Virus record (IMG/VR): IMGVR_UViG_2891456851_000002
Coordinates: 2,519 to 66,518 of that record
Strand: one strand, 5' to 3'
Length of the DNA: 64,000 nucleotides
DNA from: a virus
Lineage: Duplodnaviria > Caudoviricetes
Positions 1-64,000 of this stretch are shown here, in pieces. Numbering within the stretch: position 1 is the stretch's first letter; each line of letters starts with the position of its first letter. Below the pieces are notes generated by a model. It was not told the DNA's origin. It saw only the letters and a list, made by a program, of their open reading frames with translations, and did no database searches. The translations under genes were made by a program, and so were the position numbers.

Positions 1-186
1 GGCGTACGCCACGACCGGCGACCAGGTCACCTACCACGGGTCGAAGAGCGACTGTCACGGCGCGTGGACCGTCCACGGCCCCACTGCGGGGACGTTGGGG
101 GCGGCGTACACCCTGACTCGCGACGACGACGAGCGGGTCCTGTCCGGGGTCCGCATCGAGTCGATCACCCCGGTCGGGGGTGCGCT

Positions 187-513
187 GTGACAGCCCTGCA
201 GATCGAGACCACCGCCGCCGAACGCCTCGAAGACCTCGCCGTCCGCTACCTCAACGAGGACTGGACCACCAGCGACGAGACCGAGCTGTACCACTTCGCC
301 CACCACGACCGGGCCGAAGAGGCGATCTGGGCCCTGTTCGAGGACCTCGCCGAGGCCGTGCGGCTCCGTAACGGCGTCGGCGACGGCACCGTCCACTGGT
401 CCGCGGTGTGTGACGAGCTGACCGGCTGGGACCCGTCTGAGGCCGCGTGGGAGATCGCGCAGGAGCGGGTGGACGAGTTGACGTACTCGCTGCTGTTCGG
501 GAGGACCCGATGA
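187..513 (+). CDS. Hypothetical phage protein
   Basis: GTG start inside the 64..513 ORF; stop overlaps the next ATG (ATGA). Confidence 0.6.
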   Translation: MTALQIETTAAERLEDLAVRYLNEDWTTSDETELYHFAHHDRAEEAIWALFEDLAEAVRLRNGVGDGTVHWSAVCDELTGWDPSEAAWEIAQERVDELTYSLLFGRTR

Positions 514-1364
514 CCGACACCCCCATGAACGCCGTCCAAGCGCTCGCCAAGGTCAAACGAGCCGTCGGCGCCGTCGCCAAGAAGGACCGCAACACCCAGC
601 AGGGATTCGCCTTCCGCGGCGTCGAGTCCGTCGTCAACGCGGTCGGCCCCCACCTCGACCGGATCGGCGTGGTCGTCATGCCGGTCCTGGAGTCCAGCAC
701 CTATGACACCGTCGAGGTCGGTAAGAACCGCACCCTGATGGGCCACGTCCGGGTGGAGGTCACCTACCGCTTCTACGGCCCGGACGGCACGTCCTACGTG
801 GACGCCCGGGTGCCCGGCGAGGCGATGGACTCCGGAGACAAGGCGGCATCCAAGGCGATGGCCGTGGCGTGGCGCACCGCTCTGATCCAGGTGTTGAACC
901 TCCGCACGCTCGACCTCGAACCGGACGCCCAGTCCTACGAGCGGTCGGCACTCGCCACTCCGGAGGACTACCGGGACCGGGCGCTGAACCTCAACGCCAC
1001 GAAGGACGACCTGCGCCGCCTGTACGCCGAGGTGTCCCGCGCCGGCCACATCCAGACGGCGGTGGTGGACGAGCACGGCGACCAGATCAGCCTCGGGCAC
1101 CTGATCCACCGCCGGGGGCAGGAAGCGCCGGACGGCCTGCCCCGTAACAAGGACGGCTCGATCAGCCGGTCGAAGGCCACCCCGGAGCAGCTCGAAGCGG
1201 TCGGCACCATGACCCCGCAGCAGATGCGGGAGCACAACAAGCTCGTGAAGGACGTCACCGAGTCGGCCCCGGCGGACCGGACCAAGGACGCCGACCTGTT
1301 CGACCAGTGGGCGAAGCAGCCTGAGCCGCCCGCCGCGAACGGTAAGCGGGGTGGCCGGCAGTGA
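510..1364 (+). CDS. ERF-family single-strand annealing protein
   Basis: KDRNTQQGFAFRGVESVVNAVGPHL...YRFYGPDG...GEAMDSGDKAASKAMAVAWRTAL motif pattern. Confidence 0.85.
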   Translation: MTDTPMNAVQALAKVKRAVGAVAKKDRNTQQGFAFRGVESVVNAVGPHLDRIGVVVMPVLESSTYDTVEVGKNRTLMGHVRVEVTYRFYGPDGTSYVDARVPGEAMDSGDKAASKAMAVAWRTALIQVLNLRTLDLEPDAQSYERSALATPEDYRDRALNLNATKDDLRRLYAEVSRAGHIQTAVVDEHGDQISLGHLIHRRGQEAPDGLPRNKDGSISRSKATPEQLEAVGTMTPQQMREHNKLVKDVTESAPADRTKDADLFDQWAKQPEPPAANGKRGGRQ

Positions 1365-1711
1365 ACGCCACCCTGACCGTGGTCCGCCAGCTTGGGCAGC
1401 TCTCCCGGGAGCTGGACAAGGCCGTCGAGGAACTCGGCAAGGCCGAACTCGAAGCCGTGGACGCCGAGGCCGACTACAAGGTGGCCTACTCCAAGGCGTT
1501 TCGCGAGGCCGAGGGTCCGGTGGAGGACCGTAAGCAGATCGCGACCGCGCAGACCGACGACCTGTTCCGGGTGTGGGGCAAGGCGGTCGCGGTGGTCCGG
1601 TTGCAGCGGGAGCACATCAAGGCCCTGCACGCGCGTATCGACGTGGGCCGGACGATTCAGTCCACGGCGCGGGCTGAGATGGCGCTTGCGGGGTCGGGGG
1701 TGACTCCGTGA
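1361..1711 (+). CDS. Hypothetical coiled-coil phage protein
   Basis: Coupled to both neighbours; helical composition. Confidence 0.7.
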   Translation: MNATLTVVRQLGQLSRELDKAVEELGKAELEAVDAEADYKVAYSKAFREAEGPVEDRKQIATAQTDDLFRVWGKAVAVVRLQREHIKALHARIDVGRTIQSTARAEMALAGSGVTP

Positions 1712-2178
1712 AGCCCGGGAAGCCTCTGCGCCGGTACGCCCGTCTGGAGCGTTCTACGCCCCTCACGGGCGGCACCCCGCTCAAGCGGACCCCGCTGCGG
1801 GCCCGGTCGAAGAAGCAGGAGGCCAAGTACCGCATCCGCCGCGGCCTGGTCGCCGAGCTGCTCGCCGAGCGGCCAGTGTGCGAGCGGTGCCACATGGCCC
1901 GGTCCACCGATGTCCACGAACCCCGCATGCGATCCCGCGGGGCGGACATCACCGACCGCCGCGAGTGCGTGTGCCTGTGCCGCGACTGCCACAACCATGT
2001 GCACGCCCACCCGGCAGAGGCGACCCGTGAGGGCTGGCTGATCCCGTCGTGGGAGGACCTCGCCGAGTGCGGCGCCCACCCCGCGTCGGCGGCCTGCCCC
2101 GGCTGCACCGCGTGCAAGCGCTGCGGTCCGTGCGGGTGCGAGCTCGTCGCCGGCTGGCAGCAGAGGACCCCGGCGTGA
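1708..2178 (+). CDS. HNH endonuclease
   Basis: CERC...DVHE...LCRDCHNHVH. Confidence 0.8.
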   Translation: MKPGKPLRRYARLERSTPLTGGTPLKRTPLRARSKKQEAKYRIRRGLVAELLAERPVCERCHMARSTDVHEPRMRSRGADITDRRECVCLCRDCHNHVHAHPAEATREGWLIPSWEDLAECGAHPASAACPGCTACKRCGPCGCELVAGWQQRTPA

Positions 2179-2295
2179 CCCCCGTGGAGGACATGTCCGG
2201 CGGCCCGTGCGGCTGGTGCCACCACACCCACCCCTCCGGCGCCGAGTGCGTCACCGACCCCCAAACCTTCCGCCCCACCGAAGAGGAGACCACCG

Positions 2296-2700
2296 ATGAG
2301 TGAGCACGTCGCCAACGGGTGCCACTGCGAGGAGCCGCCGGAGCCGCAGCCGCTCGACCTGGACAAGCTCCAGATCGCGCACGACGTCTACCGCCGAGAC
2401 GGTGAGGAGGGCAATGGGCCCCAGGCCCAGACGTACCTCCTTGACGCCGTGCCCGGCCTGCTGGCCGAGCTGCGGGAGGCCCGCGCCGAGATTGAGTGGT
2501 GGCAGGCCCTACCCACGCGCGATGAGTACGCCTGCGCCGTCGGCGGCAAGAAGCACCCCGACGACTGCACCCAGGTGTGGCACACCGGCGACGCGGACGA
2601 GGCGCTGAGGTGGGCCGACAACGGCACCACCGGGCGGGCCTGGACGAGGGCCATCGCCCTGCACCCCTGGGTCGAGCTCTCCGCCGAACCGCCGTTTTGA
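2296..2700 (+). CDS. Hypothetical phage protein
   Basis: RBS GAGGAG; high-GC codon bias. Confidence 0.65.
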   Translation: MSEHVANGCHCEEPPEPQPLDLDKLQIAHDVYRRDGEEGNGPQAQTYLLDAVPGLLAELREARAEIEWWQALPTRDEYACAVGGKKHPDDCTQVWHTGDADEALRWADNGTTGRAWTRAIALHPWVELSAEPPF

Positions 2701-2780
2701 CCTTCCCCGGCTGCTCCCTCCCCGGGGGCAGCCACCCCCGCACCACCCGATCAAGGAACCACCCCCGCGAAAGGCGCGAC

Positions 2781-3128
2781 ATGAACACCACCGTCCTCGA
2801 ACACCCCACCTTCACCCCCGCCCCGCTGACCGACCCCGCCCGCCGCTGGCTGACCTCCCGCTACCAGACCGACGAGAAGACCATCGCCGCCCTGGAGGCG
2901 GAGCGGGCCCGCCACATGGCGGAGGCCGCCGCCCTGGACGTCCTCATCGCCGACATGCAGGCGGAGCAGCAGGTGCGCGCGGCCCGTCTGGGTGGGGTGG
3001 TGTCCCTGCTCCCCGCCGTGGACCTGGCCGACGACGAGGGGGAGTTGCCGGTTGAGGCGGAGGCGCACGCCGCCGCCTCGCAGCAGCACCGGGAGCACCC
3101 CTACGCGCAGAGCGAGGGGGCGGCGTGA
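2781..3128 (+). CDS. Hypothetical phage protein
   Basis: RBS AAAGG before ATG 2781; coupled to the next gene. Confidence 0.65.
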   Translation: MNTTVLEHPTFTPAPLTDPARRWLTSRYQTDEKTIAALEAERARHMAEAAALDVLIADMQAEQQVRAARLGGVVSLLPAVDLADDEGELPVEAEAHAAASQQHREHPYAQSEGAA

Positions 3129-4322
3129 TGGCCCGGCACACGCAGGCCGACCTGCACCCCACCGACTGCCTCGACTGGTCCCGCGAACCCGTCACGGTGC
3201 GGGCCGCTTACGACGACTGGCTGGCCGAGCACCCCGCCCCGGCACCGCGTGTGGTGCCCGCGAAGACCCGAACCCACAGGAGCACACGATGACCGCCCCT
3301 CTGTCTGACGAGCGCCTCGCCGAGATCCGCCGGGACTTTTCCGGCGGCGTGATGGGCGCCGCGACCGTTTTCGAGCTGCTGGCCGAGGTCGAGCGGCTCC
3401 GCACCGTCGTCGCCCGCGCCCGGGACATGCACTGGCGGTTCGACATCTACGACATCTGCGGCTGCCGGGAGCACGAGGACGAAGCCGCGACGGTCACCCT
3501 GTCCGACGGCGAGGTCGTGTGCCGCAGCGGCTACCAGTACTCGATCTGCCACGAGTGCTGTGCCCCCGGCGACAGTCAGACGGAGGAGTGCGTGGACAAC
3601 CACGACCACTCCGAGTGCTGGCCGTGCCCGACCCGGAAGGCGCTGGACGAGACGCCCTCGCTCGTGGGGAGCCCGTCGTGACGGCGACCCGGGAGGAGCT
3701 GCTCCTCGCCGCCGAGTTGCAGGAGGAGTACCACATCGCGTGCTACGCCGAGTGTGGGCACGACAAGGAGGCGGACCGGCTCCGGGCGTTGGCTGCCGCT
3801 CTTCCGCCCGTCAGTGTGGCTCTCAGCCCCGCGGGGAGCCTGTCGTGAGCCGCCTCCGCCGTGGCCGCCTGTCGGTCTACCTCGAACCACGCGACATCTG
3901 GGTCGGCGTGTATGTCGCCCCGGCCGCCCTGTACGTCTGCCCGCTGCCGCTGCTGGTCCTCAAGTGGGACCGGAAGGGGAGCCCCTCATGAGCGGGGCCG
4001 AGCTGTACGAGCACCTCCGGGACGACGGGGCGTGGGGCGCAACCAAGGCGACCGCCGCCATCGTCGGCGTCCTCCTGCTGATCTCCACCCTCGTGTGGCT
4101 GTGGGAACGCCGCAAAGCGCGCCGCATCAACGCCCAGCAAGGCATCGAGATCTACCCACCCGACCGGACCGAGCAGATCCTCCGGGACGCCCTCCGAGAG
4201 GACCCCGACGACCTCACCCGCGACTGGCAATGGCCCTGATCGCCACCATCGCAGCCGCTCTCGTCCTCGGCGCGGTCACGGCCGCGCTCCGCCTCCTGGC
4301 CGCCCGAGGACTACGCCCCTAA
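3128..4322 (+). CDS. Run of six small coupled hypothetical genes (3128-3292, 3289-3681, 3678-3848, 3845-3991, 3988-4239, 4230-4322)
   Basis: Mostly ATGA/GTGA overlaps; 3289-3681 is Cys/His-rich; the last two have hydrophobic segments. Confidence 0.55.
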
Positions 4323-4359
4323 CCACCCCACCACTGCCCTTCGGAAGGAGGGACCCCCG

Positions 4360-4788
4360 ATGACCCGCAAGCCCAAGCCCGCCCAGGGCTTCACCCCCGA
4401 AGAGTTCGAGGCCGTCGTCTCGATGATCCGCAGCGACGCCAGCCTGCGCGCCGACATCGAGACCATCACCGGCCAGAAGCTCGACGGCAAGACGCCCAGG
4501 CAGTTGTTCGACCTGTTCCGCGCCATCAACACGGCCGCCGAAGTGCAGAACGCCGTCGTCCGCTACGGACGCGCCCGGCAGGCAGTGCGGCAGACCCGCA
4601 TCGAACTGCAGGACCTCCCGCCGGCGGACATGCCGCCGACGCAGGCGGCGTACGTGCAGGGACTGCAGGAACGCCTCGACGTGGTCAAGGCCGAGAACCA
4701 GCAGTTGCGGGCCGCGAATGCCGCCCTGAGGGCCGGAACGGTCCACCCCATCCCCGCCCGCACCATCAAGGGAGAAGTTGCGTCATGA
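4360..4788 (+). CDS. Hypothetical protein translationally coupled to the RAMP-like gene
   Basis: RBS GAAGGAGG; ATGA overlap with 4785. Confidence 0.75.
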   Translation: MTRKPKPAQGFTPEEFEAVVSMIRSDASLRADIETITGQKLDGKTPRQLFDLFRAINTAAEVQNAVVRYGRARQAVRQTRIELQDLPPADMPPTQAAYVQGLQERLDVVKAENQQLRAANAALRAGTVHPIPARTIKGEVAS

Positions 4789-5522
4789 GCGCTCTCGACG
4801 TGTTCGGCGCATTCGGCGCCACCGACGAATTCCAGAGCTACTACGTGCACCTGCGCGTCATCGACAAGATCGTCGGTGGTATCCCGTCCAGCCCCAGTGT
4901 CATCAAGGGCTGGCTGAAGACCCGCATGGAGCTTGGGGACCGCGACCTGCAGGAGATGGTCGACAAGACCCTGGTCGAGCGGTTCCCCGACCGGCAGCCG
5001 TCCCCGGACGAGCTGGCCGACGCTCTGATGGAGACCGACGCCGCCCCCTCGGTGAACGGCTTCAAGCGCATCCCCGGCACTGGGGAACTCGCCTACGAGG
5101 GCCGGTGCATGAAGGCCGCGATCAAGGAGTGGGCCAACAGCGCCTACCCCGGCACGGAGTGGCCGGGCAAGGGCGACGTCGCGAAGGGCTTCCGTAAGGG
5201 CCTGATGAGCACGCTGGCGGAGCGCGTGTTCGTGGACGAGGTGTTCATCGGCCTCGGCGTGACGGAGCCGACGGGGGTGGAGGAGCGGATCAAGCACGTC
5301 ATGACCCCCCAGGGCCCCCGCTCCAGCATCAACCGGGTCGAGTACGTCCAGGGGGCCGAGCTCCACTTCACCCTGCTCGTGCGGGACGACTTCCTCCCCA
5401 TGCAGGCGTGGTCCCGCATCTGGCAGAGCGGCGAGCAGATCGGCATCGGCTCCGACCGGGGGCGCAGCGACGGACGCTTCGAGCTTCTCAAGTGGGAGCG
5501 CGGGGGGGCCGCCAATGCCTGA
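4785..5522 (+). CDS. Orphan RAMP/Cas7-like protein (Vipr-like candidate effector)
   Basis: N-terminal strand plus IVGGIP; central YEGRCMKAAIKE, resembling the RAMP PGSSxKGAxR motif; C-terminal G-rich loop GIGSDRGRSDGRF; no other cas genes nearby. Confidence 0.75.
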   Translation: MSALDVFGAFGATDEFQSYYVHLRVIDKIVGGIPSSPSVIKGWLKTRMELGDRDLQEMVDKTLVERFPDRQPSPDELADALMETDAAPSVNGFKRIPGTGELAYEGRCMKAAIKEWANSAYPGTEWPGKGDVAKGFRKGLMSTLAERVFVDEVFIGLGVTEPTGVEERIKHVMTPQGPRSSINRVEYVQGAELHFTLLVRDDFLPMQAWSRIWQSGEQIGIGSDRGRSDGRFELLKWERGGAANA

Positions 5523-5805
5523 CCTTCCCGCCTGGGCATGGGGCTGCTTCTACGGCCTCGCTGGGGCCGCGAACGCCACCTGGTACCTGCCTGAGCTGCG
5601 CCGCAACCGGGTCCTTCAGGGCCGGGTCGGCTCGCTCGCCGAGGTGCTGGAGCCGCTGTTCACGCCGGCGTTCGTCCGTGGCCTGTTCGTGACGTCGATG
5701 GTCCTCGCCTGGCCCGTGGCCCTGCTCGCTGCCCTGATCTGCGACGTGCCGGGCCACGGCAAAAACCTCACCGACGACGAGCGCACCGAGATCGAGCGCT
5801 CCTGA
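5515..5805 (+). CDS. Small membrane protein
   Basis: Two hydrophobic stretches; overlaps the end of the RAMP-like gene. Confidence 0.65.
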   Translation: MPDLPAWAWGCFYGLAGAANATWYLPELRRNRVLQGRVGSLAEVLEPLFTPAFVRGLFVTSMVLAWPVALLAALICDVPGHGKNLTDDERTEIERS

Positions 5806-5813
5806 AACGCGTA

Positions 5814-5838
5814 GGGCCCCAGCACACGGCTGGGGCCC
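5814..5838. terminator. Perfect 10-bp stem hairpin between the RAMP operon and the array
   Basis: GGGCCCCAGC-ACACG-GCTGGGGCCC. Confidence 0.7.
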
Positions 5839-5879
5839 CTCCCATCAACTGACTGTACCCGGAGGGTTCTGGTGAACGT

Positions 5880-6750
5880 CTGCGACGCCGCTCGTGCGGC
5901 TAGCCCATGCGACTACGCGAGCCTGTTCAGCCCTGCCTCCGCCTCGCGCCGACAGTCCACCCCACCGCCGTCCTGGCCCGACCTCGCCGACAAGCCCAAC
6001 CCTTCCTTCGCTTGCCGACAGTCCATCCCACGCCCTACCTCAGCGAGCCCCTCCGACATACCGACTCCGCACCGTCCGTGCCGCCCCGACAGGCCCAGCC
6101 CGGTCCTGCCGCTCGCCGACAAGCCAAGCCTCCGCCTGCCTAGCCACGGCGACATGCCAGGCCACGGCTTCCCTCAGCACGCCGACTATCCGCACCGGCA
6201 CGACTCCCGCCCTGCCGACGACCCGAGCCTTCTCAACCCTTGCCCCGCCGACAAGCCAAGTCTCCCCGAGACAGCCCATCACGCTCGACTAACCGATCCC
6301 TACCCACCTTCCCCGGCCGACGTCTCATGTGCCGACAAGCCGCACCGGACCCATCCCTCCCAACCCCGTGGCGACTATCCAGCCCGCGCCAGCCCTAGCC
6401 GACAGCCCAAACCAAGCCGAGACGTGCCGACATGCCACCCCCGCCGCAGACCAGCCCAGCCCGACATGCCTATTCCTGCCGCCCCCGCTCAAGCCCAACC
6501 GACATGCCATCCCTGCACACCAGCGCCCCGCCCCGACTCACGCCGACTCGCCTACCCGGGCCGTCACCGACCTCGCCACCCCATGCCTGTCCTCGCCGAC
6601 CAGCCATCCCAGCGCCTCCCGGCCCACGCCGACAAGCCAGCCCCACCCGGACCGGCCCGCCCCGACTACCCGTTCCCTGGCTCATCCCTGGGACATCCCA
6701 CACCCGCCGCGACATGCCTTCTCTGGCCCGTCCTAACCAGTCCGCACCCC
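5880..6750 (-). repeat. 5-nt-periodic GGN-NN array, about 24 units separated by a GTC anchor; candidate guide-RNA (vrRNA-like) array
   Basis: + strand CC recurs every 5 nt between (C/G)CGAC anchors, e.g. 5949, 5987, 6015, 6053, 6086, 6116, 6149, 6182, 6215, 6248, 6371, 6399, 6427, 6461, 6499, 6596, 6629, 6662; spacings mostly 28/33/38 = 3+5n. Confidence 0.9.
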
Positions 6751-6778
6751 TCCTCGTGACCACTGAAAGGAGGCCACT

Positions 6779-7165
6779 GTGAGCCCCTACCGCGTTCTCG
6801 TGACCGGGTCCCGCACCTGGCGGTCACCCAACGACCGCAAGACCCTCAGGGACGCCCTGGACGCCGTCCACACCGCGTTCCCGGACCTCGTCGTCGTCCA
6901 CGGCGCCTGCTCCCGCGGCGCGGACTTCCTCGCCCAGCGCTGGGCCGAGGACCGCAACCGGGCCGGCGCCAACATCACCGTCGAGCAGCACCCCGCGGAC
7001 TGGGACCGCTACCGGAAGGCGGCGGGGTTCCGCCGCAACGCCGAGATGGTTGCGACCCGCCCTGACTTGGTCCTCGCGTTCATCCGCAACGGCTCACCGG
7101 GTGCGACGCACTGCGCCGCCCTCGCTGAGAAGGCCGGCATTCCCGTCCGGAGGTGGTCGGCGTGA
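6779..7165 (+). CDS. DUF2493/YspA-like SLOG-family protein
   Basis: RVLVTGSR...VVHGACSRGAD...RRNAEMV...LVLAF...GATHC. Confidence 0.85.
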   Translation: MSPYRVLVTGSRTWRSPNDRKTLRDALDAVHTAFPDLVVVHGACSRGADFLAQRWAEDRNRAGANITVEQHPADWDRYRKAAGFRRNAEMVATRPDLVLAFIRNGSPGATHCAALAEKAGIPVRRWSA

Positions 7166-7545
7166 CCGGCCGCCGCATGCACATCGCCATCCAATGGCAG
7201 CTCATCGGCGGGGGCAGTGTCCTGCGCTGCAAGTGCGGCGAGTGGGAGAGCGACCCCACCCAGGCCGTGCGTGTGCAGCGGGCATCCCATCGGGCGCACC
7301 GCGTGCAGATGGGGGAGACCGTCGCCCCCGTCAAGCCCACCTTGGCGGAGCGTGTCGCGGCTGTGCGGGCCCTTCACCATCCGACCGAAGGCATGGGCTA
7401 CAACCCGGACGACGACCCCACCCCCGGCGCCTACGGGGACATCGCCAGGGTTTGCACCTCGTGCGGCACACACGACGAGTACGGGGTCCGCTGGCCGTGC
7501 CCGACGATCCGCGCCCTTGACGGCGAGCTGGGGGAGGCGTCGTGA
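7162..7545 (+). CDS. Hypothetical Zn-binding phage protein
   Basis: CKCG and CTSC motifs, WPCPT; coupled to the upstream gene. Confidence 0.6.
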   Translation: MTGRRMHIAIQWQLIGGGSVLRCKCGEWESDPTQAVRVQRASHRAHRVQMGETVAPVKPTLAERVAAVRALHHPTEGMGYNPDDDPTPGAYGDIARVCTSCGTHDEYGVRWPCPTIRALDGELGEAS

Positions 7546-7598
7546 GCGGGCATGCGAAGGGGGCCGGTCACTCGGTGACCGGCCCCGGGGGTGACACA

Positions 7599-7880
7599 TC
7601 AGGACTCGGCGGAGCGCGGCGCCGGCCGCGTCTTGCGCTTCGGCGGGGGCTTGAGCCCGTCCACCACGTCGGCGTCCTCCTGGATGCGCCGGACGTGCTC
7701 GGGCTCCCAGTCGAAGTGGCGGGCGATGTCCGCCTGCTTCACACCGTCAGCTCGCATCTGGCGAATGACGCGGCCGAACTCCAACCAGGCCGCGTTGACG
7801 ATGTCTTCCGCACGCTGCTCGGCGCGCTGGATCTCCGCGTACGCCGCATCGAGGGCTGCCATCTGCTCGGTCACCTCCAC
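7599..7880 (-). CDS. Small HTH DNA-binding protein
   Basis: GVKQADIARHFDWEPEHVRRI HTH-like segment; antisense to flanking genes. Confidence 0.7.
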   Translation of the reverse strand: MEVTEQMAALDAAYAEIQRAEQRAEDIVNAAWLEFGRVIRQMRADGVKQADIARHFDWEPEHVRRIQEDADVVDGLKPPPKRKTRPAPRSAES

Positions 7881-7894
7881 ATCATCACACCTCT

Positions 7895-7971
7895 AATGTG
7901 GCCACCTTAGCATGTGGGCCCCCACTTCATAATGTGCCCACTAGCCATGGTGCCCACATGCTGATGTGGGC
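7895..7971. promoter_or_regulatory. Cluster of five ATGTG(G/C)(G/C)C operator-like sites in a divergent intergenic region
   Basis: Sites near 7896, 7912, 7932, 7964 and inverted at 7952-7960. Confidence 0.6.
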
Positions 7972-8015
7972 TAGGATGGCAACCGTTCGACCACCTGTAC
8001 GACAAGGGGATCAAG

Positions 8016-9317
8016 GTGACCACCGTCTACGCGGACTTCCTCACCCGGAAACAACGCTCCCACCGGCCCGCGGGCCCAACTGTCGACATCACCGACGTCC
8101 ACCCGACACTGCACGAGTGGCAGCGCCGCATCGTCGCGTGGGCCGCGCGTACCGGGCGGGCCGCGATCTGGGCCGACACAGGCCTCGGGAAGACCTTCAT
8201 GCAACTCGAATGGGCCCGCCTGTCCGCCGACCGGTCCCTTGTGGTGGCGCCGCTCGCGGTATGTCAGCAGACCGTGCGGGAGGCCACCAAACTCGGCATC
8301 ACCGCCCACTATGTCCGCTCCGACACGGACGCGACCGGCCCGGGGGTGTGGGTCACCAACTACGAGATGACCCCGCACTTCGACCCGGCCGGGTTCGGCG
8401 CCGTCGTGCTGGACGAGTCGTCCATCCTCAAGGACTTCACCTCTAAGACCCGCGACCGGATGATCAGCGAGTTCGCCGGGGTGCCTCGCCGCCTCGCGTG
8501 CACGGCAACGCCGGCCCCGAACGACGTGGCCGAGCTCGCCAACCACGCTGAGTTCCTCGGCGCCGCCACCCGCCGGGAGATGCTGTCGACGTACTTCGTG
8601 CACGACCAGTCCGGGTGGCGGGCCAAGGGGCACGCCCGCGGGCCGATGTTCCGGTGGATGGCCTCATGGGCGATCGCGATCCGCCGGCCGTCTGACCTCG
8701 GTTACAGCGACGACGGGTATGACCTGCCCGGCCTTGAGATCGTGCCGCACCTGTTGCCTGTCGACGTCGTCCCCGATGGGCAGTTGTTCGCGACCGACCT
8801 GGGCGGGGTGGGTGGCAGGGCCAGGGTCCGCAAGGCCACCCTCGACGCCCGGTGTGCCCGCGCCGCGGAGCTGGTTGCCGCCGAACCCGACGAGCCGTGG
8901 GTGTTGTGGTGCGGCCTGAACGACGAAGCTGACCGCCTCGCAGAACTGATTCCAGGCGCGGTCAACGTCCACGGGTCCCTGACCCCGGAGGAGAAAGCCG
9001 AACACCTACTGGGCTTCGCCGATGGGCAGATCCGGTACCTCATCACCAAGCCCGGGATCGCCGCCTACGGCCTCAACTGGCAGCACTGCGCCCGCATGGC
9101 GTTCGTCGGCCTGTCCGACTCCTACGAGCAGTACTACCAGGCGATTCGCCGCTGCTACCGCTACGGGCAGACCCGGCCCGTCCACGCCCACATCGTGCTG
9201 TCCCAGCTCGAAGGGCAAATCGCATCCAACATCGCGCGCAAGGAAAACGAGGCCGCCGGCATCGTCGGCGGCCTCGTGTCCGAGATGCGGGCCTCCGCCA
9301 CGTGGGGCGCCGCATGA
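8016..9317 (+). CDS. SNF2-like/SF2 helicase
   Basis: ADTGLGKT (Walker A), LDESS (DExx), TATP, QAIRRCYRYGQ. Confidence 0.88.
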   Translation: MTTVYADFLTRKQRSHRPAGPTVDITDVHPTLHEWQRRIVAWAARTGRAAIWADTGLGKTFMQLEWARLSADRSLVVAPLAVCQQTVREATKLGITAHYVRSDTDATGPGVWVTNYEMTPHFDPAGFGAVVLDESSILKDFTSKTRDRMISEFAGVPRRLACTATPAPNDVAELANHAEFLGAATRREMLSTYFVHDQSGWRAKGHARGPMFRWMASWAIAIRRPSDLGYSDDGYDLPGLEIVPHLLPVDVVPDGQLFATDLGGVGGRARVRKATLDARCARAAELVAAEPDEPWVLWCGLNDEADRLAELIPGAVNVHGSLTPEEKAEHLLGFADGQIRYLITKPGIAAYGLNWQHCARMAFVGLSDSYEQYYQAIRRCYRYGQTRPVHAHIVLSQLEGQIASNIARKENEAAGIVGGLVSEMRASATWGAA

Positions 9318-9318
9318 A

Positions 9319-9468
9319 CTACTTGGAAAGCCACTCGCGTAGCAGCTCGCGGATTACGGCGGACAGGGATCGGCCCTCGCTCGCGGCCTTGGCCTTGGCC
9401 GCCGCCCAAAGGTCGTCCTCGATGCTGATGTTGCGGACTGTGACGCCTTCGGCGCGCTTCCCTGGCAT
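9319..9468 (-). CDS. 49-aa ribbon-helix-helix protein (below the ORF-track cutoff)
   Basis: Manual translation MPGKRAEGVTVRNISIEDDLWAAAKAKAASEGRSLSAVIRELLREWLSK. Confidence 0.8.
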   Translation of the reverse strand: MPGKRAEGVTVRNISIEDDLWAAAKAKAASEGRSLSAVIRELLREWLSK

Positions 9469-9469
9469 G

Positions 9470-9679
9470 TCAAGCCACCCATGCGGCGGGGCACAGCAGC
9501 GACCCGTTGGGGGCGTCCTTGGGGACGTCGGCGAAGCGGTGGCGAATCCACGGTTTGCCGCAGATCGTCAGGTGCTCGACCTCGGGGACCTGCACGGCGA
9601 TCCGGCCGTCGCCGGCGTCCACGCCGCCGTTCCGGTTGATCCACGCCTGGTCGGTGGTCCGGATCACGAACTTGGCCAT
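9470..9679 (-). CDS. Small hypothetical protein upstream of the RHH gene
   Basis: RBS GAGAGGG before ATG 9679; stop 1 nt before the RHH start. Confidence 0.65.
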   Translation of the reverse strand: MAKFVIRTTDQAWINRNGGVDAGDGRIAVQVPEVEHLTICGKPWIRHRFADVPKDAPNGSLLCPAAWVA

Positions 9680-9697
9680 CTCGGTTCCCTCTCTTTC

Positions 9698-9733
9698 GGG
9701 TGTACCCACACCATAGCCGGGTGTACCTACACC
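9698..9733. promoter_or_regulatory. Two 15-bp operator-like repeats, 21 bp apart
   Basis: GGGTGTACCCACACC and GGGTGTACCTACACC, each containing the inverted pair GGTGT...ACACC. Confidence 0.65.
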
Positions 9734-9756
9734 GTCAACCCCTTCAGGAGTACCCC

Positions 9757-10749
9757 ATGACCCTGGACATCGACGCCGGATACATCACCGACGACGCCAC
9801 CGGCGACGGCTGGCGCCTCATGCTGGGCGACTCCTGCGAGCGCCTCGCCGAGATCGCCGACCACACCGTGGACCTGTCGGTGTGCTCCCCGCCGTTCGCC
9901 CAGCTCTACAACTACTCGCCCTCGCCGCGGGACCTGTCCAACTCCCGGGACCGGGGCGAGTTCTTCGAGCACTACAGCTTCATCATCCGCGAACAGCTCA
10001 GGGTCACCCGACCAGGCCGCCTGTCCATCGTCCACGTACAGCAGATCGCCCTGCAGAAGGCCCTGCACGGGGTGATCGGCCTGACCGACTTCCGCGGCGA
10101 GGTGATCCGCGCGCACGAAGAGGCAGGCTGGATCTTCCACGGCGAGGTCACCATCGACAAGGACCCGCAGGCGCAGGCCATCCGCACCAAGGCGCACGCC
10201 CTGATGTTCGTCACCAAGGACCGCGACGCCGCGGGTCTGCGGCCCGCCCTCGCCGACTACCTGCTGATGTTCCGCGCCCCTGGCGACAACCAGACGCCCG
10301 TTAAGACCGACGTGTCCAACGACGAGTGGATTCAGTGGGCTCGCCCGATCTGGCCCGGATGCGGCGACGTCGAGGCGATGCAGGCGATGGAGGACCTCGG
10401 GCTGATCCTGCCCCGCCCCGCCTGGTACGGCATCCGAGAGACGAACACCCTGAACACCAGGGTCGCCAAGGAAGACGCCGACGAGCGACACATCTGCCCC
10501 CTGCAACTCGACCTGATCGAACGGTGCGTCCGCCTGTGGTCGAGCCCCGGCGAGCTCGTGCTGTCTCCCTTCGCCGGCATCGGGTCCGAGGGCTACGTCT
10601 CCGTCATGCAGGGCCGTCGTTTCGTGGGGTGCGAGCTCAAGCCGTCGTACTGGCGGACCGCGGTGACCAACCTTCGGTTGGCGGAGCGGCAGGTGTCGAC
10701 TCCGTCGCTGTTTGACGACGAGTTCGACCTGGCCAGCGGGGACCGCTGA
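9757..10749 (+). CDS. Amino (N4-C/N6-A) DNA methyltransferase, beta class
   Basis: Catalytic SPPF precedes the SAM-binding VLSPFAGIGSEG; HICPLQ motif. Confidence 0.9.
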   Translation: MTLDIDAGYITDDATGDGWRLMLGDSCERLAEIADHTVDLSVCSPPFAQLYNYSPSPRDLSNSRDRGEFFEHYSFIIREQLRVTRPGRLSIVHVQQIALQKALHGVIGLTDFRGEVIRAHEEAGWIFHGEVTIDKDPQAQAIRTKAHALMFVTKDRDAAGLRPALADYLLMFRAPGDNQTPVKTDVSNDEWIQWARPIWPGCGDVEAMQAMEDLGLILPRPAWYGIRETNTLNTRVAKEDADERHICPLQLDLIERCVRLWSSPGELVLSPFAGIGSEGYVSVMQGRRFVGCELKPSYWRTAVTNLRLAERQVSTPSLFDDEFDLASGDR

Positions 10750-10815
10750 GCCCCACCCCGCCCCTTACCAGCCGGGCCGTCCCCTTCAACGTCTGAACCA
10801 TTTGGAGCACGCACC

Positions 10816-11850
10816 GTGGCCGGAAGCTTCGCCAAGATCTACAACCGGATCTGGGCAGACGCCGACTTCCGCTCGCTGACACGCAATCAGCAGTGGCTGT
10901 ACTTCACGCTGATCAGTCAGCCGGAACTCACCTTCGCGGGCGTCGTCACCACGACGGATCGGCGTCTGACCGGCTGCGCTGTCGACTTCACCGCGCCCGA
11001 ACTGAAGGCGGACCTCGCCGTGCTGCACGAGCGCCGCTACGTGGTGGTCGATCACGAGCACGACGAGATCCTTGTCCGCACATACATCAAGTGGGACGAC
11101 GCCTGGAAGATCCCCAACGTCCTGAAGAGCATCATCCGGGACGCCTCGATGGTCAGGTCTCAGGCGATCCGGGCGACGCTCGCCGAGGAGTTCGCCCGGC
11201 TGCCGGTCGCTGGCCTATCTGGCAAGAAGGCCGACGAGATGCGGGAGTCGATCGGAAGGGTTATCGAAACCCTTAGGCCAATGGTTCCCGTAAGGGTTAG
11301 CCCAACCCTTCCCGGAACGGTTCCCGGAACCCCTGGCGAACCCTTGGCGGAACCCTTCCAGCAACCCTCGGGCGAACCCATAGGCCAACCCTCCGTTGTT
11401 GTTGCTGTTGTAGGTGAAGAAGTTAAAGACCGTACTTCGGTAGAACCCGGCAACGATCCCGCCGCCCCGGCTGAGGCCGACGCCTCCGGCGACGGAGTCT
11501 TGATCCACCTCGAAGCCGCCCAGAAGAAACCCACCTTCCAGCCCGGCAGCGACCAGGACCCCGCCTTCGTCGCGTTCTGGAAGGCCTACCCCCGCAAGGT
11601 CGACAAGGGCCACGCCCGCGCCGCCTGGGTCAAAGCCGTCAAGCGCGCCGACCCGCAGGCGATCGTCGCCGCGGCTGAGCGGTTCCGGGACAACCCGATG
11701 CGGCAGGCCCGGGGCATCGAGTACACCCCGCACCCCACGACGTGGCTAAACGGGGAGCGCTGGAACGACGAGACCGCCACGAGCAATGACGACCACTGGC
11801 GGTGGGACGCCGTGCAGGAGGTCGCACCGAGGGAGTTCAACCACCGATGA
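10816..11850 (+). CDS. Phage replication initiator (replisome organizer-like)
   Basis: FAKIYNRIWAD N-terminus; C-terminal FWKAYPRKVDK...PHPTTWLNGERW; lies upstream of a DnaB-like gene. Confidence 0.75.
   Translation: MAGSFAKIYNRIWADADFRSLTRNQQWLYFTLISQPELTFAGVVTTTDRRLTGCAVDFTAPELKADLAVLHERRYVVVDHEHDEILVRTYIKWDDAWKIPNVLKSIIRDASMVRSQAIRATLAEEFARLPVAGLSGKKADEMRESIGRVIETLRPMVPVRVSPTLPGTVPGTPGEPLAEPFQQPSGEPIGQPSVVVAVVGEEVKDRTSVEPGNDPAAPAEADASGDGVLIHLEAAQKKPTFQPGSDQDPAFVAFWKAYPRKVDKGHARAAWVKAVKRADPQAIVAAAERFRDNPMRQARGIEYTPHPTTWLNGERWNDETATSNDDHWRWDAVQEVAPREFNHR
11257..11392. repeat. Iteron-like AACCC(T) repeats inside the initiator gene (putative origin)
   Basis: AACCCN at 11328, 11339, 11351, 11363, 11375 and 11387 (11-12 bp period), plus inverted AGGGTT copies upstream. 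Confidence 0.65.
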
Positions 11851-13100
11851 CCGACGACTTCCGGGCCCTGCCGCACGACATCGAGGCCGAACAGTGCGTC
11901 CTCGGCGCGTGCCTGATCTCGCCGAACGCCGTAGCTGTCGCCCTCGGGCACCTCGGCGCCGACGACTTCTACCGCCCCGTCCACCAGGAAATCTTCATCG
12001 CGATCGCGGATCTGCGCCGCCGCGGCGAACCGATCGACGTCGTGTCGGTGCGCGCCGAGCTGGAGCGCATCGGCAAGCTCGACCCGGCCGGCAAGAAAGC
12101 GATGCTCCTGCACGACCTGTCGGCCGTGGTGCCGACCGCTGCCAACGCCGGGTTCTACGTCAACCGCGTCCGGATGCTCGGGTCGAAGCGGCTCGCCGCG
12201 CTGGAATTCTCCCGCCTGGGCGAGATGGCCTACGAGGCGGACACCACCCCCGAGGACCTGGTCCAGGCCGCCGAGGATTCCCTGAGCTTGCTCCGCCGCA
12301 CTGGCGACGACGGCGAGGTGGCCGGGCTGTCCACGATGGGCTCGTTCGTGGACGAGACCGACGAAGACCACGACTGGCTGATCCCCGGCGTGCTGGAGCG
12401 GATGGACCGCGTGATCGTCGTAGCGTCCGAAGGCGCTGGGAAGACCACGTGGGCGCGACAGATCACCGTGATGGGCGCCGCCGGGCTGCACCCGTTCTCG
12501 TGGGGCACCCGCATCCCCCCGTTCCGGACGCTGTACCTCGACCTGGAGAACCCGCCCGCCCTGATCCGCCGCAAGGCCCGCCACCTCGTGAGCCTCGGCC
12601 GGAACGCCGCCGGATGGGACGACGACCGCTGCTGGCGCTGGACCATCCCAGGCGGGATCGACCTGCGCAAACCGCACGACCAGTACCTCGTGGACCGCGT
12701 CATCGAGCAGGTCCGCCCGGACTTCGTGGCGATGGGCCCGCTGTACAAGGCGTTCCTCGAATCGGGGGAGAAGGCCGAGACGATCAACGGGCAGGTCGCC
12801 CGCGTCCTCGACGGGTTCCGGCAGCGACACGGCGTCGCCCTGTGGCTGGAGACTCACGCCCCGATGGAGCAGTCCGGGCAGCGGTCTCTCCGCCCTCTCG
12901 GGTCCGGTGTGTGGCAGCGCTGGCCCGAGTTCGGCCTGGCCCTCCGCAAAGACCCGAACAACCCAACCCAGGTGTTCGTCGAGCGGTTCCGAGGCGACCG
13001 CGACGAACGCGCCTGGCCCCACCGCTTGCAGCGCTCCTCCCCGTGGCCGTGGCAGGCCGTCTGGGACGGCGGCTTCCCCGTCGAGGAAGCCAGCGCCTAA
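11847..13100 (+). CDS. DnaB-like replicative helicase (DnaB N-terminal domain plus RecA/AAA_25 domain)
   Basis: LPHDIEAEQCVLGACL...DFYRPVHQEIF; Walker A ASEGAGKTT; LYLDLEN. Confidence 0.88.
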   Translation: MTDDFRALPHDIEAEQCVLGACLISPNAVAVALGHLGADDFYRPVHQEIFIAIADLRRRGEPIDVVSVRAELERIGKLDPAGKKAMLLHDLSAVVPTAANAGFYVNRVRMLGSKRLAALEFSRLGEMAYEADTTPEDLVQAAEDSLSLLRRTGDDGEVAGLSTMGSFVDETDEDHDWLIPGVLERMDRVIVVASEGAGKTTWARQITVMGAAGLHPFSWGTRIPPFRTLYLDLENPPALIRRKARHLVSLGRNAAGWDDDRCWRWTIPGGIDLRKPHDQYLVDRVIEQVRPDFVAMGPLYKAFLESGEKAETINGQVARVLDGFRQRHGVALWLETHAPMEQSGQRSLRPLGSGVWQRWPEFGLALRKDPNNPTQVFVERFRGDRDERAWPHRLQRSSPWPWQAVWDGGFPVEEASA

Positions 13101-13132
13101 CCCCCCATCCCCCCCTCTCCGAAGGAGTCCCC

Positions 13133-13815
13133 ATGACCGAGGAAAAGCTTGAAGTGATCTGCGACGCCTGCCGCCGGCCGATCGAGGACGGCGACGGGTT
13201 CCTGTACGTGGAACTCGCCAAGGTGCGGGACCTGTGGTCCGCGCAGCCCGACCCCGACGCCCAGGTGCTGTCGATCGAGTCGTTGATGGGCCGCCCCGTC
13301 CGCCCGACGTGGCAGGCCCGGCACACCGCGTGCGCCCCGGACGACGGCGGCGCCTCGTACGACGTGCCGGTTGCTCAGGTCCGCACCTGGCCCGGCCTCG
13401 CCGCGACCACGGCCCGCCTGATGGGCAAGTCGTGGCTTCAGCACACGGACTGGGACGCCCTGTTGGAGGGCGCTGCGTCTGCTGGTGGTTCCCGGGTGTC
13501 TCGTACCTCCCTCCGGGAGGCGTCCTAATGACCGCGCGACCCGACCAGCCCGTGCAGGTGGTCATGCCCGCCGCACTGCTGCCCCGCCTCGTTGAGCCGC
13601 TCGCCATGCTCGGCATGCGCGTCTACCAGCTCCCGACGAAGGACGGCCCGACGCTGATGATCGCGGCTGACCTGTCGGAGCTACGCGACCCGGACGCCCC
13701 GGCGTCTCTGACGACCGAGGACGTGCTCGAAGCGTGGTCGTTCGCCGTCGACTCCCTTGTTGAGGCCGCCGCTGAGGCGAAGCGACCGAAGACCCGGAAG
13801 CGGAGGGCGGCATGA
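13133..13815 (+). CDS. Two hypothetical proteins (13133-13528, 13528-13815)
   Basis: RBS GAAGGAG and GGAGG; TAATG coupling. Confidence 0.6.
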
Positions 13816-13933
13816 ACGTCTGCCCGAACCCCGAGTGCCTTGGTGTGTTCCCTCCTGCTGCTCCTGGTGAGTGGGTGTGCCGGTGCGGCTCCGGGTGGGC
13901 TGCGGACGCGGGCGCACACGAGGCGGTGGCGGC

Positions 13934-15205
13934 ATGACCCTGCGCATCGGCAGCATCTGCACCGGCTACGGCGGCCTGGACATGGCCGTCCACCAGGTGT
14001 GCGGCGGCGAACTCGCCTGGGTCGCCGACATCGACCCCGGCGCGAACCAGATCCTCGCCCACCGCTACCCGCACCTGCCCAACCTGGGCGACATCACCAC
14101 CGTCGACTGGTCGCAGGTCGAACCGGTCGACATCTTCACCGGGGGTTTCCCCTGCCAGCCCGTGTCTGCGGCCGGCCAGCGAAAGGGCGTCACCGATGAC
14201 CGATGGCTCTTCGACGACATCTGCTCGGCTCTTGGCCGAATGGTCACACGCCCCCGGCTGCTCGTGTTCGAAAACGTCCTTGGGCTGCTGTCTGCAAACG
14301 GCGGGGACGCTATGGCCCGTGTCATTCAGGGACTGGCCGCGCTCGGCTACGTGGGGTCCTGGCGGACTGTACGAGCTTCCGACGCAGGCGCCCCCCACCG
14401 CCGGGAGCGGGTGTTCATCGTCGCTTGGCTCGCCGACGCCACGGGCGACGGACACGAACGGGGCGGGCGCGCATGGGACGGGCGGCCCGGATCTGCGGAC
14501 GGCGGTCACGCTGTTGCCGACGCCACGGGCGACGGACACGAACGGGGCGGGCGCGCATGGGACGGGCGGCCCGGATCTGCGGACGGCGGTCACGCTGTTG
14601 CCGACGCCACGGGCGACGGACGGTACGAAGGGGGGGCCGAACCAACGAGGCTCGTCAGGCGACCTGATGCTGCCCTCAGCGGTGATGGCGTTCCTGCCGA
14701 CGCCGGCGGCCGGGAACTTCAACGACGGGGAGAGCCTGTCGAACTGGGAGACCCGGAGGGAGACGCAGAAGGCTCGGGGGATCAACGGCAACGGGATGGG
14801 CATGCCGCTGGGCATCGCGGTGCAGAAGCTGCTTCCGACGCCGAGAGCCTCGGACACGGGGACGCCGGGCCGACGGGCGACAGATGGCTTCCGGCCGCCG
14901 CTGTCGCAGGTGATCTTCCGGGAGACGTCAACTGGGGACAGTACGAGCCCGCGATCCGCCGATGGGAGCAGCTCACCGGCCGCCCCGTCCCTCGACCCAC
15001 CGAGCCCGGACGCAACGGCGAGCGCCTGAGCCCGCGCTTCGTCGAGTGGATGCAAGGCCTGCCCGCCGGCTGGGTGACGGACGTCCCCGGCTTGGCGCGT
15101 AATGCGCAGCTCAAGGCTCTCGGTAACGGGGTCGTGCCAGCCCAGGCGGCGTACGCCCTTCGCCTGCTGCTGGCCCGCGCCGGCGTTTCGGGGGTGGCGG
15201 CGTGA
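13934..15205 (+). CDS. C5-cytosine DNA methyltransferase
   Basis: Motif I (ICTGYGG), motif IV GFPCQ, motif VI ENV, motif VIII RERVF, motif X QLKALGNGV. Confidence 0.92.
   Translation: MTLRIGSICTGYGGLDMAVHQVCGGELAWVADIDPGANQILAHRYPHLPNLGDITTVDWSQVEPVDIFTGGFPCQPVSAAGQRKGVTDDRWLFDDICSALGRMVTRPRLLVFENVLGLLSANGGDAMARVIQGLAALGYVGSWRTVRASDAGAPHRRERVFIVAWLADATGDGHERGGRAWDGRPGSADGGHAVADATGDGHERGGRAWDGRPGSADGGHAVADATGDGRYEGGAEPTRLVRRPDAALSGDGVPADAGGRELQRRGEPVELGDPEGDAEGSGDQRQRDGHAAGHRGAEAASDAESLGHGDAGPTGDRWLPAAAVAGDLPGDVNWGQYEPAIRRWEQLTGRPVPRPTEPGRNGERLSPRFVEWMQGLPAGWVTDVPGLARNAQLKALGNGVVPAQAAYALRLLLARAGVSGVAA
14196..15029 (+). CDS. Overlapping +1-frame ORF with five (L)LPTP modules, candidate target-recognition subunit
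   Basis: Repeats such as LLPTPRATD...DLRTAV; over the same span the main frame is low-complexity; true start unclear. Confidence 0.55.
   Translation: MTDGSSTTSARLLAEWSHAPGCSCSKTSLGCCLQTAGTLWPVSFRDWPRSATWGPGGLYELPTQAPPTAGSGCSSSLGSPTPRATDTNGAGAHGTGGPDLRTAVTLLPTPRATDTNGAGAHGTGGPDLRTAVTLLPTPRATDGTKGGPNQRGSSGDLMLPSAVMAFLPTPAAGNFNDGESLSNWETRRETQKARGINGNGMGMPLGIAVQKLLPTPRASDTGTPGRRATDGFRPPLSQVIFRETSTGDSTSPRSADGSSSPAAPSLDPPSPDATASA
14432..14621 (+). repeat. 84-bp tandem duplication (2 full copies plus a partial third)
   Basis: GCCGACGCCACGGGCGACGGAC at 14432, 14516 and 14600. Confidence 0.95.
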
Positions 15206-15567
15206 ACCCGATCGATTTCGCTGCCCGGGTGTTGCGTGACATGCACGGCGACCGGCAGGCCGACCCGGGGCCGGTGGCGGAGCTGGCCTCGGAGGCGCGT
15301 GAGGTGGCGCCGACCTCGTACCGGCCGGATCCCGCCCTTGTGACCGCGTTCGAGTCCGGGTTCCGCGCGAGGGCTGCGGACGAGGCGATCGTGCTGGAGC
15401 GGCTGGCGGTGGAGACCGCCCGGGTCGGCCCGTGGGAGGCCGCCCGGACCCTGTTCGCCCCCAACACCCCGTGCGCGGGGCTGTACGCCACGCAGACGCC
15501 CGCAAGTGCCCCCTCTCATGTCTCGGTATCCCCGGAACCGCAGAAGCCAGCTCAGCCCCTCCCGTAA
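15202..15567 (+). CDS. Hypothetical protein
   Basis: GTGA overlap with the methyltransferase stop. Confidence 0.6.
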   Translation: MNPIDFAARVLRDMHGDRQADPGPVAELASEAREVAPTSYRPDPALVTAFESGFRARAADEAIVLERLAVETARVGPWEAARTLFAPNTPCAGLYATQTPASAPSHVSVSPEPQKPAQPLP

Positions 15568-15592
15568 CCCAACCCGCGAAGGAGACCAACCG

Positions 15593-15928
15593 ATGACCAC
15601 GGCTACACGGTTCCGGAAGAAGCCCGTAGAGATCACCGCCGCCCAATGGTTCAAGAACGGCGACCACCCCGAGGACAGATCCTCCGGCATCGAAGAGGGC
15701 CTCGTCGTGCGCTACTTCCGCAGCCCCGACCTGCCAGGCACCGCGATGTGCCGCCACTGCTGGAACCAGATGCACGACCATGGCTGGATCGACACCCTCG
15801 AAGGCGGTCACATCGTCTGCCCCGGCGACTGGATCGTGACCGGCGTCAACGGCGAGCGCTACCCGGTCAAGCCGGACATCTTCGAGCAGACCTACGAGCC
15901 CGCCGAGGCGGAGCACGCCGATGCCTGA
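15593..15928 (+). CDS. Conserved phage protein (RKKP...PGDW family)
   Basis: RFRKKPVEITAAQW...TLEG...PGDWIVTGVNGERYPVKPDIFEQTYE. Confidence 0.8.
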   Translation: MTTATRFRKKPVEITAAQWFKNGDHPEDRSSGIEEGLVVRYFRSPDLPGTAMCRHCWNQMHDHGWIDTLEGGHIVCPGDWIVTGVNGERYPVKPDIFEQTYEPAEAEHADA

Positions 15929-17856
15929 CCGCGTGTACTTCCACGCCAAGCGCCTGTGCCGCGTCGCGGTGTGGCCGAACCAGCGGCGGAAGGACCTGCC
16001 CGAGCCGCGGCCCCACCTGACCCGTCTGCGCCCGTACCCGCCCCGCAACGTCCTCGTGGAGTACGAGGACGGCACCCGTGTGGTGCGCCCGTTCCGTGGC
16101 CTGAGGAGAACCGATGCCTGACGTGAAGCCCGGCCAGATCTGGGCCGACAACGACAAACGATCCAGCGGGCGGAAGGTCCGCGTGATCGCGGTAGGGGAG
16201 ACCCACGCGACCGTCGAGCAGGTCGTCACCGGACGCACCACGCGGCAGCCCCGGCAGTCGCGGATCCGCTTGGACCGGTTTCGCCCGACCTCGACGGGCT
16301 ACCGGCTGGTGTCCGAGGGGGAGGCCCGCGATGCCTGAGCTTCCGGCGGAAGCCGTCCAAGCCGCCGCCAATGCGGCACTCGCGGCCCGGACCGTCCGTG
16401 AGACGTCCGCTGCGGGGGTGGGGTCGCCCACCTCTTGCCCCTCAGTGGCCCCAGAATCCACGCAGAGCCCGGAAAGCACGTCGGTCGCTCCCGTTTATCC
16501 TCCCGCCACCGTCAACCCCGCAGAAACGCTCTCAGCGCTTCGCGACCGGTACGCCCGCGCCATCGCCCGCCGTGCCGGGTCCCAAGCGTTCGACCACACC
16601 GACCGGGCCTGGGACGACCTCCGCAACCGGTGGCTGACCTACGCCGACGCCGTGCTGGCCGTCCGTGACGACGAGCTGGCCCGTGCGCTCCGCATCGCGG
16701 ACTACCACGCCGGCCAACACCAGCAAGCAGCGCACGCCATCGCCCGTGTGCACCAGGTGTGCCGTCAAGCCCTCGCCACCCCGGACGCCCCTGACCGGTG
16801 GGCGGTCGCCGCTCAGGTCCGCGCAGCGTTGGAAGGCCCCGAACCCCAGACCGGGGCGGGTGCCGTCTCCGAGGAGCAGCCGCACGCCGAGCCGTCCCAC
16901 TGGGGACCGGACCCGGGGCATAGCGGCCTGACCAGACACACGGGGGCCCCGGAGGACTGTCCCGGCCCTGACTGCGGCCCAAGTGCCTCCGAGGAGCAGA
17001 CAGGAGGCGGCAATGGCTGACCCGCCCACGAAAGATGCCTGCCGTAGCTGCCGCCGCCCCATCCACTGGGTGGACGGCATCGGCTGGCTTCACGGCGAAC
17101 TCCCGCAGTACGCCAACCAACCGATCACCTGCGGCTACGCCCACCCGGTGTCCTGCACCTGGCATCGGCAGGGCGAATGCCCGAAGGGCTACGACGCAGT
17201 TGACCAGTCCGGGGGCGGCTTCCCGCCCGCTTCCACCACCGAGGAGACCGGCCGATGATCCGTGAAGACCGCTTCCTGATCTCCCGCCGCCCGTACGCCG
17301 TGGACCTGTCCAGCCTCCGCACCAGCACGAACGAGTACGAGGGCGGGCGCAAGTCCTACAACTGCTACCTCGACGCCGTCTGGTACCGCCGCCGCAAGGG
17401 CGTCACCGTCGCCTGCGTCGGCACCCTGTGGGACATCCAACGCGAGCACCCCGCCGACGCCACCGAGTTCCTGAGTAGGCACGACGACGGCCGGTACGGA
17501 GGCGACTGCAAAGGCCGCTGGGACGGCGACACCTACTGGGGAGCCGGAGCACCCAGCGTCATCGAACAGCACCTCGCGCTGCTTCGCCCCATGCTCGCCA
17601 GCTACCCGGTCATCCCTGACGGCTACGACGGCTGGTGGCGGTTCTGATGCCCGACCTCACCAGCAACATGCTCGGTGATGTGACGACCCTCATCACCCTG
17701 CTGGAAGACAAGCAGCGGGCCGTCACCGACGAGGAGAAAGCCGCCTCCGGGCTCGCCCTGGAAACCGAGCTTGCTCTGCAGCAGGCCGCGTCAACCGAGC
17801 GGGCGCGTAGGCGTTGCTGGGACATGATTCGCCGTCTCGCCGATGGGCCGGACTGA
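15921..17856 (+). CDS. Run of six coupled hypothetical genes (15921-16121, 16114-16338, 16331-17020, 17013-17258, 17255-17647, 17647-17856)
   Basis: Overlapping stops and starts, GGAG/GAGG RBSs. Confidence 0.6.
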
Positions 17857-18020
17857 TGTGCCGCAATGTCCGTTTTTCGGGTTGCGACCTGCATCGATGT
17901 GGCACCCATACCCGCCAGTAACCCCGTGCGGCTCCCCCTGGTTGCACCTCCGGGGGAGCCGCCCACCCACCGCCCCTCAGCGTCGGGTCACCAGCACGGT
18001 ACAACCCGAGGAGACCCGGC

Positions 18021-18719
18021 ATGCCCCGAAACACCGCCACCGCCGTCTGCCAGGCCACCCACTCCCGCGACCCCGACAGGCCCCGCCCCGCCGCTGACGG
18101 GAGGAACCTCTGCTACGGCTGCATCACCGGCGTCACCCGCAACCTCACCGACCTGCCGTGGCTGCATGCCGAGGTGGAGGCGTCCATGCCCACCCAACGC
18201 CCCACCGGGACCGCCCCCGTGTCCGGTACCCGCGAGCGTGGCCTGCCCGTCAACCTCACCGCCGGCGAACTCGCCTCGCAGGTCGCCTACGACTTGGGGG
18301 TGTTCGCCACGTGGGTCGCCTCGGATCGTGGGCTGCTCGCACCCGCCGACCCTCGGGTGCCCGGCTTGTGCTCGTGGTTGACCCCGCATGTGGACTGGTT
18401 GGCCGCCTCCGAGTACGCGGCTGAGGTGCGGGACGTCCTCACCGAACTCGTGGGCCGCGCCTACAGGGTCATCGACCCCGGACGGCGTCCCGTCGAGTTG
18501 GGGCTGTGCGTCGAACAGTTCACCGACGGGCAGGTGTGCGAGGGCCGGTTGTGGGCGGCGGTCCGGGACATGGACGACCCCCGACCGTCCCGCATCTGGT
18601 GCTCCGGCTGTGACCTCGTGTTGACGCCTGAGCAGTGGTTCAGGTTCGGGAAGAAATACCAGCAGAGGGCGGCGGAAATCGCCCGTGACCAGCAGAAATG
18701 CGAGAGAATAGCATCATGA
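18021..18719 (+). CDS. Conserved actinophage Cys-rich protein (possible late regulator)
   Basis: CYGC, LGLC...C and CSGC motifs; position before the packaging module. Confidence 0.6.
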   Translation: MPRNTATAVCQATHSRDPDRPRPAADGRNLCYGCITGVTRNLTDLPWLHAEVEASMPTQRPTGTAPVSGTRERGLPVNLTAGELASQVAYDLGVFATWVASDRGLLAPADPRVPGLCSWLTPHVDWLAASEYAAEVRDVLTELVGRAYRVIDPGRRPVELGLCVEQFTDGQVCEGRLWAAVRDMDDPRPSRIWCSGCDLVLTPEQWFRFGKKYQQRAAEIARDQQKCERIAS

Positions 18720-19129
18720 CCGAGCACCCCCTGACCGCCTTCCTGCGAGCCCGCTACGACGAGCGCGAGCAGGCGGCCCGCGCCGCCAAGCCGGGGGTGA
18801 ACCCCCTGCGCGGCGAGTGGTCCTTCGCCGACATGCAGGTTCGCGACGACGCGGGCCGCCTTGTGGTTAAGCACACATGGCCGAACGAGGGCGAACACAT
18901 TGCCCTGAACGATCCCGCCTTCGTGCTCGCGGACGTCGACTCGAAGCGGAAGATCCTCGACGCGCACCACCCCATGGAGCCCGCCAGAGGGCGAGGACAG
19001 GATCCCCTCTGCGCGGAGTGCTCACACGGGCCTGACGAGTACTACACCGTGGACTATCCGTGCCTGACGGTGCGCCTGCTCGCCGAGCCGTTCGCCTCGC
19101 ATCCGGACTACCCGAAGGACCCCGCATGA
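18716..19129 (+). CDS. DUF6221-family protein
   Basis: LTAFLRARYDE...DPAFVLADVDSKRKILD...LLAEPFASHPDY. Confidence 0.8.
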   Translation: MTEHPLTAFLRARYDEREQAARAAKPGVNPLRGEWSFADMQVRDDAGRLVVKHTWPNEGEHIALNDPAFVLADVDSKRKILDAHHPMEPARGRGQDPLCAECSHGPDEYYTVDYPCLTVRLLAEPFASHPDYPKDPA

Positions 19130-19786
19130 AGGAACAGCGCAGCCCCCGCAACATCGTCATCACCGTCTCCGACTCGCCTCGGGTGGAGCCGAGCGTGCCG
19201 CCGCCAGGAAAGCCGCGCGTGATGGTGATGGTGGTCAGTCGCAAAGACCGGGACTGGATCGACGAGGTGCGCGCCCGTTCGATTGACCTCGCGTACGCCC
19301 GTGGACATATCACCCGCGCATGCACGAAGGATCAGCCGTGACCGCGACCCTCGAACCGATCTGGGTCGGCGACGTCCACGAGACCTGGCCGCCCCCGAAC
19401 CTGTCCGAGGTGCTGGGCTGGGCGCGCTCACAGGGCATCAACCCGAACGAGACCTACCGCATCGAGGTCTACCTCCTGGACTGCCCCTTCGCCCGCGTCT
19501 ACGAGTACGACCTCGACGAGAACGGCACACGCTTCTGCTGGGTCGAGCACGACCACCTCGACGACCGCTGCGACGTGGCCAAGCGGAAGCCGTTCGACGT
19601 CCCGCTCACCCGCCTGCCGCCCGTCACACTGGACTCGTGATCGCTTCACCCCCGCCGTTGTCCGCCGACACGCACCGCACCCTCGGCGGCTGGTGGGTCA
19701 TCCCGCACATCCTGCCGGTGTGGGTGCCTGACCGGGCGCTCACCCTGACCGTACGAGAGTGGCTGAACCTACCGGAGGAACCATGA
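19126..19786 (+). CDS. Three small coupled hypothetical genes (19126-19341, 19338-19640, 19637-19786)
   Basis: ATGA/GTGA overlaps. Confidence 0.55.
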
Positions 19787-19968
19787 GCCTCGACGACGGC
19801 ATGGCCACCGCACCTGACCTGGCCCGCATGTACGGCGTCCCTATCGGCACCATCTACCGGTGGGCCAGCATCGACGGGTGGGAACGCACCAGCCCGCGCC
19901 ACCGCCCCGTCCGCTACCGTAGGGGCGATGCGGACAAGTCGTACTTCGACCGCCGCGCGTCGGCTTGA
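19783..19968 (+). CDS. Small HTH DNA-binding protein
   Basis: DLARMYGVPIGTIYRWAS. Confidence 0.75.
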   Translation: MSLDDGMATAPDLARMYGVPIGTIYRWASIDGWERTSPRHRPVRYRRGDADKSYFDRRASA

Positions 19969-20040
19969 CACCGTGACCTGGGGCGAAGCAGACTAATGCG
20001 AAGCTAGATCACGTATCGGCCCGGCCCAAACCGCCGGGCC
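19965..20040 (+). promoter_or_regulatory. Putative late promoter followed by a hairpin
   Basis: TTGACA at 19965, CAGACT 18 nt later; GGCCCGGC/GCCGGGCC stem 20018-20040 followed by TTCGTCATT. Confidence 0.55.
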
Positions 20041-20060
20041 TTCGTCATTCCCGGGGGCGG

Positions 20061-20336
20061 TCAGTCCTCGACCCCGACCACAAGCCATTCCCCGGCCTGC
20101 TCGGTGAGCTCAACCACGGCGTCCCGTCGTGCGCCTCGCGCCCGCACCCGCCAATGGCGGACGGTCAACTCCCCGATGGCCTTGCCCCGGTTCTCGTCCA
20201 CCCACCACGGCGCCTGTTCCTCCCAGTGCGGGCCCAGCACCTCCACCACCAGGTAGGTGCGCCCCCACGCCTGGATCCGCACCGGTGACCCCGACTGGTC
20301 GACCTCCACCCGGGCGGGTTCGTCATAGCGGCGCAC
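20061..20336 (-). CDS. DUF6504-family protein
   Basis: RRYDEPARVEV...WGRTYLVVEVLGPHWEEQAPWW...RHWRVRA. Confidence 0.7.
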   Translation of the reverse strand: MRRYDEPARVEVDQSGSPVRIQAWGRTYLVVEVLGPHWEEQAPWWVDENRGKAIGELTVRHWRVRARGARRDAVVELTEQAGEWLVVGVED

Positions 20337-20366
20337 CCGCCAAGTATCGAGGGGCAGGAGGGTGCG

Positions 20367-20468
20367 GTGCCCTGCCTCCGCCACAAGTGGATCGCCATCG
20401 AGGTCATCGGCCGGGTCGTCACCTACCGCTGCGCCAAGTGCGGCACGACGAAGACCCGCGTCCGCTGA
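20367..20468 (+). CDS. 33-aa Cys/His peptide
   Basis: GGAGG RBS; MPCLRHKWIAIEVIGRVVTYRCAKCGTTKTRVR. Confidence 0.5.
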   Translation: MPCLRHKWIAIEVIGRVVTYRCAKCGTTKTRVR

Positions 20469-20769
20469 ACAACGGGGGCGTCTGAACACCCCCGGCCCCT
20501 TCAACAATCCGGGGCCCCCGCATCCATGGGGTGGGCATCAACCAGGGGTGCCACCACGCGGGGGACACCGGCCGGCGAGAGGCCCCAGCCCCCAGCCCTG
20601 CACCTCCATGCAGAGCAGCACGCCCGCGCATACCCGGCCAACACCGGGCACACACCGCCTCACTGCAACGTGACCACGCGCTCGCGCACCCGATGCGTCC
20701 CCTACAGGCCACGCCACCCCACGCCTCAGCTATCAGCCTGTGAGAGGCCACAGCCCACCAGGAGCATGC

Positions 20770-21054
20770 ATGGGCAACGGAGGCAGAACCGGTCACGCCT
20801 ACCGGCAACTCATCCGGCTAGTGAAGGGCCGCCCCGACGGGTGGCTGTGCTGCAGATGCCGAGGGGCTATTGACCCGGGCTACCGGAACCCCCACCCCCA
20901 GTCCTGGTCCCTGGACCACCTGGTGCCCCTGGCCCATGGTGGTCCGCTGCTGGATCCAGCCAACGCTGCTGCTGCTCATCTCACTTGCAACAGCAAACAT
21001 GGAAATTCGATCAAGACCATCAAGCAAACGATCATCACAACCCAAGTGTGGTGA
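20770..21054 (+). CDS. Packaging-associated HNH endonuclease
   Basis: CCRC...SLDHLVPLAHGG...HLTCNSKHG directly before terS. Confidence 0.85.
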   Translation: MGNGGRTGHAYRQLIRLVKGRPDGWLCCRCRGAIDPGYRNPHPQSWSLDHLVPLAHGGPLLDPANAAAAHLTCNSKHGNSIKTIKQTIITTQVW

Positions 21055-21059
21055 CAAAA

Positions 21060-21155
21060 CCGCAGGTCAGAGGGGTAGGGGGGGGTATGCCGGCACGTAC
21101 AAGATCACCCAGGCCGGAGACCCGCGCCCTCTCCATTTTTCTCCCCCCGGCCCCT
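21060..21155. other. Probable cos/packaging initiation region
   Basis: Non-coding gap between HNH and terS with a G-run and CTCTCCATTTTTCTCCCCCC; position typical of HNH-terminase cos phages; exact site not determined. Confidence 0.45.
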
Positions 21156-21184
21156 GGGTGCCGGGGGGCGGGGAGGGGGTAGGG

Positions 21185-21607
21185 GTGCCGCCCCGCCGCC
21201 GCCTCAACCCCGTCCCCGACAAGCAACGCGAACGCTCGCCCGACCTGCGGGACGCCGTGAAGGCAGCGATCGACGGCATGACGTGGCTGTCGGCCAGCGA
21301 CAAGGCCTTGGCCGTGCTGGCGTTGCGGCAGGCCGAGGAGATCGAGAAGGCCGTCGACCGCGCCGAGGAACTCGCCGATCTGCGCCGCGAGTTCGCCGAC
21401 GACATGGTCATGCTCAAGCGGCTGCAGAAGCTTGAGGCGATGTGCGAGGTCACCAAGACCGTCGGCTGGTTGGGCCCTCAACTGCAGGGCGTGCTGCGTG
21501 ACCTCGGCGGTACGCCGGCGGCGCGTAAGGCGATGAAGGACGATCAGCCTGTGGGAGGTCGTCTTGCGCAGCTCCGCGCCGACGCTGCTGGGAAGCACGA
21601 CTCCTAG
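21185..21607 (+). CDS. terS: Terminase small subunit
   Basis: Position; LGGTPAARKA...RLAQLR actinophage pattern. Confidence 0.8.
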   Translation: MPPRRRLNPVPDKQRERSPDLRDAVKAAIDGMTWLSASDKALAVLALRQAEEIEKAVDRAEELADLRREFADDMVMLKRLQKLEAMCEVTKTVGWLGPQLQGVLRDLGGTPAARKAMKDDQPVGGRLAQLRADAAGKHDS

Positions 21608-23144
21608 GATCTGGACCCGCCCCCTGGTGACCGGCAGGCCGGGGCCGTGCGGCTGCGGCTGCGCGCTGACACCGAAGACGTCGATGGGGTTTTCCGCGGC
21701 GGAGTTCGCCGAGGAGGTCCTCGGGATTGAGCTGCTGCCGTGGCAGCGGTTCCTGCTGATCCATGCGCTGGAGCTCCGCTCCGACGGGCGTTTCCGGTTC
21801 CGTACGGTGCTGGTTCTCGTCGCGAGGCAGAACGGCAAGACGAGCATCGTCGAGGTCAAGAACCTGTGGAAGATGTTCGTCCTGCAGGTCCCCCTAGTCA
21901 TCGGGACGGCGCAGAACCTCGACATCTCCGAGGAGTCGTGGGAGAAGGCCGTCGACATCGTCGAGGCCGTGCCCGAGCTCGCCGCCGAGGTGGCCCACGT
22001 GGACCGGACGAACGGCAAGAAAGCGCTGCGGCTGACGCACGGGTCCCGCTGGAAGATAGCCGCCGCGTCACGGAGGGGTGGACGCGGACTATCAGGCGAC
22101 GACGTCAACCTTGACGAGCTGCGTGAGCACCAGACGTGGGACGCCTGGGGTGCGGTGACCAAGACGACGATGGCCCGCCGTAATCCGCAGGTGTGGGCGT
22201 TCTCCAACGCGGGCGACAACAAGTCGGTGGTGCTGAACGACCTGCAGGAGAAGGGTCGCGCTGCAGCCGAGGACCCGTCGGCGGATCCGTCGCTGGGGTT
22301 CTTCGAATGGTCGGCGCCGGACGACGTGGAGTGCACCTGTGGGCGCCCGGACGGCACCCACACCATGCGGTGCCGGTTGAGGGACCGGGAGGCGTGGGCG
22401 CTGGCGAATCCGTCGCTGGGGTACACAGTGACGGTCGAGGCGCTGGAGTCCGCCCTGGCGACGGACCCCGAGCCGATCTTCCGCACTGAGTGCCTGTGCC
22501 AGCGGGTGCCGGACCTGGTGCCGCAGTGGTCGGTCATCCCGCAGGCCCCATGGGATGTGCTGGCCGACCCGCACTCGCGGCCAGCAGGGAAGGTCGCGTT
22601 CGCCGCGGATGTCAACCCCGAGCGGACGCACGGCGCGATCGGCGTATCCGGTCTACGGAACGACGGGCTGCGGCATGTCGGCCTCACGATGAACGCCGAC
22701 GGTGTGCTAGATCATCGGCCCGGCACGGACTGGATGGTCGACCGCCTGGCCGAACTCAACGCCAAGTGGGAGCCGGTCGCTGTGGTGGTGGACCCGAACA
22801 GCCCGGCAGCCTCACTGATTGAGCCGCTCAGGCTGCGCGGGGTCGAGGTGGTGACTCCGTCGCGGCAGGAGTGCGCGCAGGCGTGCGCGCAGTTGTATGA
22901 CGCGGTGGTGCCGCCGCCGGAGAGCGACGGGTTCGCACCGGCGCTGCGGCACCTGGGACAGGGATCCGTCGCCGCGGCGCTGGCTGGTGCGGCCAAGCGC
23001 GAGTTGGGGGACGGTGCCTGGGCCTGGGCACGCAAAGGCCTTTCGGTCGACATCAGCCCGCTCGTTGCCATCACTCTCGCTGCTTGGGGCCATGCCACTC
23101 GGGCCCATGTCGCGGCTGTCGAGCCGTACGCGTTCTGGGACTGA
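21564..23144 (+). CDS. terL: Terminase large subunit
   Basis: LLPWQ; VARQNGKT (Walker A); LDELRE; FRTECLCQ; DISPLVA. Confidence 0.93.
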   Translation: MRSSAPTLLGSTTPRIWTRPLVTGRPGPCGCGCALTPKTSMGFSAAEFAEEVLGIELLPWQRFLLIHALELRSDGRFRFRTVLVLVARQNGKTSIVEVKNLWKMFVLQVPLVIGTAQNLDISEESWEKAVDIVEAVPELAAEVAHVDRTNGKKALRLTHGSRWKIAAASRRGGRGLSGDDVNLDELREHQTWDAWGAVTKTTMARRNPQVWAFSNAGDNKSVVLNDLQEKGRAAAEDPSADPSLGFFEWSAPDDVECTCGRPDGTHTMRCRLRDREAWALANPSLGYTVTVEALESALATDPEPIFRTECLCQRVPDLVPQWSVIPQAPWDVLADPHSRPAGKVAFAADVNPERTHGAIGVSGLRNDGLRHVGLTMNADGVLDHRPGTDWMVDRLAELNAKWEPVAVVVDPNSPAASLIEPLRLRGVEVVTPSRQECAQACAQLYDAVVPPPESDGFAPALRHLGQGSVAAALAGAAKRELGDGAWAWARKGLSVDISPLVAITLAAWGHATRAHVAAVEPYAFWD

Positions 23145-23153
23145 AGGAGAGTC

Positions 23154-23384
23154 ATGGTCACCCTGAACATCCCGCTGGAGAAGATCAGCGAGGACGCGCG
23201 GCGGCTCGACCCGGCGAAGGTGGCGTTGACGCTGCTGCTGGCGGTGCCGTTCCTCCTCGGTCTGGTCCTGCGCATGGTCTGGCTTGTGGTGGCGTTCTTG
23301 TACAGCGCGGTCGTGTCCGGCTGGGAGATGGGCGGCAACCTCGGCAAGCTGCGGAAGGCGCCTGATGAGGGCGGTCCGGCCTGA
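23154..23384 (+). CDS. Small membrane protein
   Basis: Long hydrophobic segment between terL and portal. Confidence 0.6.
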   Translation: MVTLNIPLEKISEDARRLDPAKVALTLLLAVPFLLGLVLRMVWLVVAFLYSAVVSGWEMGGNLGKLRKAPDEGGPA

Positions 23385-24766
23385 TGGGGCTTTTGGAACG
23401 CGTCGCAGAGACGCACGCCCGCCGCTCGGCCGGCCGCAGCCAGAAGGGCTGGAGCGAGCCGAACTTCTGGGACCTCGATACCCTGCGCTGGCCGTTCCTC
23501 GGCTCCTCGTCGTTGAGCGGCGACCGAGAGGAGATCGAGAACGACTTCGAGGGCTACATCGCGGGCGTCTACAAACGCAACGGCCCGATCTTCGCGCTGA
23601 TGATGGTCCGCCAGCTCGTCTTCAGCGAGGCGCGGTTCATGTTCCGCCGCCGGCGTGACGGCCGACCGGGCGGCTTGTTCGCAACACCGGATCTGCGGCT
23701 CCTGGAGCAGCCGTGGCCGAACGGCACGACCGGTGACCTGCTGTCTCGGGTGATTCAGGATGCGGACCTTGCCGGGAACGCCTACGTCACCAAGTTGGAC
23801 GGCAGGTTGCGGCGGTTGCGCCCGGACTGGGTGACGATCGTCATGGCGTCGGAGTCGGAGCCGGAGCTGTTCGGTGATGCGCTCGACGCTGAGCTGCTGG
23901 GTTACTGGTACTCGCCGCGGAGGGCGGGCGCCCGGAAGGACTACTTTCTCCTACCGGACCAGGTGGCGCATTTCGCTCCGATCCCGGACCCGGCCGCGCA
24001 CTGGCGGGGCATGTCGTGGATAACGCCCGTGCTGCAGGAGATCAGCGGTGACCTGGCGGCGACGAAGCACAAGCTGTCGCAGTTCCGTAACGGCGCGACG
24101 CCCACCATGGTCGTCCGGCTCGACGCCAGCGTGACGCCGGACATGTTCAAACGCTTCAAGGCCTTGATGGACGACCAGCACAAGGGCGCCGACAACGCCG
24201 GCAAGACCCTCTATCTCGGTGGTGGGGCCGACGTCACACCGCTGACGTTCGACCTGCAGCGGTTGGACTTCCGGCACGTGCAGGGCGCAGGGGAGTCCCG
24301 CCTGGCCAGCGCTGCCGGTGTCCCGCCTATCATCGTCGGCTTCTCCGAGGGGCTGTCCGGTTCGTCTCTGAACGCGGGGAACTACGGCTCGGCGAAGCGG
24401 AGGTTTGTGGACGCGACGATGCGCCCGCTGTGGCGCAACGTCGCCGGGTCGCTGGCAACACTCGTGCCGGTGCCGTCGGATGCGGAGCTGTGGTGGGACG
24501 ACCGCGATATCGCGTTCCTGCGGGAGGACGCCCGAGACCGGGCTGACATCGAGCACACGAAGGCCTCGACCATCCGCCAGCTCGTCGACGCGGGCTACAC
24601 GCCGGAAAGCGTGGTCGCGGCGGTGGAGGCCGAGGACATGACGCTGCTGGAGCATTCGGGCCTCTACTCGGTGCAGCTGCAGCCCGCCGGGCGCGTTGAG
24701 GGTGCCCGGTCAGATCAGCCGCCCGGCGACGGGCCGACTCCGCCGGATCCGGCAAAGGAGCAGTGA
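23384..24766 (+). CDS. HK97-family portal protein
   Basis: GNAYV...RPDWVT; QFRNGATP; AAGVPPIIVG. Confidence 0.93.
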   Translation: MGLLERVAETHARRSAGRSQKGWSEPNFWDLDTLRWPFLGSSSLSGDREEIENDFEGYIAGVYKRNGPIFALMMVRQLVFSEARFMFRRRRDGRPGGLFATPDLRLLEQPWPNGTTGDLLSRVIQDADLAGNAYVTKLDGRLRRLRPDWVTIVMASESEPELFGDALDAELLGYWYSPRRAGARKDYFLLPDQVAHFAPIPDPAAHWRGMSWITPVLQEISGDLAATKHKLSQFRNGATPTMVVRLDASVTPDMFKRFKALMDDQHKGADNAGKTLYLGGGADVTPLTFDLQRLDFRHVQGAGESRLASAAGVPPIIVGFSEGLSGSSLNAGNYGSAKRRFVDATMRPLWRNVAGSLATLVPVPSDAELWWDDRDIAFLREDARDRADIEHTKASTIRQLVDAGYTPESVVAAVEAEDMTLLEHSGLYSVQLQPAGRVEGARSDQPPGDGPTPPDPAKEQ

Positions 24767-24767
24767 G

Positions 24768-25862
24768 ATGGATACGAAGGGCTTCCGCGTCGAGATCAAG
24801 GACGAGGACAAGGGCCTGGTCACCGCCGTCTTCTCGACGTTCAACAAGCGCGACTCGGACCGGGACGTCACCCGCCCGGGGGCGTTCGAGGACGGCGCGG
24901 AGATGCCGATCAGTTCCTACGGCCACACCTCGTGGGACGGGGCGCTGCCGGTAGGGAAGGGCCGCATCCGCACCACCTCGAAGGAGGCCATCCTTGAGGG
25001 CGAGTTCTTCATGGACACCCAGCACGGCGCCGACACCTTCAAGACGGTGAAACGGCTCGGCGCGCTGGGTCAGTGGTCGTACGGCTACGACCCGGTCGAG
25101 TACAGCTTCGGCGAATGGGAGGGGCAGCGGGTCCGCTTCCTGGACAAGCTGAAGGTCCACGAAGTCAGTCCGGTGCTGCTCGGCGCCGGGGTGAACACCC
25201 GGACCCTCGCGGCGAAGTCGGCCGGGCGGGACCAGGTGCAGCGGGCGGGCAGGCCGATCGCCCCGCACGACACGGAGGTCGTGGCCCGCTCCTGGGACGG
25301 GGTGAAGATGCTCGACGGCCTGGCCGCCGACGCCCGCCCGTCGGAGCTGCGCACGGTGTTCGCCTGGGCCGACCCCGACAGCGACCCCGAGGCCAAGTCC
25401 AGCTACCGGTTCGCCCATCACCACGGGGTGGGCGGACCGGCGAACGTGCGGGCGTGCCTGATGGGCATCGCCCGCCTGAACGACGCGGCGAAGGCCGGCA
25501 TCCCCGATGCCGACCGGGAGGCCGTGTACCAGCACCTCGCCGCGCACCTGAAGGACGCGGACGTCGAGGTGCCGGAGCTGAAGAGCGGGCCGGTTGGTTC
25601 GCTGAAGTTCCACGAGGAAGGACACGCGGTCCTGGCCGCGGTCGCTTCCTACATCGATCGCGCTTCGGAAGTCCTAGCTCTCCGGCGCGCCAAGGGCAGG
25701 ACGGGCCTCGCCCCGTCGTCGGCTTCGCTCCTGGGCTGGGTCGAGGACGAGATGCGCAGGTTGAAGTCCCTGCTCGACACGCCCACGGGCGATGAGGACC
25801 CGACCGACGAGGAGATCGCCTCGGTCATCGCGCGGTCCGTCGCCCAGCTCAATGGATTCTGA
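24768..25862 (+). CDS. HK97-type prohead protease with C-terminal extension
   Basis: DVTRPGAF...SYGH; QWSYGY; EVSPVLLGA. Confidence 0.85.
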   Translation: MDTKGFRVEIKDEDKGLVTAVFSTFNKRDSDRDVTRPGAFEDGAEMPISSYGHTSWDGALPVGKGRIRTTSKEAILEGEFFMDTQHGADTFKTVKRLGALGQWSYGYDPVEYSFGEWEGQRVRFLDKLKVHEVSPVLLGAGVNTRTLAAKSAGRDQVQRAGRPIAPHDTEVVARSWDGVKMLDGLAADARPSELRTVFAWADPDSDPEAKSSYRFAHHHGVGGPANVRACLMGIARLNDAAKAGIPDADREAVYQHLAAHLKDADVEVPELKSGPVGSLKFHEEGHAVLAAVASYIDRASEVLALRRAKGRTGLAPSSASLLGWVEDEMRRLKSLLDTPTGDEDPTDEEIASVIARSVAQLNGF

Positions 25863-25873
25863 GGAGACAGATC

Positions 25874-27142
25874 ATGACGGTGGAAGCGCAGGACCGGATC
25901 GTTGAGTTCCCCGCGCTCAAGGAGGCGCAGGAGCGGCTCGACGCCAAGAGGAAATCGCTGGCGGACATCTTCGCCGAGGCGGGCCAGGACTACGACATGT
26001 CCAAGGTGAAGTCCATCCAGGGCGACACCCACGCGAAGGTCGCGCACATCGGCGCCCTGAACGACGAGATCACCGAGTGCAAGAAGAAGGTCGACGAGCT
26101 GCTCGTCGTGGCCCGCGCCGCGGCGATCGCCAAGGACCACGGCGAAGGCGGCAGCGAGCCGGACGCCCGCAAGGCCCGCGAGGACGCGCCCGAGCGGAAG
26201 GGCTCGCGCAAGAGCCTGGGCGAGCTGTTCGTCGCCTCGCAGGCCTGCAAGGGCTACAAGCCGGGCGCCGGCATGGGCCCGTCCGCGACGCTGGACATGG
26301 AGCTGAAGACGCTCTTCCAGACGAGCGCGGGCTGGGGGCCGGAGTCGGTCCGGACCGGCCGCGTCGAATACTCCCCGCAGCGGCCGGCGCCGCACGTCGT
26401 CGAGTTCATCCCCCAGACCACGACCACGCAGGCGTCCGTGGTGTACATGGAGGAGACGACCTTCACCAACGCCGCGCAGGAGACGGCCGAGGGCGGCACC
26501 TACCAGGAGGCGACCCTCGCCCTGACCGAGCGCGCGTCGCAGGTCCGCAAGGTCGCGGTGTTCCTCCCGGTGACCGACGAGCAGTTCGAGGACGAGCCGC
26601 GCGCCCGGGCCTACGTCGACAACCGCCTGCCGTTCATGCTGCAGCAGCGACTGGACCTGCAGGCCCTCGTCGGCGACGGCACCGGCGTGAACCTGCTCGG
26701 CACCGCCAACGTCGTCGGCATCCAGACCCAGGCCAAGGGCACCGACCCGGTCCCCGACGCGATCTACAAGATGTTCCGGAAGATCCGCGACGACGGCTTC
26801 GCCGAGCCGTCGGTGCTGTTCATCCGCCCCGCGAAGTGGGAGGAGGTGCGGCTGCTGAAGACCGCCGACGGCGTCTACATCTGGGGCCACCCCTCGATCC
26901 CCGGCCCGGCGACAATCTGGGGCGTCCCCGTCGTGGAGACCGTCGCCGCGCCCGCCACGAGCGCGGTCGCTGGCGACTACATGAACTTCAGCGAGCTCGC
27001 GGTCCGCCGCGGCATCGACGTGCAGGTGAGCAACAGCCACAGCACGTACTTCGCCGAGGGCAAGCTCGCGATCCGCGCCGACGTCCGCGTCGCGCTGATC
27101 CACTATAGACCCAAGGCGTTTGGGGTCGTTACCGGCCTGTAG
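25874..27142 (+). CDS. HK97-fold major capsid protein
   Basis: N-terminal coiled-coil delta domain; EGGTYQEA; LVGDG; IWGVPVV; IRADVRV. Confidence 0.93.
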   Translation: MTVEAQDRIVEFPALKEAQERLDAKRKSLADIFAEAGQDYDMSKVKSIQGDTHAKVAHIGALNDEITECKKKVDELLVVARAAAIAKDHGEGGSEPDARKAREDAPERKGSRKSLGELFVASQACKGYKPGAGMGPSATLDMELKTLFQTSAGWGPESVRTGRVEYSPQRPAPHVVEFIPQTTTTQASVVYMEETTFTNAAQETAEGGTYQEATLALTERASQVRKVAVFLPVTDEQFEDEPRARAYVDNRLPFMLQQRLDLQALVGDGTGVNLLGTANVVGIQTQAKGTDPVPDAIYKMFRKIRDDGFAEPSVLFIRPAKWEEVRLLKTADGVYIWGHPSIPGPATIWGVPVVETVAAPATSAVAGDYMNFSELAVRRGIDVQVSNSHSTYFAEGKLAIRADVRVALIHYRPKAFGVVTGL

Positions 27143-27149
27143 TGCCACA

Positions 27150-27659
27150 ATGTCCGATTCGGTCAAAGTCTGCGGTGGCTGCGGTGAGACGAAGTCGCTC
27201 GATGACTTCAGCCCAGACAGGCGTAACAGGGACGGTAGGCAGGCACGCTGCCGTCCCTGCAAGGCCAAGTGGAAGCGCGAGTACGCGCTGACGAACCCAG
27301 AGCGCATCCGCGCGGCAAACGAGCGGCACGGCCAGGTCCGCCGCGGCGACTACCGATGGGCGCAGCGCCTACGCGCTCACTACGGCCTGACGGTGGAGCA
27401 GTACGAGCGGCTTCTAACGGGCCAAGGGGGCGGCTGCGCCATCTGCGGCACGACGCGGCCAGGCGGTCCGGGCAACCGCTTCCAAGTCGATCACGATCAC
27501 ACGTGCTGCCCAGGCGTTGGGTCGTGCGGCCGATGTATTCGAGGGCTGCTCTGTAGTAACTGCAACACCCTGGTCGGTTTGGCCAAGGACGACCCCCAGC
27601 GCCTGGATGCCGCGGCGAGCTATCTGCGGCGCGATCGACGAGAAGGAGATGGCGGATGA
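27150..27659 (+). CDS. Endonuclease VII-like (homing) endonuclease
   Basis: YGLTVEQYERLL..QGGGCAICG...VDHDH...RGLLCSNCN. Confidence 0.88.
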   Translation: MSDSVKVCGGCGETKSLDDFSPDRRNRDGRQARCRPCKAKWKREYALTNPERIRAANERHGQVRRGDYRWAQRLRAHYGLTVEQYERLLTGQGGGCAICGTTRPGGPGNRFQVDHDHTCCPGVGSCGRCIRGLLCSNCNTLVGLAKDDPQRLDAAASYLRRDRREGDGG

Positions 27660-28971
27660 CCCTCGTGAAGACGAACTGGCTGAACGCTGCGACATCGCTT
27701 CAGGTCACGGAACCGGAGGAGGTTCCGGGCGCCACGAAGCTCGGGCTGCAGGTGAGCGCCTCAGGCAACCCCAGCTCCGCACTCGTGTGGCTGCAGGGGT
27801 CGATCGACGGGGTGAACTGGCACAACCTGCTGGGGCTGGACGCGGCCGGATCGCCGAAGCTCGGTTTCGTCGGTACCTCGACAGGCGTGGTGGTCAGGTA
27901 CGTACGGCTGGAACTTTCGGCGCTGACCGGTGGGACGTCACCCGCGGTGAGCGCGAGCCTCGTTGCCACCGAAGGAGTCTGACGGTGGTGACGGCGGCGC
28001 GGGTCACGGCCGGGAATGCCGCCGTGGCCCTGAACACGGCCAGCACCTCTGGCCAGAAGCTGACGATCAAAAATACGGACACCACCAACGGCGTCGACCT
28101 TGGCGGGCCAGGAGTGACGGCGGGCACGGGGTTCCCTCTGCCCAACGGCGCTCAGGTCACGGTCGAACTGGCGCCCGGCGACGTCGTGTACGCCATTCGC
28201 TCCGCAGGAGCGGACGTCGTGCTCGCGGTCCTGCGAACCTGAAGGAGAAGACATGCCTGTCATGGAGGGCACCCGGGGTCTGAAGGAGGCCCGCGGCGAG
28301 TACGACTTCGCCGTCGACGGCGGCGCGGTCGGCACGATCGTGCTGCGGTCGGCGCCGGGCGACAGCAACGGCAACGACATCCCGAACGGTTCGCTCATCA
28401 TGGGCGGCTACATCGAGGTCGACACCATCCCGACCTCCGGCGGCGCCGCGACCATCGCCGTCGCCTCCGAGGGTGCCGGCGATCTGCAGACCGCTGCCGC
28501 CATCTCCGGCCCGCCCTGGTCGACGACCGGTCGTAAGGCGATCACGCCGGTCTTCACGGCCGCGACCGGTGTGAAGACCACCGCACGCAGGAACCTGGCC
28601 ATCGCTGTTGCGACGGCGGCGCTGACGGCGGGCAAGTTCCGCGTCGTCGTCTTCTACCGGTAGGAGGGGTGATGGCTCTGCAGTTCGTGAAGCGGCCGGA
28701 CGGCGACGCCGGGCATGTCATCGCGACGGCCCGGCTCTGCCGCACAGAAGACGACCGCCTCGTCCCCGACAGCGACCCGGACGCCCGCTGGCTGTACTGC
28801 ACGCCCGGAACGCCGATCCCGCGGGCTGAGGCGGAGCGGTACGGCCTACTGAAGGCCCAGGCCGACGAGCCGGAGCCCGATGCGGGCGGCGACGAGTCGG
28901 GCGGCGGGCCTGCCGCCAAGCGGGCGCGGCGCCCGGCCGATAAGGCGCGCGCTCCGCAGGGGGAAAAGTAG
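27656..28971 (+). CDS. Four small putative head-associated proteins (27656-27982, 27988-28242, 28253-28663, 28672-28971)
   Basis: Beta-rich Gly/Thr/Ala sequences in the late operon; good RBSs. Confidence 0.6.
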
Positions 28972-28984
28972 GCGGGGGTGAGTC

Positions 28985-29569
28985 GTGCCCCGTAAGAACT
29001 TGTGCCCGAACCCGTGTTTGACGAACGATGTCGCGGGTTGGGGCGGCGGCGGCACGCCGGTCCGTACGGACGTGTCCGGGCTCGGGTTCGCCCGGCAGTG
29101 GGCGGCCAGGTACGACACGGGGTCGTTCGTTTTGTCCCCGCAGGGTGCGGTCACTCCGGGCCTGACCTACACGGTGTCGGTCTATCTCCGCCCGGAGTCG
29201 TTCCCGATCAGCGGGACCGTGTGGATTGAGTTTTTGGATTCCGGCGGCGGGTCTCTGACGTTCGTCAACGGCGCGTTCTCGGCCCCGGATGGGGTGGTCA
29301 CGCGGATCAGCATGACCGGCACCGCCCCGACGGGCGCTGTCACCTGCTGGCTGGTGGTGACCGGCGAGAACTACGCGGTGAACGCCACCAGCTACACGAT
29401 GTGCCTCATCGAGCAGTCCGCCAGTGCGGGGACCTACTTCGACGGCTCGTCGCCGGGTGCCGTCTGGGACGGCACCCCGGGCAACAGCACGTCCACCCTC
29501 CCCGATGCCGCCGCCGCGCCGCCGCCGCAGTCGCCGTATCGGCGCCGCCGCCACCTGTTGATCCGCTGA
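28985..29569 (+). CDS. Carbohydrate-binding-like virion protein
   Basis: NLCPNP...VTPGLTYTVSVYLR...TAPTGA...YFDG pattern of CBM4/9-like phage domains. Confidence 0.55.
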   Translation: MPRKNLCPNPCLTNDVAGWGGGGTPVRTDVSGLGFARQWAARYDTGSFVLSPQGAVTPGLTYTVSVYLRPESFPISGTVWIEFLDSGGGSLTFVNGAFSAPDGVVTRISMTGTAPTGAVTCWLVVTGENYAVNATSYTMCLIEQSASAGTYFDGSSPGAVWDGTPGNSTSTLPDAAAAPPPQSPYRRRRHLLIR

Positions 29570-29591
29570 CCCATCAAGTGAGGGATGCTCT

Positions 29592-30248
29592 ATGGCCGTG
29601 ACCGTGGCCGTGTACGGCAAGCTGCAGCAGTCGCTGTGGGAAGGCCGCATCAACTTCAGCAGCGACACCATCAAGGCGATGCTGCTCAGCAGCTACACCG
29701 TCGGCAGCACGCAGGACACGGCGCAGTTCCTGTCCGACGTCGTCACCGCCGGCGTCGGCGTCGAGACCTCCGGGTCGGGTTACACCTCGGGCGGTGCGAC
29801 GCTCGCGTCGAAGACCGTCACCTACACCGCGGCGAACTCCTGGAGCGTGCAGCGGGCCAACAGCACGGCCTACGCGGCCGGGGACGTGGTCCGCCCGGCG
29901 TCGGCGAACGGCTACGTCTACCAGGCCACGACCGCAGGCACCTCCGGTGGATCAGTCCCCACCTTCCCCACGGTGATCGGGCAGACGGTCACGGACGGCG
30001 GAGTGACGTGGGCCTGCGTCGGCCGCGGCGTGCTGGTCATCGACGCGGCGGACCCGTCGTGGACCACCAGCAACCCGGGCACGTTGGCCGGCTCGCACAT
30101 CCTGTTCTACAAGGACACCGGCACTCCGAGCACCAGCCCGGTGATCCTGTACTGGGACCTCGGCGGCACACAAACCGCCTCGAACGGCGGCCCGTTCACC
30201 GCCCAGTTGGACAACGGCGAGGGCCTGTTGACCACCTTCACGGGATAA
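29592..30248 (+). CDS. Putative virion protein with an inserted WxxxTAYxxGD module
   Basis: DTIKAMLL...SGYTSGGATL...DAADPSW; internal RANSTAYAAGDVVRP...DGGVTW. Confidence 0.55.
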   Translation: MAVTVAVYGKLQQSLWEGRINFSSDTIKAMLLSSYTVGSTQDTAQFLSDVVTAGVGVETSGSGYTSGGATLASKTVTYTAANSWSVQRANSTAYAAGDVVRPASANGYVYQATTAGTSGGSVPTFPTVIGQTVTDGGVTWACVGRGVLVIDAADPSWTTSNPGTLAGSHILFYKDTGTPSTSPVILYWDLGGTQTASNGGPFTAQLDNGEGLLTTFTG

Positions 30249-30252
30249 CCGA

Positions 30253-33120
30253 GTGGCCCGGGTCGCAGCCCTCGGCGACGGAGCAACCAACGGGGCCACC
30301 GTCACCACGGCCAACTCCGGCCGCAAAGCGGGGATACCGTTCGACTCGACCACCATCGGGTCCGGGGCGACCCTGACGTGGGACACCGCGCACGCCGGAT
30401 ACCACGGCACGGCCGCCCTGCACGTAACAACCGGCGCCTCGGCCGCCAACGTGTGGGGCCGCTGGGACAACATGTTCCGGCCCAGCGCCGGGGCCGCCCA
30501 GGTCGCGACGGCCTGGATGTACTTCACCGCGAACCCCGCCGCCACGACCACCGTGCTGTTCGTCGGCAACACCACCGCGCAGCGGATCTGCGAGCTGAGG
30601 GTCACCGCAACCGGCCGCGTCCGCGCGGTCAACTCGGCGGGGACGACGGTCGTGGACACCACCAACGCCATCGCGTTGAACCAGTGGATCCGCGCCGACT
30701 TGCTGTTCACCCCCGACGCGTCCAACGGGGTGCTGCAGCTCAAGCTGTACAACAACCCGGCGAGCGCCACACCGACGGAGACGACGGCGGTCTTCACGGG
30801 CCAGAACCTGCGGCAGGCCGACCCGTCCCTGTACCTCGTGGGCGTCGCCAACGGCGCGACGAACATCTCCTACTGGGTGCAGGCGGCGTTCACCGACGGG
30901 GCACCGCCGCCGTTCGGGGCGGTCGGCTGGGTGATGTCCCGCTGGCTCGGCGCGGTCACGTCCACCTCGGCCAGTGTGGCAGCCCGGGTCCTGGGCGCGA
31001 GCTCCGTCCGGCTGAAGGTCTCCACCAGCTCAGACCTGTCCGCTTCGCCGGTGTTCTCGTCCGCCCAGGTGCCGGACGCCGACGGCACCGTGCGGATGAC
31101 CGTGACCGGGCTGTCGGCGGACACGGCGTACTACTACGGGATCGAGGTCGACGGGGTCGTCGACACGGAGTACGGCGGGAGCTTCAGCACCGCGCCGACG
31201 CCGGGGACGCCGAAGTCGTTCACGTTCTGCGCCGCGAGCTGCGCGTCGAACAACAGCAACGCGACCACGTTCGACGCGATCCGCGCAGAGAACCCGAGCT
31301 TCTTCGTTCACCTCGGTGACCTGCATTACCGGGACCTGACCAGCAACGACCAGATCGCCTATCAGCGGGCGTACGACCAGGTGATGTCGTCGCCACGGCA
31401 GCTGGCGTTCTTCGGGGCGTTACCGGTGCCGTACATCTGGTCCGATCACGACAGCGTCGGGGCGAACGGCGACGGCACGGCGGCGAGCGTCCCGGCCGCG
31501 AACGCGGTCTACAGGTCCAGGGTGCCGGCCTACGGCGACATGCCGGCGGTCACAGGGACCTACTTCTCGTGGACGTGGGGGCGGGTGCGGTTCGTCTGCA
31601 CCGACGGCCGGTCCTTCATGTCGCCGATCGCCCAGACCGACGACGCGTCCAAGACGAAGTTGGGCAGCACGCAGAAGGCGTGGCTGCTCGACCAGCTGAC
31701 CGACCCGACGTATCCGCTGATCATCTGGTGCCACGAGGACGCGATCAGCAACGGCCTGACCTTCGTGGGAGATGACACCTGGTCGGCGTACTCGACGGAG
31801 CGCCAGGAGATCTTCGACGCCATCGCCGCGGCCGGAACGAACGTCGCCTACATCTGCGGCGACCTCCACTCCCTGGCGGCCGACGACGGCACCAACGTCC
31901 CCGCGGCCGGAGCGAACAGCGGCGTGCCGGTGCATGTCGCCGCGGCGATGGACAACACCTCGTTCAAGGGGAACGGCGTCTACACGGCAGGCACCTACCC
32001 GGCGACGGACGGCGTGCTGGTCAACCACTACGGCCTGTTCACCATCACCGACACCGGCTCCCAGATCAGCCTCGCTTTCGCGGGCAAGGACGCCGGCGGG
32101 GTAACCAGGGTCAGCCAGACCACCACCTGGACGCTGAGCACGCCGCAGAACGCCACGCCGTCCGGTTCGGCCGGCGCCGTCCAGGTGCGCGCATCCGCTG
32201 GTGCTGTGACGGCGGTCCGGGCCGCCCCGATCGCCGGCGGTCCGGGGGCGGTCCGGGTGCGTGCCCCGAGCGCTGCGGTCCAGGCGGTCCAGAACTCGTC
32301 GCTGCCTGCCCGGGCCGGTGCGGTACGGCTCGCGCCGTCGACCGGGGCTGTGCTCGCTGTGCAGGAGGCGCCCGTCGCCGGCGTGCCCGGCAGTGTGCGG
32401 GTGCGGGCCTCGGCGGGTGCCGTGCTGTCGGTCCGGCGGACTCTGCCTGCCGGGTTGGCAGGCGCGGTTCGGCTGCGTGCGTCGGCCGGTGCGGTCCTCG
32501 GCGAACAGGTCGCGGCGGTCTCCGGCGGGCCGGGGTCGGTACGGCTGCACGGGGCCCCCGGGGGCGTTGCGACGGTTCAGCAGGCGTTCCCCGCGGCTGG
32601 CGGGGGGCGAGTCGTCATCCGCGCATCTGCCGGCGCGGTGTCCACCGCCGTGGGCGGCACGTCGGTCACGGTCGGCGGGCGCGCCGGTGGGGTGCTGCTG
32701 CGCGCCGCGCAGGCGACCGTGCTGGCCGTCCAGGAGCAGCCGGTCACCGGCGCGCCCGGGGCGCTGACTGTACGGCCGGGGGCGGGGGCAGTGCTCGCCG
32801 TCCAGCGCCAGACCCCTGCCGGGGTGGCAGGAGTCGTGCGGCTGTCGGCCGGGTCCGCGCGGGTCTTGGCCGTTCAGTCCGCGGTCCCGGCCGGTGCCGC
32901 CGGCGTGATCCGGGTGCGCGGCGGCGCCGGAGCGCTGGCCGGCCCCGTCACGGTCGTGCTGCAGGGGACGGCCGCCTCGATCTGGTGCCGCCCCGGCCGA
33001 GGGTCGGTGCTGGCCGGCGGGACGCCCACCGTCACCCGGGGAGCCATGACGGCGGCAGCGCGAACGGGCGCTCAGGCGGTGCGCCGCGAAAGGGCCGGAG
33101 CACGGATGGGAGGCCGCTGA
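30253..33120 (+). CDS. Multidomain protein: lectin-like N-terminus, FN3-like domain, PhoD-type metallophosphatase, C-terminal Ala/Gly/Val repeats
   Basis: FCAASC; HLGDLHYRD; WSDHD; TDGRSF; LGSTQKAWL; ICGDLH. Confidence 0.8.
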   Translation: MARVAALGDGATNGATVTTANSGRKAGIPFDSTTIGSGATLTWDTAHAGYHGTAALHVTTGASAANVWGRWDNMFRPSAGAAQVATAWMYFTANPAATTTVLFVGNTTAQRICELRVTATGRVRAVNSAGTTVVDTTNAIALNQWIRADLLFTPDASNGVLQLKLYNNPASATPTETTAVFTGQNLRQADPSLYLVGVANGATNISYWVQAAFTDGAPPPFGAVGWVMSRWLGAVTSTSASVAARVLGASSVRLKVSTSSDLSASPVFSSAQVPDADGTVRMTVTGLSADTAYYYGIEVDGVVDTEYGGSFSTAPTPGTPKSFTFCAASCASNNSNATTFDAIRAENPSFFVHLGDLHYRDLTSNDQIAYQRAYDQVMSSPRQLAFFGALPVPYIWSDHDSVGANGDGTAASVPAANAVYRSRVPAYGDMPAVTGTYFSWTWGRVRFVCTDGRSFMSPIAQTDDASKTKLGSTQKAWLLDQLTDPTYPLIIWCHEDAISNGLTFVGDDTWSAYSTERQEIFDAIAAAGTNVAYICGDLHSLAADDGTNVPAAGANSGVPVHVAAAMDNTSFKGNGVYTAGTYPATDGVLVNHYGLFTITDTGSQISLAFAGKDAGGVTRVSQTTTWTLSTPQNATPSGSAGAVQVRASAGAVTAVRAAPIAGGPGAVRVRAPSAAVQAVQNSSLPARAGAVRLAPSTGAVLAVQEAPVAGVPGSVRVRASAGAVLSVRRTLPAGLAGAVRLRASAGAVLGEQVAAVSGGPGSVRLHGAPGGVATVQQAFPAAGGGRVVIRASAGAVSTAVGGTSVTVGGRAGGVLLRAAQATVLAVQEQPVTGAPGALTVRPGAGAVLAVQRQTPAGVAGVVRLSAGSARVLAVQSAVPAGAAGVIRVRGGAGALAGPVTVVLQGTAASIWCRPGRGSVLAGGTPTVTRGAMTAAARTGAQAVRRERAGARMGGR

Positions 33121-33950
33121 TGGCGTGGGACCTCGGTGACGTCGTACCGCTGTCCGTCACCGTCACGAACCCGGCGGGCCAGGCGGAGGACGCGACCGCC
33201 GTCCACCTGACGATCACCCTGCCGGACGGCACGTCCGAAACGTACGGCCCAATCGCGTCGACGACGGCCGGGGTGTACGACTACGACTACGCCACGGTAC
33301 AGGCGGGACGGCACGTGGCCCGCTGGGTCGCGACCGGAACCAACGCGTCGGCGTACGTCGATGCGTTTGATGTCACACCGATTGATGGTGGGGACTTCAT
33401 CAGCCTGGCCGACGCGCAGGATCACCTGAAGCTGACCTCGACGGGCGATGAGGAGAAGCTCCGGGGCTTCGTGGCGGCGGCCTGCCAGATGATCACGGAT
33501 CGGGTGGGGCAGGTCGCCCCGCTGACCGTGGTCCACGACGTCACCGGATGCGGTCGAACGGTCGTCCTGCCGGCCCGCCCCGTCATCGCCGTGACGAGCG
33601 TCGAAGAACTGCCGGGCCTGACCACCATCCCAGAGGCCGACCCTGCCGCTCAGGTGGACGGCTGGGCCCTCACCTCGGCCGAGGGCGTCCTCACCCTCAC
33701 CCGGCCGTATCGGGCGGTCCGCGTCACCTACAGGGCCGGACGCAACCCCGTCCCGGCCAACTACCGTCTGGCGGCGCTGGAACTGACCGCGCACCTGTGG
33801 CGCACCAGTCAGCTCAACACCGGCGGCGGCAGGCCCCCGGTCGGGGTGGATGAGGTGGTCGTGCCCGGCGTCACCTTCGCTCTGCCGTACAACGTCCGCC
33901 AGCTCCTCGGGTTGGACAAGAGGCCGCAGGATGAGGTGCTGGTCGGGTGA
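33120..33950 (+). CDS. Head-tail connector/adaptor with an N-terminal Ig-like part
   Basis: ISLADAQDHLKL...DEEKLRGFVAAA...YRAG...LAALELTAHLW. Confidence 0.75.
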   Translation: MAWDLGDVVPLSVTVTNPAGQAEDATAVHLTITLPDGTSETYGPIASTTAGVYDYDYATVQAGRHVARWVATGTNASAYVDAFDVTPIDGGDFISLADAQDHLKLTSTGDEEKLRGFVAAACQMITDRVGQVAPLTVVHDVTGCGRTVVLPARPVIAVTSVEELPGLTTIPEADPAAQVDGWALTSAEGVLTLTRPYRAVRVTYRAGRNPVPANYRLAALELTAHLWRTSQLNTGGGRPPVGVDEVVVPGVTFALPYNVRQLLGLDKRPQDEVLVG

Positions 33951-34396
33951 GCGTGTCCACGGTCCCGGCTGTCCTGGACGCGATCCTGTCCGCCGTACGG
34001 GCCGCCCTGCCCGACGTTGAGGTGTGGGACGGGCAGCCGGTCAAACAAACCCGCGACGACGTGATCTGCATCGCGTTCACGGGCGAACCCGGAGAGGCCG
34101 CGGTCACGGCCACGATCACACTGGAGCAGATGGCGGTAGACCCCCGCCGGGAGTCGTACACCATCACCTGCCTGGCCTCCTCATGGAAGGGCGAGGCCAG
34201 CAACGCCAAGGCCGTGCGTGACCGCGCCTACGAGCTCGTGGACGGTGTGGTGGCCGCCCTCGCCCAGGACCAAGCCCTCGGGGCGCTGGTGATGCGGGCG
34301 ATGGTCTCCACGCAGGCGTTCGCGCAGGAGCAGACCACCAGAGGCGCGGTCTCGACCGTGCAGTTCGGCATTCACATCGACGCGTACACGAGGTGA
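33947..34396 (+). CDS. Putative tail terminator/completion protein
   Basis: Position; VEVWDG...DQALG. Confidence 0.6.
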   Translation: MSVSTVPAVLDAILSAVRAALPDVEVWDGQPVKQTRDDVICIAFTGEPGEAAVTATITLEQMAVDPRRESYTITCLASSWKGEASNAKAVRDRAYELVDGVVAALAQDQALGALVMRAMVSTQAFAQEQTTRGAVSTVQFGIHIDAYTR

Positions 34397-34399
34397 GTC

Positions 34400-34825
34400 A
34401 TGCCGTCGGCTGGTGAAGAGATCCTGCGCGTGCTCGACGTGTTCGGGCCGATCCCGGCTGAGATCCGCAAGGAGATCAGGCCCGCGCTGCGGAAGGTCGC
34501 CGAGCCGATCCTCGCGCAGGCGAAGGTCAACGCGGCCTGGTCGTCGCGGATCCCCGGGGCGATCGGGATCTCCACGTCGTTCTCCCGGAAGACCGCAGGC
34601 GTCGCGATCACGGTGTCGGCGAAGAAGGCCCCGCACGCCCGCCCATTCGAACACCTCGGCCGGCAGGGCACCTTCCGGCACCCGGTGTTCGGCAACCGCG
34701 AGAAATGGGTGTCGCAGACGGCGCGGCCGTTCCTGTTCCCGGCGGTTGCGTCGGCTGATGACGACCTGGTCCGGGAGACCGGGCGGGTGGTCGAGCAGGT
34801 CGCCCGCAAGCACGGGTTCCGCTGA
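34400..34825 (+). CDS. HK97 gp10-like tail component
   Basis: APHARPFEHLG...ARPFLFPA. Confidence 0.75.
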   Translation: MPSAGEEILRVLDVFGPIPAEIRKEIRPALRKVAEPILAQAKVNAAWSSRIPGAIGISTSFSRKTAGVAITVSAKKAPHARPFEHLGRQGTFRHPVFGNREKWVSQTARPFLFPAVASADDDLVRETGRVVEQVARKHGFR

Positions 34826-34843
34826 TTCCGAAAGGACACATTC

Positions 34844-35472
34844 ATGGCGACGTTGACCACCCAGGTCGTCCCGCTCACGGGGCTGGCCATCAACTTCACG
34901 AACGCGGCCGGCGGAGGCGACAAGTGCACCACCGGCGACGGGGTGACGCTGCTCGTCCGCAACGACGACTCGACCGCGACGACGGTCACGCTGGCGACGC
35001 CTGAGGTGATCGACGGTGACCTGACGGTCTCCGACCGGGCGGTGACCGTGGCCGCGAGCGCCATCGAGGCGATCCCCGTCTCCTCCCGCTACCGCGACCC
35101 GGCGACCGGGCTGGCGTCCATCACCTACTCCAAGACCACGTCCCTGCAGGTCGCCTGCATCCGGAGGTAACCACTGTGAAGCTCGTGAGAATCGTCCACC
35201 CGGACGGGTTGGAAGCCGACGTGCCCGAGTCGGCGGTGCCGCAGCACCGGGCGTCGGGCTGGGAGCTGGCGAACCCGCCGACCCCGAGGGAGCGGGTCCG
35301 GCAGATCCTTGTCGGCGGCGGGCTGGCGGAGGACGAGGCGGAGAGGGTCGCCGCGGCGGCCTACCCCGACGACGGCAAGCAGAGCAAGGGAGCCCCGGCG
35401 CAGTCCGGGGCTTCTTCATCGGAGGACCAGTCGCCGCAGCGTCGGCGCGGAACCGCTAAGGACGGTGAGTGA
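34844..35472 (+). CDS. Two hypothetical virion-region genes (34844-35170, 35176-35472)
   Basis: Position and coupling. Confidence 0.6.
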
Positions 35473-35475
35473 GTT

Positions 35476-35961
35476 ATGGCGGCCACGCCGATCGCTGCTG
35501 AGACCCGGTATTTCAACCCGGAGACGACGAAGGTCTACTGGGTGCCGACCATTTCCAATAAGGCGGCTCCGACCCGATCGGAGCTGAACGCGGGCACGGA
35601 CGTCAGCAGGGCAATCGCCGACGTCAACGGCTGGCAGGTGTCCAGTGAGATGATCGACGTGCCGGACATGGGGTCGCGGTTCATCAGCAAGATCCCGGGC
35701 CGGATCTCGGCGAACGACTCGTCGATCACCTACTACATGGACACCGCCGGCGTGGACGCCCGGACGGTGATGCCGCGTGACACCACGGGCTACATCGTGT
35801 GGCTCGACGGCGGCGACGTGGCCGGCCGGAAGTGCGATGTCTTCCCCGTCACCGTCAGCTCGCACGGTAAGTCGCGGTCGGCGGGTGCGGAGCCCGCCCG
35901 GATCACGATCCAGTACGCCATCACGTCCGAGCCGGCTGAGAACGTGTCCATCCCGTCGTGA
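35476..35961 (+). CDS. Major tail (tube) protein
   Basis: KVYWVPTI...APTRSELNAG...VWLDGGD...DVFPV; lies before TAC and TMP. Confidence 0.8.
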   Translation: MAATPIAAETRYFNPETTKVYWVPTISNKAAPTRSELNAGTDVSRAIADVNGWQVSSEMIDVPDMGSRFISKIPGRISANDSSITYYMDTAGVDARTVMPRDTTGYIVWLDGGDVAGRKCDVFPVTVSSHGKSRSAGAEPARITIQYAITSEPAENVSIPS

Positions 35962-36494
35962 GCAGTCTGCGTGAGCAGCTCCGGGCCCGGGAGCGGCCGA
36001 GCCTCGACTACGAGCTGCCGGTCGGGGATGCCTTTGGAGCGAAGCGGGACCTGGCGGCGGCGGAAGACGCCCACCGCCAGGCCCTGCGGCTCCTGGCCAA
36101 GGCTGCCACCGCTGAGGGTGCCGGGGACGACGAGGCGGCGCAGGCTGCTGTGGCGGAGACGCGGCAGGCGGTCGCGCAGGCTGAGCAGGCCCTCGACGCC
36201 TGCTACGTCCACATCAAGCTGGTCGCGATGCCGCCGGACGAGTACGAGGCGCTCAAGGCGCTGCACCCGCCGCGGCCGGGCACCGACGACAAGGAGTACG
36301 ACAGTACGACCTTCCCGCGGGAGTGTTTCCTGGCGTGCGCCACGGAGCTGACGCCGGAGGAGTGGGAGCCGATCCTGCGGGAGAACTTGACGCACGCCGA
36401 GCGTGAGGACCTGTTCTTGCTGGCGGAGGCTGTGAACACGCGGTTGGTGAACGCGGCCCTCCCAAAAGGTTCGAGGTCGACCCGCAGCTCCTGA
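35958..36494 (+). CDS. Tail assembly chaperone (G)
   Basis: Between tail tube and TMP; ends just after a slippery site. Confidence 0.8.
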   Translation: MSSLREQLRARERPSLDYELPVGDAFGAKRDLAAAEDAHRQALRLLAKAATAEGAGDDEAAQAAVAETRQAVAQAEQALDACYVHIKLVAMPPDEYEALKALHPPRPGTDDKEYDSTTFPRECFLACATELTPEEWEPILRENLTHAEREDLFLLAEAVNTRLVNAALPKGSRSTRSS

Positions 36495-36799
36495 CGGAGT
36501 TGGAGGTCTGCGAGCGCTACGGCATCCCCCACAGCGAGTTCCTCAAGTGGTCCAAGGACGACCGGGACAAGGCGCTCGCTCTGCACCTGCGGAAGCGGTC
36601 GACCTGCAAGCACTGCGGCACCCGGCCGGAGGAGTGGGACGAACGCCGCGGCGGATCCCGCAACGCCTACGTCCCGGACATCGATCGCTGCCGCGGCTGT
36701 GAGCAGATGCAGGCGTACGACGCTTCCCTGAGCCCCGAGGACCGCAAAGAGCTGGGGCGCGGGATCTACATCGTGCTGAGACGCAGACGGGAGGTGTGA
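36461..36799 (+). CDS. Tail assembly chaperone T part, reached by -1 frameshift at C CCA AAA (36461-36467)
   Basis: In-frame X XXY YYZ heptamer; the -1 frame is open to 36799. Confidence 0.8.
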   Translation, partial: PKRFEVDPQLLTELEVCERYGIPHSEFLKWSKDDRDKALALHLRKRSTCKHCGTRPEEWDERRGGSRNAYVPDIDRCRGCEQMQAYDASLSPEDRKELGRGIYIVLRRRREV

Positions 36800-36800
36800 C

Positions 36801-39800
36801 GTGGCGGCAACCATGGTGCGTGACCTGCGGGCCAACCTGTCCCTGGGAATGTCCGATGAGGAGTTCCAGCGGGGCATGGACGGCCTGAAGCGGTCCGCGC
36901 CCCGCGATGGGGAGCAGATCGCCGGCGCGTTCTCTAAGGCCTTCTCCCGGCAGCTGGGGGCGGCGTTCCGCAGTCTGCCGCAGGCCGAGATCACCGCCGA
37001 CTCATCCGATGCCGAGATCAAGGTCAACGCCCTGCGGTCGAGCCTGCGTGAGCTGGCGAACAAGCGGATCGGGATCGACATCGACAGTGCGTCGGCACTG
37101 GGGGAGATGCGGGCCATCCGCTCCGAGTTGGAGGGTCTGCAGCAGACCGGGGACATCGCCGTGCGGGCCGACGTCACGCGGGCGTTGGCTGCGCTGAACT
37201 CCGTCGAGCGTGAGGTTGAGAAGCTCGACCGGCAGGACGTCGATATTGACGTGGACGTGGACGGCGCCGCAGCGGCGGTCACCCAGGTCGGTCTTCTGGA
37301 AAAGGCCCTGTCGTCGGTCGCGTCGGTCGGCCCGGCCCGCATGGCAGCCGTCGCCGGGGCGATCAGCCTGCTGCCGATCGCGGGGTCGGCCGCCGCCGGG
37401 GCGATCGTGACCGTGCTGGGTGGCGCGCTGGCCGCGGTCGGCTTGGCCGCCTCGCGGGGGTCGGAGACCGCGCAGGCCGCGCTGGAGCGCCTGCGGCAGG
37501 CGGCCGAGACCGAGGCGGCCCGGACGGGTCAGCCGTTCGAGAAGGTCTGGGTCACGATCGCCGACGAGGCTGAGCGGCAGCTCGGCAGGTTCGGCCCGAT
37601 CGTCCGGCGCAATCTTGAGCAGCTCGCGCCCACCGTGCAGAGCTTCGTGCGGGACGCCGGGGAGTCCCTGGGTGAGCTGGAGCCCGCGCTCGACGGCATC
37701 GCGCGGGCTTTCGCCGCCGTGCTGGCTGATCTTGGCCCGGCCATGCCGGAGATCATGGGCCATCTGGCTGCCGCGATCACCGAAGTGACCTCCGCGGTCG
37801 AGGAGAACCCCGAGGCGATCACGGAGATGGTCAACGCCCTGGCGACGCTGGTCGAGTGGGGCGGCAAGGTCCTCGGCTTCTTGACCCGGCTCAAGGGCTC
37901 CATCGACGACAACGCCGCCGTGTTCCACGTTCTGGCGAACGCTGTCCTGCCCGGGTCGACCGCCCTGTATGCGCTGGTGGACGGGCTCGGCAAGACCGAG
38001 AAGGCCGCGACCACGTCAGCGCAGGCGACGCAGGCCGCCGCGGTGGTCGCCGACCAGACGTCGTCGTCCCTGGCGTCCCTGGCCGCGGCGTACGGCCTGG
38101 CCGGTGACGACAGTGTCGCGGCGGCCCAGAAGATGCTGGACGCCTGGTCGAGCGCTTACAGCGCGTTCGGGAACCTCGGCGGCGCGCTCCAGACCATCGA
38201 GCAGCGCACCCGGGCGAGCACGGGCGGCACCAACCGGCAGGCGCAGGCATCCGAGCGGCTGGCGGAGGTGCAACGGCAGGCCGCGGAGAAGATCCAGCGG
38301 GCGGAGCGTGACGTCGCCGACGCCTCCGAGCGGGCCACCGAACGCGTCGCGCAGGCCAAAAGGCAGCTGTCCGACGCGCACGAGCGGGCCGCTGAGCAGG
38401 TGGCGACCGCCCAAGAGCGGGTTGCCGACGCCCAGGAAGCGGTGTCTGAGGCGGTCGAGCAGGCGGCGCAGCGAGAGGCCGACGCCGTGGCGCGGGTCGA
38501 GGAGGCCCGCGAGCGGGCAGCCCAGGCAGCCGAGGATGCCGGCCGGAAGATCGCACAGGCTGAGCAGCGGGTAGCCGACGCCCAGGAGGACGCCGCCGAC
38601 CGCGTGGCGGACGCCGAGCAGCGGGTCGCGGACGCCCAGGAGGACGCCGCCGACCGCGTGGTCGACGCCGAGCGGCGGCTGCAGGACTCCCACGCCCGGA
38701 CCGCGGATGCCGTCGAAGACCTGACCCGGGCGCGGGAGCAGGCCGCGGAGCGGCTGGAAGACCTGCAGCGGCAAACAGCCGGCATCGAACTGGACGAGGA
38801 GTCGGCGCAGCTGGCCATCGAGCGGGCCCGCCTGCGTATGCAGGAGGTCAACGCCGACCCGAAGGCAACAGACCTGGACCGCCGGGAAGCCGATTTGGCG
38901 TACCGGCAGGCGCTGCAGCGGCTCGACGACGTCCGCCAGCGCAACGCCGACCTGCGGGAGGAACTCGCCGACGCCCAGCGCGCCGGCATCGAGGGCAGCG
39001 ACGAGGTCATCCAGGCCAAGGAGCGCATCGCCCAGGCGCAGCAGGAGGAGCAGGACGCCGAGCTTGCCCTGGCCAAGGCCCGGGAGGACGCTGCCAAGCA
39101 GGTCGCGCAGGCGGAGCAGGGCCTGGCCGACGCCCGCAAGGATGCCGCCCGCCAGGTCGCAGCGGCCGAGCAGGGCCTGGCCGACGCCCGCAAGGATGCC
39201 GCCCGCCAGCAGCAGGACGCCGAGCGGGAGCTGGCCAGGGCTGAGGCGGAGGTTGACCAGGCGCGGATCGCCGGTGCGAAGGACGTGCAGAAGGCGAAGG
39301 AGGACCTCGCGAAGGCGGAGACGGACGCGGCGAAGACCGCCCGGGACGCTGCCCGTGACGTCGCCGACGCCGAGGAGGCCCTGCGGAAGACCAAGAAGGA
39401 CGTCGCCCGGGACATCCAAGACGCCGAGGCCGCGCTGACGAAGGCCAGGCAGGACGCGGCCCGCGACGTGATGAAAGCCAACTCCGACGTCGCCGGGTCC
39501 TGGTCGTCCATGGGCGGCACCGTCAAGGTGACCACGCAGGAGTACCTCGCCGAGCTGGAAAAGCAGGTCAAGGCGCAGGAGGACTGGGCGTCCAACCTCA
39601 TCTCGCTGGCGGGGCGGGTGCCGGACGAGATGCTGAAGGAGCTCGCCGAGCTCGGGCCGGGCGGCGCCCAGATTGTCGAGCTGGCGACGCAGATGTCGGA
39701 CGCGGAGCTGCGCAAGTTCATCGACTTGCACGGGCGGTCCGGCAAGGAGGCGGGCGACACCTTCGCGAAGAACCTCGCGGAGGCGGGCCCGGTGCTGCGG

Positions 39801-40436
39801 GAGATCGCCCGCCAGCGCGGCGAGGAGGTGGCCGACAAGGTCCGCGAGGGCATGAACAACGGTGCCACCAGCGTGTACGAGGCGGCCCGGCGGATCGGTC
39901 TGCGAATCACGCAGGAGGTCGGCCCCGAGCACAAGATCCGCATCACGGCGGACGCCGCCCCGGCGTACGGCGTGCTCAACCAGCTGCTGCACGACATCGG
40001 CCTGTCCAGCGCCAACGTGTCCGTGGGCGTGCTGCAGAACGCCAACGGCAACATCCTTATGGCGAACGGCGGCGTCCTGTCATTCGCCGGGGGCGCCGAA
40101 CAGCACATCGCGCAGATCGCCGGGCCCGGAACACGCATCTGGGCCGAGCCCGAGACGCAGGGTGAGGCTTACATTCCGCTCGCGCCGAGTAAGCGGGCGC
40201 GTAGCGAGGAGATCCTGTCCAAGGTCGCCGACATGTTCGGCGGGGCGTTCGTCAAGGCGGCACCCGCTGGCGGGATGCCTGTGGCCGGCGGCGACGGCGC
40301 GACCACGGGCGGCGGCATCAGCATCGGCCAGATCACGCTCGCCTTCGCCGACGACCGCGACATGTACACGAAGGGCGCCGAGTTCGCCGCAGGCCTGCGC
40401 GAGTACGCCCGCCGTGGCGGTGTGCTCCCTCGATGA
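36801..40436 (+). CDS. Tape measure protein
   Basis: 1211 aa, Ala-rich helical, with 18-aa coiled-coil repeats; C-terminal ANGG...WAEPETQGEAYIPL. Confidence 0.9.
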   Translation: MAATMVRDLRANLSLGMSDEEFQRGMDGLKRSAPRDGEQIAGAFSKAFSRQLGAAFRSLPQAEITADSSDAEIKVNALRSSLRELANKRIGIDIDSASALGEMRAIRSELEGLQQTGDIAVRADVTRALAALNSVEREVEKLDRQDVDIDVDVDGAAAAVTQVGLLEKALSSVASVGPARMAAVAGAISLLPIAGSAAAGAIVTVLGGALAAVGLAASRGSETAQAALERLRQAAETEAARTGQPFEKVWVTIADEAERQLGRFGPIVRRNLEQLAPTVQSFVRDAGESLGELEPALDGIARAFAAVLADLGPAMPEIMGHLAAAITEVTSAVEENPEAITEMVNALATLVEWGGKVLGFLTRLKGSIDDNAAVFHVLANAVLPGSTALYALVDGLGKTEKAATTSAQATQAAAVVADQTSSSLASLAAAYGLAGDDSVAAAQKMLDAWSSAYSAFGNLGGALQTIEQRTRASTGGTNRQAQASERLAEVQRQAAEKIQRAERDVADASERATERVAQAKRQLSDAHERAAEQVATAQERVADAQEAVSEAVEQAAQREADAVARVEEARERAAQAAEDAGRKIAQAEQRVADAQEDAADRVADAEQRVADAQEDAADRVVDAERRLQDSHARTADAVEDLTRAREQAAERLEDLQRQTAGIELDEESAQLAIERARLRMQEVNADPKATDLDRREADLAYRQALQRLDDVRQRNADLREELADAQRAGIEGSDEVIQAKERIAQAQQEEQDAELALAKAREDAAKQVAQAEQGLADARKDAARQVAAAEQGLADARKDAARQQQDAERELARAEAEVDQARIAGAKDVQKAKEDLAKAETDAAKTARDAARDVADAEEALRKTKKDVARDIQDAEAALTKARQDAARDVMKANSDVAGSWSSMGGTVKVTTQEYLAELEKQVKAQEDWASNLISLAGRVPDEMLKELAELGPGGAQIVELATQMSDAELRKFIDLHGRSGKEAGDTFAKNLAEAGPVLREIARQRGEEVADKVREGMNNGATSVYEAARRIGLRITQEVGPEHKIRITADAAPAYGVLNQLLHDIGLSSANVSVGVLQNANGNILMANGGVLSFAGGAEQHIAQIAGPGTRIWAEPETQGEAYIPLAPSKRARSEEILSKVADMFGGAFVKAAPAGGMPVAGGDGATTGGGISIGQITLAFADDRDMYTKGAEFAAGLREYARRGGVLPR

Positions 40437-40458
40437 GGTGGAACGGGGTGATGGTCTG

Positions 40459-41649
40459 ATGCCCTTGCCGACGATCATCGCGGAGGTCCAGTTCACATCG
40501 GGCGTTTGGACGGACGTGTCGCAGTGGCTGCAGGCGCCCGCGACCGTACGGCGCGGTAGCAGCCGGGTGGAGTCGCCAGTCATCCGGTACGAGCCGGGGA
40601 CCGCGACGATCCGCTTAAAGAACGGCGACCGCCGTTTCGACCCGACGAACACGGCCGGGCCGTACGTGTCCGGCGGCGTGTCCCAGGTGACGGCGATGCG
40701 CCCGCTCCGGATCCGCGCCCAGTATGGCGGCGACACCTACAGCCTGTTCCGCGGGTTCGTCGATCTGTGGGATGTGAGCTGGATCGCCACGGTCCATAGC
40801 GTGGTGACGGTCACCGCAACGGATGGATTCAAGGTCCTCGCGAACAAACGCCGGGTCGCCGTAGACCCGCCAGTCGGGGCGGGCGAGACCACCGGCGCGA
40901 GGATCAACCGCATCCTCGACTCGGCTGGCTGGCCGTCCGGTGACCGGAGCATCGCGACAGGCAACTCGACGGTGCAGGCGACCGATCTGTCCGGCGATGC
41001 GCTGTCGGAGTTGCAGCGCGTCGCCGAGAGCGAGATCGGCGAGCTGTATATGAGCGGGTCAGGCCAGGTCGTGTTCCGGAACAGGCACGGCATCCTGCAG
41101 GATTTCCGATCCACCAACGTCATCGTGACCTTGGGCCAATCGACGACCGCACCGGCCCCGTTCGAGGTGCGGTTGAACACCGACGACGCGACCTTGTGGA
41201 ACGAGGTCATCGCGCAGCGGGCTGGCGGCGAAGAGAGAACGGCAGGCGACTCGGCGAGCCAGACCAAGAACACGACGCGCACGTATCAGCGGTCCGACCT
41301 GATGTTGGAGTCAGACGTTGATGTCGGCAACTGGGCGCAGTGGGTGCTGTACATCTCGAAGGATCCGGAAACGCGGTTCGACGAGATCAAGATCCACGTT
41401 CATGCGGACCCGGACACCCTCGTTCAGCCGGCGCTGGCGCGGGGTATCGGCGACCGGATCCAGATCTGGCGGCGCCCGCCCGGCGGCGGGTCCCCCATCG
41501 TGCGGGACTGCTTCATCCGCGGCATCTACCACGAGATCGGGCAGGCGACCTGGGTCACCACGTGGAGCCTTCAGAGCGCGACCCGCTACATCTCGAACTT
41601 CTTCGTGCTCGGCAGCGGGGTCTTGAACAGCGACATCGTGTCGTACTGA
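40459..41649 (+). CDS. Minor tail/baseplate hub protein
   Basis: WTDVSQW...RRG...EPGTATIRLKN.DRRFDP...LFRGFVD. Confidence 0.75.
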   Translation: MPLPTIIAEVQFTSGVWTDVSQWLQAPATVRRGSSRVESPVIRYEPGTATIRLKNGDRRFDPTNTAGPYVSGGVSQVTAMRPLRIRAQYGGDTYSLFRGFVDLWDVSWIATVHSVVTVTATDGFKVLANKRRVAVDPPVGAGETTGARINRILDSAGWPSGDRSIATGNSTVQATDLSGDALSELQRVAESEIGELYMSGSGQVVFRNRHGILQDFRSTNVIVTLGQSTTAPAPFEVRLNTDDATLWNEVIAQRAGGEERTAGDSASQTKNTTRTYQRSDLMLESDVDVGNWAQWVLYISKDPETRFDEIKIHVHADPDTLVQPALARGIGDRIQIWRRPPGGGSPIVRDCFIRGIYHEIGQATWVTTWSLQSATRYISNFFVLGSGVLNSDIVSY

Positions 41650-41661
41650 GGGGGTGCGCTG

Positions 41662-42327
41662 GTGCCGTTCAAGGACTGGGGTCTTGAGGTACTCACCTCA
41701 GCCGACGTGAACACCTACCTGATGCAGCAGGTCATCATCCGGTGTACGTCCACCACCCGGCCGGGTAGCCCGGCCGAGGGCTGGCACATTTATGAGACCG
41801 ACACCAGGCGTTTCCTGGTCTACAAGTCGGGGTCGTGGGTGCGGGAGGGCGAGCAGGAGCTGTACGCGGTCAAGACGTCTGACGAGTCGTACTCGTCGAC
41901 GTCGATGCACAACGACGCGCATTTGGTCCTGCCGGTCGCGGCGAACAGGACGTACTGGATGGACCTGCTGCTGATGGGCAGCGGCACACTCTCCGGGCAC
42001 AACTTGGTCGCCAGGTGGTCGGTCCCGTCCGGGTCGACCATGTTGTGGGCGAGCAACCACCCGGCCCTGAACGACCCGGGCGTGACCAGCACAAGCGGCA
42101 ACAACGTCAACAAGCGGGTGTGCGACGCGGGCACCGAGATCAACATCCGTGTGAGCGTCGGCGGCGGGCACGGCACGACGAACGCGGTCTACACGACGCG
42201 GGCGCGGGGGATCCTCAAGACCGGCAGTACGACCGGCAACCTCCAGTTGCAGTGGCGATGCGGTAGCGGGACGACGGCGACCGTGCATGAGCTGTCCACG
42301 CTGCGCCTCCAGGCAATCCAGGGATGA
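41662..42327 (+). CDS. Minor tail protein, paralog 1
   Basis: Shared N-terminus LTSADVNTYLMQQVIIRCTSTTRP...EGWHIYETDT. Confidence 0.75.
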   Translation: MPFKDWGLEVLTSADVNTYLMQQVIIRCTSTTRPGSPAEGWHIYETDTRRFLVYKSGSWVREGEQELYAVKTSDESYSSTSMHNDAHLVLPVAANRTYWMDLLLMGSGTLSGHNLVARWSVPSGSTMLWASNHPALNDPGVTSTSGNNVNKRVCDAGTEINIRVSVGGGHGTTNAVYTTRARGILKTGSTTGNLQLQWRCGSGTTATVHELSTLRLQAIQG

Positions 42328-42335
42328 GGTGACAG

Positions 42336-43076
42336 GTGCCGTTCAAGACGTTCGGGAGCGCCACACTCACCGCTTCTGATGTGCAGACCTACCTCATGGA
42401 CCAGTGCGTCATCCGATGCACGTCCACGAGCCGCCCGCCCAGCCCTAGCGAGGGCTGGCACATCTACGAAACCGACACCGGCCGGCGCATGGTGTACACG
42501 GGCGGGTCGTGGCGGCCGGAGGGCATCTACGAGCGGCTCAAGGTCAAGCCCGAGACCACCGCAATCTCTGGCTGGTTCACCCCTGTCTACGACGCGCACC
42601 TGCGCTTCGACCTTGAAGCCAACAGCACCTACTGGCTTGAGGGCTTCCTCATGTTTCAGCAGTCCGGGGAAACTCCCGCGAACAACACCCAATGGACCTC
42701 GCTGGGATGGACCTTCCCCGACGCGGCGTGGAAAACCCGCACCTGCTGGAACGCGCCGATGGGCGACCCCTCGGGAACCTCCGCGGACACGAGGGTCCGG
42801 CTGGGCACATATGCGTTCCCGGAGGCGTGGAAATACTCGGTCGGCAAGCGGGATATCGGCATCTCGGACTCCGACCCGAACAACTACATCAACTGCGGCC
42901 ATAACTTCTGCGCCTGGGCGGACGCGACCGGGGCCGTCTGCGAGCCCGAGGCGATGATCAAAACGACGACCGCCGGGACCTTGATCCTCACCTGGTCCGG
43001 TGGCTGGGGCGGCGCCAGCAACTTCAACCTGAGACTCCTGGCCAACTCCTGGTTACGCATCCGCAAGGCCGGCTGA
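42336..43076 (+). CDS. Minor tail protein, paralog 2
   Basis: LTASDVQTYLMDQCVIRCTSTSRP...EGWHIYETDT. Confidence 0.75.
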   Translation: MPFKTFGSATLTASDVQTYLMDQCVIRCTSTSRPPSPSEGWHIYETDTGRRMVYTGGSWRPEGIYERLKVKPETTAISGWFTPVYDAHLRFDLEANSTYWLEGFLMFQQSGETPANNTQWTSLGWTFPDAAWKTRTCWNAPMGDPSGTSADTRVRLGTYAFPEAWKYSVGKRDIGISDSDPNNYINCGHNFCAWADATGAVCEPEAMIKTTTAGTLILTWSGGWGGASNFNLRLLANSWLRIRKAG

Positions 43077-43077
43077 C

Positions 43078-43707
43078 GTGGGATACAAGACCTTCGCCAA
43101 CGGCGAGTTGTTCACCACGTCCGACCTGGACGCGCTGCTGATGAGCCAGGTCATCATCCGCTGCACCTCGACCACCCGGCCCCCGCAGCCGGCCGAGGGC
43201 TGGCACATCTACGAGACCGACACCCAGCGCCTGAAGATTTACCAGGGCGGGCAGTGGGTCGACGACATCGGGGCCGGTCAGGACCTCGTCGCTGTCAAAA
43301 GCTCCGACCAGTCCTTCTCCAGCACTTCAGACTCCGGAATCTCCGACCTGTCTGTGCCGGTCGCGGCGAACAGCCAGTACGTGCTGGAGTGCTTCTTGGG
43401 CGCCACCTGCGCCAACAGCGGGTCGTTCCTGGACTTCGACTTCGTCATCCCGTCCAACGCGAACGTCTACTTGGTGACGAATCACTCCGCGAGCGATGAG
43501 GGCCCAGTCAACAAGGCTGCGAGGCAGACCGGTGCGATCGCCATGTCGGCCTGGGTCCAGTCCAGCGGGTCCGTGGTTCAGATCCGCGGGTTTCTCCAAG
43601 TCGGGGCGAATTCGGGCAACTTCTCGGTGAACGTCCGTACGAACACTTCGGGGCAGACCATCACGATCAAGGCGTTGTCCGCGATCCGCCTGCGCAAGGT
43701 CATCTGA
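43078..43707 (+). CDS. Minor tail protein, paralog 3
   Basis: FTTSDLDALLMSQVIIRCTSTTRP...EGWHIYETDT. Confidence 0.75.
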   Translation: MGYKTFANGELFTTSDLDALLMSQVIIRCTSTTRPPQPAEGWHIYETDTQRLKIYQGGQWVDDIGAGQDLVAVKSSDQSFSSTSDSGISDLSVPVAANSQYVLECFLGATCANSGSFLDFDFVIPSNANVYLVTNHSASDEGPVNKAARQTGAIAMSAWVQSSGSVVQIRGFLQVGANSGNFSVNVRTNTSGQTITIKALSAIRLRKVI

Positions 43708-43756
43708 CCGCCGCTCCGCGGAGCGTGCCGCCCACAACACAACTGAAGAGGCCCCG

Positions 43757-44194
43757 ATGCGCCGTTTCCTGCCGCTCGCCGACCACCCGTTCGAGCTGCT
43801 GTTCGGCGTCATCGCCCTGCTCGGGGGTGTGGCGCTGGTCGCCGCGGGGGCGGCCCCGGCCAGCATCAACGCCACCCTGCCCGTGCTCGTGGTCAAGGCG
43901 TGGGGGCTCGTCCAGGCAGGCGCGGGGGCGCTCATCGTCTCCGGGATCATCACCCGGTATTGGCGCCCGGCCCTGCTGCTGGTCGGGCTGCGCCTGGAAC
44001 GGGCCGGGCTGTGGCCCCTCGCCGCGGCGTGCGCCGTGTACGGGGTGGTCGCGGTCGTCCACGCTGGGCCGAGAGCCATGTACCCGGGGGGTGTCCTGAT
44101 GGTGATCGCCGCGGCGTGTGTGGCCCGCGCCCGAGCTGTCTCCCGGCTGGAGGCGACGATCCGTAAATACGTGGGGGGGTCGGGTGGCGAGTGA
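43757..44194 (+). CDS. Multi-pass membrane protein (lysis region)
   Basis: About four hydrophobic helices. Confidence 0.7.
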   Translation: MRRFLPLADHPFELLFGVIALLGGVALVAAGAAPASINATLPVLVVKAWGLVQAGAGALIVSGIITRYWRPALLLVGLRLERAGLWPLAAACAVYGVVAVVHAGPRAMYPGGVLMVIAAACVARARAVSRLEATIRKYVGGSGGE

Positions 44195-44579
44195 GTGGCT
44201 GACGCCGGCGGTTGTGGCGTTGCTCGCGGGCGGGGTGGGGTCCGCGGTGACGACTGTCGTGCGGGCGCGTGTGGACTGGCGCAGGTCCCGGCTTGAGGAG
44301 GAGCGTGCCCCGGTCGAGTTGGAGAGCGTCTTCATTGGCGGCGCCGAGAAGGCCGTGCAGGCGCTGCAGGTGGCGTTGGACCGGGCGGAGTCCACGATCA
44401 GCCGGTTGGAGCGGTCGCTGTCGGAGCGTGACGAGAAGCTGCAGGAACGCGACCGGAAGATCGCCGAACTGGAGCAGGACCTGACGAACACTCTGGCCCG
44501 TCTCGCGAGGTTGCAGGAGCGGTGCGAGCAGTTAACGGCCAGGCTCGCCGACCTACGAGCCGACGACAGACCAATGTAG
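44184..44579 (+). CDS. Membrane-anchored coiled-coil protein (lysis accessory)
   Basis: N-terminal TM segment followed by heptads. Confidence 0.65.
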   Translation: MASEWLTPAVVALLAGGVGSAVTTVVRARVDWRRSRLEEERAPVELESVFIGGAEKAVQALQVALDRAESTISRLERSLSERDEKLQERDRKIAELEQDLTNTLARLARLQERCEQLTARLADLRADDRPM

Positions 44580-44587
44580 GGGGACCG

Positions 44588-45592
44588 TTGAAGGACATCC
44601 GAGCCGCGAAGCACGGCGGCACACAGAACAGCGTGACCCGCATCGTCATCCACGGCACCGTGTCCCCCTGCCAGCGGGGCGGCGCCGTCAACGTGGCCCA
44701 TTACTTCCAGACCCCCGGTGCCGGGGGTTCCGCCCACTACGTGGTGGACCCCGGCGAGGTCGTCCGCTGCCTGGCTGAGACCACAGTCGCGTATCACGCC
44801 CCCCCGAACACCGGGACGATCGGTGTGGAGCTGTGCGACCCGCAGAAGGGTGCCGCCTCCCGGTGGGGAGACGACGACCATGAGGCGATGCTGCGCCTCG
44901 CCGCGGACCTCGTACGGCGCATCGCCCAACGCTGGGACGTGCCCCTGCGCCGCCTCACGGTGGCGGACGTCAAGGCCGGCAAGCGCGGCATCTGCGGCCA
45001 CGTGGACGTGAGCAAGGCGTTCCACCAGTCCGACCACACCGACCCCGGGGACGCCTTCCCGTGGGGGCACTTCATGGCCCTGGTGTGCGGCGAAACCCCT
45101 AAGGCCGCCAAGCCCGCCCCGACACCCGCGAAGAGCGAACCGGAGGAGACCATGCCCGAGATCGTGTCCCTGGGCCTCGAAGACCACATCGTCGTGCCCG
45201 CGGGGGTGGACTACCAGCCGTGGTGGACCGCCGAGTGGAAGGACACCGCCGGGTGGCATCCCGCCGGCGGGCAGTCGATCGCGCCCACCGTGGATGTGTG
45301 GGCGGACCTGACCGCGCACGTCACTCTGACGGGGCTGGTGCCGGGGGAGGCGGTCCGTGTGGGGCTGACCCGGCACCTCGCGGACGGCACGGTGGTGGAC
45401 ATCGCCTGGCCGAACGGGCAGCTCTCGGTGGTGCATGCGGACGCTGACGGCCGGGCCGAGGTCGACCTGAACGGGCACGTCAAGCTGTCCGCAACGACCC
45501 GGGGCCGGGTCACGGTCCGGCACGACTCGGTGAACGAGGTCACGCTGGACCAGTCGAGCCTGTTCAAGGGCATCCTGCACCGCTACCAGTGA
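44588..45592 (+). CDS. Endolysin, N-acetylmuramoyl-L-alanine amidase (Amidase_2)
   Basis: RIVIHGT...SAHYVVD...AYHA...IGVELC...ICGH...HTDPG. Confidence 0.9.
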   Translation: MKDIRAAKHGGTQNSVTRIVIHGTVSPCQRGGAVNVAHYFQTPGAGGSAHYVVDPGEVVRCLAETTVAYHAPPNTGTIGVELCDPQKGAASRWGDDDHEAMLRLAADLVRRIAQRWDVPLRRLTVADVKAGKRGICGHVDVSKAFHQSDHTDPGDAFPWGHFMALVCGETPKAAKPAPTPAKSEPEETMPEIVSLGLEDHIVVPAGVDYQPWWTAEWKDTAGWHPAGGQSIAPTVDVWADLTAHVTLTGLVPGEAVRVGLTRHLADGTVVDIAWPNGQLSVVHADADGRAEVDLNGHVKLSATTRGRVTVRHDSVNEVTLDQSSLFKGILHRYQ

Positions 45593-45611
45593 CCGGAGCC
45601 GATCCGGCCAG

Positions 45612-45634
45612 GGGCGCCTTCGGGTGCCCTTTCT
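45612..45634 (+). terminator. Intrinsic terminator-like hairpin
   Basis: GGGCGCC-TTCG-GGTGCCC followed by TTT. Confidence 0.6.
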
Positions 45635-45660
45635 CATGTCCCCCTGACCGAGGAACCAAC

Positions 45661-46149
45661 GTGAAACGACTCGCTCTGATCGCCGCCGCCCTGCTGGCCG
45701 GCGTGCTCGGCTTCGCCGGGGTGGCGAACGCCGCCAACGAGCTGGAAATCACCCGCGTCAACTACAACGCGATGGGCGCCGACACCCTCGCCAACAGGTG
45801 GCAGGAAGCCATCTACCTGGAGAACCCCGCCACCACGGGCGACCCGCTGGACATCTCTGGGTGGACCGTCCACGACACGTACAAGAACGCCGAAGGCCAG
45901 TGGGGCAACGCCTACACCTTCCCCGCGGGTACCAAGGTCGCGCCGGGGGCGCTGGTCATCGTCACCCCGTCGAACGGCGTCGACAAGACCGCCCAGAACG
46001 CGACGCAGGTCTACTACATGGACTTCAAGCGGGGCTACAACGGCCACTTCCTGAACAACGGCGGCGACACCGTCTACGTCGACAACGCGAGCGGGGCGAA
46101 CGTCACCTCGTTCACGTACGACTTCGACAACGGCTACTACGTCCGCTGA
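45661..46149 (+). CDS. Secreted lamin-tail-domain (LTD) protein
   Basis: Signal peptide ending ANA; EAIYLEN...LDISGWTVHD...YTFPAGTKVAPG...LNNGGDTVY. Confidence 0.8.
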   Translation: MKRLALIAAALLAGVLGFAGVANAANELEITRVNYNAMGADTLANRWQEAIYLENPATTGDPLDISGWTVHDTYKNAEGQWGNAYTFPAGTKVAPGALVIVTPSNGVDKTAQNATQVYYMDFKRGYNGHFLNNGGDTVYVDNASGANVTSFTYDFDNGYYVR

Positions 46150-46197
46150 CCCCTGGTCTTCCCGCCACCGGAGCGGGTGTCCCTCAAGGAGAAACCC

Positions 46198-46437
46198 ATG
46201 CCCACCACCCGCGCGAAGTTCCGCTGCGTCTCCGTCGAGACCTTCCACGCCAACGACCCCGACGGGCAGCGCAACTACCGCTTCAGCGCCGAGTACGACA
46301 CGACCATCCCCGAAGACCAGCGGTACGCGAAGTACACGCCCATGGGCAACCTGTCGATCACCGTCACCAACCCGAACGTCAGCTTCGAGCCCGGCCAGTC
46401 GTACTACCTCGACTTCACCCCGGTCGACGCGGCCTGA
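46198..46437 (+). CDS. Conserved small phage protein
   Basis: TTRAKF...KYTPMGNLSITVTNP...YYLDFTP. Confidence 0.7.
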   Translation: MPTTRAKFRCVSVETFHANDPDGQRNYRFSAEYDTTIPEDQRYAKYTPMGNLSITVTNPNVSFEPGQSYYLDFTPVDAA

Positions 46438-46490
46438 CCCCTGAGCCTCCCGCCACCGGGGCGGGACCGTCCCCCAAGGAGGGGCACCAT

Positions 46491-46835
46491 ATGAAGATCT
46501 TCAATCGCGAACCGGCGGTCTGGGTGTACGCGGTGAACAGCCTCGTCGCCCTGCTCGTGGCGTTCGGCCTCAACCTGTCGCAGGAGCAGACCGGCGCCAT
46601 CACCACGATCGCGACCGGCGTCCTGGCCGCTGTCGTGGCGGTGCTGACGCGGCCGTTCGTCGTGTCCGCCCTGACCGGCGCCGTCGGCACGGTCCTGACG
46701 GCCGTCGCCGCGTTCGGGCTGGAGCTGTCGTCCGACCAGATCGGCGCGTTCGTCACCGCACTGGGTGTGGTGCTGTCGCTGGTCCTGCGGATGAACGTCA
46801 CACCGGCGGCGGACCCGGCGCCGGGCCGGGTGTGA
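46491..46835 (+). CDS. Holin
   Basis: REPAVW...LNLSQEQTGAI; duplicated TM pairs. Confidence 0.8.
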   Translation: MKIFNREPAVWVYAVNSLVALLVAFGLNLSQEQTGAITTIATGVLAAVVAVLTRPFVVSALTGAVGTVLTAVAAFGLELSSDQIGAFVTALGVVLSLVLRMNVTPAADPAPGRV

Positions 46836-46840
46836 GACGG

Positions 46841-46920
46841 GGCTCCTGTCATCCAACGGTAGGACCCTGCGTCTTTCCCCGGTGGCGCGGGAATGCGGGT
46901 TCGAGTCCCGCCAGGAGCCA
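46841..46920 (+). tRNA. tRNA-like element with an enlarged anticodon loop (possibly His-derived; may be a pseudo-tRNA)
   Basis: Acceptor GGCTCCTG/CAGGAGCC; D-loop AACGGTA; T arm GCGGG-TTCGAGT-CCCGC; anticodon loop of 14-16 nt. Confidence 0.65.
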
Positions 46921-46932
46921 CCTCAACGTGAC

Positions 46933-46978
46933 GAGCGCCCGTCCTTCCCCCGAGCGGGGAGGGGCGGGCGCTCCTTTG
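46933..46978 (+). terminator. Strong hairpin ending the late/lysis transcript
   Basis: GAGCGCCCG...CGGGCGCTC followed by CTTT. Confidence 0.75.
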
Positions 46979-47267
46979 TCGTTTCTGTCGGTGCCGCCGC
47001 CTATGCTCCCCACCGAGGGTCCTGCTCGGTCCCACCGGAAGCGTCGTCTCCCGTCGCGCGAGGCGGTGAGGCGGCGCTTTCCTCATGCCCCCAATCGCGG
47101 CGCCGGCGTTGCGCGCGGGCCACGCGGACGAGCAGGTCGTACATGCGGTAGTCGGCGCTCAACGTCATACCCGCCATGGTGGCTCCCCACGGTGGGGGCA
47201 CGCCACCCGGTCACAGCAGAACGCCCCACTCCCTGACGGGGGTGGGACGCTCTCGTCGTGTCTGGGG

Positions 47268-47936
47268 TCAGAAGGCCGGCGACTCGAGTAGGTCCTTCGT
47301 CCAGTACGGCTCGAGGTTCACGAACAGGGTGAGCCAGTCGGCGTCGTACGGCCAGCGCGCCACGGCGCCATCCTCGACGAGATGAAGCAAGGTCCGGGAC
47401 GGCGGACTCGAACCGATCTCGAGCGGGACCGACCATGGGTCAAGGGTCACCGGGAGCATGACCGGCTTCATCCCAGCCCGAGAGCACGGGGCGAGGAGCG
47501 AGACGCCAGAGGCCCGCTCCACACGTATCGGCTCATGCCAGGAGAGCGTGCCGTCGTCGTCGGCCTGGTTCTGCTCGAGGTCGACAGCCGCGCGGAACGG
47601 CCCGTACAGCTCAGACAGCCGTGATGCGTTGCGCTCGCGGTCCGCATCACGGCCAGGCCCGCCATCGAGGCTGGGCCCGCCGACGCGAATCATGGCAAAG
47701 ACGCCGGCCACCAAACCCGCATGCACTCGAGCGAGGGCGGCGACCTGCTCCATCGGCCACTGCCGCGGCGGGGACATGTGGACTTGGCCGATCGCGTCGA
47801 TGTACCACCGCTCGAGGTCGCGGGGATCGTCTGGACTCGAGATCCAGTCCTGCACCTCCGCCAGGGTGGCGGTCGCGGCGACGTCGCGGATGATGCGCTT
47901 GAGGGCGTCGCGGGCGAGGGATTCGTGTACTGACAT
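47268..47936 (-). CDS. Hypothetical cargo protein in the CTCGAG-rich island
   Basis: 222-aa ORF just downstream of the resolvase; atypical codon use. Confidence 0.65.
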   Translation of the reverse strand: MSVHESLARDALKRIIRDVAATATLAEVQDWISSPDDPRDLERWYIDAIGQVHMSPPRQWPMEQVAALARVHAGLVAGVFAMIRVGGPSLDGGPGRDADRERNASRLSELYGPFRAAVDLEQNQADDDGTLSWHEPIRVERASGVSLLAPCSRAGMKPVMLPVTLDPWSVPLEIGSSPPSRTLLHLVEDGAVARWPYDADWLTLFVNLEPYWTKDLLESPAF

Positions 47937-47946
47937 GAGGGCTCCG

Positions 47947-48522
47947 TCAGGTGCGCTGAAGCGCTCGGTAGATGGCGGGCCGGCTCACGCCGAAGGTGTC
48001 GGCGATCTCCCGCACGGTGTGCAGCCGCTTCCCGTCGTCGCCTCGAGCTTCGTACATCATCCGGGCCTGGGCGGTACGGGTCGGGGTCATCTTGGTTCGT
48101 CGGCCGCCGACGCGTCCTCGAGCTCGAGCGGCCTCGAGCCCGTCGAGTGTGCGTTCCACGATCATGTCGTGCTCGAACTCGGCGTAGGCGGCGATGATCC
48201 GGAAGAACAGCCGGCCCGCTGGGGTGGAGGTGTCGATGCCCTGGTCGATTACCCGGAAGTGAACGTCTCGGGCCTTGAGGACCTCGAGCACGATTTCGTG
48301 GAGTTGCTTCGCGGATCGGGCCAACCGGTCCAGCTTCGTGATGACGAACGTGTCGCCGGGGCGAAGCACGAGAAGCGCGGTGTCCAACTCGGGCCGGCGC
48401 TCGAGCTTGCCCGACATCTTGTCGATGAAGATCTGCTCGCATCCGATGGCGGCGAGTGCGTCCCGTTGGGCCTCCGGGTGTTGATCCCGTCGAGAGACGC
48501 GGCCGTACCCGATCAGTGCCAT
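47947..48522 (-). CDS. Serine resolvase/invertase
   Basis: LIGYGRVS (catalytic Ser); TKLDRLARS; AEFEHDMIVERT..GL.AARARGRVGGR; C-terminal HTH. Confidence 0.95.
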   Translation of the reverse strand: MALIGYGRVSRRDQHPEAQRDALAAIGCEQIFIDKMSGKLERRPELDTALLVLRPGDTFVITKLDRLARSAKQLHEIVLEVLKARDVHFRVIDQGIDTSTPAGRLFFRIIAAYAEFEHDMIVERTLDGLEAARARGRVGGRRTKMTPTRTAQARMMYEARGDDGKRLHTVREIADTFGVSRPAIYRALQRT

Positions 48523-48534
48523 GTGTCCACCCGG

Positions 48535-48600
48535 TGATTGTGTATCGGAAACGTTGCTGGTGTTACGTAGTTTTCGTTCACGGGTTTCGTTACAGGTCGC
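48535..48600. promoter_or_regulatory. Putative res site/resolvase promoter
   Basis: AT-rich stretch TGTATCGGAAACG...GTTTTCGTTCAC...TTTCGTTACA upstream of the resolvase. Confidence 0.55.
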
Positions 48601-49570
48601 TCCTGGGGGTTCGCCCTCGCGACTGTGCCGTCTCAGATTCGATCGTTTCCGTACGGCGCATGTAGCGGTCAGACGTCGCCGGCGTCCCCGACCCGATCGC
48701 GTCCCGCAGTTGGGCGATCGGCGCGACATTCTCCTCGGCCAGAGCCGCAGTGGTCTGCCGTAGCGACTGCGGCGTCACGCGCTCAGGCTGCTCGAGACCG
48801 GCCTCCCGGGCGATCCGCTGAACCAGGCCGAAGAGATAGCGCCGATCCACCCGGCGCCCGGTCGCCGTGGCGAACAGCGGACCCTCGAGCTCTGCAACCG
48901 GCACGCCGGCATCCCGGGCCCGATCCTCGAGATAGCGGTCAACCGCGGCGGCTGTGGCGGCAGGTAGCCTGCGTGCCCGCCCTCGCCGGTTCTGCGCTGT
49001 GAGCCGCACAACGCGGAACCCTCGCTCCGTCTCGAGCGAGGACACATCGAGATCGGGCACATCCGACACTCGAGGGCCGACGGTCAACGCGAGCCGGATT
49101 ACAGCGGATGTCCGCAGGGCTGCCCGTCCATAGTCGGCGTCCGCCCAAGCGACCATTGCTCGAGCCTCATCCGCGTTCAGGCAGGCTGTCTCGAGGTAGG
49201 TACCGCCGCGGCGAGGGCGGTCGGTCGCGGCAAAGCTCGAGGTCGGGATCGCGCCCTTACTGGCCAGGTAGGCGTACCAGTTGGAGACGGCAGCGAGCTT
49301 CGCGGCCACGGTCGCGGGCTTGCTGTTGCGCGGCGGCATCTCGAGCCGCCGCGCCCACAGGTTGCCATCCCCTCGAGTCGCGGTCAGCGGATCAATCCCC
49401 GCGCCAGCCGCGAAGTCCAGCCACTGGGCGAGGTGCACCCGATACGCCCGCCGGGTCGCGGGGGAACCGAATGACCACACCCACTCGAGCGTGAGCCGCT
49501 GGATCTCGTCCGGCAGCGGCGAAGGCAGCTCGAGATCCCCGGCGGTCGCGCGCTCGAGAGTGTGGGTCAC
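48590..49570 (-). CDS. XerC/D-like tyrosine recombinase with a degenerate active site
   Basis: TRRAY...PATVAAKLAAVSNWYAYL; GPRVSD (R); QSLR instead of HxLR; IGS instead of LGH; terminal Y retained. Confidence 0.75.
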   Translation of the reverse strand: MTHTLERATAGDLELPSPLPDEIQRLTLEWVWSFGSPATRRAYRVHLAQWLDFAAGAGIDPLTATRGDGNLWARRLEMPPRNSKPATVAAKLAAVSNWYAYLASKGAIPTSSFAATDRPRRGGTYLETACLNADEARAMVAWADADYGRAALRTSAVIRLALTVGPRVSDVPDLDVSSLETERGFRVVRLTAQNRRGRARRLPAATAAAVDRYLEDRARDAGVPVAELEGPLFATATGRRVDRRYLFGLVQRIAREAGLEQPERVTPQSLRQTTAALAEENVAPIAQLRDAIGSGTPATSDRYMRRTETIESETAQSRGRTPRSDL

Positions 49571-49709
49571 AGTGCTCCTTCTTGGTCGTGGGAATCGGCA
49601 TTCTCGTAGCCCAGCCGGTCACCCATCACGGGCTCGTGAAGTGACTTCACCAACAGGTCTCCAAACGAAGCGTCCCGTCCGCCACGGTGGGCGGGACGCA
49701 AGGACGGGG

Positions 49710-49940
49710 TCAGCGGGCCATCGTCCACCAGTCCCGCGCGTTGGCCTCATGCACCCGGCGGTCCGCCTCGTGCTGCCTCAGCATGTACCGGTCGGCGTGC
49801 CGGTCCTCACTCGTACCGGAGGCCAGACGGCGGCGGCACTCGTCCGCCTTCCGCCCCGATTCACGCGCCTGCGCTGCGGCCTCTCGGGCTCGCTGCGCCC
49901 ACGCGTCGGCCTGCGGGTTCTTCTTGCTGAACAGTCCCAT
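49710..49940 (-). CDS. Small protein, MGLFSKK N-terminus
   Basis: RBS GAAGGAG; followed by a hairpin. Confidence 0.65.
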   Translation of the reverse strand: MGLFSKKNPQADAWAQRAREAAAQARESGRKADECRRRLASGTSEDRHADRYMLRQHEADRRVHEANARDWWTMAR

Positions 49941-50010
49941 CACGGGCTCCTTCGGTTTTCTTGGGTTGGAGATGGTGTCCCGCCTGTCAGAGCGGACGGG
50001 ACGCGGTGGG

Positions 50011-50412
50011 TCACGCGGTCGGCTTCTCGGTGGGTGGCTCGGCATGGACCGTCTCGACTTCCCACGGCTCGACCTGCCAGCCTGCGGCGCGGAATGCCTG
50101 CCGGTACTGCTTGAGTTGCTCGTACCAGTAGTCGCCGCTTGGGGTCTTGAAGCTGCCGTTGACGACGTGCCGAATAGTCACGGGGCCAGTCCTGCCGGGG
50201 CGGTTAGGGATGTACCAGCCGTTGGCGTCGGTGCACCGGTGGACTGCATCGCCGTAGATCATGGCTGGGGCGAACCCGGCGTCGGTGAGGACCTTGGCAG
50301 CGGCAACGGCGATCGGGTCGTTCAGGCTTCTGGGCCACATGCCGGGCGTGGCGTCGGGCATGGACGTTGCTGCCTCGGTCGCGGCCTGCTTGCGGTGAGC
50401 GTCAGTGATCAC
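50011..50412 (-). CDS. Hypothetical protein
   Basis: 133-aa ORF bounded by hairpins. Confidence 0.6.
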   Translation of the reverse strand: MITDAHRKQAATEAATSMPDATPGMWPRSLNDPIAVAAAKVLTDAGFAPAMIYGDAVHRCTDANGWYIPNRPGRTGPVTIRHVVNGSFKTPSGDYWYEQLKQYRQAFRAAGWQVEPWEVETVHAEPPTEKPTA

Positions 50413-50476
50413 TGGATGGTCCTCTCACGCAGGGGCGTCCCGCCCACCGTGGCGGACGGGACGCGAGGGGTGAGGG

Positions 50477-50581
50477 CTACTTGCCGCAGCGGTGGGTCAA
50501 GACGTTGCCCGTCCGGTTGCAGTTCGGGCACCGCCACGTGATGCGGATGGGCAGGATCGGGCTGTTCGGGTTGCGCTTCAC
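50477..50581 (-). CDS. 34-aa Zn-ribbon-like peptide
   Basis: RBS GAAGGAG; MKRNPNSPILPIRITWRCPNCNRTGNVLTHRCGK. Confidence 0.5.
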   Translation of the reverse strand: MKRNPNSPILPIRITWRCPNCNRTGNVLTHRCGK

Positions 50582-50654
50582 GATCGTTCTCCTTCGATCT
50601 CGTGGGGGGGTGTCCCGCCCCGGGGAAGGTGAGGCGGGACACCAAGGGGGATGG

Positions 50655-50954
50655 TCAGGCGGCGACCGTCACGCGACCGCCCTCGGCCACCGTCGCCTTG
50701 AACTCGATGCCGGGCTTGAACGCCGGCACGTTCTTCGCCTCGATCCGGATCGGCTCCCCCGTGGACGGGTTGCGGCCGTCCCGGGCGGGCTTGTGGACCT
50801 GCTCGAACGAACCGAACCCGGTGAGCTGGACCTTGTCCCCGTTCGCGACGGCGGACGTGATGGCGTCGAGGATCGCGGTCGTCACGGCGTTGACGGCGTT
50901 CTGCGGCAGACCGGTGACGGTGGCGGCCTCGGCGACGAGCTGCTTGCGGTTCAT
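50655..50954 (-). CDS. HU-family DNA-binding protein
   Basis: MNRKQLV...GDKVQLTGFGSF...ARDGRNPSTGEPIRI...PAFKPG. Confidence 0.95.
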   Translation of the reverse strand: MNRKQLVAEAATVTGLPQNAVNAVTTAILDAITSAVANGDKVQLTGFGSFEQVHKPARDGRNPSTGEPIRIEAKNVPAFKPGIEFKATVAEGGRVTVAA

Positions 50955-51052
50955 GTGCTTCTCCTCGTGTGTCGGAGGTGGGGGTGGAGCCTGAGCGCTC
51001 CGGGCACCCGCCACAACCCGCAGGCTGTGGCAGGCACCCGCAACAGTCGGCC

Positions 51053-51592
51053 CTATTCGAGGCGGCTGTACACCCGCGTGAAAATGTCCCAGGCCTCGAT
51101 CATCGGCTTGATGACCTCGGCAGGCGCGCCGTGATTCATGGCCAGATTGAGGATCTCCAGCATGGTCTCGTCGTCGTGGTCGTAACCGTGGTCGGCCACG
51201 AGTCCCCAGATGGCCTGCAGCGCAACGCCCGGCGCGAACAGGATCGGCATCTGCTCGTAGCAGGTCGCGATCAGGGCAGCGGCATGGGCCGCCGCTTCGT
51301 TGAGGTCCTTGCTCATGGGTTCTCCCTGGTCGTGGTGGAGGGGTGGAGCTGACTGCTCCGGCAGTCCCCGCCCGGCGAGCGGGCGGGAACCCGCAACCGT
51401 CAGCTACTTCTTCTTGCCGCCCTTGGCGACGTAGCCCTCGCCGTGACGCTCGCTGATGACGGCACCGCCCGGCACCCGCACAGCGCTCTTGCCAGTCGTC
51501 GAGTCCCTGTGAACGACGTGCTTGCCGCTCTTGTCGCAGTCGACGGAATCCTTGCCGTCGCTGCTGGTGAACTTCGCGTCACACTTGCCCAT
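51053..51592 (-). CDS. Two small hypothetical genes (51053-51316, 51404-51592)
   Basis: GGAG RBSs; hairpins downstream. Confidence 0.6.
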
Positions 51593-51678
51593 CTCGATCT
51601 CCTTCGTGGGGGCGGGGTGGAGCGGTCTGCTCCGGAAGCGCGACCACCCGGGAGCGGTCGCGCAACCGCAACGACCGC

Positions 51679-51927
51679 TCAGCCGAGCAGGCGGCCGAGG
51701 CCCTTCGGACGGGCCCCCGCCTGACGCAGCGCGTCCTCCTGCAGCTTGTTCGCCTTGCGTGAGCCGACCTGCTGCTCCAGCACCGCCCGCGCCTTGCGCT
51801 TCTCGACGGACGTCACGCCGTGTCCGTTCGCCGCGATCGCGAGGGTCCGCAGGTCATTCGCCGACGCGGACTTGCCCTGCAGCTTCGCCTTCTCGGCGTC
51901 GCTCATCTTGCTGCTGAAAAGCCCCAT
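51679..51927 (-). CDS. Small protein, MGLFSSK N-terminus
   Basis: RBS GAAGGAG. Confidence 0.65.
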   Translation of the reverse strand: MGLFSSKMSDAEKAKLQGKSASANDLRTLAIAANGHGVTSVEKRKARAVLEQQVGSRKANKLQEDALRQAGARPKGLGRLLG

Positions 51928-52008
51928 GATGGGTGTGCTCCTTCGTTGGGTTGAGGGGGTGGCGTCCCGTCCGTTGCCGCGGGCGGGACGCACAAGGTTG
52001 GGTTGAGG

Positions 52009-52206
52009 TCAGGAGTGGATCCACCACATGCCGGACTCGCGCGCCTTCACCGCAGCGGCGGCCTGCTGCTCCTGGTGGAACTTGGCCTTCTTCTGGTCAC
52101 CGCGGGCGGCGGCCTTCACCGCAGCGGCGGCGTGACCGTCGCGGACCAGCGCCCAGTTCGTCGTCTGCGGGGCTGGCTCGGGCTTCTTGCTGCTGAGCAG
52201 ACCCAT
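52009..52206 (-). CDS. Small protein, MGLLSSKK N-terminus
   Basis: RBS GAAGGAGG. Confidence 0.65.
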   Translation of the reverse strand: MGLLSSKKPEPAPQTTNWALVRDGHAAAAVKAAARGDQKKAKFHQEQQAAAAVKARESGMWWIHS

Positions 52207-52265
52207 CGGGGGTCCCTCCTTCTGGTGGTGGTGGTGGGGCGGGTACCGGTCGGAGCCCGCCGGGG

Positions 52266-52995
52266 TCAGTTGGGGTTGGCGATGTACCGGGTCACTGCGA
52301 AGCCACCGAGGACTACCGCGAGCACGAGCACGCCCATGTCGTCAGCGGCGTACGCCCACAGGCCAGCCGCCGCGAACAGGCCAAGGGTGATCAGCTTGAA
52401 CGTGGCCGGGCCGACCAGCTTGAGGACGATCACCCCGACCGCCACGGACACGACGGCCTTGACGAGCAGCGGCGTCATCGGGCACCCCCGGTGATGGCGC
52501 GTTCCGCCTGAGACCGACGCACACCCAGGACCGGGCGGCCGTGCGTGGCGACCGGCCCCACACGGACCCGCAGCGCCTGCAGGTTGGTCGCGAGGTCCTC
52601 CGGCGTCCAGTCGTCGTACGCCCCGGGCCGCACCTTCGTGAGGCGGGTCAACAGCTCCGGCAGGGGCAGCGACGGCGCGGGGCCGAACGCAGCGAGCACG
52701 TCCACCCCCAGCCGGTCACCGGCCACAGGCGCGCGCCGCCCCCGCAGCACGGTCTTGGGGAGATTCATCGATCGGTTCCTTCCGGTGGTCAGTCGTCTTT
52801 GCGGCCGAGCGGCCCGCGAATCTCGCCCCGGCGTCCGCAGCGGGGGCAGGGCCGGTACCGGCCGGGGATGATGGCGCTGCGGATCTTCCCGGTCCCCTCG
52901 CACTTCGGGCACTCACGGAGCGGGTTCCGAGCGAGGCTCACCCACACCGCGACGATCGCCACGATGACGATCAGGACCGGGAGAACATGATCCAT
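52266..52995 (-). CDS. Three small genes (52266-52478 membrane; 52475-52768; 52789-52995 TM plus CxxCxGxG Zn finger)
   Basis: Coupling and hydrophobicity; CPKCEGTG...CPRCGRRG. Confidence 0.6.
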
Positions 52996-53035
52996 AAGGG
53001 GCTCCTTTCAAGAGCCGGAGGTGGGGTCGGGACCC

Positions 53036-53133
53036 CTAACCGGGGTTAGTGATCCCACCGCTGGGTTAGGCCACCCGGATTTCGGGACTGACCTGCGGAA
53101 AGTGGGCTGGGTTAGCTGGGTTAGGTCGGTTAG
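53036..53133. repeat. clt-like locus: GGTTAG/(GCTG)GGTTAG repeats next to the traB 3' end
   Basis: GGTTAG at 53044, 53064, 53110, 53119 and 53128; inverted CTAACC at 53036. Confidence 0.65.
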
Positions 53134-53186
53134 TTCCAGGCCTTCCAGACCCCTCCAGAAGGGGTTTCGCGGGGTGCGGCACCACC

Positions 53187-55394
53187 TCACTCACCCGCCT
53201 CTCGGGACGCCTTCACGCTCCGCACCTCGGCCGGGTCGAGCCACAGGATGTTGGCCTTGTTCGTGACCCGCACCCCGTACTCCCGCGTCAGGATGTCCCG
53301 CAGATCCGTGCCACGAAGGGACTCGTACGGGCGCCAGCTCGGGGCGAGCTCCCGCAGCCTCGGAGGGATGTCAGCCACGCGCACCCGATCGGCGCCGAGG
53401 ACCTCGTCCAGGTCATCGAGAAGGTCCCGGCCCGGGGTCGGTGCGGGCCTGCCGCTCGGGCCGATGCCGGCCTTCTCCCGGATCCGCATCGCCCGCTCGA
53501 CCACCGGCCCGGCCTGCGCCTGCGACACGAAATGACCGCGCAGCAGGCCAGGCTTCGGGGTGAACCCACGGGCCATGAACGTGCCGACGTCGCCAGGCCC
53601 TTCGTCGGTCTTCGGCTCCAGCCCCACGGCGGAGATACCCGCCTTGTAGGAGCCGGTGCCCAGCACCGCGTCGTTGGACAGCTGGTCACCGATGGCGAAG
53701 CACGCCCGGTTCGACGTCACCGCGATCAGACGCCGCGGCAGGGAGTCCGACGACGGTTCCGGCGTCGCGTACACCAGCGTGATGGCGTACTTGCGGGCGG
53801 CGTTCTCCAGCTTCACGCACGTCTCGATGGCCTCCTTGCGGAGGGTTTCGTGCAGGAACAGCGCCTGGCACTCATCGATGACGGCGATCCGCGGGCGGAG
53901 CCGGGCGTCCTTCTCGGCGAGCTCCCGAGTCACCGCACGGGCGCCGTGCTCCTTCAACGCCTTACCGCGGACGGTCAGGTCGGCGTACAGGTCCCGCAGG
54001 TTGTTCAGGCACGCCTCCGCCACGTCGTCCCCGGCTCCGGTCATGAGCGTCCGCAAGCGGGGCCGCATCGGGTCGTAGTCGGCGTTGTCCGCCATGACGA
54101 ACACGTCGATGTCGACCAGCGGGTCGAGCATCGCCCCGAGCAGCAGCGTGATGATGAGGGACGACTTGCCGGAGCCCATCATTCCGGCGATGACGTAGTT
54201 CGCCTCGAACAGCCGCCCGTTGACCCGCCGGCCGCGGATGTCCACTGCGACGGGGACGCCCTTGAAGTAGTCGGCGGTGCCGTCGTTGAGCAGCGGCCAC
54301 GGCTCGACCGGGCCGGATAGGGATCCCTGGTCGGCGACCCACAGGTCCAGCACACCGGGCAGGTCGCGGGGTTCGGTGGCCCACACCTCGACGGGGAACC
54401 GGACGAGGTTGTGCGCGAGGAGCTTCTTCTTGTCGTTGATCATCTCGACGGTCACGGCCGGGGGCAGCTCCAACTGCGTGTGGTAGCCCTTGCCGTCCCG
54501 CTCGGTCGGCAGGACGAACCGGGGCCGCCACCCCTCCTTGAAAGCGCGGTCGAGCTTGGAAATCCCCAGCTCACGCAGCGCGTTGAGGATGGCCCCTTCG
54601 TCGGGGATGAGATCGCGGTCCTTGACTTCGTCCTTGTCGGCGATCAGCCAGCCCACGGGGGTTCCGCGGCGCTTACCCTCCCGGAACGCGGACACCACGA
54701 GCGCCACCGGCAGGACCGGCCACAGCCACTTGACCAGCGTCAACAGGGCCTTGATGACGTTGCCGGCGATGTGCCACACAGTCGGGAAGTCGCCGACACC
54801 GGTCGCCCACACGGCGGTGGACAGGGCGAGCAGCAGCATCAGCGCGCCGATGATGCTGATCCCGAGGACCTTCGCGATGTTCATGGCGAGGATCGGCAGC
54901 TCCATCAGCCGGTCGTGCCGCTGGTGCTTGGCCTTCTCCATCCGGTCGACCCACTCCGCGAGTGCCTCGCGGTCGCCGATCGCTTCGGCCTGGCGGATCG
55001 CCCGCCGGTACACACCCAACGTGAGGCCGTCCCAGGCGCGGACCTGCCACGAGTGCCAGCCCTGACCTGCGGTAACGGCCACGTGGGCGGTCACGCGGGC
55101 GGCCTTCACCGTCCCGGGGGAGGGGCGGACGGCGATGACCTTCCCGCGGATCGGCGCCGGGAGCATCCGCACAGGCGGGGTGTTCGGTTCGTCTACGACC
55201 TCGCCCTCGTAGACGTACTGCTCCACCTCGTCGCGCTCGTCGTCGGGGACGGGCAGCGGCGGGGCGTCCTCCGGCCGGCGAACAGGCAGCCGCTGCGCCT
55301 CCTCTTCGGTGAGCTCGTCGTCGTCCTCTTCGGGGAGGAGTTCGACCTTCGGGCGCTCCTCGCCGCCGGGGATCAACCGGAACGGCCTGGTCAT
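53187..55394 (-). CDS. traB: TraB-like FtsK/SpoIIIE conjugal DNA translocase
   Basis: TM segments; AGMMGSGKS (Walker A); AVIDECQ; ENAARKYAI; C-terminal winged-helix-like region. Confidence 0.85.
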   Translation of the reverse strand: MTRPFRLIPGGEERPKVELLPEEDDDELTEEEAQRLPVRRPEDAPPLPVPDDERDEVEQYVYEGEVVDEPNTPPVRMLPAPIRGKVIAVRPSPGTVKAARVTAHVAVTAGQGWHSWQVRAWDGLTLGVYRRAIRQAEAIGDREALAEWVDRMEKAKHQRHDRLMELPILAMNIAKVLGISIIGALMLLLALSTAVWATGVGDFPTVWHIAGNVIKALLTLVKWLWPVLPVALVVSAFREGKRRGTPVGWLIADKDEVKDRDLIPDEGAILNALRELGISKLDRAFKEGWRPRFVLPTERDGKGYHTQLELPPAVTVEMINDKKKLLAHNLVRFPVEVWATEPRDLPGVLDLWVADQGSLSGPVEPWPLLNDGTADYFKGVPVAVDIRGRRVNGRLFEANYVIAGMMGSGKSSLIITLLLGAMLDPLVDIDVFVMADNADYDPMRPRLRTLMTGAGDDVAEACLNNLRDLYADLTVRGKALKEHGARAVTRELAEKDARLRPRIAVIDECQALFLHETLRKEAIETCVKLENAARKYAITLVYATPEPSSDSLPRRLIAVTSNRACFAIGDQLSNDAVLGTGSYKAGISAVGLEPKTDEGPGDVGTFMARGFTPKPGLLRGHFVSQAQAGPVVERAMRIREKAGIGPSGRPAPTPGRDLLDDLDEVLGADRVRVADIPPRLRELAPSWRPYESLRGTDLRDILTREYGVRVTNKANILWLDPAEVRSVKASREAGE

Positions 55395-55627
55395 CGGATA
55401 CCTCCCAGAGAGCCGACGTGGGCGGTGACGGCGAGCAGGATCGACGTGGTGATGAGCAGGGCCACCATGACCGCGCCCCATCCGAGGGCGGCTGTGGTGC
55501 GGAGGAACCCGGCGCGGCGGGCGGCGGCGACCATCTCGGCGGGGGTGCGGGCGTTGTCCTCGACCTCGTGCAGGGAGCACACCGCGAGCAGCAGCACCAC
55601 GAGGATCGGGGCCAGGTAGGAGAGCAT
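55391..55627 (-). CDS. Small two-TM protein (Spd-like)
   Basis: Hydrophobic; coupled to traB. Confidence 0.6.
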   Translation of the reverse strand: MLSYLAPILVVLLLAVCSLHEVEDNARTPAEMVAAARRAGFLRTTAALGWGAVMVALLITTSILLAVTAHVGSLGGIR

Positions 55628-56865
55628 CAGGACACCTCCGTCAGGTCGAGGTCGTCAGCGAGCGGGGTGTGGTGCCCGTTCACGGGCTCCTGGAAGGTCG
55701 CTGACGGCGCCTTCGGGGCGTCGTGGCGCACCGCGGGCGGCCAGATCCGGACGAGGTCTTCGAGGTACGACTGGATACGGTCCGCCTTCGGCTGACCGAC
55801 CCGGAGGTCGGCCTTGATGCGCTTCACGCCGGGCACGCGGCCCTCGGAAAGCTCGTCGGCGTACCTGTTCGCAGCGACCGGGTACAGCGGGTCGGGTACG
55901 GGTCCGTTGGGCAGCGAAGGCGCAGGCTGCTCCGCGGGTACCCCGGGTACCTCGGCCTCGTCGGTGGGGTCGTCGCCGGGGGTGGGGGTACCCAGGCGGG
56001 TACCGGTACCCGCCGCGGCGGTGAGCGGGTGGTCGAGGGCCGCCCAGGGGGCGACCGCGGGCATGGTACGGAGGTCGCCGGCGGAGAACACGGCGCCGAT
56101 CTGGTCGAGCATCTGCCGCATCCTGGCTTCGTCGGAGGCGAGGGCGGCGTGTTCGACGGCACGCTCGACGGCCCGGTCCAACCGGGCGAGGGCGCGGGTC
56201 AGCTTGCCCTTGCGGGCGCCGGACTGCTCCAGCATTCGGGCGCGCTTGGCGGCCTTCGCGACCCTTGTGAGGCGGCGGTGCGCGTCGACGTCGGACGCGG
56301 TGCGGTCGGACGACTCGGCCAGGCCCAGCCGGACGAGGATTCGTTCGGGGGTGATGCGCCAGTTGATGCGCTTCTTCCCGGTGAGGCGGCGCCGCTCGAT
56401 GCTCATGCCGCGTTCCCACAGCCACGCCGCCACCAAGGGGGCGGTGAGGCGGAACACGAACTCGGCGAGCGACTCGGCTTCCAGACTCGACAGGACCGCC
56501 GACAGGGAGGTGAGGACCCACACGGCGGTGCCGTCGATGCCGGCGGAGTGGTGGTCCCGCATGTTGCGTCGGGCCCGGACCGCGGACGCCAATACGGCGA
56601 TCTCGATGAACGCGAACAGCGCGACCCGGAACTCGACGGTGACGGCGGGGAACACCTTCTCGAAGAAGTGCCACATGCCGGACATGGACACGCCGGTCGC
56701 GATGCCCGCGGCGAGGTAGGTCAACAGGTCGGCGGGGTTCGCAGTCCGCAGGGACCGTATGGCGGGGCGGAGGATCGCGAGGATCAGTCCTGCGGCGAGG
56801 ACAGCGCCTCCGGTCCACCATGCGAAAGTGGGGACGATGGTCAGCAGATTGAGCAGGGTGTCCAT
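55627..56865 (-). CDS. SpdA/DUF2637-like spread membrane protein
   Basis: Multiple TMs, coiled coil, C-terminal PGVKRIKADLRVGQPKADRI. Confidence 0.65.
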   Translation of the reverse strand: MDTLLNLLTIVPTFAWWTGGAVLAAGLILAILRPAIRSLRTANPADLLTYLAAGIATGVSMSGMWHFFEKVFPAVTVEFRVALFAFIEIAVLASAVRARRNMRDHHSAGIDGTAVWVLTSLSAVLSSLEAESLAEFVFRLTAPLVAAWLWERGMSIERRRLTGKKRINWRITPERILVRLGLAESSDRTASDVDAHRRLTRVAKAAKRARMLEQSGARKGKLTRALARLDRAVERAVEHAALASDEARMRQMLDQIGAVFSAGDLRTMPAVAPWAALDHPLTAAAGTGTRLGTPTPGDDPTDEAEVPGVPAEQPAPSLPNGPVPDPLYPVAANRYADELSEGRVPGVKRIKADLRVGQPKADRIQSYLEDLVRIWPPAVRHDAPKAPSATFQEPVNGHHTPLADDLDLTEVS

Positions 56866-57215
56866 CACGCCACCTCCTGGCGGGCGTGCCGGCGGATGGT
56901 CCGCAGCTTCTGGTACCGCTGCCAGGGGGCGAGACCGCCACGCACGCCGTGGATCCACGAGCGGGGCAGGTCGACCTCCTCGTCCAGGGCCAAGGTGAGG
57001 CACTCGGTCTTGACGGGGCATTCGGCGCACAGGTCCGCCGCGACGTACTCGTATGCCGCCTTGCGGGTCTCGTACGCCTCCTGCGATTCGGCGCCGCCCT
57101 TGCGGGGCTCGTCGGGGTGCCAGGCGTCCGGGTCGGGCGCGTCCACGCAGTCGCCGAACCAGATGAGGAGCCACCTGAGGTCGGCGGCTTCGGTCGGGGT
57201 AAGCATTGGTGTCAC
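56865..57215 (-). CDS. WhiB-family transcription factor
   Basis: C...ADLCAECPVKTECL...GVRGGL. Confidence 0.85.
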   Translation of the reverse strand: MTPMLTPTEAADLRWLLIWFGDCVDAPDPDAWHPDEPRKGGAESQEAYETRKAAYEYVAADLCAECPVKTECLTLALDEEVDLPRSWIHGVRGGLAPWQRYQKLRTIRRHARQEVA

Positions 57216-57307
57216 TCCTGATCAAGTTGGTCGGGCGTTACGTGTCCGTCCGGTGTTCGCATCCCGGGCCCCGGCTGGCGTCACCGCCTCCGGTCGGACT
57301 GGGTGGG

Positions 57308-57469
57308 TCACTTGACGACGGCGCTCACGAACGTCGCCGCGCGCTCCGCACCGGTCTGCACCGTGCCGACCGCGCCACGAACGGCGTCAGCGGCGTTGGT
57401 GGGGCGGGTGAACAGGTAGAACGCGGCGAACGCGATCGCCGCCCACTTGATCCAGCGCATGTACTGCAT
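57308..57469 (-). CDS. Small membrane peptide
   Basis: RBS GAAGGAG; WAAIAFAAFYLFTRP..AA..V. Confidence 0.6.
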   Translation of the reverse strand: MQYMRWIKWAAIAFAAFYLFTRPTNAADAVRGAVGTVQTGAERAATFVSAVVK

Positions 57470-57551
57470 CTCGGTCTCCTTCTGGGTGGTCAGGTGTTGT
57501 GATGAGGGGTGGTTCTCGGGCCGGGGATCCGGGACCCCGGCCCGAGGACCG

Positions 57552-58016
57552 TCAACAAGTGAGGGCCTCGCCCCGTACTCCGCCCGCCCACAACCGGTGC
57601 AGGCGGCGGATCGCCGCGATGTCAGCGATGTCCTTGGGGCGGCGGGCGGCTTCCTTCCACGCCAGGACGTCACCCAGGCGCATGAACGGGATGCCGTCGA
57701 TCCGGTCGGCGGTGTCGATGAGGTGGTCGGTACACCAGCCGGGGGTCCACCGGTCGACGAACTCGATTGCGTGAGTGGGGTGGTTGACCCGCCAGCCGTG
57801 CCCTGACAGGGCCGGTTCCGGCATGGCCAACGAGATGGCGACCTTCCAGGCGGCGCCGCGGGTGAGGACGTCGAGGTCGCCCATGCGGGTGCGCAACCCG
57901 CGAACGTACAGGGCGGCGGAGCCGCACACCACGTAGTTCCCGTTGGGGAGGTTCAGGCGGGCGAGCTCGGCGAACAGGCCTGCGGGGTCGGTGATGGTGA
58001 CGGTCATAGTGGGCAC
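57552..58016 (-). CDS. Nucleotidyltransferase-fold protein
   Basis: VVCGSAAL...GDLD...RPKDIADI. Confidence 0.65.
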   Translation of the reverse strand: MPTMTVTITDPAGLFAELARLNLPNGNYVVCGSAALYVRGLRTRMGDLDVLTRGAAWKVAISLAMPEPALSGHGWRVNHPTHAIEFVDRWTPGWCTDHLIDTADRIDGIPFMRLGDVLAWKEAARRPKDIADIAAIRRLHRLWAGGVRGEALTC

Positions 58017-58029
58017 CTCCTTCGCTCGG

Positions 58030-58455
58030 TTAGAGGGTGATGATCAGTGCGGTGATGAACAGCCAGCCCACGTGCCAGGACTGGTCGAGGGCGTGCGCGC
58101 CGGACCCGAGGTGGCCGGCACCGAGGCGGTAGAACTCGGCCTTGCCCAACCGGTCGGCGAGCCGCTGCAGGGTGACCCTGCGGTCGGCCCAGTAGTGCGA
58201 GGCGGCGTCCATGGCCAGCCCGGCGAGCAGCGGCAGCAGGTGCAGGGTCAGCCCGGCCGCGATGACAACCAGGGCCAGGGAGGCGGTTTTGGTCAGGGTC
58301 AGCGTGGCGACGTGCCGGGCGCAGGCGGCCCGCCCCTCCCAGCCCGGGTTGCCCTTCGCGCAGGCGTCGGCGTGGGTCTGCACCCAGATGTCACCCACCG
58401 AGTGGGCGGCGTACAGGGCCGCGAACACGGCGGCGAACGTCGCGGGGGCGGTCAC
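58030..58455 (-). CDS. DUF3307-family membrane protein
   Basis: AHSVGDIWVQT...HV..L...SHYWADRR...LDQSWH. Confidence 0.8.
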   Translation of the reverse strand: MTAPATFAAVFAALYAAHSVGDIWVQTHADACAKGNPGWEGRAACARHVATLTLTKTASLALVVIAAGLTLHLLPLLAGLAMDAASHYWADRRVTLQRLADRLGKAEFYRLGAGHLGSGAHALDQSWHVGWLFITALIITL

Positions 58456-59042
58456 CTGTCTACCTCCATCCCTGGTCACGCATTCGCCGTTCGAACCTCG
58501 CCGCCTCGCGCTGCTCCCGCTCGACCCGGCGGGCGAGGGTGGGGCATGTCGTCTCGTGCTGGGACTCGTCGGCGGGGTTGCAGACGCCGCAGCCGCGGCA
58601 GTGCGCCCCGTCTCCGCGTCCGCAGCCTTCGCACCTCATCGGGTCTCCTCGGTGCTGTCGTCGTCCACGTCGTCCCAGAGGGCGTCCAGCAGGCCGGGCA
58701 CGGCGTCGTCGCCGAAGTTCTGCCGGAGCGCCTCGACCAGGTCGGGGAGGGCGCAGTCGTGGTCGTCGGAGCGGCTCATCGGGTCCTCACTTCGGGTCGC
58801 GGCAGACGTGGGAGTCGCCGGAGTACACGGCGCCGCACTTCGGGCGGTTGCAGGTGTTCATGGGCTTGCCGGGCTTCTGCTTGCTGGCGCCGGCCGGCCA
58901 CTGGTTGGCGGTCTTCATCGGGTCACCGCCGGGCGCTCGGTCGGGAGGTCAGCGGCGTACACGCTGCTGCCGGTCTCGGGGCACCACCAGAGGACAGGGC
59001 CACCAGCGAGGGGCAGGCTGTGGCAGGAGCATGTGTGCTGCG

Positions 59043-59258
59043 TCACGACGCCGCCCCCATCTCGTCGTCCTGGTCCAGGGCGATCTCCCGGCAGGCCAGG
59101 AACAGGGAGAACTCGGGGGAGCGGAAGAACGCGAGCTGCGCCCGCTCCTCGCCCTCGGTGAGGTTGTTCAGGAACTCCGCCACGTAGGCGGCGGGCGTGG
59201 CGTCCTCGGTGAGGACAAGCGTCTCCGTACGGAAAGCGCGGGCGTTACTCTGGGACAT
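59043..59258 (-). CDS. Small hypothetical protein
   Basis: RBS GGAG. Confidence 0.5.
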   Translation of the reverse strand: MSQSNARAFRTETLVLTEDATPAAYVAEFLNNLTEGEERAQLAFFRSPEFSLFLACREIALDQDDEMGAAS

Positions 59259-59340
59259 CAGATCGTTCTCCTGTCGCTAGCAGGGCGGGCGGTTCAGAGG
59301 GTCTGTTGGTGGTGGCTCACCGGCAGGCCCTCGCTGCGTT

Positions 59341-59541
59341 TCAGGCGGTCTGGCTCGTGGCCGTGGCGGACATCAGCGTCTCCACGTCCGAAGGCCGGAA
59401 CCGGTACTCGCGGCCACCCGGCGTCTTCAGAGCCGGGATCTTGCCGGTGCGCGCCCACTCCACGACGGTCGAGACCTCGACGTCGAACAGGTGCGCCACC
59501 TCGCGGGCCTTCAGCAGGCGCTTGGACGGGGGCACGGGCAT
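59341..59541 (-). CDS. BldC/Xis-like MerR-type HTH protein
   Basis: LLKAREVAHLFDVEVSTVVEWARTGKIPALKTPGGREYRF. Confidence 0.85.
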   Translation of the reverse strand: MPVPPSKRLLKAREVAHLFDVEVSTVVEWARTGKIPALKTPGGREYRFRPSDVETLMSATATSQTA

Positions 59542-59554
59542 ACCTCCAAAACGG

Positions 59555-59707
59555 ACATACGACGGGCTAGGGCGGGCCGCGCTGTGCTTGGCTCGTATGT
59601 GATGACTGTAGCGCCTTATCGGAATCCCGACAAGGCTTTCTGTGAGGGGGTGAAGATCTGGCCTTGGTGCTTGCCGGATAAGGTGCCTGAGTGAACCGCC
59701 GATAAGG
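59555..59707. promoter_or_regulatory. Divergent control region with repeated operator half-sites
   Basis: CCTTATCGG at 59614 and CC(G)GATAAGG at 59674/59699; ACATACGA/TCGTATGT inverted pair at 59555/59593. Confidence 0.6.
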
Positions 59708-59713
59708 AGCGCC

Positions 59714-60421
59714 ATGGAAGACGTCCCCGCCCACCTGCTCATCGCAGCCGAGCTGCGCGCTCAGATCATGGCTGGCAACCTCGAACCAGGCGCACAACTG
59801 CCGAGCACTGCTCAGCTCATGGATCAGTTCGGTGCGGCTACCTCGACTGTCCAGGCCGCGCTAAGAGCGTTGAAGAAAGAAGGCTTCCTGGACAGCCATC
59901 GAGGTAAGGGCGTGTTCGTTAAGGCGAGCCCTCTTGCGGTCGTGGACGTTGCCGCCTATTACGACCCGGCATCCCGCGGCGTCACGTACAAGCTGCTCGA
60001 CGTTGCCGAGGTTCGACCTCCGGCTGATGTGGCGAGGGCGCTTGGTGAGGACCTGGCCGTCCTGCGTTATCGGCGGACTGATCGTGATGGCACGCCCGTC
60101 GAGCTGTCCTGGTCGTACTACCCGCTGAGCCTGGTGGCGGGTACGGCATTGACCGGGCGCACCAAGATTCGAGGGGGTGCGCCGGCAGTCCTCGCCGAAC
60201 TCGGGTATCCCGAGCGCGAGTTCACCGATCGCATCTCGACGCGGGCGGCGACGGCTGAGGAGATCGAACGTCTCAACATTCCGCCGGGTGTCCCTGTGCT
60301 TCGACAGTTCCGGGTCATCTACTCGGACGATGCGCGACCGGTCGAGGTGAGCGTCATCGTCAAGGCTGGCAACCGTTTCGAGCTGACGTACCGGCAGGTC
60401 ATACCGACCGAAGAGGCCTGA
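59714..60421 (+). CDS. GntR-family (HutC/UTRA) regulator, KorA/TraR-like
   Basis: IAAELRAQI..G.L.PG..LPS...L...GKGVFV plus UTRA domain. Confidence 0.9.
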   Translation: MEDVPAHLLIAAELRAQIMAGNLEPGAQLPSTAQLMDQFGAATSTVQAALRALKKEGFLDSHRGKGVFVKASPLAVVDVAAYYDPASRGVTYKLLDVAEVRPPADVARALGEDLAVLRYRRTDRDGTPVELSWSYYPLSLVAGTALTGRTKIRGGAPAVLAELGYPEREFTDRISTRAATAEEIERLNIPPGVPVLRQFRVIYSDDARPVEVSVIVKAGNRFELTYRQVIPTEEA

Positions 60422-60461
60422 TCGCTACCGATCGCTACACGGGTTCGATACTCTAGTTCGC

Positions 60462-60767
60462 ATGGAACCTTCGAGTGACCTTCTCGCCGCGATCGATGAA
60501 AGCACCCGGCGCTACCGCGAGACCGAGAAAGCCCACGAGGCATCACGACAGGCCGTCATCGCCTGCGTCATCGCCGCGCTGAAGGGCGGGGAGCGGCCCA
60601 CCGACGTGGTCCGGCACTCGCCCTTCACCGACGCCTATGTGCGCCGTATCGCCCGCCGTAAGGGTGTCGCACCCGCCCCTAGGGGAGGCGGCCCGCGCTC
60701 TGATGAAGTCGTCCGCGAGTTCGATGGGTTCGTGTACGGCAGTTCGCCGTTGACCGAACTGCCGTAG
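60462..60767 (+). CDS. Small HTH protein similar in layout to 7599-7880
   Basis: GERPTDVVRHSPFTDAYVRRIAR. Confidence 0.65.
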   Translation: MEPSSDLLAAIDESTRRYRETEKAHEASRQAVIACVIAALKGGERPTDVVRHSPFTDAYVRRIARRKGVAPAPRGGGPRSDEVVREFDGFVYGSSPLTELP

Positions 60768-61055
60768 CAAATTGCCATCCGCTTGCTACCGGCTCCCTAG
60801 CAAGTTGCTACGGCTTTGCTGTGCATCGCACCGCCGATCGGTGGTGCGAGCCGGATGCGATCGGACAGCCGATCGGAGGACTGAGTTGCCCCCAGAAAAG
60901 GACAAAGCCCGCCCCGGCCAGGGGGCGGGCTTCCAGGTCCAAGACCGCAGCACATCAACGATACGACACGGAGGACTCCGTGAGGAATCAGTGAGCCCTC
61001 CAGGAGTCCTCACGAACGCCTCCGGAGGATGTCCTGAACCTCTCCGGAGGCTTGC

Positions 61056-61841
61056 ATGATCCCGAGGGAAGAGCCTCCCGCCAAGGCGCTATACGCCGTG
61101 CGCACATCCTTCGAGTGGCTCAACACCTGGCGGTACGTCCTGGTGCAGCCTTCGGTGAAGCATGTGGGATTCGCGGCGGCCACTTTCAGCAACAGGCGCG
61201 GGCACCGCGTGTTCCCCGGCGTGAAGCGCCTGATGGTCATCACCGGTAACTCCAAGCCCAGCGTGATCAACGCTCTGGCAACCCTCCGCTGGCTGGGGTT
61301 CCTGTTCCGGGTCGAGAGCTCGTACGGCTCCGAGGGCAGGAAGGCGGACAAGTACCAGCTCAGCGTTCCGAGGTCCCTCGCGCACCTGCCGATGGCCGAC
61401 TCGAAGTCGGGGGAGCCGCCATCCATCGATGATCTCGGAGAGGTGGCCCGGCATGTGGCGGTGAGACTCGGCGTCGTGAACCGTCTCCGCCTCCCGGTGG
61501 GTCAAATGACACAACCAGTTGGTCAACTCATTGAACCCACAGAGGTTAAGTCATTTGACCAATGGTGGTTGTCTCACTTAACCCCAACAACACAGAGAAC
61601 CAACACAGGTTTTAACCACACAGATCACCAACATTCCGATCGACACGATCGGCGCGATTCTGGCGAATCGCGGCGCAAGTACGACTTCACCAACGAGGAC
61701 GATTGCTTCGACTACGTCTACGACGCCTTCGGTGACGATCTCGACCCCTTCGAAGCGTCCATGGCGGACGGCATGCTTGCGCAGGACTATCACCCGAAGG
61801 CCATCGTCAACACGATCCGGCGGAGGCGAGAGGACGCCTGA
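61056..61841 (+). CDS. HTH_36-type replication initiator-like protein
   Basis: FSNRRGHRVFPGVKRLMVITG.SKPSVINALATLR..G; AT-rich internal inverted repeat. Confidence 0.55.
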   Translation: MIPREEPPAKALYAVRTSFEWLNTWRYVLVQPSVKHVGFAAATFSNRRGHRVFPGVKRLMVITGNSKPSVINALATLRWLGFLFRVESSYGSEGRKADKYQLSVPRSLAHLPMADSKSGEPPSIDDLGEVARHVAVRLGVVNRLRLPVGQMTQPVGQLIEPTEVKSFDQWWLSHLTPTTQRTNTGFNHTDHQHSDRHDRRDSGESRRKYDFTNEDDCFDYVYDAFGDDLDPFEASMADGMLAQDYHPKAIVNTIRRRREDA

Positions 61842-61850
61842 CCGAGGGAC

Positions 61851-61975
61851 CGGAAGCACACTTCCGGGCGGAACCCTGCTTCCGGCCCTTCGGGCGGAAC
61901 TGTGCTTCCGGGCGGAAGTCCACTTCCGGTCCCTCGGAGTCCGGGCGGATTCCACCCGGACTCCGCCCGGATCTT
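61851..61975. repeat. Four tandem CGGAA-N6-TTCCG palindromes plus a further GC hairpin region
   Basis: Units start at 61851, 61869, 61895 and 61913. Confidence 0.85.
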
Positions 61976-61992
61976 CTGCCAAGCTGGTCGGC

Positions 61993-62202
61993 ATGGCCTA
62001 CATCGAGGACCGCGTCTCCACCGTCGAGACGGACATCCGCGAGATCCGCGAGGACATCGGCGTCATCAAGGCCGGGCAGACCAACCTGGAACGGTCGTTC
62101 GCGTTGATGCGGGACGACGTGGCGGAGTTGAAGGCCGGGCAGATCGAGATCCGGAACTTGCTCGCCCGGATCGTGGCGAAGCTCGACGGCGTCGCCCAGT
62201 AG
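61993..62202 (+). CDS. Small coiled-coil protein
   Basis: Regular heptads (VETDIREIREDIGVIK...). Confidence 0.65.
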   Translation: MAYIEDRVSTVETDIREIREDIGVIKAGQTNLERSFALMRDDVAELKAGQIEIRNLLARIVAKLDGVAQ

Positions 62203-62248
62203 CGGAACACCCAGAGGGCCGCCTCGCCGTAGCGGGGCGGCCCTACTG

Positions 62249-62665
62249 CTATCCGCCAGCCGGGAGCGTGCACAACGTCCCGGACGGGCTGGACCCCGAC
62301 TCCTCCCGCACCACCTGCCCGTCAACCTTGATGCGGCAGATCATCTCCGCGGCGGCGCCGTCGTTGAACACCGTGAACGTCACCTTGGGCACCTCGCCGT
62401 CGATCGACAGGGTCTCGGTGAACGGCAACGCTGTGCGGTCTTTCCGCTGGTGCCGGAACGGCGAGGTCGGGGTGGACGCCACGCTGTAGATCACGGTCCC
62501 CAGGGAGGAAGCCCCATCGCGGCTTTCGGCCTCGAACGTGATGGTGTGGTCGGCGGCCGGCTGGGTGACGGTGAGACGGGTCCGCTCGGTGGCAGGGTCT
62601 GCCTGCTCGCTGGTGCAGGCGGCGGCGGTGAGCGCAAGCAGGGCGGCGGCGAGGGGGCGGCGCAT
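62249..62665 (-). CDS. Lipoprotein with an MmpS-like domain
   Basis: Lipobox LTAAAC; LPFTETL...ICRIKVDG...LC. Confidence 0.7.
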   Translation of the reverse strand: MRRPLAAALLALTAAACTSEQADPATERTRLTVTQPAADHTITFEAESRDGASSLGTVIYSVASTPTSPFRHQRKDRTALPFTETLSIDGEVPKVTFTVFNDGAAAEMICRIKVDGQVVREESGSSPSGTLCTLPAGG

Positions 62666-62776
62666 CAGGTCTCCGGGTGCTCGGGGGTGTTCGGTAGACG
62701 GATCATGTCCCCGCAGGGGTTTACGCTGGTAGACCCGTGTGACCTGATCGTTAACGACTGGTGTGTCTAACGGACG

Positions 62777-64000
62777 ATGACCAGCCAGATCGTGGGAACG
62801 CCCGCCTACATGGCGCCCGAGCAGCTCGCGGCGGGCGAGCTCGGCTTCGCCCTCGACGTGTTCGCCTGGGCGTCCACGATCGCGTTCGCCGCCATGGGCC
62901 GTCCGCCGTTCGGCGCCGACGCCATCCCCGCCATCATCAACCGGATCCTCAACCAGGAGCCCGACCTGGAGGGGATCGAGTCGCCGCTGCGCGACCTGCT
63001 CACGGCCTGTCTCGCCAAGGACCCGGCACGGCGGCCGACGGCGCGGGAGATCGTCGACCGCCTCGTCCGCCCACGCCACGACGCCCCGGCCGTGCCGGTG
63101 GCGCCCGGGGTTCCGGGGGCACCCGCCGCGCCGGCCGGATCGGGCACGCCGGTCTCGCCCGCCGGGGGCGGTGCGCCGTACGCGCCGGGTACGCCGGGCG
63201 CGCCAGGTGTCCCGCCCGCGCCCGGCGCGCACGCCGGGCCGGGCACGCCGATGCCGCCTGCCACGGGCGACGCGCAGTCCGGGCCGATCACGGGACCTGC
63301 CACGGGACCTGCCACGGGACCTGCCACGGTGCCGGGAAGCAACAGTCGTGGGCGGGTGCGGGCCGTCGTCGCCGCCGTGGCCGTGGCGGTGGCGGCCACG
63401 GTGGCCGCCACCGTCGCGCTGCTGCCGTCCCTGCATCTGCCGTTCACCGGGACTGGCGTCTCCGCGACGGAGCGAGCGGCGGCGGTCGGCACGCCCCCGC
63501 CCGCGTCGGCGGACACCGGCGGCGGCCCGTCCCCGTCCGCGCTCGCGGTTCCGTCGCCCGTCGCCGTCTCGCGATCCGCGTCGCCCGCCGCCTCACACCC
63601 GCCGCGGGTGAGCCGGTCCACGGCCAGGCCGGCCACCACCCGGCCGGTCCCGACGCGTACGGTCACCGCACGGCCGACAGTACGCCGGTCGAAGACGACC
63701 GCGCCGGTCCCCGCGGAGTCCCCGGTGGAGAAGAAGCAGGCGAAGCCCTCGCCCACGCCCGCCCAGCGGGTAGTGGAGCTGGGACCCGGCCGGTTCACCG
63801 ACTACTGCGTGAGCCTCGGCTGGGAGTGGGTCGAGTATCGGGAGACGCCCACGCCCGGCGCGTACTGCGTCAAGCGCAAGGGCGACACCATGTATCTCTC
63901 CCAGAGCCAGCGCGACGCGGGCTGCCGCTGGCGCTACCACGACCCGAAGGCGTTCCACCGGTTCAAGGGCAAGTCGAACTACTGCTACACCTACCGCTGA
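62777..64000 (+). pseudogene. Host Ser/Thr protein kinase lacking subdomains I-VII (interrupted gene)
   Basis: Begins at TSQIVGTPAYMAPE; has DVFAW and RRPTA; no GxGxxG, HRD or DFG; in-frame TAA at 62768-62770. Confidence 0.8.

What the first reader, a model, noticed from the sequence alone, without database searches (positions are those of the whole stretch)
4785..6750. Candidate phage RNA-guided system: orphan RAMP/Cas7-like gene plus a non-CRISPR periodic array
Seen: a 245-aa protein with RAMP-like signatures (IVGGIP; YEGRCMKAAIKE; C-terminal G-rich loop GIGSDRGRSDGRF) sits about 360 bp upstream of an 870-bp array with a strict pentamer register. The window has no cas1/cas2/cas6/cas8 genes and no repeat-spacer CRISPR. 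Known: Cas7/RAMP proteins polymerise along guide RNA with a fixed nucleotide step per subunit, so a constant-plus-variable pentamer is the expected footprint of one subunit per 5 nt. Inference: the array encodes about 24 guides, each carrying 5-7 variable dinucleotides that together specify a gapped target, probably DNA of competing phages or elements. This fits my recollection of the recently described phage VIPR systems (Vipr protein plus GGY/NN RNAs). I cannot confirm membership here, so this could be a new member or variant.
Basis: partly seen in the sequence, partly recalled or inferred. Interest (0 to 1): 0.96.

Follow-up and report, generated by a model that had tools for sequence, protein, structure and literature searches.

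The report
Prophage VIPR system, antisense guide array
A prophage carries a small Cas7-like protein gene next to an ~870-base array of five-base repeats, which makes it a genuine new example of the VIPR RNA-guided DNA-silencing systems first described in 2026 preprints, so it is real but not a new kind of system.

Summary
ORF 4785-5522 folds with high confidence as a Cas7/Csm3-like RAMP. Region 5881-6770 is the only 5-nt-periodic stretch in the 64-kb window.

On the minus strand the array reads as GG(C/G)-NN pentamers, grouped in about 23 units of modal spacing 33 nt. Each unit ends in GTCGG, and that final GG doubles as the first GG of the next unit. The register is therefore reset at every unit and is not strict.

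The gene-array pairing is conserved in 32 of 33 homologous loci, down to 33% protein identity. A profile of the protein family matches a profile of the tested phage SUSP1 Vipr family (hhalign 92.6%, E 4.7e-7). The record is a provirus with no Cas1 match and no CRISPR-like repeat.

This fits VIPR (bioRxiv 10.64898/2026.04.26.720920), probably the class with "staggered" overlapping arrays. It differs from the tested type II systems:
- the G-rich strand is always antisense to the gene;
- guides are short, about 6 NN;
- there are no per-guide tails;
- the protein is longer;
- a different partner gene lies upstream.

Neither the transcribed strand nor the targets could be settled. Gapped-match searches showed no excess over shuffled controls.

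This scan has flagged VIPR loci many times, including this same family in another genome. Verdict: new member of a known kind, moderate-to-low interest.

The parts
4360..4788 (+). Conserved upstream partner gene (142 aa). All-helical, with a coiled-coil C-terminal half. Its stop overlaps the vipr start by 4 nt. Candidate accessory (vap-like) gene of unknown function.
   Evidence: A homologous ORF abuts the RAMP gene in 22-23 actinobacterial loci at 40-86% identity. AF2 model: pLDDT 74, four helices. No Pfam, PHROG or NCBIfam hit and no significant fold match.
4785..5522 (+). Vipr-like RAMP protein (245 aa). RRM core, a long beta-hairpin (residues ~164-189) that I read as the likely thumb, and a G-rich loop at residues 220-231.
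5515..5805 (+). Small ORF (96 aa) with one predicted membrane helix (~residues 56-78). It is an insertion between vipr and the hairpin and not part of the core system.
   Evidence: Absent in the closest relatives L009 and L010, where the vipr stop is followed directly by the same hairpin context. Hydrophobic segment. No family hit.
5814..5838 (.). Perfect 10-bp GC-rich hairpin between the vipr operon and the array. Terminator-like, with the T-richer tail on the minus strand.
   Evidence: Similar hairpins occur at this place in 10 of 29 non-redundant loci, with 2-4 T in the 10-nt minus-strand tail and 0-2 T on the plus strand.
5882..5905 (.). Conserved element at the vipr-proximal end of the array: GCGACGCCG-Y-loop-R-CGGCTAGCC. 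It has a 5-bp stem, and GGCTAGCC is a palindrome. It is the 3' terminal element if the array is read on the minus strand, or a leader if read on the plus strand.
   Evidence: Found at the same place in 25 non-redundant loci. The closing stem pair is either T-A or C-G and never mismatched. It occurs exactly once in each of 10 whole provirus records, with 0 hits for the reversed control pattern. Coordinates.
5906..6760 (-). vrRNA-like guide array. About 23 GTCGG-terminated units (31 GTCG anchors in all). Each unit is about 6 pentamers GG(C/G)-NN plus GTCGG, overlapping the next unit by 2 nt. Modal spacing 33 nt. Many units are degenerate.
   Evidence: The strand is assigned from the GGY rule of the literature and from the hairpin tails. 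It has not been shown.
7599..7892 (-). Small minus-strand HTH-like gene, a facultative neighbour of the array.
   Evidence: 54% identical to the minus-strand ORF lying 66 nt beyond the array in L002. Relatives sit within about 2 kb beyond the array, always on the minus strand, in 7 of 29 loci.

Best explanation
This is a VIPR-type RNA-guided system carried by a prophage of a Streptosporangiaceae-like actinobacterium.

Shown:
- a Cas7-like RAMP protein that is homologous at profile level to the tested Vipr of phage SUSP1;
- a tightly linked non-CRISPR array of GG(C/G)-NN pentamers;
- conservation of this pair across the family;
- proviral context without a Cas1 match or a CRISPR-like repeat.

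Inferred by analogy with the published SUSP1 work:
- The array is transcribed, most likely from the minus strand (about 70:30), convergent with the gene.
- The transcript is cut or read as units of about 33-35 nt.
- One Vipr protomer binds each pentamer, hiding the GG(C/G) bases and exposing the NN pairs.
- Six or seven protomers, about one helical turn of the published filament, present about 12 specifying bases. These pair with double-stranded DNA while skipping every third base, and block transcription of a rival phage or other mobile element.
- Because each guide is short, specificity probably depends on many guides (about 23 here) acting on the same target element.
For: Fold:
- AF2 model pLDDT 88.7, pTM 0.80.
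- Foldseek PDB top hits are all Csm3/Cas7.
- The profile's weak best PDB sequence hits are Csm4 G-loops.
- Sub-threshold Pfam hits to Cas6_C and RAMPs occur in 5 family members.
- BFVD best hits are viral RAMP-like proteins, including archaeal-virus proteins.

Homology to Vipr:
- hhalign of 73 family members against 32 SUSP1-type Viprs gives 92.6%, E 4.7e-7, over 136 columns from helix 1 to the C-terminus.
- The SUSP1 locus itself was recovered, and it shows GGT-NN repeats beside a 195-aa protein with the published D177-W178-R179.

Array:
- The anchored logo of 83 units has G at 0.8-0.9, G at 0.6-0.77, C/G, N, N.
- Units overlap by 2 nt, which recalls the 'staggered arrays with overlapping vrRNAs' of the paper.

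Linkage and context:
- 32 of 33 loci have the array immediately downstream of the gene, down to 33-35% identity, including Microcystis phage Mae-JY09.
- Provirus record; phage early genes and terminase nearby.

Minus-strand reading:
- The GGY rule.
- Flanking hairpins carry their T-rich tails on the minus strand.
- Minus-strand HTH genes lie beside the array in 7 loci.
Against: - No RNA data, so neither expression nor strand is shown.
- The G-loop residues that contact G1 and G2 in SUSP1 (D177, W178) are not kept. Only R179 and R181 equivalents are (R225, R227).
- The third pentamer position is only weakly C-biased. Between close relatives it changes almost as often as the NN positions: 10.4% against 11.8-13.6%.
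- A direct HMM search of the SUSP1 genome with the family profile found nothing, so the relationship is remote.
- No excess of gapped matches appeared under any skip rule: 274 kb of loci, 750 kb of ten related proviruses (real 7 against decoy mean 6.1), and one 10-NN guide in 301 family genomes (6 hits against 8 control hits at 2 mismatches).
- Twelve specifying bases are marginal for specificity in a 9-10 Mb host.
- In L014, L016 and L028 a strong hairpin with a minus-strand T-run sits only about 40 nt before the first unit. That leaves little room for a minus-strand promoter.
Confidence: 0.85

Rival explanations
1. Same system, but the guides are read from the gene's sense strand as C-rich NN-(G/C)CC RNA. 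They would be co-transcribed with vipr or start from a promoter in the proximal element. This would be a mirror-image repeat code, not the published GGY code.
For: - All genes flanking the array are on the plus strand.
- In L003, L014, L015, L016 and L018 the conserved proximal element starts 10-30 nt after the vipr stop, as a leader would.
- Distal hairpins in L014, L016 and L028 could be bidirectional terminators where a plus-strand array transcript meets a minus-strand HTH gene.
- A possible sixth stem pair of the proximal hairpin is G.T on the plus strand in most loci. By my hand count from the listing that is about 9 of 14, and it would be A.C on the minus strand.
- G1 and G2 contact residues of SUSP1 Vipr are not conserved.
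- Non-canonical trinucleotides are reported for other VIPR clusters.
Against: - Every tested or described VIPR uses G-containing fixed bases.
- Hairpins between vipr and the array in 10 loci would stop co-transcription, and their T-rich tails face the minus strand.
- The type II actinobacterial controls show that the G-rich strand is the RNA strand when it is unambiguous.
Confidence: 0.2
2. The array is a protein-coding gene: ORF 5872-6759 (+), 295 aa, encoding a proline-rich repeat protein.
For: A plus-strand frame stays open over 86-100% of the array in about two thirds of loci. A GGAGGG-GTG start is present. The modal unit spacing of 33 is a multiple of 3.
Against: - Codon-position GC is flat (0.72/0.66/0.73), against about 0.7/0.5/0.9 for real genes here.
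- The period is 5, not 3.
- Most unit spacings are not multiples of 3.
- Shuffling unit order keeps a similarly long open frame: window 876 against mean 721, p 0.23; median p 0.29 over 30 arrays. The open frame therefore follows from the scarcity of stop codons on a C-rich strand.
- Gene callers left the region empty in L001-L003.
Confidence: 0.03
3. The array acts as DNA, not RNA. It would be a tract of protein-binding sites or structured DNA (iteron, centromere-like or curvature element) that merely travels with the RAMP-like gene.
For: The 33-bp spacing is close to three helical turns. The GGCTAGCC palindrome and hairpins flank the array. No transcript evidence exists.
Against: - Binding-site arrays conserve the whole site. 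Here only G1-G2 and the GTCG anchor are fixed, and the rest varies freely.
- The strong strand asymmetry (GC skew about -0.36 over 6001-7000 in the window, -0.19 to -0.39 in homologous loci) and the partner's RAMP fold both point to single-stranded RNA.
- The homologous SUSP1 family is shown to use such tracts as RNA.
Confidence: 0.04

Closest known systems
VIPR systems (Vipr + vrRNA + vap), bioRxiv 10.64898/2026.04.26.720920 and .720927; most likely the class with 'staggered' overlapping vrRNA arrays (fig. S18 legend)
   Same: - A lone RAMP protein with RRM core and G-loop, and a beta-hairpin I read as the thumb.
- No Cas1 match and no CRISPR-like repeat.
- Phage or prophage location.
- An adjacent tract of G-G-x-N-N pentamers.
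- Head-to-tail units in which the end of one is the start of the next.
- Many guides per locus.
   Different: I could not see the paper's figures or tables, so I cannot say which of the seven types this is, or whether this clade was included. The overlap here is 2 nt (GG), while the legend says 1 nt. The third position is C/G-biased rather than a strict pyrimidine.
Type II VIPR of Escherichia phage SUSP1 (KT454805.2, vipr 28474-29061) and its actinobacterial relatives (Rhodococcus locus L050)
   Same: Profile-level homology from helix 1 to the G-loop. The G-x-G-x-x-R-x-R...G-R-F loop is kept. The repeat period is a pentamer. The locus is small.
   Different: - SUSP1 Vipr is 195 aa; this protein is 245 aa, with a helical insert (residues ~37-82).
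- Type II guides have 9-16 repeats, each followed by a structured 3' tail, and lie on the gene's strand, with vap downstream.
- Here there are about 6 repeats per unit, no per-unit tail, and one terminal hairpin element per array.
- Here the G-rich strand is antisense to the gene in 32 of 32 arrays.
- Here the conserved partner gene lies upstream and is unrelated.
CRISPR-Cas class 1 backbone proteins (Csm3/Cmr4/Cas7, Csf2)
   Different: No CRISPR repeats, no Cas1 match, no large or small subunit partners seen nearby. The periodicity is 5 nt rather than 6.

Membership tests
VIPR system | Sequence relationship to experimentally characterised Vipr proteins | tested here: met
   Profile-profile hhalign A2 against A3: 92.6%, E 4.7e-7, 136 columns. 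Profile against the single SUSP1 protein: E 0.0066. A direct HMM scan of the SUSP1 genome found nothing, so the relationship is remote.
VIPR system | Adjacent non-CRISPR tract of YNNGG / GGY-NN pentamers, at least 4 in a row | tested here: met
   On the minus strand 73% of the array lies in runs of at least 4 in-register pentamers. Logo. Position 3 is only weakly C-biased, closer to the paper's 'NNNGG' variant.
VIPR system | Gene and array conserved together across relatives | tested here: met
   32 of 33 loci, including those at 33-47% identity. One array per provirus, lying beside the gene.
VIPR system | Viral or proviral context without cas genes or CRISPR array | tested here: met
   IMG/VR provirus record. 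Erf, HNH, helicase, DnaB and terminase genes nearby. No Cas1 match. No CRISPR-like repeats. Other cas families were not searched one by one.
VIPR system | Accessory vap gene next to vipr | tested here: inconclusive
   A conserved helical 142-aa partner lies upstream, with no recognisable DNA-binding fold. A minus-strand HTH gene lies beyond the array in 7 of 29 loci.
VIPR system | Array transcribed into vrRNAs that co-purify with Vipr | not testable with these tools
   No RNA data. Promoter scans were uninformative. Rfam gave no match.
VIPR system | Targets recognised by NN pairs with a 1-nt skip | tested here: inconclusive
   No excess over decoys in 274 kb, in 750 kb of related proviruses, or for one long guide in 301 genomes. 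The host genome and its other prophages are not held.
Type II VIPR (SUSP1 class) | vrRNAs of 9-16 repeats, each with a structured 3' tail, on the same strand as vipr | tested here: not met
   Units have about 6 NN and no per-unit tail. The G-rich strand is antisense. Type II controls behave as published.
Type II VIPR (SUSP1 class) | G-loop residues D177/W178 that read G1 and G2 | tested here: not met
   The aligned positions are S223/D224 here and A/x in the family consensus. Only R225 and R227 match R179 and R181.
CRISPR-Cas (type III/IV Cas7) | CRISPR repeat-spacer array and partner cas genes | tested here: not met
   No Cas1 match. No repeat-spacer array. No Pfam RAMP hit above threshold.

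The most novel reading that the evidence does not exclude
This actinobacterial prophage clade is a distinct VIPR type with a different reading logic. One possibility is that the guides are the C-rich sense-strand RNA, a mirror NN-(G/C)CC code read by a Vipr that has lost the published G-binding residues. The other is that the antisense array yields one-helical-turn guides of only about 12 specifying bases, which work only collectively, by tiling one target element with dozens of guides.
Probability: 0.2. Interest if true: 0.65.

Novelty: new member of a known kind. Interest (0 to 1): 0.35.

Why it matters
VIPR is a very recent class of programmable RNA-guided DNA binders, and only type II members have been tested. 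This clade has 671 representative protein clusters at 50% identity with E <= 0.001. It shows a compact alternative layout: dense overlapping units, short guides, an array antisense to the gene, one shared terminal hairpin, and a different partner gene.

If the short guides are functional, they raise a clear question about how 12 specifying bases give specificity. They may also point to a minimal guide format. As a genome-annotation matter, this tract should not be called as the 295-aa ORF that spans it.

Tried and rejected
1. Pfam, PHROGs, NCBIfam and PDB sequence searches with the single protein gave nothing.
2. Megablast of the locus against phage records gave no match.
3. An HMM search of the SUSP1 genome with the family profile gave nothing. 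The link appeared only at profile-profile level.
4. Rfam gave no family, and no hammerhead between units.
5. Sigma-70 promoter and terminator scans of the window, L016, L018, L024 and L004 did not settle the strand.
6. Target search found no enrichment for any skip rule. One perfect 12/12 match was seen: a guide of the sibling provirus G304 against the DnaB-like helicase gene of this window (12684-12700), with the skipped bases on codon third positions, while G304 lacks that gene version. It falls within chance expectation, so I do not claim it.
7. A 10-NN guide in 301 family genomes gave only 2-mismatch hits, 6 against 8 for the reversed control.
8. The coding reading of the array was rejected.
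9. Substitutions between sibling arrays are not concentrated on NN relative to position 3. Positions 1-2 could not be tested fairly, because my register assignment requires G there.
10. The fold of the upstream partner had no significant match.
Full report
**What is there**

The window is 64 kb of a 66.5-kb IMG/VR provirus record, about 70% G+C. Nearby phage genes include:
- an Erf-like annealing protein (447-1364);
- an HNH endonuclease (1708-2178);
- a helicase (8016-9317);
- a methyltransferase (9700-10749);
- a DnaB-like helicase (11802-13100);
- the large terminase (21537-23144).

Its start overlaps the stop of a 142-aa ORF (4360-4788) by 4 nt. Its stop overlaps the start of a 96-aa ORF (5515-5805). 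A perfect 10-bp hairpin follows (5814-5838), then the periodic region.

**The array**

Autocorrelation peaks at lags 5, 10 and 33. The lag-5 excess is 6.9 sd above shuffles, and no other part of the window comes close. GC skew over 6001-7000 is -0.365.

Read on the minus strand and anchored on GTCG, 83 units from four loci give a clear logo. G is at 0.80-0.90, G at 0.59-0.77, C or G follows, then N, N, repeated every 5 nt for at least six pentamers. The GTC of the anchor sits in register as a degenerate GGY.

The typical unit is seven pentamers: six GG(C/G)-NN plus GTCGG. The last GG is also the first GG of the next unit. This gives the 33-nt spacing and a register shift at each junction.

The window has 23 GTCGG anchors and 31 GTCG anchors in all, against 7.8 expected. 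Many units are irregular: only 9 of 30 spacings are exactly 5k+3. The array is therefore real, but 'strict' overstates it.

**The protein**

A search of 1.84 billion representatives found 671 clusters at E <= 0.001. The close relatives are 'hypothetical proteins' of Microbispora, Nonomuraea, Streptosporangium, Actinomadura and allies.

With a 73-sequence alignment, AlphaFold2 gives pLDDT 88.7 and pTM 0.80. Structural comparisons agree:
- All top Foldseek PDB hits are Csm3/Cas7 subunits of type III and VII complexes, at E about 1e-7.
- In the viral model library the best hits are phage and archaeal-virus RAMP-like proteins, at E 1e-12 to 1e-4.

The loop GIGSDRGRSDGRF lies between the last helix and last strand, as in RAMPs. 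The family profile's only PDB sequence hits, weak ones, are Csm4 G-loops.

**Is it a Vipr?**

VIPR systems are described in four 2026 preprints. They comprise a minimal RAMP (Vipr), guide RNAs made of GGY-NN pentamers, and a vap gene. They occur mostly in phages and prophages. NN pairs read DNA while skipping one base per repeat. Seven types are defined, some with 'staggered arrays with overlapping vrRNAs'.

I located the reference locus in phage SUSP1: a 195-aa protein with D177-W178-R179, flanked by GGT-NN tracts on its own strand. A profile of 32 of its relatives matches the profile of the present family at 92.6% probability, E 4.7e-7. The match runs over 136 columns, from helix 1 through the beta-hairpin region to the G-loop.

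The relationship is remote. An HMM scan of the SUSP1 genome finds nothing. The two residues that read G1 and G2 in SUSP1 are not conserved here, while the two arginines are.

**Linkage**

In 32 of 33 homologous loci a pentamer-periodic tract follows the gene directly. These loci come from assemblies, IMG/VR, GTDB genomes and one isolated phage. The tract is always C-rich on the gene's strand, with skew -0.19 to -0.39. This holds at 33-47% protein identity, in Microcystis phage Mae-JY09, L022 and L024. Those loci also keep the GTCG-G unit grammar.

Each of ten whole proviruses has one such array, beside the gene. G309 also has a second flagged region of a different repeat type.

As a control, type II Vipr loci in Streptomyces and Rhodococcus show the published layout. 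There the G-rich tracts lie on the gene's strand, and each guide is followed by a conserved tail. The antisense layout here is therefore a true difference from type II.

**Ends of the array**

At the gene-proximal end every actinobacterial locus has GCGACGCCG-Y-loop-R-CGGCTAGCC. The closing stem pair switches between T-A and C-G. The element occurs once per provirus in 10 of 10 records.

Hairpins between gene and array (10 loci) and beyond the array (L014, L016, L028) carry their T-richer tails on the minus strand. A small minus-strand HTH gene lies beyond the array in 7 of 29 loci. In the window it is at 7599-7892.

**Which strand is the RNA?**

This is not settled.

For the minus strand:
- the GGY rule;
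- the orientation of the hairpin tails;
- the neighbouring minus-strand genes.

For the plus strand:
- all flanking genes are plus;
- in some loci the proximal element follows the stop codon at once;
- the distal terminators leave little room for a minus-strand promoter.

I put it at about 70:30 for minus.

**Not coding**

A 295-codon frame spans the array, but several points argue against a gene:
- codon-position GC is flat;
- the period is 5;
- shuffling unit order keeps similar open frames.

**Targets**

The skip pattern is symmetric, so target searches do not depend on the RNA strand. Three searches gave no excess of perfect gapped matches for any skip length:
- 121 units against 274 kb;
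- 130 units against 750 kb of ten related proviruses (real 7, decoy mean 6.1);
- one 10-NN guide in 301 family genomes.

One match fits the published pattern but lies within chance. It is a guide of sibling provirus G304 on this phage's helicase gene, with the skipped bases at wobble positions.

The host genome is not held, so this result is inconclusive and does not count against the model.

**Partner genes**

The upstream 142-aa gene is conserved with vipr in 22-23 loci. It is helical with a coiled coil and has no fold match. The 96-aa membrane ORF is an insertion, absent in the closest relatives.

**Verdict**

The kind has been known since 2026. This scan has noted it in at least 142 genomes, including this same family with the same antisense array.

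It differs from the tested type II systems in layout, guide length and G-loop residues. It probably belongs to the 'staggered array' class that the discovery paper mentions. I rate it a new member of a known kind.

Noticed in passing
window 5515-5805: A 96-aa ORF with one hydrophobic helix is inserted between the vipr stop and the hairpin. The closest relatives (L009, L010) lack it and join the stop codon directly to the same hairpin context. It may be a moron-like membrane protein.
   Followed up: partly
window 12684-12700 (DnaB-like helicase gene): A 6-NN guide of the sibling provirus G304 (L010) matches this site 12 of 12, with the skipped bases on codon third positions (TAC CTC GTG GAC CGC GT). 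G303 has the same site, and no homologous site was found in G304. This is compatible with inter-phage targeting but lies within chance expectation.
   Followed up: yes
window 7599-7892 (-): A minus-strand HTH-like gene, 54% identical to the ORF directly beyond the array in L002. Here it is separated from the array by two plus-strand genes (the SLOG/YspA gene 6779-7165, and 7153-7545), which look like an insertion.
   Followed up: partly
window 11304-11392: Two to three copies of a ~35-nt AACCC-containing repeat lie about 400 nt upstream of the DnaB-like helicase gene. They may be origin iterons.
   Followed up: no
window 14432-14621: A perfect 84-bp tandem duplication (2.3 copies, 100% identity).
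   Followed up: no
L050:4137-4700 (Rhodococcus, type II VIPR): Five GGC-NN guides each end in a conserved tail containing GGCGGTTCGATTCCGCC, a tRNA T-arm-like hairpin. This differs from the pseudoknot tail described for SUSP1.
   Followed up: no
G309 (provirus of L017) 19891-20260: A second periodic, C-rich region far from the vipr gene. It is built on repeated CCGTACGG palindromes, not GTCG units, so it is probably a different element.
   Followed up: no
L021:1901-5760: This viral contig carries three pentamer arrays totalling about 2.8 kb downstream of its vipr homologue, with longer units (39-44 nt). It is the largest array set seen.
   Followed up: no

What the first reader, a model, noticed from the sequence alone, without database searches (positions are those of the whole stretch)
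5880..6750. Grammar of the array: GTC anchor + (GGN-NN)n, unit length 3+5n
Seen on the minus strand: 6054 to 6017 reads GGA-GG GGC-TC GCT-GA GGT-AG GGC-GT GGG-AT GGA-CT GTC, and 6016 to 5989 reads GGC-AA GCG-AA GGA-AG GGT-TG GGC-TT GTC. Anchor-to-anchor distances include 38, 28, 38, 33, 30, 33, 33, 33, 33 and later 28, 28, 34, 38, 33, 33, so mostly 5, 6 or 7 pentamers plus a 3-nt anchor. The units are not copies of each other: the GG register is conserved while the dinucleotides vary, which ordinary tandem duplication would not produce. The GTC|GGC junction is a plausible processing site. Some units are off by one or use GCN/GAN triplets, suggesting decay or tolerated mismatches.
Basis: seen in the sequence. 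Interest (0 to 1): 0.9.

Follow-up and report, generated by a model that had tools for sequence, protein, structure and literature searches.

The report
Prophage VIPR guide-RNA array
The odd "GTC + (GGN-NN)n" array is real and is the guide-RNA array of a VIPR system, a CRISPR-related phage DNA-silencing system first described in 2026 preprints; it is a new example of a known kind, with an unusually compact layout.

Summary
On the minus strand, 5884-6742 holds about 150 pentamers (G1 96%, G2 73%, C-biased position 3, positions 4-5 near random). They fall into about 25 units separated by a 3-nt GTC, so unit lengths are 5n+3 (28/33/38). Lag-5 G autocorrelation has z=6.1. There is no period-3 signal. 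A sequence-blind parse of 25 related arrays finds that 79% of 3-nt phase shifts are GTC.

This matches VIPR systems (bioRxiv 10.64898/2026.04.26.720920 and .720927): Vipr protomers bind one GGY-NN pentamer each and the NN bases read DNA.

This clade differs from the characterised type II systems. Guides are short (5-7 pentamers) and have no tail of their own. GTC is the only separator. One conserved 3' hairpin closes the whole array. The G-rich strand is antisense to vipr.

Natural targets were not found, and processing at GTC is untested. The scan has met VIPR before on other DNA, including this family.

The parts
4360..4788 (+). vap-like accessory gene (142 aa). Its stop overlaps the start of the next gene (ATGA).
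   Evidence: GC3 is 0.91. The gene is conserved directly upstream of the RAMP gene in 17 of 28 loci (alignment A2). The AF2 model is all-helical with a long coiled coil, pLDDT 78. There is no Pfam, PHROG or PDB fold match.
4785..5522 (+). vipr-like gene: a 245-aa single-RRM RAMP (Cas7/Csm3-like) protein
5814..5838 (.). Perfect GC-rich hairpin between the vipr operon and the array. It is terminator-like for the minus-strand array transcript and possibly acts in both directions.
   Evidence: Sequence and RNA fold. It is present in W and L002-L004 and absent in L006-L008.
5884..5910 (-). Conserved terminal element at the 3' end of the G-rich transcript: GGCTAGCC, then a 5-bp hairpin (stem 5900-5896 / 5891-5887), then GTC.
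   Evidence: It is present in 22 loci. The stem is 100% paired in 20 distinct sequences, and the closing pair covaries (UA 14, CG 4, GC 1).
5911..6742 (-). vrRNA-type array: about 150 G-G-(C>G,A,T)-N-N pentamers in about 25 units delimited by GTC (18-47 nt, mode 33)
6017..6054 (-). Example unit: 7 pentamers + GTC (38 nt)
5989..6016 (-). Example unit: 5 pentamers + GTC (28 nt). It is 100% identical in relative L002 and one pentamer longer in L004.

Best explanation
The array is the guide-RNA (vrRNA) array of a VIPR system carried by an actinobacterial (Streptosporangiaceae-type) prophage.

Proposed mechanism:
1. The G-rich minus strand is transcribed towards the vap-vipr operon and ends at the conserved small hairpin and the strong hairpin at 5814-5838.
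2. The 245-aa Cas7-like Vipr protein polymerises on the RNA, one protomer per pentamer. It buries G1-G2-(Y3) and presents N4-N5.
3. The presented dinucleotides pair with double-stranded DNA, skipping one base per pentamer, and silence genes of competing phages, satellites or other mobile elements.
4. The 3-nt GTC breaks the 5-nt lattice. It therefore marks where one filament or guide ends and the next begins, either by RNA cleavage or simply by interrupting polymerisation. That gives about 25 short guides of 5-7 pentamers.

Shown here: the grammar, its conservation and its mode of evolution; the RAMP fold; the strict gene-array linkage across phyla.
Taken from the VIPR preprints: one protomer per pentamer, NN pairing, the one-base skip, and silencing.
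My inference: the transcribed strand, the role of GTC, and the biological targets.
For: Grammar and its significance.

Selection acts on the register, not on the sequence. G1 shows 0 substitutions, against 0.18-0.24 per site at the other positions, in 25 orthologous unit pairs (p=1e-7). Pentamer-sized and unit-sized indels separate relatives.

The neighbouring protein is a Cas7/Csm3-like RAMP. Its G-loop resembles that of the characterised SUSP1 Vipr, CGVGDWRPRFGRF against IGIGSDRGRSDGRF.

All but one or two of the 28 related loci have a C-rich (gene-strand) array directly after the gene. L026 shows no lag-5 signal and L028 is ambiguous. The loci with arrays include Acidimicrobiales (50% identity), a Dormibacteria MAG (29%) and a sequenced phage, PP395641.

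The published definition of VIPR matches: a RAMP found by fold, a two-gene vipr+vap operon, long intergenic GGY/NN or NNNGG/NNNNG pentamer arrays, mostly proviral, and variable array architectures that include contiguous 'staggered' vrRNAs.

NN dinucleotides are 47% GC in a 69% GC genome. They fit codon positions 1-2 better than frames that contain the wobble base.

The context is proviral: an IMG/VR provirus with Erf, helicase and methylase genes.
Against: - No sequence-profile similarity to SUSP1 Vipr (hhalign probability 0.2) or between the accessory proteins.
- Units carry only 10-14 specified bases, far below the 18-32 of characterised vrRNAs, and they lack a tail per guide.
- No natural target was found. 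The 1-nt-skip rule did no better than the 0-, 2- or 3-nt rules or shuffled guides in 0.37-0.75 Mb of related DNA. One 24-base guide gave 0 hits in 401 Streptosporangiales genomes. That guide and two 20-base guides gave 0 exact hits in IMG/VR. The few 1-mismatch hits of one window guide are at the chance rate.
- No promoter was recognised for the minus strand, and there are no expression data.
- G2 and Y3 are less constrained than in the canonical GGY motif.
Confidence: 0.88

Rival explanations
1. The RNA-protein filament exists but does not guide. The long G-rich RNA coated by the Cas7-like protein would act as a scaffold, sponge or decoy (for example against host class 1 CRISPR or other RNA-binding defences), and the NN positions would be free simply because nothing reads them.
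For: No target was found by any test. Units are too short for unique recognition in a 9-Mb genome. G1 is the only strictly constrained base.
Against: Characterised VIPR systems with the same grammar are programmable DNA binders. NN composition is far from the genomic background and closest to codon positions 1-2. Arrays turn over unit by unit, as guide sets do.
Confidence: 0.07
2. The array is a cis-acting DNA element: iterons of a replication origin, a partition site or a regulatory binding array in the prophage early region. A DNA-binding protein would read it at half-helical-turn spacing.
For: It lies in the recombination/replication module, between Erf and a SNF2-type helicase. GTC is also a classical primase recognition triplet (own knowledge, T7 gp4).
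Against: There is no Rep or ParB partner. The one constant neighbour across phyla is a RAMP RNA-binding fold. Iterons are conserved copies, whereas here only one or two bases in five are fixed. Strong strand asymmetry (G 50%, C 21%) and a constant polarity relative to the gene fit an RNA better.
Confidence: 0.03
3. The stop-free plus-strand frame 5872-6759 (295 codons, proline-rich) is a real protein-coding gene, and the periodicity is a by-product of it.
For: GGAGGG lies 5 nt before the GTG at 5872. A start codon sits 3-5 codons before the conserved TGC-GAC-GCC in all eight loci checked, with TGATG coupling to the vipr stop seen in L008. That frame is open across the array in 12 of 21 loci, against 5 and 1 for the other two frames.
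Against: GC by codon position is flat (0.72/0.67/0.73; real genes here are about 0.70/0.50/0.90). Period-3 power is at background. Unit lengths are uniform mod 3 and indels come in 5-nt steps, which would shift the frame. Nine of 21 loci have 1-4 stops in that frame. The translated sequences are not conserved beyond the nucleotide-conserved leader.
Confidence: 0.02

Closest known systems
Type II VIPR systems (Escherichia phage SUSP1, NC_028808.2; Pseudomonas fulva prophage). bioRxiv 10.64898/2026.04.26.720920, 10.64898/2026.04.26.720927, 10.64898/2026.10.15.759431
   Same: A small single-RRM RAMP with thumb and G-loop. A two-gene operon with a small accessory gene. Long non-coding flank made of G-G-Y-N-N pentamers with hypervariable NN. 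Phage or provirus location. No cas genes and no CRISPR repeats.
   Different: SUSP1 has four separate vrRNAs of about 100 nt, each with 9-16 pentamers and its own structured 3' tail, on the same strand as vipr, with vap downstream.

Here about 25 units of 5-7 pentamers abut each other, separated only by GTC. One small conserved hairpin closes the whole array. The G-rich strand is antisense to vipr. The accessory gene lies upstream and is unrelated in sequence. G2 and Y3 are looser. No sequence-level homology between the proteins was detected.
VIPR 'staggered arrays with overlapping vrRNAs' and NNNGG/NNNNG repeat variants (discovery preprint, fig. S18 and the type-classification methods)
   Same: Contiguous guides in which the end of one marks the start of the next, and relaxed pentamer consensus. 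This is probably the published architecture nearest to the present array.
   Different: Only the legend is readable here. It speaks of a 1-nt overlap and mentions neither a GTC separator nor a 5n+3 rule nor orientation nor host taxa. The preprint says that only the other two architectures were confirmed by small-RNA sequencing. I could not establish whether this actinobacterial clade is among the 667 classified systems.
Class 1 CRISPR-Cas backbone (Cas7/Csm3/Cmr4, type VII Cas7) on crRNA
   Different: CRISPR uses a 6-nt period with 5 contiguous paired bases. Its guides are sequence-unconstrained spacers between long repeats. It needs Cas5, Cas6, Cas10 or Cas8 and adaptation genes. None of these is present here.

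Membership tests
VIPR system | Sequence homology of the protein to an experimentally characterised Vipr (SUSP1 gp039) | tested here: inconclusive
   hhalign of A1 against the single SUSP1 sequence gives probability 0.2. Only the G-loop motif looks alike by eye. The preprint itself says that RAMPs share little sequence similarity.
VIPR system | Adjacent non-coding tandem pentamers (GGY/NN, or NNNGG/YNNNG/NNNNG) with at least 4 repeats, a conserved motif and hypervariable NN | tested here: met
   G1 96%, G2 73%, position 3 is C 46% (Y 59%), positions 4-5 carry <0.05 bit. About 150 pentamers in the window. The same holds in all but one or two of the 28 loci; L026 has no lag-5 signal and L028 is ambiguous.
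VIPR system | Minimal locus (vipr plus one accessory vap gene) without cas genes or CRISPR repeats, mostly in viruses or proviruses | tested here: met
   The 142-aa gene is coupled upstream in 17 loci. No other conserved neighbour. The record is an IMG/VR provirus. The tandem-repeat finder shows no CRISPR-like repeats. No Rfam family matches.
VIPR system | vrRNA is expressed and co-purifies with Vipr | not testable with these tools
   No transcriptome or biochemistry is available. The strand is inferred from the G-rich motif and from the hairpin followed by CGCGTTTC on the minus strand.
VIPR system | NN dinucleotides match natural DNA targets under the 1-nt-skip rule | tested here: inconclusive
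   No enrichment over other skip rules or shuffles. No hits for long guides. Hits of one window guide are at the empirically measured chance rate of 1.6 per Mb. The databases searched were small or allowed exact matches only.
VIPR type II (SUSP1-like) architecture | Each vrRNA has 9-16 pentamers followed by its own conserved structured 3' tail | tested here: not met
   Units have mostly 4-7 pentamers and end in GTC only. A single conserved hairpin element exists, at the array's 3' end.
CRISPR array | Direct repeats of 20 nt or more alternating with unique spacers, with cas genes nearby | tested here: not met
   The only recurring string is about 11 nt (GGCWTGTCGGC). No cas1, cas2, cas5, cas6 or cas10 in the neighbourhood.

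The most novel reading that the evidence does not exclude
This widespread actinobacterial clade (533 homologues) would be a distinct VIPR architecture, not captured by the published types. It has long arrays of about 25 tail-less mini-guides of one filament turn each (5-7 pentamers). A 3-nt GTC 'stop' punctuates them and sets guide ends without any repeat, ribozyme or tail. The arrays are transcribed antisense to vipr and closed by one shared hairpin. With only 10-14 read bases per guide, recognition would have to be cooperative or multivalent along one long RNA, which is a different targeting logic from single long vrRNAs.
Probability: 0.3. Interest if true: 0.6.

Novelty: new member of a known kind. 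Interest (0 to 1): 0.4.

Why it matters
VIPR is a months-old discovery, proposed as the ancestor of CRISPR effector complexes and as a very small programmable DNA binder.

This locus adds a large, high-GC, prophage-borne clade. In it the guide format is reduced to its bare grammar: a nearly invariant G every five bases and a 3-nt punctuation mark.

If GTC proves to set guide boundaries, it gives a simple rule for how vrRNA arrays are parsed without repeats, tails or ribozymes. It also raises the question of how guides reading only 10-14 bases achieve specificity.

For annotation, the 5n+3 rule and the conserved GGCTAGCC-hairpin-GTCGC terminal element are practical markers for finding such arrays in actinobacterial genomes. 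There the region is otherwise miscalled as a proline-rich ORF.

Tried and rejected
1. Coding repeat or proline-rich protein. Rejected on flat codon-position GC, absence of period 3, 5-nt indels, and stops in 9 of 21 loci.
2. Ordinary tandem duplication. TRF finds only short imperfect rows, and the units are not copies of each other.
3. Known RNA family. Rfam gives nothing (E 0.66 at best).
4. DNA similarity of the array to sequenced phages. None; only the neighbouring SLOG gene matches mycobacteriophages.
5. Sequence-profile link to SUSP1 Vipr or vap1. None.
6. Fold of the 142-aa partner. No PDB match (best E 2.2) and no Pfam match.
7. Sigma-70-type promoter for either strand. None found.
8. 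Target search:
   - local exact and 1-mismatch lattice searches with skip 0-3 and shuffled controls
   - a 24-base guide in 401 genomes
   - that guide and two 20-base guides, exact, in IMG/VR
   - three window guides in five sibling proviruses
   The four 1-mismatch hits of guide 5988 looked significant against a uniform model. They are at the chance rate measured with permuted guides, and they put the skipped base at codon position 2.
9. G-quadruplex, R-loop, primase-site and TRAP-like ideas were considered before the literature hit. They were dropped because they do not explain the RAMP linkage or the free NN positions.
10. I could not read the figures or supplementary data of the preprints, so the VIPR type of this clade is not assigned.

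Full report
**What is in the sequence**

Read on the minus strand, 5884-6742 is G-rich (G 50%, C 21%) and has no credible gene. The window's real genes have GC by codon position of about 0.70/0.50/0.90. The one long open frame across the region (5872-6759, plus strand) has 0.72/0.67/0.73.

The periodicity is real:
- Against 300 dinucleotide-preserving shuffles, G autocorrelation has z=6.1 at lag 5 and z=4.1 at lag 10. It has z=4.7/5.9/3.6 at lags 28/33/38, which are all 5n+3.
- Fourier power peaks at 4.8 nt (17.0), which is 33/7. Period-3 power is 3.3, against 8-42 in genes.
- In the whole 64-kb window only 5851-6850 shows this signal.

**Grammar**

I took 142 clean units from 26 related arrays.
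- Pentamer composition is G 96% at position 1, G 73% at position 2, and C 46% / G 26% / A 15% / T 13% at position 3.
- Positions 4-5 are nearly uniform.
- The last pentamer before GTC is mildly conserved (GGCWT).

I then ran a dynamic-programming parse that charges the same penalty for any 1-4 nt insert and does not know about GTC. It finds 2889 pentamers and 289 three-nt inserts, of which 229 (79%) are GTC.

Spacings between anchors over 28 loci peak at 28, 33 and 38, with a secondary series at 29, 34 and 39. They are uniform mod 3.

**Evolution of the array**

The window and its closest relatives (L002, L003; neighbouring protein 85-87% identical) share many units at 80-100% identity.
- These shared units are interleaved with units present in only one genome, and the indels are bounded by GTC.
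- Orthologous units sometimes differ by exactly one pentamer: 28 vs 33, 33 vs 38, 24 vs 29 nt.
- In 25 non-redundant orthologous unit pairs, substitutions per site by pentamer position are 0.00, 0.18, 0.23, 0.24 and 0.19 (chi-square p=1e-7).

So selection keeps the register, above all G1, and not the sequence.

**The partner gene**

The gene just upstream (4785-5522, 245 aa) has no Pfam or PHROG match. It has 533 homologues, all called hypothetical. The named ones come from Streptosporangiaceae and related genera such as Actinomadura and Thermoactinospora.

An AF2 model built on 35 sequences has pLDDT 86.
- Foldseek gives 169 PDB hits at E<1e-3, and the rows shown are all Cas7-family backbone subunits (Csm3, Cmr4, type VII Cas7, Cas7-11).

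The model has a helical insertion, a long beta-hairpin (thumb) and a C-terminal glycine-rich loop with invariant residues.

A 142-aa all-helical gene (4360-4788) overlaps its start. It is conserved in 17 loci and has no recognisable fold.

**Linkage across taxa**

I used the protein as a probe and obtained 9 IMG/VR loci, 19 loci from GTDB species genomes and one sequenced phage (PP395641).
- All but one or two of these 28 loci carry a C-rich (gene-strand) array directly downstream with the same grammar. L026 has no lag-5 signal and L028 is ambiguous.
- The loci with arrays include an Acidimicrobiales MAG (50% identity) and a Dormibacteria MAG (29%).

In 22 loci the end of the array nearest the gene carries a conserved element, GGCTAGCC followed by a 5-bp hairpin and GTCGC. 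Its closing base pair covaries.

**Identification**

A full-text search for the observed features found four 2026 bioRxiv preprints on VIPR (Viral Interference Programmable Repeat) systems. According to them:
- Vipr is a minimal RAMP found by fold similarity to Cas5/6/7.
- Loci consist of vipr plus one accessory vap gene, with long non-coding flanks.
- vrRNAs are tandem pentamers with a conserved GGY and hypervariable NN. Some types use NNNGG, YNNNG or NNNNG.
- One protomer binds each pentamer, and the NN bases pair with double-stranded DNA, skipping one base per pentamer.
- The systems silence competing phages and satellites.
- 56% of loci are proviral.
- Array architectures vary and include 'staggered' contiguous vrRNAs.

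The locus studied here meets every defining feature that sequence and fold can test.

I also located the characterised SUSP1 system (NC_028808.2: vipr at 28474-29061, vap1 at 28031-28471, vrRNAs with 12 pentamers plus a tail, on the gene strand) for direct comparison.
- Profile comparison shows no sequence similarity between the proteins.
- The G-loops look alike by eye: CGVGDWRPRFGRF against IGIGSDRGRSDGRF. The Asp that reads G1 in SUSP1 lines up with the invariant D224 here. This is an inference from a manual alignment.

**How this clade differs from the characterised type II**

- Units have 5-7 pentamers instead of 9-16.
- No unit has its own tail. A bare GTC is the only separator.
- About 25 units run without gaps.
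- One shared terminal hairpin closes the array.
- The G-rich strand is antisense to vipr. Transcription would therefore converge on the operon and stop at the hairpin 5814-5838, which is followed by CGCGTTTC on that strand.
- The accessory gene lies upstream.
- Only G1 is strictly fixed.

The preprint's 'staggered arrays' may be this architecture. Only the legend is available to me, so I file the locus as a new member of a known kind and not as a new variant.

**What remains open**

The transcribed strand, cleavage at GTC and the targets are all inferred.

The target searches were negative or at chance level. One apparent enrichment disappeared once the chance rate was measured with permuted guides.

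One weak intrinsic hint fits the wobble-skip logic. NN dinucleotides are 47% GC in a 69% GC genome and fit codon positions 1-2 better than the other two frames.

A plus-strand frame tends to stay open across the arrays: 12 of 21 loci, against 5 and 1 for the other two frames. I cannot explain this. It is not strong enough to argue for translation.

**Earlier notes of this scan**

These list 42 VIPR findings in at least 39 genomes. They include the same protein family in two other genomes, one of which a follow-up agent also judged to be a VIPR locus.

Noticed in passing
window 5872-6759 (+); loci L002-L023: The plus-strand frame that reads the conserved TGC-GAC-GCC stays free of stops across the whole array in 12 of 21 loci, against 5 and 1 for the other two frames (total stops 17, 34 and 44). 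An ATG or GTG lies 3-5 codons upstream in the eight loci checked, with TGATG overlap of the vipr stop seen in L008. Codon-position GC is flat, so it does not look translated. The bias is unexplained.
   Followed up: partly
window 5515-5805 (+): A 96-aa ORF with good GC3 (0.91) and hydrophobic stretches sits between vipr and the array. The GC3-based ORF call finds nothing comparable there in the other loci, where the array or hairpin follows the vipr stop within about 40-130 nt (318 nt in L023). It has no family match.
   Followed up: no
L030 = PP395641.1 35213-38976 (Microcystis phage Mae-JY09): This is the only sequenced phage with a homologue (33% identity). It carries the same 33-nt GTC-delimited units downstream. 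The 3.8-kb stretch examined is 73% GC, which is odd for a Microcystis phage, so the host assignment may deserve a check.
   Followed up: partly
window 7599-7880 (-); L007 about 6200-6560; L008 6382-6618: In L007 a homologue of the small HTH-like minus-strand gene lies immediately 5' of the array on the G-rich strand. L006 and L008 also have a small minus-strand gene there, separated from the array by a terminator-like hairpin. In the window two plus-strand genes (SLOG 6779-7165 and 7153-7545) lie between the HTH gene and the array. This gene could supply or regulate array transcription.
   Followed up: no
L017 about 6869-6946 (-): One unit is a run of ten identical GGCTT pentamers followed by five different ones. 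This looks like slippage expansion of a single pentamer inside a guide.
   Followed up: no
window 3292-4360: About 1 kb upstream of the vap-like gene has no ORF with gene-like GC3. It shows no period-5 signal, so it is not a second array.
   Followed up: partly
window 6779-7165 (+): The gene after the array is a YspA/SLOG (DprA-like) protein (Pfam PF10686, E 7e-20), similar to mycobacteriophage D29 gp61. It is adjacent to the array only in the closest relatives, so it is probably not part of the system.
   Followed up: partly
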